Shown here: piece after piece, positions 1-35,762 of the stretch
How positions within the stretch are numbered: the stretch's first letter is position 1
How the letters are laid out: each line of letters opens with the position of its first letter
NCBI GenBank assembly: GCA_044868695.1
Contig: JBIOWP010000087.1
Span: 1 to 35,762, forward strand
Origin: a bacterium
GTDB taxonomy: Bacteria; Sysuimicrobiota; Sysuimicrobiia; Sysuimicrobiales; Kaftiobacteriaceae
Length of the DNA stretch: 35,762 nucleotides
Direction of reading: 5' to 3'
The notes under the pieces: generated by a model
Databases searched by the model: none
The model's input: only the letters and a program-made list of their open reading frames with translations
Told to the model about the DNA's origin: nothing
Position numbers and translations under genes: made by a program

Positions 1-587
<587 letters not shown>

Positions 588-717
588 CCGCTTTAGGGGT
601 AGCTGTGTAGGGCCTGCAGACGGCGAAGATTGATGTCGAAGGACCCAAGGTCAAGGTCGACGGCCGAGGCCCTAGGGGTTTGTGCCGAAGCCCCCTTGAC
701 CTTCGACATCATAGGAG

Positions 718-835
718 TCCCGGCGGCTATGCCGGAGGGGCCACACCCGTTCCCATTTCGAACACGGAAGTTAAGCCCTCCAGGGCCGATGGTACTGCAC
801 TGGTAACGGTGTGGGAGAGTAGGTCGCTGCCGGGG
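718..835 (+). rRNA. rrf: 5S rRNA
   Basis: 118 nt; contains CACCCGTTCCCATTTCGAACACGGAAGTTAAG, GCCGATGGTACT and GGGAGAGTAGGTCG; terminal helix CCCGGCGGC/GCTGCCGGG. Confidence 0.97.
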
Positions 836-842
836 TAAACGC

Positions 843-880
843 AAGCGGGGAAGCACACTGTGCTTCCCCGCTTTTCTTTT
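843..880 (+). terminator. Rho-independent terminator of the rRNA operon (possibly bidirectional)
   Basis: 14-bp perfect stem AAGCGGGGAAGCAC/GTGCTTCCCCGCTT followed by a T-rich run; the convergent gene ends at 882. Confidence 0.9.
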
Positions 881-881
881 C

Positions 882-1784
882 TCAGGCATCTCCCGCAAGA
901 CTGTGGAGTCTGCGGGCGATGGCCTCGATGCGGTCGCGTTGTTCCAACCGCGCAAGCAACTCCGCCGGCAGCGCGCGGGCGCCGTGGCGCGCGCCGAAGA
1001 TGCCGCCCGCCATCGCCCCGATCGTATCCGTATCGCCCCCGAGATCGACGACATAGTCGATCATCGCCCCAAAGTCGTCCGGGAAGCGGCAGAAGGCATA
1101 GACCGCCGTCACGGCCGATTCATGGGCCGCGATCCCATTGCCCAGCTCGGTCCGCACCTGCGCCGCCGCAGCTTCGCCGGCCAGCAGTGCCTTGGCACGG
1201 GTCAATCGCCCCCGATACTCCTCCTGCGTGCACGCTTCCCGCAGCGCGTCCAGTTGCACATCGCCCTGCAGCGCCATTGCCACCGCGGATGCGATCAGCA
1301 CCGCCCCTTCGATGCCGAGCGGGTGCGCGTGGGTAATGGCGCTGGCCTGCGCCGTCATGGCGCGGAGCCGGTTCTGGTCGCGATGGTATAGGAGTCCGAG
1401 CGGGGCGGCCCGCATGGCCGCACCGTTCCCGTAGGACCCCTCACGAAACACACTCCGGTTGGCCTTCCGCCAGTCGACGCCTGCTTTCACCAGCCCAAGC
1501 AGCATGGTCGTACCCGGCCCGTAGCCGCGCATCACCTCCATCCCGTCCGCCCAGCGCTTCGCGAGGCGATCCGGATCCACTCCCCCGTGTTCGACCAGCG
1601 ATTCCGCCAGGCCCACGGCCATCTGCGTGTCGTCGGTCCACCGCAGCAGCCCCCCGGCCTCGCCGCCGGCGGCTCTCCAGATGAGCCCTCCAATGAGGCC
1701 GCCTTCGGCTTTCGCGCCCAGGGCATCCGCCAGTGCCAGCCCCAGCATCGATCCCACAAATTGTTCTTCGAGCACGGAAAACAT
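882..1784 (-). CDS. ADP-ribosylglycohydrolase family protein (DraG/ARH-like)
   Basis: Motifs GLALADALG, WTDDTQM, GNGAAMRAAP, THAHP and GGDTDTIGAMAG. The true start may be GTG at 1775. Confidence 0.92.
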   Translation of the reverse strand: MFSVLEEQFVGSMLGLALADALGAKAEGGLIGGLIWRAAGGEAGGLLRWTDDTQMAVGLAESLVEHGGVDPDRLAKRWADGMEVMRGYGPGTTMLLGLVKAGVDWRKANRSVFREGSYGNGAAMRAAPLGLLYHRDQNRLRAMTAQASAITHAHPLGIEGAVLIASAVAMALQGDVQLDALREACTQEEYRGRLTRAKALLAGEAAAAQVRTELGNGIAAHESAVTAVYAFCRFPDDFGAMIDYVVDLGGDTDTIGAMAGGIFGARHGARALPAELLARLEQRDRIEAIARRLHSLAGDA

Positions 1785-1853
1785 TGTACTATCACAAAGG
1801 AGCGCTGCGCAGGGACACCTGGATCACGAAACCGCGGAATCATGGAGGACACG

Positions 1854-2312
1854 ATGGAGATGCGGCGTGTTGCCCTGTACGGCCTCACCGCGACTGCAAC
1901 CCGAGTCCTGCGGTGCATCGAGGATGTCTCTAACGACGAGGCCCGCCGGACGCCCAACGATCTCAGCCCCCTCATCTGGCAGCTCGGGCACCTGGCGCAG
2001 TCCGATGGAGGCTTTCTGCAGCGCGGGGGAATGGTGTCGCCGGCGCCGGCATCATTCAGCGCGTTGTTCAAGACCGGGAGCGGCGGCCCGGCGGCCTACC
2101 CGTCGCTCGTCGACGTGAAGGCGACCTTCGAGGCCGCGCAACGGGAGTTGGAAAAACTCGCCGGGACCGCCGACCTGACCCAGCGCGTTGACGCGCGCAA
2201 CTATGCCACGCTGGGCGAGATGCTGGTCTTCGCTGCGTACCACCGCGGGTACCACGTCGGGAAGATGACGACGCTGCGGGCGCTGTTGGGCAAACCCCGT
2301 CTGTTTGGCTAG
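1854..2312 (+). CDS. DinB/YfiT family protein
   Basis: GGAGG at 1844-1848 before ATG 1854; WQLGHLA and HRGYHVG His motifs; about 150 aa. Confidence 0.8.
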   Translation: MEMRRVALYGLTATATRVLRCIEDVSNDEARRTPNDLSPLIWQLGHLAQSDGGFLQRGGMVSPAPASFSALFKTGSGGPAAYPSLVDVKATFEAAQRELEKLAGTADLTQRVDARNYATLGEMLVFAAYHRGYHVGKMTTLRALLGKPRLFG

Positions 2313-2333
2313 GCCACCCCGGGAGGGCCGACG

Positions 2334-3086
2334 ATGGCATGGCTGTTCACCCCAGAGGGCTGGATCGCCCTCTTGACGCTCACGGCGCTGGAGATCGTAC
2401 TTGGCATCGACAACGTCGTCTTTCTCTCGATTCTGGCCGGGAAGCTGCCGCCCGAACAGCAGCCGCGCGCCCGCCGGGTCGGGCTCGGTCTGGCCATGCT
2501 CATGCGGATCGCGCTGCTGGCCTCGCTGGCCTGGGTCATCCGTCTCACGTCCCCCCTCCTCGCCATCTTCGGCCGGCCACTGTCCGGCCGGGATCTCATC
2601 CTGATCCTGGGGGGCCTGTTCCTCATCGCGAAGAGCACTCGCGAGATCCACGAGCGTCTGGAGGGCGAGACCGGTCAGCTCGCCGCCCGCGTCCGGCCGG
2701 CATTTGGCGCGGTCATCCTGCAGATCGTGCTACTGGATATCGTGTTCTCCCTGGATTCTGTCATCACGGCGGTCGGGATGGCACGCGACCTCGGCGTCAT
2801 GATTGCCGCGGTCGTCATCGCCGTCGCGGTGATGATGGGATCCGCCGCCCAGATCAGCGCCTTCGTCAACCGCCATCCCACCGTGAAGATGCTGGCGCTG
2901 AGCTTCCTCCTGCTCATCGGTCTGTCGCTGCTGGCCGACGGGTTCGGCCAGCACATCAGCAAGGGATATGTCTACTTCGCGATGGGGTTCTCCGTTTTTG
3001 TCGAGATGCTGAACCTGCGGATGCGCGGCGCCCGGGGCATGCCGGTGCACCTGCATGACCCTTACGCGTCCGCGCCGGAGTTGTAG
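2334..3086 (+). CDS. TerC family integral membrane protein
   Basis: LEIVLGIDNVVF, DIVFSLDSVITAVG and KGYVYFAMGFS motifs; GGAGG RBS. Confidence 0.93.
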   Translation: MAWLFTPEGWIALLTLTALEIVLGIDNVVFLSILAGKLPPEQQPRARRVGLGLAMLMRIALLASLAWVIRLTSPLLAIFGRPLSGRDLILILGGLFLIAKSTREIHERLEGETGQLAARVRPAFGAVILQIVLLDIVFSLDSVITAVGMARDLGVMIAAVVIAVAVMMGSAAQISAFVNRHPTVKMLALSFLLLIGLSLLADGFGQHISKGYVYFAMGFSVFVEMLNLRMRGARGMPVHLHDPYASAPEL

Positions 3087-3111
3087 CGAACAGGCCGCAG
3101 CGGCCGGCGGA

Positions 3112-3954
3112 TCAGCTTGCGGTGGGGTTGAGCGGGCGCTGGACGATGACCTGGAGCCAGTTCCGGGGGACGACCGAGAGGTTGAGTTCCGCAAACGCCT
3201 GATCGGCTCCCAGGCGCAGCGCCTCGGCCCCCAGGTCCAGGGGGATCCCAGGCAGGGCGCCTTCGATAAACAGCGAGAACGATCCGATGTCTTGCAGGCT
3301 CTCTTTGCTGAGCGGCTTCTCGTGCAGGGAGATGACCGGATCGGCAAATCCGACCGATCGCAGCAGGTCCCGGTACTGCTCGATTGTGAGCCACTGCATC
3401 GCCGTGGCCTTGGCCCCCCGGGTGACGGAATGGCCCTGCTCGGCAAGCCACCGCATGGCCCGCAGAACCCACAGTTTGTAGTACCGGGCGGTGCCATCGG
3501 CATATGCGCCGTGGAAGAATGTGGTGTTGAACGCCAGAACACCGCCGGGGCGCAGTGACCGGAAGATCTGGTCGAAGACGGCTGCCTTGTCGGCGATCAA
3601 GTGGATGGCGTTGGCAAACACGACGCGGTCGACTTGGGGGACCAGCATGGCCAGTCGCTCCGCCGTGCCTTCGATGAAGTGGACGATGCGTGACCGGATC
3701 CGCTGGCGGGCGCGCTCCAGCGCCGTTGCCGACGGATCGACGGCGTAGATGCACGCCCCGGGGAGCCTCTCGTCCAGTTCGCTCAGGATCAGTTCGGTGA
3801 CGGCGCCGGGCCCGCAGGCCAGATCGACGACAGAAGAGTCGGCGTGAATGTCGGTGTGGGACACCAGCCAGGCATTGACCTGGCGAAAGAACGGGTGGCG
3901 GGCAAACCGCTCGAAGGAGAAGCGCTCACTTTCCTGGGCTACCGACTCCTCCAT
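3112..3954 (-). CDS. Class I SAM-dependent methyltransferase
   Basis: VVDLACGPG motif I, AVDPS motif II, and LRPGG; AGAGGAG RBS before ATG 3954 (the ORF-track start at 4152 is overextended). Confidence 0.88.
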   Translation of the reverse strand: MEESVAQESERFSFERFARHPFFRQVNAWLVSHTDIHADSSVVDLACGPGAVTELILSELDERLPGACIYAVDPSATALERARQRIRSRIVHFIEGTAERLAMLVPQVDRVVFANAIHLIADKAAVFDQIFRSLRPGGVLAFNTTFFHGAYADGTARYYKLWVLRAMRWLAEQGHSVTRGAKATAMQWLTIEQYRDLLRSVGFADPVISLHEKPLSKESLQDIGSFSLFIEGALPGIPLDLGAEALRLGADQAFAELNLSVVPRNWLQVIVQRPLNPTAS

Positions 3955-4109
3955 TGGTCTCCTCTCCCGCCCGGCCGCGGCCAGAAGGAGTAGACTTTCC
4001 TTCTGCCCGGACGGCGGGTCTCCTGCCGAGATTGGCTCACTTGGGTCATTGCGTCTGGGGGCGGATTTCATTATGGTAGGGCCGCCATCACGCAGAGAGG
4101 AGCGGTCCA

Positions 4110-4514
4110 ATGTCGCAGACGGCATCAGATGACCGGGTCGAAGCCGAGGCACCGGCGCGCGCGGGCGGCCGAGGCATCAACCAGATCGCGCTGGTCGGGA
4201 GGCTGGCCAGGGATCCCGAACTAAAGACGACGGGGGAGGGGGTGGCGCGCGCCTGGTTCGTCCTGGCGGTCCCCCGGGGCCACGCCGGCACCGACGGGGA
4301 TCAGGAAGCGGATTTCGTGAACATCGTGGCCTGGCGTCAGCTGGCCTCCACCGTGGCGGAACATCTCAGGAAGGGACGGCTGGTCGGCGTGACGGGGCGC
4401 CTGCGCATCAGCACCTTCGATGGCCAGGACGGGGCGCGCCGGACCACGACAGAGGTGGTTGCCGATCAGGTCGTGTTTCTTGACGCGCCGCGCAAGGCCG
4501 CAGCCGGAAGCTGA
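4110..4514 (+). CDS. ssb: Single-stranded DNA-binding protein, short form lacking the acidic C-terminal tail
   Basis: INQIALVGRLARDPELK, ADFVNIVAW, KGRLVGVTGRL and TEVVADQVVFLD; GAGGAG RBS. Confidence 0.92.
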   Translation: MSQTASDDRVEAEAPARAGGRGINQIALVGRLARDPELKTTGEGVARAWFVLAVPRGHAGTDGDQEADFVNIVAWRQLASTVAEHLRKGRLVGVTGRLRISTFDGQDGARRTTTEVVADQVVFLDAPRKAAAGS

Positions 4515-4543
4515 TCTCAGCACCCGTCCTGCGTCCGTCAGAG

Positions 4544-5176
4544 CTACGCGGACCCCACGGGAGTCCGCTGTAGCTGCCGGTACACGTGCGCGGTGGCCAC
4601 GAGCGTCGCCGGGACCGTCCACAGCAGACCCACGACGAGCGCCAGCGCGCCGAGGATGTTGATCCCGACCAGGAACAGGCTGAAGACAAACAGGTCCAGT
4701 CTCGCGCCCTGCGTCAGCGCCGCACCCTGCCGCAGCGCCTCAACGGGCCGCAGTCCTTTATCGACGATGAGGAGCCCGGTAAACAGGTACTTGAAGCTCC
4801 ACATGATGCCGGGCACGACGAGAAGGATAAACCCAGCTGCCACGATCAGGCCGTACAGGATCTGCCCGAACAGGTACCGGAAGAACAGGTGGGCGTCGGC
4901 GAACAGCGCCGCGATGCCCGCCTGCCCGCCGTCCGCGAACGTCAGGCTGACTCGGGTCAGCCCAATACTCGTAATCACCGACACGACAGAGAGCGCCAGG
5001 ACCAGCAGCGCGGAGAGGAAGCCGCCATCATTTCCCATCTGCTGCTGCACGACCTGCGGTGCGGCGGAGATGAGTCCCGCGACGACGAGGATTCCGGCAA
5101 ACGATCCCACATAGCGTTTGGCCGTCGTCCAGCCGAACCGAAGTGCCTGATCCCGCGAGAATCTCGCCATGGCCAT
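4544..5176 (-). CDS. Multi-pass membrane protein of unknown function (DUF975-like)
   Basis: Several hydrophobic segments; GFILLVVPGI and ALRQGAALTQG patterns typical of this membrane family. Confidence 0.72.
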   Translation of the reverse strand: MAMARFSRDQALRFGWTTAKRYVGSFAGILVVAGLISAAPQVVQQQMGNDGGFLSALLVLALSVVSVITSIGLTRVSLTFADGGQAGIAALFADAHLFFRYLFGQILYGLIVAAGFILLVVPGIMWSFKYLFTGLLIVDKGLRPVEALRQGAALTQGARLDLFVFSLFLVGINILGALALVVGLLWTVPATLVATAHVYRQLQRTPVGSA

Positions 5177-5269
5177 CCCTACTCTCTGTCGTTTTCGCGA
5201 CCGTTCGTGCAGGACCGTGGGATTCCTCTACGCGGGAAACGGCCACCTACCGGCGAAGACGACTGCACG

Positions 5270-6025
5270 ATGCCGATCGAGCGCGCCACAGGCACGGCAT
5301 CCGGCGTGCTGCTGCTGCACGGGTTCTCCGGCTCGCCGCTGGAGATGACCCCCCTGGCCGACGCGCTGGCAGGGGCCGGCTGGACCGTGTCCGCGGCCCG
5401 GCTGGCCGGCCACGGCACATCCCCCGACGACCTGGCCCGCGTGACGTGGCAGGAGTGGGCTGCCTCCGCACAGGAGGCCTACGACAACCTGCGCGCGACC
5501 TGCCGCCGGGTCGCGCTCGTCGGCCTATCGATGGGCGGGGCCCTGGCGCTGTATCTCGCCGCCGCTGATCCGCCCGCCGCGGTCGTCACGATTTCCGCAC
5601 CGGTCCGCGTGCGGCGGTTGATGGCGTCGGCGACACGGTTGGCGTCCAAAGTGATGCCTGTCGTGCCGGTCCTGGTCCGCCTGACCCCCCGTGACCCGGA
5701 GGTCCGGGCGTACCGGTCGCCATACTCGAAAATCCCCCTGGTCGCCGCAGGGCAACTGGAACTCCTGCTCGCGGAAACGCGGCGTGTGCTTCCCCAACTG
5801 CGGGTGCCGGTCCTGGTCGTGCAGGGGCGAAAGGACTGGGTGATTCCCCGGGACAGCGCACAGGAGATCCTGCGCCTCGCCTCGGGCGCACCGGCGACGA
5901 TGCTGTGGCTTCACCGTTCCGGCCACGTGGCGACGCTGGATCGAGATCGTGCCGTTCTAGCCGACGCGGTGACGCAGTTTCTTCGTGTCCACCTGACCGG
6001 GGGTGATGCGCGTGGAGCGAGCTGA
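5270..6025 (+). CDS. Alpha/beta hydrolase (carboxylesterase / monoacylglycerol lipase-like)
   Basis: LLLHGFSGSP, GHGT, nucleophile GLSMGG, QGRKD (Asp) and SGH (His); start trimmed to ATG 5270. Confidence 0.9.
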   Translation: MPIERATGTASGVLLLHGFSGSPLEMTPLADALAGAGWTVSAARLAGHGTSPDDLARVTWQEWAASAQEAYDNLRATCRRVALVGLSMGGALALYLAAADPPAAVVTISAPVRVRRLMASATRLASKVMPVVPVLVRLTPRDPEVRAYRSPYSKIPLVAAGQLELLLAETRRVLPQLRVPVLVVQGRKDWVIPRDSAQEILRLASGAPATMLWLHRSGHVATLDRDRAVLADAVTQFLRVHLTGGDARGAS

Positions 6026-6599
6026 GCACAGCGTAGAGCAGCAGATCGAGCGGAGCAAGGTGGTCGTCCGGTGGATCATTGCCGCGACGCTGCTCGCCGG
6101 CGTCACCTATCTCAAGCGGCAGGACGCGATTCCAATCGCGTGGTCGGTCGTCATCTTCCTGACGGCGGCCGTCGCCGTCTTGAACCTCGTTTACTGGGCC
6201 ATCCTCCGCACGTCGGCGCCGCGCTGGCTGAAGTACGTGACTACTGGGACGGATCTGGTCCTGATCTCATTGCTCGTGGCCTACACGGGCGGCGGCGCGA
6301 GCGTGTTCTACGTCGCCTACTTCGTCGTCCTGGTCAGCAACAGTATCCGGTACGGTCTGGGCATGGCGCTCTATGTCGCAACGGTGTACAACGCCGCGTA
6401 TGTCGCGGTGCTGGTCGTCCGGCCGACGGCCAGTGACCTGACCGTGGAAGCCGTGAAGATCCTCTCATTCTGGGGGGTCGCGCTGTACGCCGGCTACCTG
6501 GCGATGCGGTTTCAGCGCCAGACCCGCGTCCTGGAGTCCTACGAGGAGACGATCGCACGACTGCGGGCGCAGCTCACCGGACCGAGGCCGGGTCCATGA
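6006..6599 (+). CDS. Membrane protein resembling the N-terminal sensor domain of histidine kinases, with no catalytic domain
   Basis: About 5-6 TM segments; DLVLISLLVAYTGG..SVFY..YF...VS..RYG pattern; short C-terminal coiled segment. Confidence 0.78.
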   Translation: MRVERAEHSVEQQIERSKVVVRWIIAATLLAGVTYLKRQDAIPIAWSVVIFLTAAVAVLNLVYWAILRTSAPRWLKYVTTGTDLVLISLLVAYTGGGASVFYVAYFVVLVSNSIRYGLGMALYVATVYNAAYVAVLVVRPTASDLTVEAVKILSFWGVALYAGYLAMRFQRQTRVLESYEETIARLRAQLTGPRPGP

Positions 6600-6808
6600 C
6601 CATCGAGAGGTCCGGTCGTCCTCGCTCGACGGTCACGCGGCGCACGGTGTCATGGACCAGCATCGCCGGCCTCATCATGCTGGGCGCGCTGGTGGGGATC
6701 GCCTGGCGCGCGACCAACGTGGTCTGGTTTCTGCTGTTCCCGCTGCTCGTCATCGGGATCCTGGCGGGGACCGCGCTGGCGGTGCTGTGGGCCTTCAGGC
6801 ACTTCTAG
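6596..6808 (+). CDS. Small two-TM membrane protein
   Basis: ATGA overlap with the upstream stop; two hydrophobic helices. Confidence 0.62.
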   Translation: MTIERSGRPRSTVTRRTVSWTSIAGLIMLGALVGIAWRATNVVWFLLFPLLVIGILAGTALAVLWAFRHF

Positions 6809-7553
6809 CAAACGCTTCCACTTCGGCTGCCGACGTCAGGTCGTTCAGCCCGCTTTCCAGTTGCTTGGACAGCGCCTCAAGCTGGGCATCCTCGATGTCA
6901 TCGGGCACGTCGATCGCCTCGCCGATCACCAGCGCGGCCTTGGTAAAGGGGCGGGGCACCTCGAACCGGTCCCAGGAGTCCAGCGCCAGCGCATCGCGGA
7001 TCGCCGCGGCGACCGGCAAGAGCAGGACGCCGGTCTTCTTCGCCATATAGGTCGCTCCGGGCTTGGCCCGGAACATCGGCCCGCCGGGACCGTCGGCGGC
7101 GATCAGCCCTCCGCGGCCGCGTTCCAGAAACTGCAGGAACCGGATCACCCCGCGTGACTCGCTGGCAAATTGCGACGCATCCAGCACGCGGTAGCCGAGG
7201 TGCTGCAGCGAGGCCAGGGTGATCCGGCGCGCGGTGCGGGACAGCAGCGGTGCCCTGCCGTTCCGTGACTGGCTGGAGTAGATGACCAGCGGGTACCCCT
7301 GAAAGAAGAAGATCGGCAGCAGGCCGCGCCCGTGCCACACGACGACGAGGAACGGCCGCTGCTGACGCAGCACCGCGGCCACGTGCTCGTGGCCGAACAC
7401 CCGGAGATCCAGGGTACTGTCCACCACCCGGAACAGGGCGACGGCGACCAGGGCGAACAGCCAGATCGCGGCATCGGCGAGCCGCGCAGCGACCGACGCA
7501 CCTAGCGGCGGCAGCCCGGCCGCCGGACCGCTCGGCTTGGCCACCGTGGTCAT
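6795..7553 (-). CDS. DUF374 / lysophospholipid acyltransferase superfamily protein
   Basis: VWHGR, AADGPGGP, AKPGA and SWDRFEVPRPF motifs. Confidence 0.85.
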   Translation of the reverse strand: MTTVAKPSGPAAGLPPLGASVAARLADAAIWLFALVAVALFRVVDSTLDLRVFGHEHVAAVLRQQRPFLVVVWHGRGLLPIFFFQGYPLVIYSSQSRNGRAPLLSRTARRITLASLQHLGYRVLDASQFASESRGVIRFLQFLERGRGGLIAADGPGGPMFRAKPGATYMAKKTGVLLLPVAAAIRDALALDSWDRFEVPRPFTKAALVIGEAIDVPDDIEDAQLEALSKQLESGLNDLTSAAEVEAFARSA

Positions 7554-7574
7554 GATCCGCCCGCTGCCGGCCGC

Positions 7575-9383
7575 CTACTGCCTGCTGGCGACGGTCTCCG
7601 GTTCGTCCAGCCCATACTCGCCGCTGCGGTGTGCCTTCAGATACATCTGGTCAATGGTTGAACGGTAGCGTTCGGTGACGATCTTTCGCCGGACTTTGAG
7701 CGTCGGAGTGATCTCCCCGGCCTCCAGCGAGAACTCTCTCGGCAGCACCGCAAACCGGCGGATGCGCTCATACGGTGCCAGATCCGCGTTGGCGTCCTTG
7801 ACCGCGGCCGCCACGAGCGCCTCCGTCAGCTGGTGGGAGGCCTGTTGTTCGCGGGTCATCCCGCCCTGGCCACGTTCCCTGAAATAAGCGTCCAGATTCT
7901 CAAAGTTGGGAACGATGAGGGCGGTGATGTAGGGCAGGTTGTCGCCGATGCACACCGCCTGCGCCACATGCGCGCTGGCCCTGAGCCGCGCCTCGATCGG
8001 TTCCGGTGCGACCTTTTTGCCGCCGGCGGTCGCAATCAGGTTCTTCTTGCGGTCGGTAATGAAGAGGAACCCATCCTTGTCGAGATGGCCGATGTCCCCG
8101 GTGTGCAGCCAGCCGTTAGCGTCCACGGCGTCGCGGGTGGCCTCCGGCTTGTTCCAGTACCCCAGCATGATGTTGGGGCCCCGGGCCAGGATTTCTCCGT
8201 CGTCGGCAATCCGGATCTCCACTCCCGGGGCCGCCGGTCCCACCGAGCCCAGGCGGTTGGTCTCGAGCCGGTTGACCGCGATGACCGGCGAGCTCTCGGT
8301 CAATCCGTAGCCGTTGAGAATCGGCAGCCCAAGGATGTCGAAGAACTCGGCGATCTCCCGGGCCAGCGGCGCCCCGCCGGATACGGTGAACTTGAGCCGG
8401 CCGCCGAACCGCACCAGGACTTTGGAAAAGACCACCTTCTTGGCAATCGCGTATTGCAGCTGCGTGAGAATCCCCGGCCGCCGCCCCTGCCACACGGCTT
8501 CGCGCGCCCTTCGCCCCACCCGCAGCGCCCACGCGAATAGCCGCGCCTTCAGGCCGCCCTCATGCTGGACGCGGGAGACAATCCGCACGTAGGCCTTTTC
8601 GTACAACCCCGGAAACGATCCCATGATCGTCGGCTTGACATCCGTAATGTACTCGACGACCTTTTCCGGCGCGGGGACGTAGGCCATCTGGCAGCCGCAG
8701 TAGAGGAAGAGGTAGTCCAGGATGCGCTCGTAGACATGGCACAGCGGAAGAAACGAGATGACCTCATCCGTGGAAAAGATCGGATAGAGCGGCCGGAGTG
8801 CTTTCACCTGCGAGACGAAGTTGCGGTGACACAGCATGACGCCTTTGGGCTCTCCGGTCGTGCCGGAGGTGTAGATGATGCTGGCCAGCGTCGTGTCGAG
8901 CAGCGGCGGCGATGCGGGCGGCTGCGCCGGCAGCGGGAGCATCTCGAGTCCCGGCACCCCCTCGGCCAGACCCGGGTCCAGGCCGATGACGCGCACGCCG
9001 GGAATCCCGCCGGTGGCCTGCAGGGCGGTCCGGGCCCGTTCCTTGCCCGAGACCAGCAGGACCTTGGTGCCGCAGTCGGCCACGATGTACTGCACCTGAT
9101 TGGCCGGCAGCGTGGGGTAGAGCGGCACCATGACCGCGCCCAGCAGGTGGCACGCGAAGTCAACCGCGTGCCATTCGGGGCGGTTCTCGCTGAATAGCGC
9201 CACGCGATCGCCGGAGCCGACTCCTGCCTGCGCGAGGCGCGCTGCCGTCCGCCGCGTCTGCGAGGCGAACTCCCCCACCGTGAGTGTCCGCCATCCGCCC
9301 CCGGCGCGGGCCCGCATCAATACCCGGTTCCCGGGATTCGTACCAACCACATGCTCAAACAGATCACGCAAGGTTTCCACCAC
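7575..9383 (-). CDS. Long-chain fatty acid-CoA ligase (AMP-binding, FadD-like)
   Basis: IIYTSGTTGEPKGV, FLPLCHVYER, GYGLTESSP, GWLHTGDIG and TPTLKVRR; start GTG 9383 or 9380. Confidence 0.93.
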   Translation of the reverse strand: MVETLRDLFEHVVGTNPGNRVLMRARAGGGWRTLTVGEFASQTRRTAARLAQAGVGSGDRVALFSENRPEWHAVDFACHLLGAVMVPLYPTLPANQVQYIVADCGTKVLLVSGKERARTALQATGGIPGVRVIGLDPGLAEGVPGLEMLPLPAQPPASPPLLDTTLASIIYTSGTTGEPKGVMLCHRNFVSQVKALRPLYPIFSTDEVISFLPLCHVYERILDYLFLYCGCQMAYVPAPEKVVEYITDVKPTIMGSFPGLYEKAYVRIVSRVQHEGGLKARLFAWALRVGRRAREAVWQGRRPGILTQLQYAIAKKVVFSKVLVRFGGRLKFTVSGGAPLAREIAEFFDILGLPILNGYGLTESSPVIAVNRLETNRLGSVGPAAPGVEIRIADDGEILARGPNIMLGYWNKPEATRDAVDANGWLHTGDIGHLDKDGFLFITDRKKNLIATAGGKKVAPEPIEARLRASAHVAQAVCIGDNLPYITALIVPNFENLDAYFRERGQGGMTREQQASHQLTEALVAAAVKDANADLAPYERIRRFAVLPREFSLEAGEITPTLKVRRKIVTERYRSTIDQMYLKAHRSGEYGLDEPETVASRQ

Positions 9384-9560
9384 GCCCCACCCCCCTTGGT
9401 GTGGCAACAGCCCCCGACTCTTCGCGGCGGGAAACCGCCGGCCCTTCAGCCGGGCCGCGCCCGCACGTTCAGCATAGGGATCCGGCGGGGAGCTGCCATC
9501 GGACAGGAGTCCTGACCTCCACGCCGCTGCGTCCCGGTTGTTCGGGACGGACCCCTGTGG

Positions 9561-10247
9561 CTACGGCTCGGGCGGTTCGCCTCCGCCGGCCGGTGCCTGC
9601 CCCAGGCCGTGCCGTGCCGCGATGAGGGCGGCTTCGGTGCGGTCATTGGCGTGGAGCTTGCCGAGAATCGTGCTGATGTGGTTGCGGACGGTCTTCTCCG
9701 ACAGCGTCAGCCGCTGCGCGATCTGGCGGTTGCGCAGGCCGCTGGCCAGCAGTTCGAGAACCTCGGTTTCCCTGCGGGTGAGCTGCGCGAACAGCGTGCG
9801 CTGCCCGCGGGCCATGGCGTCGATGCGGGTGAACTCGCGGACCACGCGCGCCACCAGCGCGGCGGAGAGGAAGCCCTCTCCGCCGCGGGCGGCGCGGATG
9901 GCGCCGGCGATCTGCTCTAGCGACGCATCTTTGAGCACGTACCCCAGGGCGCCGGCCTTGAGGGCCGCGAAGAGGTGGTCGTCGTCGTCGTAGGCGGTGA
10001 GGATGACCACCGCGGTGTGCGGCAGCTGCCCGCGGATCTCCCGCGTCAGCTCGATGCCGTTCATGCGCGGCATCTGCAGGTCGGTGAGCACCACATCGGG
10101 CCGGCGGCCCAGAGACTCGATGAGCGCGTCGCGGCCATCCCCGGCGGTCGCCACGATCTCCAGGTCGGACTCGCGCCCCAAGAGCTCCGCCAGCGTGCTC
10201 CGCAGGATCCCTTCGTCGTCTGCGATCAGGACGCGGATCTTGTCCAT
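9561..10247 (-). CDS. NarL/LuxR family response regulator
   Basis: Receiver domain (VLIADD, VLTDLQMP, GYVLK) plus LuxR HTH (LTRRETEVL...NRQIA...SEKTVRNH). Confidence 0.95.
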   Translation of the reverse strand: MDKIRVLIADDEGILRSTLAELLGRESDLEIVATAGDGRDALIESLGRRPDVVLTDLQMPRMNGIELTREIRGQLPHTAVVILTAYDDDDHLFAALKAGALGYVLKDASLEQIAGAIRAARGGEGFLSAALVARVVREFTRIDAMARGQRTLFAQLTRRETEVLELLASGLRNRQIAQRLTLSEKTVRNHISTILGKLHANDRTEAALIAARHGLGQAPAGGGEPPEP

Positions 10248-11353
10248 GCCGATTCTTGCGGCACTGGAAATGTCGCGCTGACCGTCGTGCCCTGGCCCGG
10301 GCGTGAGTGAATGTCGATCGTTCCGCCCGCCGCGGCCACGCGTTCCCGGAGGCCGGCCAGCCCGCCGCCGTCCACCAGCGCCGGATCGAAGCCGCTGCCG
10401 TCGTCTCGCACCGAGCAGCGGAGAGTCTGGTCACTGGTCTCCACGCGGACTTCGACGTGCCGTGCCTGCGCATGCCGGGCCACGTTCGTGAGGCACTCCT
10501 GGATGACACGCACGACCGCGTGCTCCGCGGCCGGGGTCAGCCGGGGGATCGTCGGGGCGGCGACGACGTCGAGATCAAACGGCCATCGCTCCGCCACCGC
10601 GACGATCTGGGTCCGCAGCGCCGTCGCCAGGTCGGCCTGAGGCACCGATCGGAGCCGCCGCACAAGGTAGCGGAGCTCATCCATCGCCCGCCGCGCGGTC
10701 TCCCGTTCTGCGGCCAGGATCTGCTCCGCGCGCTGTGGCGCTTCAGTCAGCAGGCGTGACGCCAGCTCCAGGCGCAGGCCCAGGGTGACGAGGAGGTGCT
10801 GCACGCCGTCGTGGATTTCCCGCGCCAGCTGCGCCTGGTACTCGGCCCGCTCCGCGGCCCGCTCGAAGAGGCTCACGGTCTTGATCACCCAGCCGTACAG
10901 CGAGGCCATCACGGCGATGATGGCGATCCGGAAGAGCGTCCGCACGCTCCATAGCTCGCCGGAGAGCTGAATCACCAGCAGGTACCCGGCCGCCGCCGCG
11001 CCAGTCAGGCCGAAGGTCTGGGCCGTGCCGAGCGTCGCGACGGCAGAGACCAGGGGGATGAAGTACAGCGCAAACAGCGCGTCGTTGGGATTGCGGACCA
11101 AGACCAGGCCCACGGTGATGAGAACGACGTCGACGAACGGCCACAGCGGGCGGAGTGCCGGCAGCCGGCCGGTCAGCGCCAGCCAGGTGCGGGCGATCAG
11201 GTAGAGGGCGCACAGAGCGGCGAGGAAGGTGAGCTCTCGCACTGCGGCCGGCGTGCTGCCGCCGCGCCACTGTGGGGCGAGGAACCAGAGGAGCGCCAGC
11301 GGCGCCAGGGCCCACAGGTGCGCCAGGACGATCAGGTTCAAGCGGCGCTGCAC
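10226..11353 (-). CDS. Membrane sensor histidine kinase (HisKA_3 / NarX-DesK type)
   Basis: AREIHDGVQH H-box, QECLTNVARHA N-box, DDGSGFD and GLAGLRERV; N-terminal TM domain. Confidence 0.93.
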   Translation of the reverse strand: MQRRLNLIVLAHLWALAPLALLWFLAPQWRGGSTPAAVRELTFLAALCALYLIARTWLALTGRLPALRPLWPFVDVVLITVGLVLVRNPNDALFALYFIPLVSAVATLGTAQTFGLTGAAAAGYLLVIQLSGELWSVRTLFRIAIIAVMASLYGWVIKTVSLFERAAERAEYQAQLAREIHDGVQHLLVTLGLRLELASRLLTEAPQRAEQILAAERETARRAMDELRYLVRRLRSVPQADLATALRTQIVAVAERWPFDLDVVAAPTIPRLTPAAEHAVVRVIQECLTNVARHAQARHVEVRVETSDQTLRCSVRDDGSGFDPALVDGGGLAGLRERVAAAGGTIDIHSRPGQGTTVSATFPVPQESAWTRSAS

Positions 11354-11427
11354 GTTACCGGAGTATCCGCCGCGCGCGCAGGTTTTCCTTCACGAGGGAC
11401 GTGTGCCTCTCCGGCGAATGGGAGCGC

Positions 11428-12408
11428 ATGGCGCTGCTGCTGCGTGAGTCGGATGTGCGCGCGCTGCTGCCGATGCACGACGCCATCGAGCTGATGGCCG
11501 GCGCCCTACGCGCCTTCTCGGCGGGGGACGTGGTGCAGCCGGTCCGGCAGGCCGTGCTGGTCGAGCCCCACGCCGGATATCTGGGGTTGATGCCGGCCTA
11601 CCTCAAGACGGCGGGAGCCGTCGGCGCCAAGGCAGTGACGTTCTACCCGCGGAACGCCGCGCACGACCTGCCGACGCACCAGGCGGTGGTGCTGCTCTGG
11701 GACGCCGCCACCGGGGAGCTCCTCGCGCTGCTGGACGGCCGGCTGATCACGGAAGTCCGCACGGCGGCGACGTCGGCCGCTGCCGCCCGGGTGCTGGCGC
11801 GTCCGGACGCCCACACGCTGGCGCTGCTCGGGGCCGGCGTTCAGGCGCGCAGCCACCTTGAAGCCATACGGTTGGTCAAATCGCTGCGCGCTGTCCGGGT
11901 CTGGTCCAGGACGGCGGCCGGTGCGCACAGGCTGGCCGCGGAGATGCAGTCCCGCGTCGGGCTGCCCATCGCCGTGTGCGCGACGGCGGAGGCGGCCGTC
12001 CGCGGCGCAGATCTCATCGTTACCGCAACGTCGTCGGCGACTCCCGTGCTCCGCGGCGAATGGATCGATGAGGGCGCGCACGTCACCGCGGTGGGCGCGC
12101 CGCGGCCCGACTGGCGCGAGCTCGACACGGAAGCGGTACGGCGGGCACGAATCTTTGTGGACTCCAGGGCCGGCGCGCTGGCAGAGTCGGGCGACGTGCT
12201 GCTGGCCATCAAAGAGAGGGCGATCGCTCCCGATCACATTCTCGCGGAAATCGGCGAGGTCCTGGCCGGCACGGTCCGCGGGCGGCAGACGGAGTCCGAC
12301 GTGACGCTGTTCAAGTCGCTGGGGATGGCCGTAGAAGACGTGGCGGCGGCGCACTTCGTGTATGCTCGGGCTCGGGAGAAAGGGATGGGCCAGGAGATTT
12401 CGTTCTAG
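11428..12408 (+). CDS. Ornithine cyclodeaminase / mu-crystallin family protein
   Basis: GLMPAYL, ITEVRTAATSA, LGAGVQA, VTAT and FKSLGMAVEDVAAA. Confidence 0.92.
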   Translation: MALLLRESDVRALLPMHDAIELMAGALRAFSAGDVVQPVRQAVLVEPHAGYLGLMPAYLKTAGAVGAKAVTFYPRNAAHDLPTHQAVVLLWDAATGELLALLDGRLITEVRTAATSAAAARVLARPDAHTLALLGAGVQARSHLEAIRLVKSLRAVRVWSRTAAGAHRLAAEMQSRVGLPIAVCATAEAAVRGADLIVTATSSATPVLRGEWIDEGAHVTAVGAPRPDWRELDTEAVRRARIFVDSRAGALAESGDVLLAIKERAIAPDHILAEIGEVLAGTVRGRQTESDVTLFKSLGMAVEDVAAAHFVYARAREKGMGQEISF

Positions 12409-12418
12409 GGAGGTGCGC

Positions 12419-13576
12419 ATGGCGGCCAGGCGGATCGTGATCCTGGGCGGCGGGTTCGGGGGCATCACGGCCGCCCTCGAGCTGCGCCGGATGCTGCCCG
12501 CCGAGCATCAGGTGACCCTGATCGACCGGGGCGGCACCTTCCTCATGGGGCTGCGAAAGTTGTGGATGCTCGTCGGCAGGGGGACGCGAGCTGAAGGTAC
12601 GCGTCCGCTGAGCGCGCTGCGCGCGAAGGACGTCGAGCTGCGCACGGCGGCGGTGACGGCGATCGATCTGCGGTCGCGCACGGTGCGCACCGGCGCCGAG
12701 CGCGTCTCGTTCGACTACTTGATCATCGCGCTCGGCGCGGACCCGAGGCCCGACTTGGTCCCCGGTTTTGGACCCGGCGCGTTCAACCTGTACGATCCCG
12801 ACGACGTCGAGCGGCTCGCGTCCCGCGTCCGCGGCTTTCGTGAAGGGCGCGTCCTCGTCGCCGTGCTGGGCGGTCCCTACAAGTGTCCGCCGGCGCCGTT
12901 CGAGGCGGCGCTGCTGCTGGACGATCTATTCCGCCGGCGCGGGCTGCGCGAGGGCATCGAGCTTCTGACGTCCACGCCGCAGCCGATGTCCCTGCCGGTG
13001 GTCGGCCCGGCCGGATGCGCCCAGGTGGAAGGATACCTCGCGGCCAGAGGGATCGCCTTTGCGGCGAATCGCAAGACTGTCCGGGTCGAGGGGAGCACCC
13101 TCGTCGCCGACGGAGGCACGACACAGGCCGATCTGCTGATCGGTGTGCCGCCGCACCGGCCTCCTGCGCCGGTCCGCGAGTGCGGTCTGGCGCTGCGCGG
13201 AGAGTGGATCTCCGTGGATCCGGTGACGCTGCGAACCACTGTGGACGGAGTCTTCGCGATCGGCGATGTGGTGGAGATCCCGCTGGCCAACGGCATGATG
13301 CTGCCCAAAGCCGGCGTGTTCGCGGAGGCACAGGCAAAGGTGGTGGCCGCACAGATCGCGGCGGAGGTCGCGGGGCAGAGCGTCCAGGCGGCGTTTGACG
13401 GTCACGGGTACTGCTTCATCGAGGTGGATGGTAAGTCGGCCGCCACGGTCGCGGGCAACTTCTTCGCCGCGGGCGCACCGGACGTCCGTGTGGTTCCTCC
13501 AAGCGCCGACGCGCACGAGCAGAAGGTGGAGTTCGAGGGCGCCCGGCTGCACGCGTGGTTTGCCCGGCCGGCCTGA
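12419..13576 (+). CDS. FAD-dependent oxidoreductase, sulfide:quinone oxidoreductase-like
   Basis: ILGGGFGG FAD motif, YKCPPAP and GYCFIE cysteines, VFAIGD and PKAG; GGGAGGT RBS. Confidence 0.85.
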   Translation: MAARRIVILGGGFGGITAALELRRMLPAEHQVTLIDRGGTFLMGLRKLWMLVGRGTRAEGTRPLSALRAKDVELRTAAVTAIDLRSRTVRTGAERVSFDYLIIALGADPRPDLVPGFGPGAFNLYDPDDVERLASRVRGFREGRVLVAVLGGPYKCPPAPFEAALLLDDLFRRRGLREGIELLTSTPQPMSLPVVGPAGCAQVEGYLAARGIAFAANRKTVRVEGSTLVADGGTTQADLLIGVPPHRPPAPVRECGLALRGEWISVDPVTLRTTVDGVFAIGDVVEIPLANGMMLPKAGVFAEAQAKVVAAQIAAEVAGQSVQAAFDGHGYCFIEVDGKSAATVAGNFFAAGAPDVRVVPPSADAHEQKVEFEGARLHAWFARPA

Positions 13577-13678
13577 CCACCCGCAAACCGCAAAATCTGG
13601 TGGTCGAGGTGCTGCGGTGGCCCCCCATGTGGGGGTCTTCGAATTTCTGCGAAAAACCTGGGGATTTGAGGTCTGAGA

Positions 13679-13705
13679 GGAGGAGTTGGGGGGTACGGGT
13701 GGAAT
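13679..13705 (+). promoter_or_regulatory. sigmaH-like promoter of the dcw operon
   Basis: GGAGGAGT-N12-GTGGAAT, identical in pattern to 28513-28539; fits the AGGA-N17-GAAT core of B. subtilis sigmaH promoters. Confidence 0.6.
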
Positions 13706-13735
13706 AGATGGGTCACAAAGTGGGAAACGGTGGGG
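13699..13735 (+). promoter_or_regulatory. MraZ-binding direct repeats (dcw box)
   Basis: GTGGA/ATGGG/GTGGG/GTGGG at 13699, 13708, 13720 and 13730 (about 10-bp period), directly before mraZ. Confidence 0.75.
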
Positions 13736-13738
13736 AGC

Positions 13739-14161
13739 TTGTTCAGAGGCGAGCACCATTATTCCCTGGACGAAAAGGGACGGATCGTGTTGCCACCGCC
13801 ATTCCGCGCCGCCCTGGGCGGCAGGGTCGTGGTCGCGCGCGGACTCGATGAGTGCGTCGCGGTGTACGCCCCAGCGGAGTGGGCGAAGAACGAGAAGAAG
13901 CTGCGGGGCCTCTCGGTCAGCCGGCGCGATTTCGTGCGGTTCGTGCTGGCCAGCGCGGAAGACATCGAAGTCGACCGGCAGGGCCGGATGATGATCCCGG
14001 CGCACCTCCGTGAGTACGCGAAGATCGAGCGGGAAGCCGTGGTCGTCGGCGTGGGCAGCCGGCTGGAGATCTGGGGCCTGGCGAACTGGCAGCGATATAT
14101 CGCGAGAGTGCAGACCGAGGCGCCGTCTATCGCGGCTGAGTTGAAGGACTTGAGCCTGTAA
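13739..14161 (+). CDS. mraZ: Division/cell wall cluster transcriptional repressor MraZ
   Basis: FRGE...LDEKGR and VDRQGR repeats, RGLDEC, GVGSRLEIW; TTG 13739 aligns with the usual MF start (alternative GTG 13730). Confidence 0.96.
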   Translation: MFRGEHHYSLDEKGRIVLPPPFRAALGGRVVVARGLDECVAVYAPAEWAKNEKKLRGLSVSRRDFVRFVLASAEDIEVDRQGRMMIPAHLREYAKIEREAVVVGVGSRLEIWGLANWQRYIARVQTEAPSIAAELKDLSL

Positions 14162-15105
14162 TCGAGCACGAACCAGTCCTGCGTGCGGAAACGTTGATGT
14201 GGCTGGCTCCCCGGCCCGGCGGGGTGTATGTGGATGCCACTGTCGGAGCAGGGGGGCACGCCGAGGCGATCGCGGAGCGGATCGGCCCCGGCGGACGACT
14301 GATCGGGATCGATTGGGACGACCAGGCACTGGAGCTGGCGTCCCGCCGGCTGGCGCGGTTTGGTGAGGCCGTCACGCTCATCCGCGAGAACTTCGCGGCG
14401 ATCAAGACGGTGCTCGCGTCCCTGGGCCTCGACCGTGTGGACGGCGTCGTGTTCGACCTCGGGGCCTCGACTATGCAGTTCGGCAGTCCCGAGCGCGGGT
14501 TCTCGTTCGCCGCGGCGGGACCGCTGGACATGCGGATGGACCGGCGGCAGCGGGTAACCGCGGCGGACCTGGTCAACGGGGCGCGCGAGCGAGATCTCGC
14601 CGATCTGATCTGGCGGTTCGGCGAGGAGCGGTGGTCGCGGCGGATCGCCCGGGCGATCGTCCAGGCGCGGCCGCTGCGGAGCACGGAGGAGCTGGCGGAC
14701 GTGATCCGCCGCGCGATCCCACGGCGGGCGTGGCCGCGGGCGATCGATCCGGCAACCAGGACGTTTCAGGCACTGCGGATTGCCGTCAACGACGAATTGA
14801 CGAACCTTGACAATGCGATACCAGATGCGGCGGAGGCACTCCGGGAGTCGGGTCGACTCTGCGCCATTACCTTCCACTCCCTGGAGGACCGAACCATCAA
14901 ACACACCTTCCTGCGCCTCTCCCGTGGGTGCACCTGTGCTCCCGGGTCCTCCGCCTGCAGATGTGGGGGGAAGCGGTGGCTGCGCGTTCTGACGAAAAAG
15001 CCGGTCACGCCGACCCCCGCGGAAGTGGCACGAAACCCGCGCGCGCGGAGTGCGAAGCTCCGGGTCGCCGAGCGGGTGGCAGACGAAACATCGTTAGTAC
15101 GTTGA
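14161..15105 (+). CDS. rsmH: 16S rRNA C1402 N4-methyltransferase RsmH (MraW)
   Basis: HEPVL, VDATVGAGGHA, RGFSF..GPLDMRMD, FQALRIAVNDEL, FHSLEDR and NPRARSAKLR. The start is placed at ATC 14161; the first canonical start is 14194. Confidence 0.96.
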   Translation: MEHEPVLRAETLMWLAPRPGGVYVDATVGAGGHAEAIAERIGPGGRLIGIDWDDQALELASRRLARFGEAVTLIRENFAAIKTVLASLGLDRVDGVVFDLGASTMQFGSPERGFSFAAAGPLDMRMDRRQRVTAADLVNGARERDLADLIWRFGEERWSRRIARAIVQARPLRSTEELADVIRRAIPRRAWPRAIDPATRTFQALRIAVNDELTNLDNAIPDAAEALRESGRLCAITFHSLEDRTIKHTFLRLSRGCTCAPGSSACRCGGKRWLRVLTKKPVTPTPAEVARNPRARSAKLRVAERVADETSLVR

Positions 15106-15185
15106 AACGTTGAAGCGACGAACCATAGAAAGTCGCCAGAAAAGGAGGTTCGCTTCCAACGTTCCAACGGTCCAACGTTTCAACC
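15091..15185. repeat. Inverted octamer tandem arrays, ACGTTGAA / TTCCAACG
   Basis: ACGTTGAA x2 plus degenerate units (15091-15122) and TTCCAACG-like x4 (15154-15185); 15101-15112 is the perfect reverse complement of 15173-15184. Confidence 0.8.
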
Positions 15186-15191
15186 GAATAG

Positions 15192-15308
15192 CGCGTTGGG
15201 GCTGGGACGCCGGGGTCGGCCTTCGAACCTTCACACACACCCCGAAGATCCCCTCCGCAGCATCCGAGCACCTCCGGCAACCGACGCCCGGTGTCCTGCC
15301 CCAGCACG
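15192..15308 (+). ncRNA. Putative structured intergenic RNA (long hairpin with C/A-rich loop)
   Basis: 15192-15219 pairs with 15281-15308 over about 26 bp, with G-U pairs and two single bulges. Confidence 0.45.
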
Positions 15309-15374
15309 AACAGACGTCAACACGTACGAGACGAGGGCGGCAGGTCATGATGAGTGCAACGTGGGAGTAGCGTG

Positions 15375-15839
15375 ATGCTGGCGCTGGCACCGCGATCACG
15401 AAGCTACCCGGTGCTGTTTCCGGATCGCCCGGCAGGAGAGGGCGACCCGGTGCGGCACCGCGCCCGCCGGCGACCGCTCTCGTCGATAGTCGGGATCGCC
15501 ATCATCGCGGTGTTGCCGGCCGTCATGCTGGTCTCGCAGCGCACCGAAGCGGCTCGCACGGGCTACGCCATCCTGGAGCTCCGCCGGCAGATCGGCGCGC
15601 TCCAGGCTGAGAATGCCCGGCTGGTCGCCCAGGCGACAACGCTGCGCGCGCCCGACCGTATTGAGCGTCTTGCCACGGCCGACCTCGGCATGGTGACGCC
15701 GCGGCCGCAGCAGGTGGCGGCGCTGCCGATCATGCCCCCCGCGGTCGCCGTGGCGGATGTACCGGCGCCCACCCTCATGGACCGTCTGGCGGCATGGTTC
15801 GTCCGCAGCGAGGCGGCCGCCGGCGAGCCGCCGCAGTGA
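15375..15839 (+). CDS. ftsL: Cell division protein FtsL
   Basis: One TM, then a coiled coil (GYAILELRRQIGALQAENARL) and PDRIERLA...LGM; lies between rsmH and the PBP gene. Confidence 0.85.
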   Translation: MLALAPRSRSYPVLFPDRPAGEGDPVRHRARRRPLSSIVGIAIIAVLPAVMLVSQRTEAARTGYAILELRRQIGALQAENARLVAQATTLRAPDRIERLATADLGMVTPRPQQVAALPIMPPAVAVADVPAPTLMDRLAAWFVRSEAAAGEPPQ

Positions 15840-17666
15840 GTGGGAGTGCGCCGGTCGCTGCGCGTCCCGCGCCCGCATCGTAACTCCATAAAGCGATCCT
15901 TCCGCAGGTCCTTTGCCCGCGCCGTCCGCCCCTCGATCCATCGCGCCAGGCTGCCGTCAGATCTCATCGCCGAACATCGGGTGCTCATCCGCCGCCGCGT
16001 CTCGATGATGACGGCCGTGATGCTGATCGCGCTGACCGGACTGGCGGCGCGGCTGGGCCAGCTCCAGGTCGTGGAGGGCGGACGGTTCCAGCAGCTGGCC
16101 CAGCGTCAGCAGCTGGAGACGATTGCCCTGGACCCCCGCCGCGGGCGGATTCTCGACCGCCGGGGCCGGCCGCTGGCCGTCAACATTGAGGCGCCGTCCA
16201 TCTATGCGGTCCCGAGCGCCATCCCCCGGCCTCGCGCGTTTGCGGCGCGGGTGGCCCCCGTGCTGGGTCAGCGGGTCTCGGACGTTGAGCAGCGCGTGCG
16301 CGCCGGGCGGCATTTCGCCTGGCTGGCCCGCAAAGCCAGTCCGGCACTGGCGGCGCGGATCCGCGCACTCGGGCTGGACGATCAGATCGGATTCATCACC
16401 GAAGACAAGCGCGCCTATCCCAACGGCACCCTGGCCGCGCAGCTGCTCGGGTTTGCCGGGATCGACAACCAGGGACTCGCCGGCGTCGAGCTCGCGTATG
16501 ACACAGTGCTGCGGGGCACCGCCGGCCGGGCCGTGGCCTCGCGGGACGGGTTGGGTCGGGTGATGGTCGAGACCCAGCAGGTCACGTCGTCCGCTGCGGA
16601 CGGTCAAGACGTCCTGCTGACGGTTGACCAAGTCATTCAGCACATCACCGAGCGTGAGCTCATCGCCGCGGTCGAGCGCAGCGGGGCAAAAGGCGGCTGG
16701 GCGCTGGTCATGGATCCTACCACCGGAGAGATTCTCGCCATGGCGTCGGTGCCGGCCTTTGACCCCAACACCGGGCCGCGGGCCAGCCCCTCCCGCTGGT
16801 TGAACCGGCCGGTGTCCGAGACGTATGAGCCGGGGTCGACGTTCAAGATTGTTCTGATGGCCGCGGCCGTGGATTCAGGCGCGGTGCAGACGAAGGAACT
16901 GTTCTACTGCTCGGGCTCGCTCCACGTCCCGGGCGGCCACACCATCCGCGATGCCAGCGAGCGCGCGCACGGGTGGCAGACGATGGCGGGTATTGTCCGG
17001 AATTCCTGCAACGTGGGGGCCGCGCAGGTCGGAACCCGGCTGGGCAAGGCGAGATTCTACCACTATATACGCGCGTTCGGGTTCGGCAAGCCGGTCGGGA
17101 TCGATCTGCCGGGCGAGTCGTCCGGCATCGTGCCGCCCCCAACCGCCTGGCTGGGGCCTGGCCTGCAGACGATCTCGTTCGGGCAAGGCGTCTCGGCAAC
17201 GGCCCTGCAGATGCTGACCGCCTCGACCGTCCTGGTCAACGACGGGACCATGCTCCGTCCTTACGTCGTCCGCGCGGTGCGCGACCGCGCGGGCCGGTTG
17301 GTGAACGTCGTCGGGCGTGTGCCGCTGCGCCGTGTCGTGCGTCCCGAGACCGCGCGCGACGTGCTGCAGATGATGGTCGGCGCGACCGAGCGCGGCACGG
17401 GGTCCCTCGCACGCATCGAGGGCTACGTGACGGCCGGCAAGACGGCGACGGCCCAGAAGCCCGCGGCCACCGGAGGCTACGACCCGTCCCGATACGTTGC
17501 GTCGTTTCTCGGGATCGTCCCGGTGCCCAACCCGCGGCTGGCCGCGCTGGTGGTACTGGACGAGCCCCGGGGCGCCTACTCCGGCGGTGAGGTGGCGGCG
17601 CCGGTCTTCCGGCAGATCGCCTCTCAGGTGCTCTGGTACCTGCGCGTGCCGCCTGCCGCGCACTGA
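15840..17666 (+). CDS. ftsI: Class B penicillin-binding protein (FtsI/SpoVD family transpeptidase)
   Basis: RGRILDR, RAYPNG, GLAGVE, EPGSTFK (SxxK), SCN (SxN) and KTATAQ; no PASTA domain; start uncertain. Confidence 0.92.
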   Translation: MGVRRSLRVPRPHRNSIKRSFRRSFARAVRPSIHRARLPSDLIAEHRVLIRRRVSMMTAVMLIALTGLAARLGQLQVVEGGRFQQLAQRQQLETIALDPRRGRILDRRGRPLAVNIEAPSIYAVPSAIPRPRAFAARVAPVLGQRVSDVEQRVRAGRHFAWLARKASPALAARIRALGLDDQIGFITEDKRAYPNGTLAAQLLGFAGIDNQGLAGVELAYDTVLRGTAGRAVASRDGLGRVMVETQQVTSSAADGQDVLLTVDQVIQHITERELIAAVERSGAKGGWALVMDPTTGEILAMASVPAFDPNTGPRASPSRWLNRPVSETYEPGSTFKIVLMAAAVDSGAVQTKELFYCSGSLHVPGGHTIRDASERAHGWQTMAGIVRNSCNVGAAQVGTRLGKARFYHYIRAFGFGKPVGIDLPGESSGIVPPPTAWLGPGLQTISFGQGVSATALQMLTASTVLVNDGTMLRPYVVRAVRDRAGRLVNVVGRVPLRRVVRPETARDVLQMMVGATERGTGSLARIEGYVTAGKTATAQKPAATGGYDPSRYVASFLGIVPVPNPRLAALVVLDEPRGAYSGGEVAAPVFRQIASQVLWYLRVPPAAH

Positions 17667-17669
17667 CCG

Positions 17670-17675
17670 TATAAT
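17670..17675 (+). promoter_or_regulatory. Possible internal sigma70 -10 element before murE
   Basis: Perfect TATAAT in the 26-bp ftsI-murE gap of a GC-rich sequence; weak -35. Confidence 0.4.
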
Positions 17676-17692
17676 GGCCTGGGGATCACCCG

Positions 17693-19207
17693 ATGATGAC
17701 CCTGGACGCGCTCCTGCGCGATCTGCCCTCCGCCCAGGTGACCGGTACGCCTGGGCGGCCGGTGTCTGCCGTCGTGTATCATTCGGCGGCGGTCCGCCCG
17801 GGCGCGCTCTTCGTTGCCATCCGCGGGCGGCAGGCCGACGGACACGCCTTCGTGGGCGAGGCGGTTGCCCGCGGCGCCGCCGGGGTCGTGGTGGAGCACC
17901 CCGTCGCAGCGCCTGCGGGGGTAGCGCAGGTGATCGTGCCCGACTCGCGCCAGGCCCTCGCGCTGCTCAGCTGCGCGTTCTTCCGGCACCCGTCCCGCGA
18001 GATGATCCTGATCGGCGTGACCGGGACAAACGGCAAGGGCACCACCGCGTACCTGCTGGAGGCGATGCTGGCCCGCGCCGGCCGGAACGCCGGGATCATT
18101 GGCACGATGGGTGTGAAACTTGGTCCGCTGACAACGACGCTGGAACGCACGACCCCTGAAGCGGCGGACCTGCAGCGCATCCTGCGCGAGATGGCCGACG
18201 GCGGCGTCCGCGACGCCGTCATGGAAGTCGCGTCCCACGCCCTGGTCCTCCACCGTGTCGCTGGCTGCCGGTTTCGCGGCGCCGTCTTCACCAACCTCAC
18301 ACAAGACCATCTGGATTTTCACCAGACCCTGGACGCGTACCGGGCGGCGAAGCGCACGCTCTTTGAGATGGTCGACCCTGACGGCGTGTCGGTGGTCAAC
18401 ATCGATGACGCCAGCGGGGCGGTCATGGCAGCCGCCAGCCGTGCGCGCGTCGTCACCTATGGAACGGCCGCCGACGCCGACCTGCGCGCCGAGGAGATCG
18501 CGCTGCATCTGGGAGGCGTGGAGTTTACCGCGGTCGCGGAGCGCGAACGGCGCAGGCTCCGGTCGCGGCTGCATGGACGGTTCAACGTGTACAATGCGCT
18601 CGCCGCAGCCGCCACCGCGCGCGCATTGGGCGTGTCCTTCGACGCGATCGAGCAGGCGCTGCGGGAGTTCGAGGGCGTGCCGGGCCGGTTTGAGGCGCTG
18701 CACGAGGGGCAGCCGTTCGGGGTCATCGTTGACTACGCGCACACACCCGATGGACTGCTGAATGTGCTGCAGGCGGTCAAAGATTTTGCCGCGGGCCGCA
18801 CGCTGGTGGTCTTCGGGTGCGGCGGGGACCGGGATCGGACCAAACGACCGGTGATGGGCCGGATCGCCGTGCACACGGCGGATGTCGCGATTGTGACCTC
18901 TGACAACCCACGCAGTGAACCGCCTGTGGCGATCATTGAGGAAATCCTCGCTGGGACCAGGGACCGGGGACCAGGGACCAGAGCACGCGTCGAGGTGGAG
19001 CCGGATCGGCGGAAGGCGATCTACCGGGCGATCGAACTCGCACGGCCGGGCGACGTCGTGGTCATCGCCGGCAAAGGGCACGAACCCTATCAGGAGATCA
19101 AGGGCGTGAAGCACCTGTTCGATGATCGGGTGGTGGCACGGGAAGCGCTGCGAACCTTACGGGCATCGGGCGCCGGGCACCGCTCGCCGACGGAAAGGCA
19201 CCAATGA
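17693..19207 (+). CDS. murE: UDP-MurNAc-dipeptide--meso-DAP ligase MurE
   Basis: GVTGTNGK, MEVASH, TNLTQDHLDFH, VDYAHTPD, FGCGGDRD, SDNPR (meso-DAP type) and AGKGHE. Confidence 0.96.
   Translation: MMTLDALLRDLPSAQVTGTPGRPVSAVVYHSAAVRPGALFVAIRGRQADGHAFVGEAVARGAAGVVVEHPVAAPAGVAQVIVPDSRQALALLSCAFFRHPSREMILIGVTGTNGKGTTAYLLEAMLARAGRNAGIIGTMGVKLGPLTTTLERTTPEAADLQRILREMADGGVRDAVMEVASHALVLHRVAGCRFRGAVFTNLTQDHLDFHQTLDAYRAAKRTLFEMVDPDGVSVVNIDDASGAVMAAASRARVVTYGTAADADLRAEEIALHLGGVEFTAVAERERRRLRSRLHGRFNVYNALAAAATARALGVSFDAIEQALREFEGVPGRFEALHEGQPFGVIVDYAHTPDGLLNVLQAVKDFAAGRTLVVFGCGGDRDRTKRPVMGRIAVHTADVAIVTSDNPRSEPPVAIIEEILAGTRDRGPGTRARVEVEPDRRKAIYRAIELARPGDVVVIAGKGHEPYQEIKGVKHLFDDRVVAREALRTLRASGAGHRSPTERHQ
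18953..18980 (+). repeat. Heptamer tandem repeat GGGACC(A/G) x4 inside murE
   Basis: GGGACCA GGGACCG GGGACCA GGGACCA. Confidence 0.85.
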
Positions 19208-19285
19208 GGTTCACCCTCACAGAGATCGTCAGGGCAACGGGAGGCGTCATCGCCTCGACGCCCGGAGCCCGGAGCCCTGAGCCCG
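19160..19285. repeat. Inverted heptamer arrays flanking the murE/murF junction
   Basis: CGGGCAT CGGGCGC CGGGCAC (19160-19180) against CCCGGAG CCCGGAG CCCTGAG CCCG (19261-19285). Confidence 0.6.
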
Positions 19286-20613
19286 TTGTGACGGGCGTCA
19301 GCACGGATACGCGCACGCTGCGCCCCGGGGATCTCTTCATTCCGCTCCGCGGCCCGAGGACGGATGGTCACCGGTTCATTGGGGACGCCTTTGCGAAGGG
19401 GGCCGCCGTGTCGCTGTCTGCTCATCCGGTCGCGGTGCCCAACGGGGCGGCGGTCGTCCTCGTCGAGGACACCCTGAGGGCGCTCGGACACGTCGCCGCC
19501 GCGTATCGTTCGACCCTTCCGGCCACCGTCGTGGGCGTCACGGGAAGCGTCGGTAAGACGACGGTCACGGGCATGTGCGCCGCCGTCCTGGCCACGCGGT
19601 TTCGCGTGGTCCGTACCCGGGATGACTGGAATGCGGAAGTCGGAGTGCCGCTCACGATCCTTGCGCTGGGCCCCGAGGATCAGTTCGCCGTGATCGAAAT
19701 GGCCATGCGCGGCCTGGGGCAGATCGCCTCGCTCGTGGAGATCGCCCGGCCCCGCATCGGCGTGGTCACGACCATTGGGGAGTCGCACCTTGAACTGCTC
19801 GGGAGCATCGAGAACGTGGCCCGCGCCAAGGGGGAACTTGTCGAAGGGTTGCCCCCGGACGGCGTGGCGGTGCTCAATGGGGATGATCGGCGCGTGAACG
19901 CCCTCTCATCGCGCGCACGCGCGCGCGTCATGACGTATGGCCTCGATGGCGCGCCCGACGTCTGGACCCGGGACGTGCAGTTTACGCCGTCCGGGATGCG
20001 CTTTACGGCCGGCCACCGGAAGATGCAGGCCGCGGCGATACTGCCGGCATGGGGGCGTCACAACGTTCGCAACGCGCTCGCGGCGGTGGCGGTCGGTCTT
20101 GCGGCCGGGCTCGATCTGCCGGCGGCGGCGGGCGGGCTCGCGCAGTTCGAGGTGCCGAAGATGCGGCTGCAGCCGGTGCGCGCCGGTGACTTGTTGATTA
20201 TCAACGACGCCTACAATGCGAGCCCCGCCTCGCTCGTGGCCGCCCTAGACGTCCTGCGAGGAGCCGCGGGAATGCGCCGGCGGGTGGCCGTGCTGGGAGA
20301 GATGAAAGAACTCGGCGCGGACTCGCGCGCGATGCACGACGGCATGGGCGCGCAGGCGGCAGAGGTTGCCGCCGTCCTGGTCGCGGTGGGAGCCGACGAC
20401 GCGGCTGCTCTGGCCCGGGGGGCCCGCGGCGTCAAAGGGAACGCCGATGTCCACCACGTCCCCGACGCGCGCTCGGCCGTTGAGCTGCTGAAGCAGATCC
20501 TGCGGACCGGGGACGTCGTGCTGGTGAAGGGGTCGCGCGCGATGGAAATGGAGCGGGTCGTTGCCGCGATCGCAGAGCCTCCCGCGCCCAACCCGCAGGG
20601 GCATTCCCGATGA
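19204..20613 (+). CDS. murF: UDP-MurNAc-tripeptide--D-Ala-D-Ala ligase MurF
   Basis: STDTR, DGHRF, GVTGSVGKTT, INDAYNASP, LGEMKELG and VKGSR; ATGA overlap. Confidence 0.95.
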   Translation: MRFTLTEIVRATGGVIASTPGARSPEPVVTGVSTDTRTLRPGDLFIPLRGPRTDGHRFIGDAFAKGAAVSLSAHPVAVPNGAAVVLVEDTLRALGHVAAAYRSTLPATVVGVTGSVGKTTVTGMCAAVLATRFRVVRTRDDWNAEVGVPLTILALGPEDQFAVIEMAMRGLGQIASLVEIARPRIGVVTTIGESHLELLGSIENVARAKGELVEGLPPDGVAVLNGDDRRVNALSSRARARVMTYGLDGAPDVWTRDVQFTPSGMRFTAGHRKMQAAAILPAWGRHNVRNALAAVAVGLAAGLDLPAAAGGLAQFEVPKMRLQPVRAGDLLIINDAYNASPASLVAALDVLRGAAGMRRRVAVLGEMKELGADSRAMHDGMGAQAAEVAAVLVAVGADDAAALARGARGVKGNADVHHVPDARSAVELLKQILRTGDVVLVKGSRAMEMERVVAAIAEPPAPNPQGHSR

Positions 20614-21569
20614 TCGAGCGCATCGTCGGCGCCGCGGCGCTGGCGGCGGTGCTGAGCGTGGGGCTGGGCCGGTGGGGAATTCCGCGTCTGCGGCGACTGC
20701 GGGTCCAGCAGGCGATCCGCGAAGAAGCTCCGGCGCGCCATCAGGCCAAGGCCGGCACGCCGACGATGGGCGGGATCTTCATCCTCCTGGCAGCGCTTCT
20801 CGCCGGCGCGGTCGCGCTGCGGCGGCTGGCGCCCGGCGTGGCGTTTACCGCCATGGTGATGCTTGGATATGGTCTCGTGGGAGGACTCGATGATCTGCTG
20901 AAGATCCGCCGCCAGCGGAACCTCGGACTTCGAGCGCGGGAACGCCTGGCCGCGCAGCTCCTGCTTGCCGCGCTGGTGGCGTTCTATGCGGCACGGCGCC
21001 CGGAACTCGGGACGTCGGTGCGCGTGCCGTGGCTCGGGGAGTGGGATCTCGGATGGGGATACGTGCTCTTCGCCATCCTCTACGTCGTGGGCGTCGTCAA
21101 CGCCGTGAACGAGACCGACGGACTCGACGGGCTGGCCGCGGGGGCCGTCGCCATCGCGGCGGGCGGGTACGTGGCCATCGCGCTGACCGCCGGCCGGGGC
21201 GAGCTCGCGGTCCTGTGCGCCGCGCTCACCGGTGCCTGCCTCGGGTTTCTGTGGTTCAACGCCCACCCCGCCTCGGTCATCATGGGCGACGTGGGCAGCA
21301 ACGCGCTCGGCGCCGGGCTCGCCGCCGTGGCGATCATCACCAAGACCGAATTCATCCTGGGGATTGTGGGCCTCGTCTTCGTGCTGGAGGCGGGCTCGGT
21401 CCTCTTGCAGGTCGCCTACTTCAAGTGGACCGGAGGACGGCGGCTGTTCCGGATGAGTCCGCTGCACCACCACTTTGAGCTCTCGGGGTGGACCGAGACC
21501 CAGATCGTCACCCGCTTCTGGCTGATCGCGGTCTTTGCGGCGCTGGTGGGCATCACGGTGGTGCCATGA
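20610..21569 (+). CDS. mraY: Phospho-N-acetylmuramoyl-pentapeptide transferase
   Basis: KAGTPTMGG, LDD, NAVNETDGLDGL, FNAHPA..MGDVGS and MSPLHHHFEL. Confidence 0.97.
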   Translation: MIERIVGAAALAAVLSVGLGRWGIPRLRRLRVQQAIREEAPARHQAKAGTPTMGGIFILLAALLAGAVALRRLAPGVAFTAMVMLGYGLVGGLDDLLKIRRQRNLGLRARERLAAQLLLAALVAFYAARRPELGTSVRVPWLGEWDLGWGYVLFAILYVVGVVNAVNETDGLDGLAAGAVAIAAGGYVAIALTAGRGELAVLCAALTGACLGFLWFNAHPASVIMGDVGSNALGAGLAAVAIITKTEFILGIVGLVFVLEAGSVLLQVAYFKWTGGRRLFRMSPLHHHFELSGWTETQIVTRFWLIAVFAALVGITVVP

Positions 21570-23041
21570 GCCGTGTCCACGAAGTGGTTCGCAAGCTGAA
21601 CGGGAAGCGCATCCACGTCGTCGGGCTCGCGGGGACCGAGGGCGCCTCCGTCGTGGACTTTCTCGCCGCCCGCGGCGTCACCGGAATCACGGCGCACGAA
21701 CTGCGGACCCCGGAGGAGTTTGCCGGTGAGTTCGCGCGCACGCACCAATGGCTCCCCGATGGCGATCGCGCAGACGCCGCCCGCCGATTGCTGGCGGTCC
21801 CGATGACCATCCGGTGGGGCGATCGGTACCTGGAAGGCATCGGGCAGGCCGAGATCGTGTTTGTTCCGCAGGCATGGTTCCGGCATCGGGAGAATGCGCC
21901 GCTGCGCGCATTGAAGGATCGGGGGGTGGCGTTTTCCTCTATGACGCACCTCTTTTTCGAGACCAGCCCGTGTCCTGTCATCGGGGTGACCGGGACCAAC
22001 GGCAAGTTCACCGTCGCGCATCTCATTCATCAGATGCTGGTGCGCTCGGGCACGCGCGCATTCTTTTCCGGCAACGACCGGTCGCACGTCCCCATGCTGT
22101 ACTACGTGGACGAGATCCGGCCCCGCGACTGGCTGGTGCTGGAGCTCAGCAACAGGCAGCTGGTCGACCTTCCCTACAGCCCGCACATCGGCGTGATCAC
22201 TAACATCGCGCCGCACCACCTCGACGACCATGGCACGATGGACGCCTACGTCGAGGTCAAACGGACCGTGTTCCGCCATCAGGGGGCCGACGACCTGGCG
22301 GTGCTGAATGCCGACAACCCCTACACCGCCGCGATGGCGACCGGCTGCAGGCATCCCTACCTGTTCAGCCGCACCCGGGCGGTGTCTGACGGCGCCTTTG
22401 TTGATGGAGATGAGCTGGTGATCGCCCGCGGGCGTCTGCAGCAACGGGTCCCGCTGGGGATTGTGCAGTTGCCAGGCGCCCATGTCGTCGAAAACGCGCT
22501 GGCGGCTTGCCTGGCCGCGGCGCTGGGCGGCGCCTCGGTGCCGGCGCTGGCCGAGGTCCTGGCCGAGTTCCGGGGTCTCCCGTACCGCTTCCGCTTGGTC
22601 ACGGATGCCGGGGGCGTGCGGTACTATGAGGACTCGCTGGCCACCAACCCGGCGGCCGCGGCGGCGGCGGTCGCCAGCATGGATCGTCCCTTCGTGCTGA
22701 TCGCCGGCGGCGCGCGCCCCAACGCCACGGCCGAAGACTTTGGCCCCCTGCGCAGCGCCCTGGTGGGATCGCCCGTCCGGGCCGTGCTCCTCATCGGGGC
22801 GACCGCGCCGCAGCTGTCTGAGGCGCTGCGGGGTCTGCCGGTCGTGGCGGTCGGGACGCTCGAGCACGCCGTCGCAGAGGCCATGCGGATCGCGCGGCCG
22901 GGTGAGGCAGTGGTCCTGTCGCCCGCCTGCGAGAGTTTCGACCAGTTCCGCGACTATCGCGAACGCGGGGACCGATTCGTCGAACTCGTCCGGCAGGCCG
23001 CCGCCGGGCCCAGCGGGAAGATGGGGACCATCGGACGATGA
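21566..23041 (+). CDS. murD: UDP-MurNAc-L-Ala--D-Glu ligase MurD (divergent)
   Basis: GVTGTNGK, LELS..QL, HLD.H, DS.ATN and LSPAC.SFDQF..Y.ERG; position between mraY and ftsW; ATGA overlap. Confidence 0.88.
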   Translation: MSRVHEVVRKLNGKRIHVVGLAGTEGASVVDFLAARGVTGITAHELRTPEEFAGEFARTHQWLPDGDRADAARRLLAVPMTIRWGDRYLEGIGQAEIVFVPQAWFRHRENAPLRALKDRGVAFSSMTHLFFETSPCPVIGVTGTNGKFTVAHLIHQMLVRSGTRAFFSGNDRSHVPMLYYVDEIRPRDWLVLELSNRQLVDLPYSPHIGVITNIAPHHLDDHGTMDAYVEVKRTVFRHQGADDLAVLNADNPYTAAMATGCRHPYLFSRTRAVSDGAFVDGDELVIARGRLQQRVPLGIVQLPGAHVVENALAACLAAALGGASVPALAEVLAEFRGLPYRFRLVTDAGGVRYYEDSLATNPAAAAAAVASMDRPFVLIAGGARPNATAEDFGPLRSALVGSPVRAVLLIGATAPQLSEALRGLPVVAVGTLEHAVAEAMRIARPGEAVVLSPACESFDQFRDYRERGDRFVELVRQAAAGPSGKMGTIGR

Positions 23042-24177
23042 GCCTCGTGCCGAAGCGGGCTCCGGACGCCTGGCTGTTCTTCACCGTGGTCGCGCTGGTG
23101 GCGATCGGCGTGGTCATGGTGTACAGTGCCAGCGCGATCGTCGCGCACGACCGCTACGGCGACAGCGCCTTCTTCTTCAAGCGGCAGGTCCTGTGGGCCG
23201 GCCTGGGCATGGCCGCGCTGCTCATCACCCAGCGCATTCACTATGCCGGCCTGCGGAGATTTACGCCCCTCCTTCTCTTCCTGGCCGTGGCCTCGCTGGC
23301 CCTGGTTCTGGTACCCGGCATCGGCCGGGTGGCCGGCGGGGCGCGGCGCTGGATCGCGCTGGGCGGTCCGTTCTCGTTCCAACCGGCCGAAGGCGCCAAG
23401 CTCGCGCTGGCCCTCTATCTGGCGAATTTTCTCGCGAACCGCGGCGGTGGGCATGAGGAGCTTCGCACGATCGGGCCGCCGCTGCTCGTGACCGCGCTGA
23501 TGTCGGGGCTTATCCTGGTGCAGCCGGACATGGGCACCGCCCTCCTGGTCGGGCTGCTGGCCGTCGGCCTCCTGTTCATCGGAGGACTCCGGCTCACTCA
23601 CCTGGCCGGGCTGGGCATTGCCAGCGTGCCGCTGCTCACCATCGCCGTGCTGGGCGAGGAATATCGCCGGCAGCGGATCATGGCGTTCCTGGACCCATGG
23701 CGCGATCCGCAGGGGGCGGGGTTTCACATCATCCAGTCGCTGCTGGCGCTGGGGTCCGGCGGCGTGTTCGGGCTCGGGTTGGGGGAAAGCCGGCAGAAGT
23801 TCTTCTATCTCCCCGAGCGCCACACCGACTTCATCTTCGCCATTCTCGGTGAGGAACTGGGCCTGGTCGGCGGCGTGGTCCTGCTGGCGCTCTTCGGCGT
23901 TCTGGCCGTGCGGGGCTTCCGCATTGCCCGGGAGGCACCGGACCGGTACGCCAGCCTGGCGGCCGGCGGCATCACGCTGATGATCATCCTGCAGGCGATC
24001 ATCAACATCGGTGTTGCCACCGGCGTGCTGCCGATTACCGGCGTCCCGCTCCCCTTCGTCAGTTTCGGCGGGTCATCGCTGGTGTTTGCGATGATTGGGG
24101 TGGGGGTCGTGCTGAACATTTCGCAGTACAGCGAAAACGCGGGATCGCGGGAACGGGGGAACGCGGGATTGCGATGA
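23038..24177 (+). CDS. ftsW: SEDS family peptidoglycan polymerase FtsW
   Basis: GVVMVYSAS, GARRWI, FQPAEGAK, QPDMGT, LPERHTDFIFAILGEELG and TGVPLPFVSFGGSS. Confidence 0.96.
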   Translation: MSLVPKRAPDAWLFFTVVALVAIGVVMVYSASAIVAHDRYGDSAFFFKRQVLWAGLGMAALLITQRIHYAGLRRFTPLLLFLAVASLALVLVPGIGRVAGGARRWIALGGPFSFQPAEGAKLALALYLANFLANRGGGHEELRTIGPPLLVTALMSGLILVQPDMGTALLVGLLAVGLLFIGGLRLTHLAGLGIASVPLLTIAVLGEEYRRQRIMAFLDPWRDPQGAGFHIIQSLLALGSGGVFGLGLGESRQKFFYLPERHTDFIFAILGEELGLVGGVVLLALFGVLAVRGFRIAREAPDRYASLAAGGITLMIILQAIINIGVATGVLPITGVPLPFVSFGGSSLVFAMIGVGVVLNISQYSENAGSRERGNAGLR

Positions 24178-24226
24178 AGGCGAGTATCCCCTCGCGTTTC
24201 CGCGTTCCCCTGCTCCCGGGTTCCCG
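24136..24226. repeat. Inverted octamer arrays AACGCGGG / CCCGCGTT across the ftsW stop codon
   Basis: Four units at 24136-24167 and four degenerate reverse-complement units at 24191-24226. Confidence 0.8.
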
Positions 24227-24242
24227 GTAGTTGGTGCCCGTG

Positions 24243-25346
24243 GTGCGCGTCGTGATCACGGGGGGCGGCACAGGCGGTCATGTCTATCCCGGGTTGGCCA
24301 TCGCCGAAGCGCTCACGGCCGCCCGCCCGCACACCGAGGTGTTATTTATCGGCGGAACCGGACTGGAACGGCGCATCGTGTCAGGGGCCGGGTGGCCCTA
24401 TCAGCAGGTGACCGCAGGCCCGTGGCCGCGGCGGCTGTCCTGGGCGCTCCCGTGGGCCGCGCTGCTGACCGCGCTCGGCACCGCGCAGGCGATTCCGCTG
24501 CTTCGCCGGTGGCGGCCGGGGGTAGTAGTGGCGACCGGCGGATATGCCGCAGCGCCGGTCGGGGCGGCCGCCGCCCTGCTCGGAATTCCATTGATCGTCC
24601 AGGAGCAGAACCTGTATCCCGGCGCCGCGAACCGGATCCTGGGCCGGTGGGCCCGCGCCGTCTCCGTGCCGCATGAACGCGCCGCCGGCAGCTTTGCACG
24701 GAACGTGGCGGTAACCGGTGTCCCGGTGCGCGCGGCTGCGCTGCGGGGTGACCGCGCGCGGGGACGCCACGCGTTCGGGCTGCTGGACCGGCGGTTGACC
24801 ATCCTGGTCCTGGGGGGCAGCCAGGGGGCCCGCAGCCTCAATGGCGCGGTGCTGGAGATGGCCGCGCTGATCGAGCGGAGCGCGGACGTCCAGATCCTGC
24901 ATCAAACGGGGAAAGATCATGAGGAGTGGGTGCGGACGCGCCTGCGGACGCTGCCCTCGTCGCTGCGGTACGTCGCGGTGCCGTACATCGACCAGATGGC
25001 CGATGCCTATGCCTGCGCGGATCTGGTCATCTGCCGGGCCGGCGCCAGCACACTGGCCGAAGTCACCGCCAACGGCGTTCCGGCGATTGCGGTGCCGTAC
25101 CCGCACGCCGCGGCGGGTCACCAGGAGGCCAACGCGCGGCTGCTGGAATCTGCCGGTGCCGCCGTCGTCGTGCTCGACCGTGAGCTCACCGGGCACCGGC
25201 TGGCAGGCGTTGTCGGCGGCTTGCGCGCGGACCAGGCGCGTCTGGAGGCGATGGCAGACGCCAGCGCCCGGATGGGGAAACCGGAAGCCGCCGCGCAGGT
25301 CGCGCAGTTGATTCTCTCGATGGCACGATCCCAGGAGTCGCTGTGA
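24243..25346 (+). CDS. murG: Lipid II GlcNAc transferase MurG
   Basis: TGGGTGGH, TGGY, EQN, GGSQGA, RAGASTLAE and HQEANA; the start lies among 24231-24243. Confidence 0.96.
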   Translation: MRVVITGGGTGGHVYPGLAIAEALTAARPHTEVLFIGGTGLERRIVSGAGWPYQQVTAGPWPRRLSWALPWAALLTALGTAQAIPLLRRWRPGVVVATGGYAAAPVGAAAALLGIPLIVQEQNLYPGAANRILGRWARAVSVPHERAAGSFARNVAVTGVPVRAAALRGDRARGRHAFGLLDRRLTILVLGGSQGARSLNGAVLEMAALIERSADVQILHQTGKDHEEWVRTRLRTLPSSLRYVAVPYIDQMADAYACADLVICRAGASTLAEVTANGVPAIAVPYPHAAAGHQEANARLLESAGAAVVVLDRELTGHRLAGVVGGLRADQARLEAMADASARMGKPEAAAQVAQLILSMARSQESL

Positions 25347-26743
25347 TCGATCGCGGGATGCGGGTGCACTTTGTCGGGATCGGGGGGGCGGGCATGAGCG
25401 CCCTCGCGCACCTGTTGCTGGCGCGTGGGTATCGCGTCAGTGGCTCGGACCTCCACGCCTCCGAGACCACCCGGCGGCTGGCTGCGCTGGGCGCCGCGAT
25501 TTCTGTCGGGCACGCCGCGGGCCAGGTGGCCGGGGCGGACGTGGTAGTGGCTTCGCGCGCGATTCCCGACGCGAACGTCGAGATCGCGGCGGCGCGCTCT
25601 CGCGGTCTGCCGGTGTATCACCGCGCCCAGCTGCTGGGACAGGTTCTCACCGAAGGGTTTGGCATCGCGGTGGTCGGCACGCACGGGAAGACCACCACCG
25701 CCGCGATGACGGCGCACGTCCTGGCCGCCGGCGGGCTGGATCCCACCGCGCTGATCGGCGCCGACGTGGAGGGACTGGAGGGGAACGTCCGCGTCGGAGC
25801 AGGACGGTACGTGGTGGCCGAGGTTGACGAGTCCGACGGGTCGCTGCTGTACGTGCGGCCCGCTGCCGCGGTCGTCACCAGCCTGGACATCTCAGATCAT
25901 CGCGACTACTACCCCACGGTGGATCGCCTGGCCGCGACGTTCACCCGGTTCCTCGACGCGCTGCCCGGGGAAGGATTTGCCGTGATGTGCACGGACCACC
26001 GCCACGTGCAGGACCTGGTGTCCCATGTGCCGGTGCGCACAATCACGTACGGACTGTCCGAGGCTGCGCAGTACTCGGCCGCGATCCAGGCCCTTGAGGG
26101 CGCGCGGACGCGGTGTGTCTTCCGACGGGCGGGATCGGTGTTGGGCCCGGTCGTGCTGAACGTCCCCGGCCGCTACAACGTGCACAACGCGCTGGCTGCC
26201 GCCGCCGTGGCGGGGGAGCTGGGGCTGGGGTTCACCGCGGTGGCGCAGGCCCTGGAGAGTTTTCGCGGGGTGAGCCGGCGGTTTTCCGTGCGCGGAGAGG
26301 TGGACGGCATCATGGTGGTGGACGACTACGCCCACAATCCCATCAAGGTGGCCGCGGTGCTGCGCGCGGCGCGCGAGTCGTGGCCCGGCCGGCGCGTCCT
26401 GGCCATCTTCCAGCCGCACCGCTTCACCCGGACCCGGTCGACGCATACGCACTTTGCCGGGGCGTTTGCCGATTGCGACGAGCTCATCATCACCGAGATC
26501 TATCCCGCCGATGAGGCGCCTATTGCGGGGGTCAGCGCGGCGCTCATCGTCGATGCGGTGCGGCCGCACCGGCCGGTGACCTTCATCGCGAACCCGGCCA
26601 GCGTGGTCGAGCACCTGCGCCCCCTCTTGCGCGTGGGGGATCTCGTGCTGACCCTGGGCGCGGGGGATATCTGGAAGGTGGCCGACGAACTCGTCGCCGA
26701 GCTGCGCCGGCGCGGGAACGCGAAGATGCGGAGCACCGGCTAA
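25343..26743 (+). CDS. murC: UDP-MurNAc--L-alanine ligase MurC
   Basis: HFVGIGGAGMS, SGSD, GTHGKTTT, EVDESDGS, DDYAH, FQPHRFTRT and LGAGDI. Confidence 0.95.
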   Translation: MIDRGMRVHFVGIGGAGMSALAHLLLARGYRVSGSDLHASETTRRLAALGAAISVGHAAGQVAGADVVVASRAIPDANVEIAAARSRGLPVYHRAQLLGQVLTEGFGIAVVGTHGKTTTAAMTAHVLAAGGLDPTALIGADVEGLEGNVRVGAGRYVVAEVDESDGSLLYVRPAAAVVTSLDISDHRDYYPTVDRLAATFTRFLDALPGEGFAVMCTDHRHVQDLVSHVPVRTITYGLSEAAQYSAAIQALEGARTRCVFRRAGSVLGPVVLNVPGRYNVHNALAAAAVAGELGLGFTAVAQALESFRGVSRRFSVRGEVDGIMVVDDYAHNPIKVAAVLRAARESWPGRRVLAIFQPHRFTRTRSTHTHFAGAFADCDELIITEIYPADEAPIAGVSAALIVDAVRPHRPVTFIANPASVVEHLRPLLRVGDLVLTLGAGDIWKVADELVAELRRRGNAKMRSTG

Positions 26744-26746
26744 GCG

Positions 26747-27670
26747 ATGGCGACGGCATCACAGACCGGACCCGAAACGGTGCGCGCCCTGCAGCGGCTC
26801 TGCCGCGAGGTACGGGAGGCGGAGCCGCTCCGCAAGCACGTCTCGTTCCGCATCGGCGGGCCCGCGGACGTCCTCGTGCTCCCTCGCGCGCTGGACGAGC
26901 TGCGGGCGGTCGTACGCTGGCTGTTTGCCGAGCACGTGCGGTTCACCGTGCTGGGGCAGGGCAGCAACGTGCTGATCGCCGACGCGGGAGTGCGCGGCGT
27001 CGTCGTCAAAGTCGGCAAGGGCGTGGACCGCGTGGTGTTCGAAGGCGATCGCGTGACCGCAGAAGCGGGCGCAGGACTGCCGCACCTGGCGCGCGATGCC
27101 GCCGGGCGCGGGCTGTCCGGGCTGGAATTCGCCGCGGGGATTCCCGCCTCGGTCGGAGGCGCTGTGGCGATGAATGCCGGCGCGCACGGCCACGCGATGC
27201 AGGAGATCCTGATCTCGGCCCGTGTGCTGATGCCGGACGGCGAGCACGTCCTGACCCCCGCTATGCTGGGATACGCATACCGCACCAGCACTCTGCAGCA
27301 GCGACCGGCTGTGGTCGCCGACGCGACGCTGCAACTCCAGCGCAGCGATCCCGACGCGGTGCGCCGCCGGACCGAGGAATGGCTGGCGCACCGGAACGCC
27401 ACGCAGCCGATCGGGCCGCCGAGTTCCGGCTGTGTCTTCCGCAATCCTCCAGGGGACCACGCCGGGCGCCTCATCGATCTGGCCGGCGGCAAAGGCCTGC
27501 AGGTTGGAGGCGCTCGCGTCTCTGAGATCCACGCCAACTACATCGTGAACACGGGCGACGCCACGGCGGCCGACGTCTCCGCCCTGATGCGCAAGGTGAA
27601 TGCGCTGGTCGGGGAGAAGTTCGGAGTGAGGCTGGACCCCGAGATCAAGCTGGTCGGGGAGTTGGTCTAG
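26747..27670 (+). CDS. murB: UDP-N-acetylenolpyruvoylglucosamine reductase MurB
   Basis: FRIGGPAD, LGQGSNVL, GLEFAAGIPASVGGA..MNAGA, SSGCVFRNP and HANYIVN. Confidence 0.96.
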   Translation: MATASQTGPETVRALQRLCREVREAEPLRKHVSFRIGGPADVLVLPRALDELRAVVRWLFAEHVRFTVLGQGSNVLIADAGVRGVVVKVGKGVDRVVFEGDRVTAEAGAGLPHLARDAAGRGLSGLEFAAGIPASVGGAVAMNAGAHGHAMQEILISARVLMPDGEHVLTPAMLGYAYRTSTLQQRPAVVADATLQLQRSDPDAVRRRTEEWLAHRNATQPIGPPSSGCVFRNPPGDHAGRLIDLAGGKGLQVGGARVSEIHANYIVNTGDATAADVSALMRKVNALVGEKFGVRLDPEIKLVGELV

Positions 27671-27708
27671 CAACCAGACGCGCTTTCGTCGCACCTTTCG
27701 TCGCGCCT

Positions 27709-28530
27709 ATGCCGAGCATACACGTCGCTGCATATCCCCTCACCCCGTCCGCGGGCTCCGGCGTCGCCGCGGAGTCTGCGCCGCCCGTCCTGACGTCGAT
27801 GGTGCGTCTGCTCCGGTTTGGCGCCGCCATGGCGTTCCTCCTGGCCGCGGCCGCGTTCCCGCAGTCGTCGTTCTTTGCCGTTTCCGACATCACCGTGCTG
27901 GGAGCCCACCACACGAGCGCATCGGAGATCATCGCCCGCGCCGGCCTGCGGCCGGGGACACCCCTGTCCCGCCTCGACGCGCGCGATGCCGTCGGCCGCA
28001 TCACCACACATCCGTGGGTGGCGTCGGCACGCATCCGCGTCTCGCCCGCAGGCCAGGTCGACATCCTCATCAGCGAGCGGGTGCCGCACGCTGCGCTTCC
28101 CTACCGTGGCGGGTATCTCACGCTGGACCACAGGGGCGTGGCGATCGAGCTGACCGCCTCCCGTCCTCCGCTGCCGGTCATCACGATCGATGATCTGACC
28201 CTGCCGTGGGTGCGTCTCGGTGATCGTGTGCCCGCCCCCGGCGTGCTGGGCGCGCTGCGCGCGCTCGGGGCGATGCCCCAGCCGGAGATTGCGCGGGGCA
28301 TCCAGCTGCGCGTGAACGCAGGGGGCGATGTGGTGGTAACGACGGCGGACGGGATTACGGTGTTGATGGGCCAGGCACGAGGGCTCGGGCCGCGCGCGCT
28401 CTCCCTCACGCAGGTGCTTGCCGCGATCCGCAGCCGTCCTCTGGCCGTGCGGTCGGTGGATCTCCGATTTGCAGGCAGCGTCATCCTGCGGCCGGAGCCC
28501 GCGGGGTCCAAGGGAGGAGTCCGACCCTAA
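27709..28530 (+). CDS. ftsQ: Cell division protein FtsQ/DivIB (POTRA domain)
   Basis: TM followed by FFAVSDITVLG POTRA, PWVASA..., ISERVP and C-terminal VDLRF; position before ftsA; start uncertain. Confidence 0.85.
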   Translation: MPSIHVAAYPLTPSAGSGVAAESAPPVLTSMVRLLRFGAAMAFLLAAAAFPQSSFFAVSDITVLGAHHTSASEIIARAGLRPGTPLSRLDARDAVGRITTHPWVASARIRVSPAGQVDILISERVPHAALPYRGGYLTLDHRGVAIELTASRPPLPVITIDDLTLPWVRLGDRVPAPGVLGALRALGAMPQPEIARGIQLRVNAGGDVVVTTADGITVLMGQARGLGPRALSLTQVLAAIRSRPLAVRSVDLRFAGSVILRPEPAGSKGGVRP

Positions 28531-28539
28531 ATGTGGAAT
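28513..28539 (+). promoter_or_regulatory. sigmaH-like promoter for ftsA-ftsZ
   Basis: GGAGGAGT-N12-GTGGAAT, the same pattern as upstream of mraZ. Confidence 0.6.
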
Positions 28540-28543
28540 CGTG

Positions 28544-28591
28544 CTACAAGATATGGGGGAAAAGTTACGCAAGCTCTACTAGATATGGGAG
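28544..28591 (+). promoter_or_regulatory. Tandem NrdR-box-like operators upstream of ftsA
   Basis: CTACAAGATATGGGGG (28544) and CTACTAGATATGGGAG (28576), 32 bp apart, share the C.AGATAT.G core with the boxes upstream of nrdR. Confidence 0.7.
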
Positions 28592-28642
28592 TCTGCAGAC
28601 CGGAGCGGGGCAGGACCCGCCCGGGGGCGGTCCGGAGCGGCG

Positions 28643-29878
28643 ATGTCGCGTAGGCAGCAGGTCATCGGACTGGACATCGGGACCACCAAGGTGTGCGCGG
28701 TGGTCGGCGAGGTCGACGAAGAGGGCGAGGTCCATATCGCCGGCGTCGGCAGTACGCCGTCCTCGGGCATCCGCAAGGGCGTGGTCATCGACATCGAGGC
28801 GACCACCCGCGCGGTCGAGGAGGCCGTGGAGCGGGCAGAGCGCATGGCGGGGATCACGATTTCCGCCCTATACGTAGGAGTCTCTGGGGAGCACATCACC
28901 TCGACGAACTCCCGTGGGGTGATCGCCGTCAGCCGCGGCGACCACGAGATCTCCACCGCGGACGTGGATCGCGTCATTGAGGCGGCGCGGATGGCGGCCC
29001 TGCCGGCGTCCGATCGCGAGATCGTGCACATGCTGCCGCGCGGATTCGTGGTCGACGGCCATGACGGGGTCCGCAACCCCGTCGGGATGTACGGCTCGCG
29101 CCTCGAGGTGGAGGCCCATATCGTCACCGGCACGTCGACCGTGCTGGCCAACCTCCTCAAGTGCGTCCAGCGCGCCGGCCTCGAGGTGGATGAAATCGTC
29201 CTGGAGCCCCTGGCGTCGGCCGAAGGCGTGCTCGCGCAGGCGGAGCGTGAGCTGGGTGTCGTGCTGGCGGACATCGGCGGCGGCACGACCAGTGTCGGCG
29301 TGTTTGCGGGCGGCGGATTGTCCCACACCGCCATCCTGCCGGTGGGCGGTCACCACGTCACCAGCGACGTGGCGGTCGGGCTGCGCACGCCGGTCGCGGA
29401 GGCGGAGAAACTGAAGATCCGCCACGGAGCCGCATCCGTGTCCGACGTCCACGAGGGCGAGCTGATTGAGGTGTTCAATGTGGGCGACCGCGAGCCCCGG
29501 GTGCTCCCGCGCAAGGTACTCTGCGAGATCATCGAGCCGCGGCTCCAGGAGATCTGCAGCCTCCTGCGGCTGCAGATCAAGCGCAGCGGGTACGGCCACC
29601 TGGTGCCGGCCGGGATCGTCTTGACCGGCGGGAGCGCGCTGCTGCGCGGCATCGCCAAGTACGTGAGCGAGAAGCTCGAGCTGCCCGCGCGCGTGGGCGT
29701 CCCCGAGCAGGTCGGTGGGCTGATTGACGCCGTGGCGAGTCCCATCTACGCCACCGGCGTGGGGTTGGTGCTGTACGGGGTCCGCCACGGCGGGCCAAAA
29801 CCCGAGCGATCCGGCAACGGCGCCGGGCTGGTCGGCAAGATGCGCGGGTGGATTCGAGAGATGGTGCACGGCGCGTAA
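28643..29878 (+). CDS. ftsA: Cell division protein FtsA
   Basis: GLDIGTTKV, GIRKGVV, DIGGGTT, AEKLK, IIEPR, GIVLTGG and a C-terminal amphipathic helix. Confidence 0.97.
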   Translation: MSRRQQVIGLDIGTTKVCAVVGEVDEEGEVHIAGVGSTPSSGIRKGVVIDIEATTRAVEEAVERAERMAGITISALYVGVSGEHITSTNSRGVIAVSRGDHEISTADVDRVIEAARMAALPASDREIVHMLPRGFVVDGHDGVRNPVGMYGSRLEVEAHIVTGTSTVLANLLKCVQRAGLEVDEIVLEPLASAEGVLAQAERELGVVLADIGGGTTSVGVFAGGGLSHTAILPVGGHHVTSDVAVGLRTPVAEAEKLKIRHGAASVSDVHEGELIEVFNVGDREPRVLPRKVLCEIIEPRLQEICSLLRLQIKRSGYGHLVPAGIVLTGGSALLRGIAKYVSEKLELPARVGVPEQVGGLIDAVASPIYATGVGLVLYGVRHGGPKPERSGNGAGLVGKMRGWIREMVHGA

Positions 29879-29893
29879 AAGGAGGCTACCGTG

Positions 29894-30952
29894 ATGGGGC
29901 ACATTGATCGCGATCTACGCCGGTACGCGGCGATCAAGGTGGTCGGCGTGGGCGGCGGCGGCAGCAACGCCGTGAACCGAATGATCAACGCGGGGCTGCG
30001 CGGCGTCGAGTTCATCGCCATCAACACGGATGCGCAGGCCCTGGCGATGAGCAACGCCGACAAGAAAATTCACGTCGGCAGCAAGATCACCAAAGGGCTC
30101 GGGGCCGGCGGGGATCCCGAAATCGGGCGGCAGGCAGCGGAAGAGAGCAAGGACGACCTCTACGAGGTCCTCGAGGGCGCGGACATGGTGTTCATCACCG
30201 CGGGCATGGGCGGGGGCACCGGCACCGGCGGCTCGCCGATTGTCGCGGAGGTTGCCCGGGAGCTCAGCGCGCTGACCATCGGGGTGGTGACGAAGCCGTT
30301 CTCGTTCGAGGGCCGGCGCCGCGCACAATCCGCCGAGGAAGGGACGCGCAGCCTCAAAGGAAAGGTGAACACGCTCATCACCATCCCCAACGACCGGCTG
30401 CTGCAGATCATCGACCGCGCGGCCACGGTGGTGGAGGCTTTCCGGGTCGCCGACGACGTGCTGCGCCAGGGCGTGCAGGGGATCGCCGACCTAATCACCG
30501 TACCCGGCCTCATCAACCTGGATTTCGCCGACGTGCGGACGATCATGCACGAAGCCGGCTCGGCGCTCATCGGGATCGGCGTGGCCACCGGCGAGGACCG
30601 GGCCATCCGGGCCGCGCAGGCGGCGATCAGCAGCCCGCTGCTGGAGACCTCGATGGCGGGCGCCCGGGGCGTGTTGATCAACGTGACCGGCGGGCTGGAC
30701 CTGGGGCTGCTGGAAGTGTCGGAAGCCGCGCAGATCGTCAAGGACGCGGCCGATCCGGACGCCAACATCATCTTCGGAGCCGTCATCGACGACAAGGTCG
30801 ATGGCGAGATGCGCATCACGGTCATCGCCACCGGGTTCGACGCGGGCCGCAAGCCCTCCGACAAACTGGGCGAGAGCCCGGACGCGATCGAAGACGGCGT
30901 GAAGGCGCTGATCAACGACCTCGACATTCCGGCGTTTCTGCGCCGCAGGTAG
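29894..30952 (+). CDS. ftsZ: Cell division protein FtsZ
   Basis: [33 protein letters not shown] and C-terminal [19 protein letters not shown] (alternative start GTG 29891). Confidence 0.98.
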
Positions 30953-30959
30953 TGACGGG

Positions 30960-30991
30960 AACGCGGGAACCGGGGAACGCGGGAACGCGAA
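30960..30991 (+). repeat. Octamer tandem array AACGCGGG x4 after ftsZ
   Basis: AACGCGGG AACCGGGG AACGCGGG AACGCGAA; same unit as at the ftsW 3' end. Confidence 0.8.
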
Positions 30992-30993
30992 AT

Positions 30994-31033
30994 GGAGGGG
31001 GGACTGCGGTGCAGGTTCCCCCTTCTCGTTTTT
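30994..31033 (+). terminator. Probable Rho-independent terminator after ftsZ
   Basis: Imperfect stem GGAGGGGGGACTGC / GCAGGTTCCCCCTTC followed by TCGTTTTT. Confidence 0.6.
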
Positions 31034-31060
31034 GTGTTGAAGGCGTACCGTAGGGGTATC

Positions 31061-32116
31061 GTGTTCGATCTCACCTCGGAACTTCAGGGGCTGCTGCACG
31101 TCGTCGAGGAGTATTTTCCCGTCACTGGGGTGGTGGACGAGGGGGGGAGACCCGCGTTCGCCGTCCACCTCCCTTCCGACAGCAAGCGCCGATTCCTCGC
31201 CCTCCGGCAGCGGCTGATTCCCACGGGGCTGCTGCCCGTTCTGCGGCACCGCCCCGCAGGCCAGGTCCTGGTGCTCCTCCCACAGCCCCCGCCGGTGCGG
31301 TGGCGATGGCAGGTCAACGCCGGGTTGTTTGTGTTGACGCTCCTGACGACGTTCGCGGCGGGCTATCTGAACACGCAGGGGCTGGTGGAGTCTGGGTACC
31401 TGCGTTCTGCAGTGGGCGGCGGGGCGGCGTTCGCGTTCTCCCTGATGGCCATCCTGGTCACGCACGAGATGGGTCACAAGGTGATGTCGATCGTCCGCGG
31501 CGTCGACAGCAGCCTCCCGTACTTCATTCCTATGGCGCCGCCGCTGGGAACGATGGGGGCAGTCATCATGACCCGGACGCCGGCGCCCAATCGCGATGCG
31601 TTGATGGATGTCGGCGCCTCCGGCCCGATCGCCGGCTTCCTGGTGGCGATTCCGGTCCTGGTGGTCGGCATCACCAATTCGTTCGTCATCCGGCCCACCG
31701 ACTTTCAGGGTATCAACCTGCCGGATCCGCTGCTGCTGCAGTGGCTGATGGCCTGGCTCCTACATCCGCCGGAAGGCGCCGTGGTGCTGGGGCATCCGGT
31801 ATTGTTCGCCGGCTGGATCGGACTGCTGGTGACCAGCTTGAATCTGCTCCCGGCCAGCATGCTGGACGGCGGCCACGCGGTGCGCGCGCTGTTCGGGGGG
31901 CGTCTCCACACCCTGCTGTCGTGGGTTGGCGTCGCGGTTGCCGCGGTGCTGGGGTACTGGCTGATGGCGGCGTTGATCCTGCTGATGCTGCGGCGCGGCC
32001 ATCCGGGCCCGCTCGATGACGTCTCCCGGCCCAGCCCGTCCCGCATCGTGGTCGGCGTGATCCTGCTCGTCATCTTCATCGTCAGCGCCGTGCCGATGGG
32101 GATCCCGCTGCGATGA
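31061..32116 (+). CDS. Site-2 protease family (M50) intramembrane metalloprotease
   Basis: THEMGH (HExxH), GPIAGF and NLLPASMLDGGH; start placed downstream of the terminator. Confidence 0.92.
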   Translation: MFDLTSELQGLLHVVEEYFPVTGVVDEGGRPAFAVHLPSDSKRRFLALRQRLIPTGLLPVLRHRPAGQVLVLLPQPPPVRWRWQVNAGLFVLTLLTTFAAGYLNTQGLVESGYLRSAVGGGAAFAFSLMAILVTHEMGHKVMSIVRGVDSSLPYFIPMAPPLGTMGAVIMTRTPAPNRDALMDVGASGPIAGFLVAIPVLVVGITNSFVIRPTDFQGINLPDPLLLQWLMAWLLHPPEGAVVLGHPVLFAGWIGLLVTSLNLLPASMLDGGHAVRALFGGRLHTLLSWVGVAVAAVLGYWLMAALILLMLRRGHPGPLDDVSRPSPSRIVVGVILLVIFIVSAVPMGIPLR

Positions 32117-33312
32117 AACCGGTCGCGTTCGGGCTCGTCGGCGCGGTGTTCGCCAAAGAGATGATCGAGACGCTGCGCGATCGCCGGACCCTCGTGGTGG
32201 CGTTTGTGCTGCCGCTGGTGCTGATGCCGGTGGTGACGCTCGGGGTCCCCTACCTGGCGGAGCGGCAGCAGCACCGGCGCGAAGAAGCTCCGTCCCGGGT
32301 TGTCGTGGTAGGTGCTCCGCGCGGAGGCGAAGTGCTCGCCTCCGGCATCGCCCGCGGGTTCATCCGGCCCGTGGAATCCGGTGATCCACGCGGCGCCCTC
32401 AGCGGTGGAGCTGTCGACGCCATCCTGGAGGTGCCTGAGGACTTTGGCTCCCGGCTGCGCGAAGGAGACGGCGAGGTGACCATCGTGTTTGATGAGAGTC
32501 AGCCTGCCTCGGCGGTCGCGCGGGGGAGGATCGAGGAGGTCATAGCCAGCTACGGCCTCGCGCTCTCCGAACAACGTTTGCGCGAGGCCGGTCTCTCCCG
32601 CCAGGATCTGGCTCCGATCCGCGTGACTGCGCACAGCATCGCCGACCGCCGGCGGCTGGGCGGCGCGCTGATGGCCGGGCTCCTCCCGTTCTTTCTCGCT
32701 ATCTGGGCAGTCGTCGGAGGCCAGCACGCGGCCCTGGACGCCGGCGCCGGCGAGAAGGAACGCCGCACGCTGGAAACGCTGCTGGTGGCGCCGCCCCCCA
32801 GGTGGGTCCTGGCCACTGGGAAGTTCCTGGCGGTGGCCGCCTCATCGGCCGCCGCTGTCACAGTGGTGATCGCCGCCGCTCTGGTCAGCCTGTTCGCGGG
32901 GGCGTGGTGGGGGCTCGCGGGGCTGGCTCGCGCCTCGCTCGTTGTCGGGGCGGGCCCGGCGCTCGCTCTGGTGGCGGTGGCGATTTCCCTGGTTGCCCTC
33001 CTCAGCGCCCTCCAGCTGGCTTTGAGCTTGCTCGCCCGCAGCATGCGGGAAGCCCAGCAGTTCTTCACACCGGTCTATCTGGTCGTCTCTCTGCCTGCCA
33101 TGGCCGCCCCCTTCCTGGAGGGGTGGGAGCGCTCGGCGTGGACGTTCCTCATCCCCGGCCTGGGCCCGATCTTCGCCTTTCGAGGGCTGCTGCTTAGAAA
33201 TCTCATGCCGGCCTATCTGACCCTGACACTCGCCTCCACGGGCCTGTATGCCGGTTGCTGTCTGGCGTTGGCCGTCCGCGCCCTCCGTGGCGGGCCCGCA
33301 CGCCGGGCCTGA
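32113..33312 (+). CDS. ABC-2 type permease, NatB-like
   Basis: KEMIETLRDRR, AGEKERRTLETLL.AP and ARSMREAQ; ATGA overlap. Confidence 0.88.
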   Translation: MKPVAFGLVGAVFAKEMIETLRDRRTLVVAFVLPLVLMPVVTLGVPYLAERQQHRREEAPSRVVVVGAPRGGEVLASGIARGFIRPVESGDPRGALSGGAVDAILEVPEDFGSRLREGDGEVTIVFDESQPASAVARGRIEEVIASYGLALSEQRLREAGLSRQDLAPIRVTAHSIADRRRLGGALMAGLLPFFLAIWAVVGGQHAALDAGAGEKERRTLETLLVAPPPRWVLATGKFLAVAASSAAAVTVVIAAALVSLFAGAWWGLAGLARASLVVGAGPALALVAVAISLVALLSALQLALSLLARSMREAQQFFTPVYLVVSLPAMAAPFLEGWERSAWTFLIPGLGPIFAFRGLLLRNLMPAYLTLTLASTGLYAGCCLALAVRALRGGPARRA

Positions 33313-33391
33313 TGGCCCCTGGGGTCTGGCCATCAAGGGGGGTCTGACCCCGGGAGGTCAAATTGGGCCAAAAATGGGCTGAATTTGGGCA

Positions 33392-33420
33392 TTGACACAC
33401 AAGATATAGAGAAATAGAAT
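33392..33420 (+). promoter_or_regulatory. sigma70 promoter of nrdR-nrdJ
   Basis: TTGACA (33392-33397), 17-bp spacer, TAGAAT (33415-33420). Confidence 0.85.
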
Positions 33421-33442
33421 CGTGGTGCCCCAGATATAGTGG
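33397..33442 (+). promoter_or_regulatory. Tandem NrdR boxes
   Basis: ACACAAGATATAGAGA (33397) and GCCCCAGATATAGTGG (33427) match the acaCwAtATaTwGtgt-type consensus; they overlap the promoter and are 30 bp apart. Confidence 0.85.
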
Positions 33443-33452
33443 GGCCCTCGAG

Positions 33453-33980
33453 ATGCGTTGCCCCTACTGCGCCCATGAAGAAAGCAAGGTCCTCGACTCC
33501 CGTCCCGTGGAAGACGGAGCCTCTATCCGCCGCCGCCGCGAATGCCTGAGGTGCGACCGGCGGTTCACCACTTATGAGCGGATGGACCATGTGCCGGTCA
33601 TGGTGGTCAAGCGGGATGGCCGACGGGAGCCGTTCGACCGCAACAAAATCCTCCGGGGACTCGTCCAGGCCTGCGGCAAGCGTCCGGTCTCGATGGATGA
33701 GCTTGAGCGCGTCGTTGTCGAAGTCGAGCGCGAGGTCACCGGTCGCGGAGACCGCGAGGTCAGCACGATGCAGATCGGCGCCCTGGTGATGGACCGCCTG
33801 CGGCGGCTGGACGACGTGGCCTATGTTCGCTTTGCCTCCGAACACCGGCGATTTCGAGACCTTGAGATGCTGGTGGAGGAGGCCGAGACCCTCAAAGAAC
33901 GCAAGCGGCGGGAAGAGGCCCTGCGCGCGCAGGTGCCTCTTCTGACCGTCGAGACCGGCCCGGCGAAGGCAACCAAGTAA
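33453..33980 (+). CDS. nrdR: Transcriptional repressor NrdR
   Basis: MRCPYC..SKVLDSR, RRRRECLRC..RFTTYE Zn ribbon, ATP cone VVKRDGRREPFDRNKI, and DDVAYVRFAS. Confidence 0.98.
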   Translation: MRCPYCAHEESKVLDSRPVEDGASIRRRRECLRCDRRFTTYERMDHVPVMVVKRDGRREPFDRNKILRGLVQACGKRPVSMDELERVVVEVEREVTGRGDREVSTMQIGALVMDRLRRLDDVAYVRFASEHRRFRDLEMLVEEAETLKERKRREEALRAQVPLLTVETGPAKATK

Positions 33981-33995
33981 CGCAGTTGACCCGCA

Positions 33996-34020
33996 GCCCC
34001 GGCCACCTGGCGGCCGGGGC
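33996..34020 (+). other. GC-rich hairpin between nrdR and nrdJ (no U tail)
   Basis: 9-bp stem GCCCCGGCC / GGCCGGGGC. Confidence 0.5.
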
Positions 34021-34051
34021 CTCATCGACATCGCAAAGAGGGGTGAACCCG

Positions 34052-35762
34052 GTGGACGCTGACGCTCCTGACGCTCCTGCAACGGCCCTCCGACCCACTG
34101 CTGACCTGCCCCGGGAGACGCTGGACTACTTCGGGGGAGACGACCTCCGGGCGCGTGTCTTCTACGATAAGTATGCTCTGCGGGATCCCGACGGTCGGGT
34201 GCTGGAGACGGCCCCGCCGCAGATGTGGCGGCGCATCGCCCGCGAAATCGCGTCGGTCGAGGCCACGCCCGGCGCACGGGCCGAGTGGGAAGAGAAGTTC
34301 TACTGGCTGCTGGACGACTTCCGGTTCATCCCAGGCGGCCGCATCATGCACGGCGCCGGCAACCCCAAGCGGGTCACGCTTCTGAACTGCTATGTGATTC
34401 CGGTGCACGACGACTCGATCGAGTCGATCTTCGAGTGGATGAAAGAAGCGGCGCGCACCTATTCATTGGGCGGAGGCGTGGGCACCGACATCAGCGTGCT
34501 GCGGCCGCGCGGCGCTCCCGTCAACAACGCCGCCCGCAGCAGTACCGGCTCGGTCTCCTTCATGGAACTGTTCTCGCTCACCACGGGCACCATCGGGCAG
34601 TCAGGCCGGCGCGGCGCCTTGATGATCACGGTCGCCGACCATCACCCTGACGTGCTGGATTTCGTGAAGGTCAAACGCAACCTGACCAAGGTACGCTACG
34701 CCAACATCAGCGTGCGCGTCTCGGATGCCTTCATGCGCGCCGTGGAAACCGACGGCGAGTTTACGCTGCGATTCGACAACGAGCGCGCCGCCATGACCCG
34801 CACCATCCGGGCGCGGGAGCTGTGGGCGGAGCTGATCCGAGGGGCGCGGGACTTCGCCGAGCCGGGCTTGATCTTCTGGGATCAGATCAAGCGGTGGTCT
34901 ACCTCGGAGTACAACGGAATGGGTGTCATCACTACGAACCCCTGCAGCGAGATCCCGCTGGAGCCATACGGGAACTGCTGTCTAGGCAACGTGAACCTGG
35001 CCTGCTTCGTCAGCGATCCGTTCGGGCCGCAAGCGCGCGTGGACTGGACGCACCTCGAGCCGGCGCTGCGGTACGCCACGCGCTTCCTGGACAACGTCCT
35101 CGACTACAATGCCGACAAACACCCGCTCCCGCAGCAGCGGGAGAGCAGCCTGAAGTCGAGGCGCATTGGCGTCGGGTTCACCGGCCTGGGCGACCTGCTG
35201 ATCAAGCTCGGGCTGAAGTACGACACCGACGACGCGGTCGCGTTCGTGGGTCAGTTGTTCGACCGGATCAAGAACGTCGTCGCCGACGAGAGCGTCACCC
35301 TCGCCCAGGAGAAAGGCGTCTTTCCCGCCTATGATGCCGACAAGCATCTGCAGGGCCACTTCCTCGCCACCCTGCAGAGCCAGGTGCTCGACCGGATCCG
35401 CCGGTTTGGGCTGCGCAACGTCGCCCTCCTGACTGTGCCGCCGGTCGGCAGCGGCGCGGCGCTGGCGGGCGTCACCAGCGGGATCGAGCCCATCTTCGAC
35501 CTCGCCTACATCCGGCGCTCCGAGTCGCTCTCCCAAGATACGTTCAAGGTCTATCACCCCCTGGTGCGGGAGTACATGGCGCGCTACCAGGTGGAGCGCG
35601 AAGGAGACCTGCCGCCGTTCTTTGTGACCGCGCATCAGATCAAGCCCGAGATGCGGGTGAAGATGCAGGCGGCCATTCAGCAGCACATCGACCACTCCAT
35701 CAGCAGCACCGTGAACCTGCCGCGCGACACCACGCCGGAGGAGGTCGAGCGGGTGTACTTCC
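34052..35762 (+). CDS. nrdJ: Ribonucleotide reductase, probably class II (adenosylcobalamin-dependent); truncated by the window edge
   Basis: Not in the ORF track because there is no stop. Manual translation from GTG 34052 (RBS GAGGGGTGA) gives FIPGGRI, LNCYV, GGGVG, GRRGALM, ANISV, AEPGLIF, TNPCSE, CCLG, RRIGVG, TSGIEP and SISSTVNLP; no N-terminal ATP cone. Confidence 0.9.
   Translation, partial: MDADAPDAPATALRPTADLPRETLDYFGGDDLRARVFYDKYALRDPDGRVLETAPPQMWRRIAREIASVEATPGARAEWEEKFYWLLDDFRFIPGGRIMHGAGNPKRVTLLNCYVIPVHDDSIESIFEWMKEAARTYSLGGGVGTDISVLRPRGAPVNNAARSSTGSVSFMELFSLTTGTIGQSGRRGALMITVADHHPDVLDFVKVKRNLTKVRYANISVRVSDAFMRAVETDGEFTLRFDNERAAMTRTIRARELWAELIRGARDFAEPGLIFWDQIKRWSTSEYNGMGVITTNPCSEIPLEPYGNCCLGNVNLACFVSDPFGPQARVDWTHLEPALRYATRFLDNVLDYNADKHPLPQQRESSLKSRRIGVGFTGLGDLLIKLGLKYDTDDAVAFVGQLFDRIKNVVADESVTLAQEKGVFPAYDADKHLQGHFLATLQSQVLDRIRRFGLRNVALLTVPPVGSGAALAGVTSGIEPIFDLAYIRRSESLSQDTFKVYHPLVREYMARYQVEREGDLPPFFVTAHQIKPEMRVKMQAAIQQHIDHSISSTVNLPRDTTPEEVERVYF

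Follow-up and report, generated by a model that had tools for sequence, protein, structure and literature searches.

The window analyzed here, a stretch of 35,762 nucleotides from a member of the Sysuimicrobiota, carries what is, judged by its sequence and its relatives, a real and deeply conserved NrdR-type operator on the promoter of the cell division genes ftsA and ftsZ (ftsAZ). This predicted operator joins a known regulator to a new class of target; also new here are a second NrdR-like pair upstream of mraZ and a Glu-His substitution in the regulator, both of which occur in the same clade. That NrdR directly represses ftsAZ through the two boxes is, in our assessment, probable. Members of the phylum are uncultured and come from soil and hot springs. 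The names CSP1-3, ANGP1, and Candidatus Calidihabitans refer to the same phylum (PMC11604079). Coordinates of the relevant features are collected in Table 1.

Table 1. Features of the window bearing on the predicted NrdR control of division genes (positions numbered from the first letter of the window)
Feature	Position	Strand	Detail
Weaker NrdR-like pair, mraZ	13588-13603 + 13620-13635	.	17.0 bits; about 45 bp 5' of SigH-type -35
SigH-type promoter of mraZ (predicted)	13681..13705	+	Second-best SigH matrix match in genome
mraZ, head of division and cell-wall cluster	13730..14161	+	TIGR00242 above cut-off
ftsQ-like gene	27709..28530	+	Weak FtsQ match, E 5e-11, below cut-off; 3' end includes ftsA -35
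SigH-type promoter of ftsAZ (predicted)	28515..28539	+	-35 AGGAG 28515-28519; -10 GTGGAAT 28533-28539
NrdR box 1, ftsAZ operator	28544..28559	.	18.2 bits; genome rank 3 among single sites
NrdR box 2, ftsAZ operator	28576..28591	.	16.4 bits
ftsA	28643..29878	+	TIGR01174 above cut-off
ftsZ	29891..30952	+	TIGR00065 above cut-off
Terminator-like hairpin closing ftsAZ unit (predicted)	30994..31033	+	12-bp stem, T-run
Sigma-70-type promoter of nrdR-nrdJ	33392..33442	+	TTGACA 33392; TAGAAT ending 33420
Reference NrdR pair, nrdR-nrdJ promoter	33397-33412 + 33427-33442	+	Pair before nrdR across phylum
nrdR	33453..33980	+	TIGR00244 above cut-off
nrdJ, class II B12-dependent RNR, cut by contig end	34052..35762	+	TIGR02504 above cut-off

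A preliminary description of this DNA had placed tandem NrdR boxes before both ftsA and nrdR, and all four 16-mers are found where it put them. The boxes of the ftsA pair, which lies between the ftsQ-like gene and ftsA, are 32 bp apart from start to start with a 16-bp linker; those of the nrdR pair are 30 bp apart with a 14-bp linker. Single cores of the form C.A[GCT]AT[AGC]T.G occur 169 times in the 2.59-Mb genome, and pairs of cores no more than 100 bp apart occur only at ftsA and nrdR. A NrdR matrix was trained on 37 boxes from other families (sites at nrdR, RNR, thymidylate synthase, and dnaE, plus two unassigned sites), with no ftsA site and no site from the genome's own family among them. 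This matrix ranks the ftsA pair first in the genome (34.6 bits), followed by the nrdR-nrdJ pair (33.2 bits) and a third pair at 25.4 bits; the 99th percentile of the background, taken as the best pair per random 323-nt window (n = 1,500), is 7.7 bits. The genome scan proposed in the preliminary description thus finds the ftsA pair to be the best in the genome and far above background. Because only two core pairs fall within 100 bp genome-wide, the ftsA pair is not a chance occurrence.

The same description had noted GAATCGTG before a box in both promoters. It does precede box 1 at ftsA and box 2 at nrdR, but is not an element common to the two: it forms the tail of two different -10 sequences, GTGGAAT (SigH type) at ftsA as against TAGAAT (sigma-70 type, with TTGACA) at nrdR, and its last four letters vary in relatives. 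A candidate third box at 28524, within the promoter spacer (a 20-bp pair of 26.0 bits), was dropped, as relatives do not conserve it. The third-best pair in the genome (C130:6272-6318) lies over a TTGACA-N17-TAGACT promoter built like that of nrdR; it is situated immediately beyond the tmRNA gene and is directed into a small tRNA-bounded island, where the neighboring reading frame is one that we take to be GIY-YIG-like.

Sampling of the phylum comprised 94 genomes, 86 of which had an ftsA match; 85 were examined, with one partial gene left out, and three of these 85 ftsA genes were truncated upstream, leaving 82 upstream regions for comparison. Below, f1 denotes the genome's own family, f5 its sister family, and f2, f3, f4, f6, and f7 the five others. 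The box pair precedes ftsA in 21/21 genomes of f1 (27-36 bits), in 23/30 of f5 (11-28 bits), and in 0/31 of the five other families, these genomes being kin and not independent samples. Conservation of the boxes and their spacing before ftsA, which had been named as a check on the original proposal, therefore extends to 44 genomes in two families. As the pair is missing from 7 of the 30 f5 genomes and from all five other families, the link to ftsA is evidently dispensable.

Where the pair is present, its form is closely constrained. The bases C4, A6, T11, and G13 are kept in both boxes in 21/21 f1 pairs and 22/23 f5 pairs, and C4, A6, A8, T9, T11, and G13 are each invariant (100%) in box 1 of the 21 f1 genomes. 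Start-to-start spacing is 31 or 32 in 43 of the 44 pairs and 33 in the other (within f1, 32 in 18 and 31 in 3). Identity between genera of f1 falls from 0.81 in box 1 and 0.66 in box 2 to 0.43 in the linker and 0.29 downstream. The four key bases are positions that NrdR needs in vitro (PMC13584703), and a linker of about 15-16 bp is needed, with 14-17 tolerated (PMC12051234); the ftsA operator thus shows the key bases, linker length, and RNR-like score of known tandem NrdR operators. Box 2 at ftsA in f5 has a central AG, which is under-scored by the matrix used here and is also present in the functional box 2 of E. coli nrdAB (PMC13584703). Matching central drift is seen at box 2 of nrdR in the same f5 genomes, as expected of one reader for both sites.

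Single NrdR-like boxes without a partner follow the SigH-type -10 in five genomes of f6 and f3 (G026, G073, G076, G040, and G077); these lone boxes may be remnants of the operator or precursors of it. One f1 genome (G003) carries a second, divergent ftsA (50% identical, at C143), which lacks boxes. Beyond the phylum, the best pair at 30 ftsA loci from other phyla scored 9.4 bits, and among 24 pattern matches in 401 genomes from the phylum of a Clostridiaceae record, none lay before ftsA, the query covering ftsA sites with set codons. Narrow queries aimed at ftsA returned no instance of the same arrangement outside the phylum; in JGI metagenomes (gap window 35-65), 5 of 64 matches fell on ftsA, each with 76-91% identity to the ftsA of the window.

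Strict pairs number 31 in 22 f1 genomes, all of them at ftsA (20) or nrdR (11), and a reversed control pattern matched in 2/41 genomes, none of them in f1. Retrieval in sibling families covered 13 strict pairs that do not lie at nrdR. The five scanned neighbor genes of these pairs are thyA (2), a thyX-like gene, dnaE, and nrdA; the neighbors of six further pairs resemble these genes by reading frame or shared flanks, and the remaining two are unassigned. The occurrence of the motif at thyA, thyX, dnaE, and nrdA serves as a positive control that it is the motif of NrdR. In four genomes of f4 (L079, L081, L082, and L084), a strict pair extends over the start of dnaE, which encodes DNA polymerase III alpha. 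The thyX-like gene of the present genome has a single strong box (C107:14753-14768, 18.5 bits) just 5' of a SigH-type -35, and this box overlaps a word that is presumably DnaA-box-like.

The expression AGGAR-N16/17-GAAN is found before 78 of the 82 ftsA genes, whether boxes are present or not (length 25 in 74, 26 in 4), and fits the SigH consensus (PMC4754846). A SigH gene is present in the genome (TIGR02859, 355 bits against a cut-off of 294.8), and Spo0A was not found in this 95%-complete genome; SigH here, with Spo0A not found, may serve cell-cycle genes. The sigmaH-like promoter proposed earlier for ftsA is, as a sequence match, the top one in the genome for a matrix trained on relatives, with fixed spacing between AGGA and GAAT. 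Box 1 starts 4 nt past the GAAT in 18/18 f1 sequences matching the promoter expression; in f5 it starts 3-4 nt past, or 9 nt in two genomes. Because box 1 begins 4 nt after the -10, it likely covers the predicted start site of ftsA. The terminator-like hairpin after ftsZ passes in 14/20 f1 genomes and in 1/22 box-bearing f5 genomes, so that read-through into nrdRJ is possible in the latter; transcription of ftsAZ may in addition start at promoters farther upstream, which NrdR would only partly block. Genome-wide, the SigH matrix built from ftsA promoters ranks ftsA and mraZ first, then ftsE, thyX, and HU-like and Ku-like genes, as named by translation (window 13679 and 28513; C93:4237, C107:14746, C84:62555, and C99:8019).

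At mraZ, the weaker NrdR-like pair is found in the same place in 20/20 f1 genomes with sequence, and exceeds 7.7 bits in 14 of these 20. Box 1 keeps C4, A6, T11, and G13 in 20/20 and box 2 lacks A6 in 20/20; in f5, box 2 mostly lacks G13. The four key bases are therefore not present in both boxes, and the pair is a weaker, one-and-a-half site. As one box is always imperfect, binding of NrdR at mraZ is less certain. The site nonetheless varies together with the ftsA pair: it scores 15-27 bits in 19/19 f5 genomes bearing ftsA boxes and is degenerate (-1.5 to 17.2 bits) in the six readable f5 genomes without them, and it exceeds 7.7 bits in 1/30 genomes of other families. Its distance to the -35 in f1 is 44-47, 55-57, or 77 bp, a series that suggests helical phasing. 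GTGGG repeats follow the mraZ -10, and we take these to be MraZ-type. Reading the upstream pair itself as MraZ repeats was discarded, given that the GTGGG repeats sit after the -10 and the pair is separately conserved upstream.

The candidate regulator is encoded close by. The nrdR pair lies 4.8 kb downstream of the ftsA pair, with the genes from ftsA to nrdJ all on one strand, and nrdJ follows nrdR in 64/66 loci. In a PF02867 search of this 95%-complete genome, nrdJ was the sole RNR large-subunit gene to appear, besides one short C-terminal fragment with which another contig begins. Alignment of the window's NrdR with solved NrdR structures shows both CxxC motifs and D15, R17, R26, R28, and R37 to be intact; the roles of these DNA-reading residues have been described (PMC12176259). 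The nucleotide pocket is unusual: Glu130-His131 (codons at window 33840-33845) stand in place of the Val-Tyr of E. coli, with the outer-site Phe kept. Canonical outer-site residues are F124, V127, and Y128 in S. coelicolor NrdR, of which the Val-Tyr residues touch the ribose and flip in response to its 2'-OH (PMC9110341). The Phe, Val, and Tyr set of a canonical dATP/ATP sensor is thus incomplete in the window's NrdR. Among diverse NrdR representatives, Val-Tyr occurs in 131/141 readable sequences (9/150 being unreadable) and Glu-His in one. Within the phylum, His131 is found in 19/19 f1 NrdRs, 18/25 f5 NrdRs, and 0/19 readable NrdRs of other families; Glu-Tyr occurs in f2, f4, and 7/25 f5 NrdRs, and Val-Tyr in f3, f6, and f7. 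The Glu-His pair lowers the reading of this protein as a canonical sensor, not the reading of the boxes as NrdR operators. Because it replaces the Val-Tyr that discriminates dATP from ATP, effector logic may differ in this NrdR, and the dATP logic may not hold for it.

Some further features of these loci are recorded here. One f1 genome (G018) has a second nrdR copy at C124 with its own box pair. Between ftsZ and nrdR (window 30992-33312) lie an ABC permease-like gene and a gene whose membrane protein product, with the motifs HEMGH and LDGG but no NCBIfam match, we take to be M50 peptidase-like. The first 835 nucleotides of the window (1-835) hold the 3' end of the 23S rRNA gene and the 5S rRNA gene.

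Trees of FtsA and FtsZ unite f1 and f5 (FastTree support 1.00, 92 rows; IQ-TREE quick SH-aLRT 96, 35 rows), and the boxless genera of f5 form one subclade. The IQ-TREE quick tree shows a three-way fork of f1, box-bearing f5, and boxless f5, so that the ftsA pair possibly originated in one gain, with or without loss, or in two gains. Both the mraZ site and His131 fall on the f1 and f5 branch that bears the ftsA pair, which counts as one event and not as a statistic. A broader scenario, which we hold only tentatively, is that NrdR was rewired to a cell-cycle regulator in the ancestor of f1 and f5: operators would have been gained at the SigH promoters of mraZ and ftsAZ, those of nrdRJ and thyX kept, and Val-Tyr changed to Glu-His on the same branch, such that nucleotide status would license Z-ring and septal-wall expression through a metabolite-read route independent of SOS.

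In the NrdRs studied to date, dATP replaces ATP in the outer site as DNA synthesis slows, whereupon the tetramer represses, and dATP/ADP likewise represses at low energy (PMC13584703, PMC9110341). Were this logic to apply here, a dATP-loaded NrdR tetramer would bind both boxes just past the SigH-type -10 and block ftsAZ. Idle or stalled replication would raise dATP and turn ftsAZ off, as would low energy (dATP/ADP); forks consuming dNTPs would turn ftsAZ on together with nrdRJ and probably thyX, and the supply of Z-ring proteins would be co-timed with S phase. Through the weaker mraZ site, the first gene of the division cluster would come under the same control, and division could be held after fork arrest without SOS. 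As NrdR represses at high dATP, a dNTP shortage would release ftsAZ and not block it; starving the sole RNR found, which is B12-dependent, would therefore have the same effect. The "gate" on division named in the preliminary description is best read as such co-timing, and not as a low-dNTP checkpoint.

Direct repression of ftsAZ by NrdR must be weighed against other accounts of the same boxes. The operator could instead serve to keep transcripts that start at the ftsA promoter from running on into nrdR-nrdJ, 4.8 kb downstream, with repression of ftsAZ as a side effect. The shared strand, the regular succession of nrdR and nrdJ, and the scarcity of passing terminators after ftsZ in box-bearing f5 genomes are compatible with this idea, which would be viable mainly in that family; f1, however, combines the post-ftsZ hairpin with the strongest boxes. 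The nrdR gene also has its own promoter and boxes, gene order is the same in families without ftsA boxes, a second site exists at mraZ, 20 kb from nrdR, and a terminator would be the cheaper fix. We consider this account quite unlikely. Reading of the motif by another regulator, or its origin as an RNA element or a by-product of promoter sequence, appears very improbable: the core is short and NrdR binding is here a sequence-based prediction, but the same paired motif stands at nrdR, RNR, thyA/thyX, and dnaE promoters, the linker is fixed in length and variable in sequence, other families keep the SigH promoter though they have no boxes there, and Rfam gave no RNA family match at the ftsA site.

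It is also conceivable, if unlikely, that NrdR does bind but that signal or outcome has changed, the Glu-His pocket reading another nucleotide ratio (e.g., energy charge, or dATP in both sites), or the bound protein acting by roadblock or looping, or by activation at mraZ. The distribution of His131 in f1 and f5 NrdRs, and its absence from the readable NrdRs of other families, would fit such a change, as would the Y128A variant of S. coelicolor NrdR, which binds two dATP (PMC9110341, PMC12176259). Outcomes other than repression find some support in the f1 mraZ sites, whose distances 5' of the -35 are roughly whole helical turns apart, and in the activation of topA by P. aeruginosa NrdR (PMC4409342). 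However, Tyr131 in seven box-bearing f5 genomes indicates that His is not required, the overlap of the ftsA site with the predicted start site is the usual repressor geometry, and the same NrdR must still control nrdJ. These data favor direct repression of ftsAZ by NrdR.

Known routes linking division to replication comprise nucleoid occlusion, SOS inhibitors, and initiator-type regulators. In Caulobacter, DnaA and CtrA couple ftsZ transcription to replication; this coupling and SOS division inhibitors likewise tie division to replication state, whereas in the present case NrdR would convey a metabolite ratio as the signal, instead of an initiator, a phosphorelay, or single-stranded DNA. Replication and nucleotide genes are reportedly the additional NrdR targets of Rodionov and Gelfand 2005 and RegPrecise. 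These two sources may bear on novelty; our literature search, which covered listings and the opening lines of abstracts, gave no paper with NrdR sites on division genes, consistent with the preliminary description's view of the link as undescribed; a mention of ftsZ with NrdR is, in the portion available, a STRING/BioGrid network edge (PMC4898720).

The closest counterparts of the ftsA operator are those of RNR operons (S. coelicolor nrdRJ and nrdAB; E. coli nrdAB, nrdHIEF, and nrdDG; PMC13584703, PMC9110341, PMC12051234), which share its two 16-bp partial palindromes, the C4/A6/A8/T9/T11/G13 pattern, and a 15-16 bp linker, and which overlap the polymerase site, as the ftsA pair is predicted to do; the cognate nrdR here lies beside nrdJ. 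The present case differs in its target, ftsAZ and more weakly mraZ, in its SigH-type promoter, and in its Glu-His regulator. P. aeruginosa topA (PMC4409342) is likewise a direct NrdR target outside nucleotide synthesis, but involves one box, activation, and DNA topology, as compared with two boxes over a predicted start and a division target here. The SigH-dependent ftsAZ promoter of B. subtilis (10.1101/2025.04.25.650602, PMC4754846) has the same AGGA...GAAT directly before ftsA-ftsZ, and SigH here is an orthologue; the available portions of those accounts mention no NrdR site, and in the present genome spo0A was not found, and promoters of this type also stand before mraZ, ftsE, thyX, and an HU-like gene.

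It has long been asked how bacteria match division to the replication of their chromosome. If ftsAZ does carry a full NrdR operator, the dNTP pool would feed directly into the expression of core division genes, and the role of NrdR would broaden from repression of RNR to regulation of the cell cycle. Binding to heterologous sites in vitro is known for NrdR proteins (PMC13584703), and the Glu-His pair, as a natural variant, also gives a view of how NrdR discriminates dATP from ATP. For the bacteria themselves, the arrangement of boxes, promoter, and regulator suggests that division proteins are likely made only while DNA synthesis consumes nucleotides.
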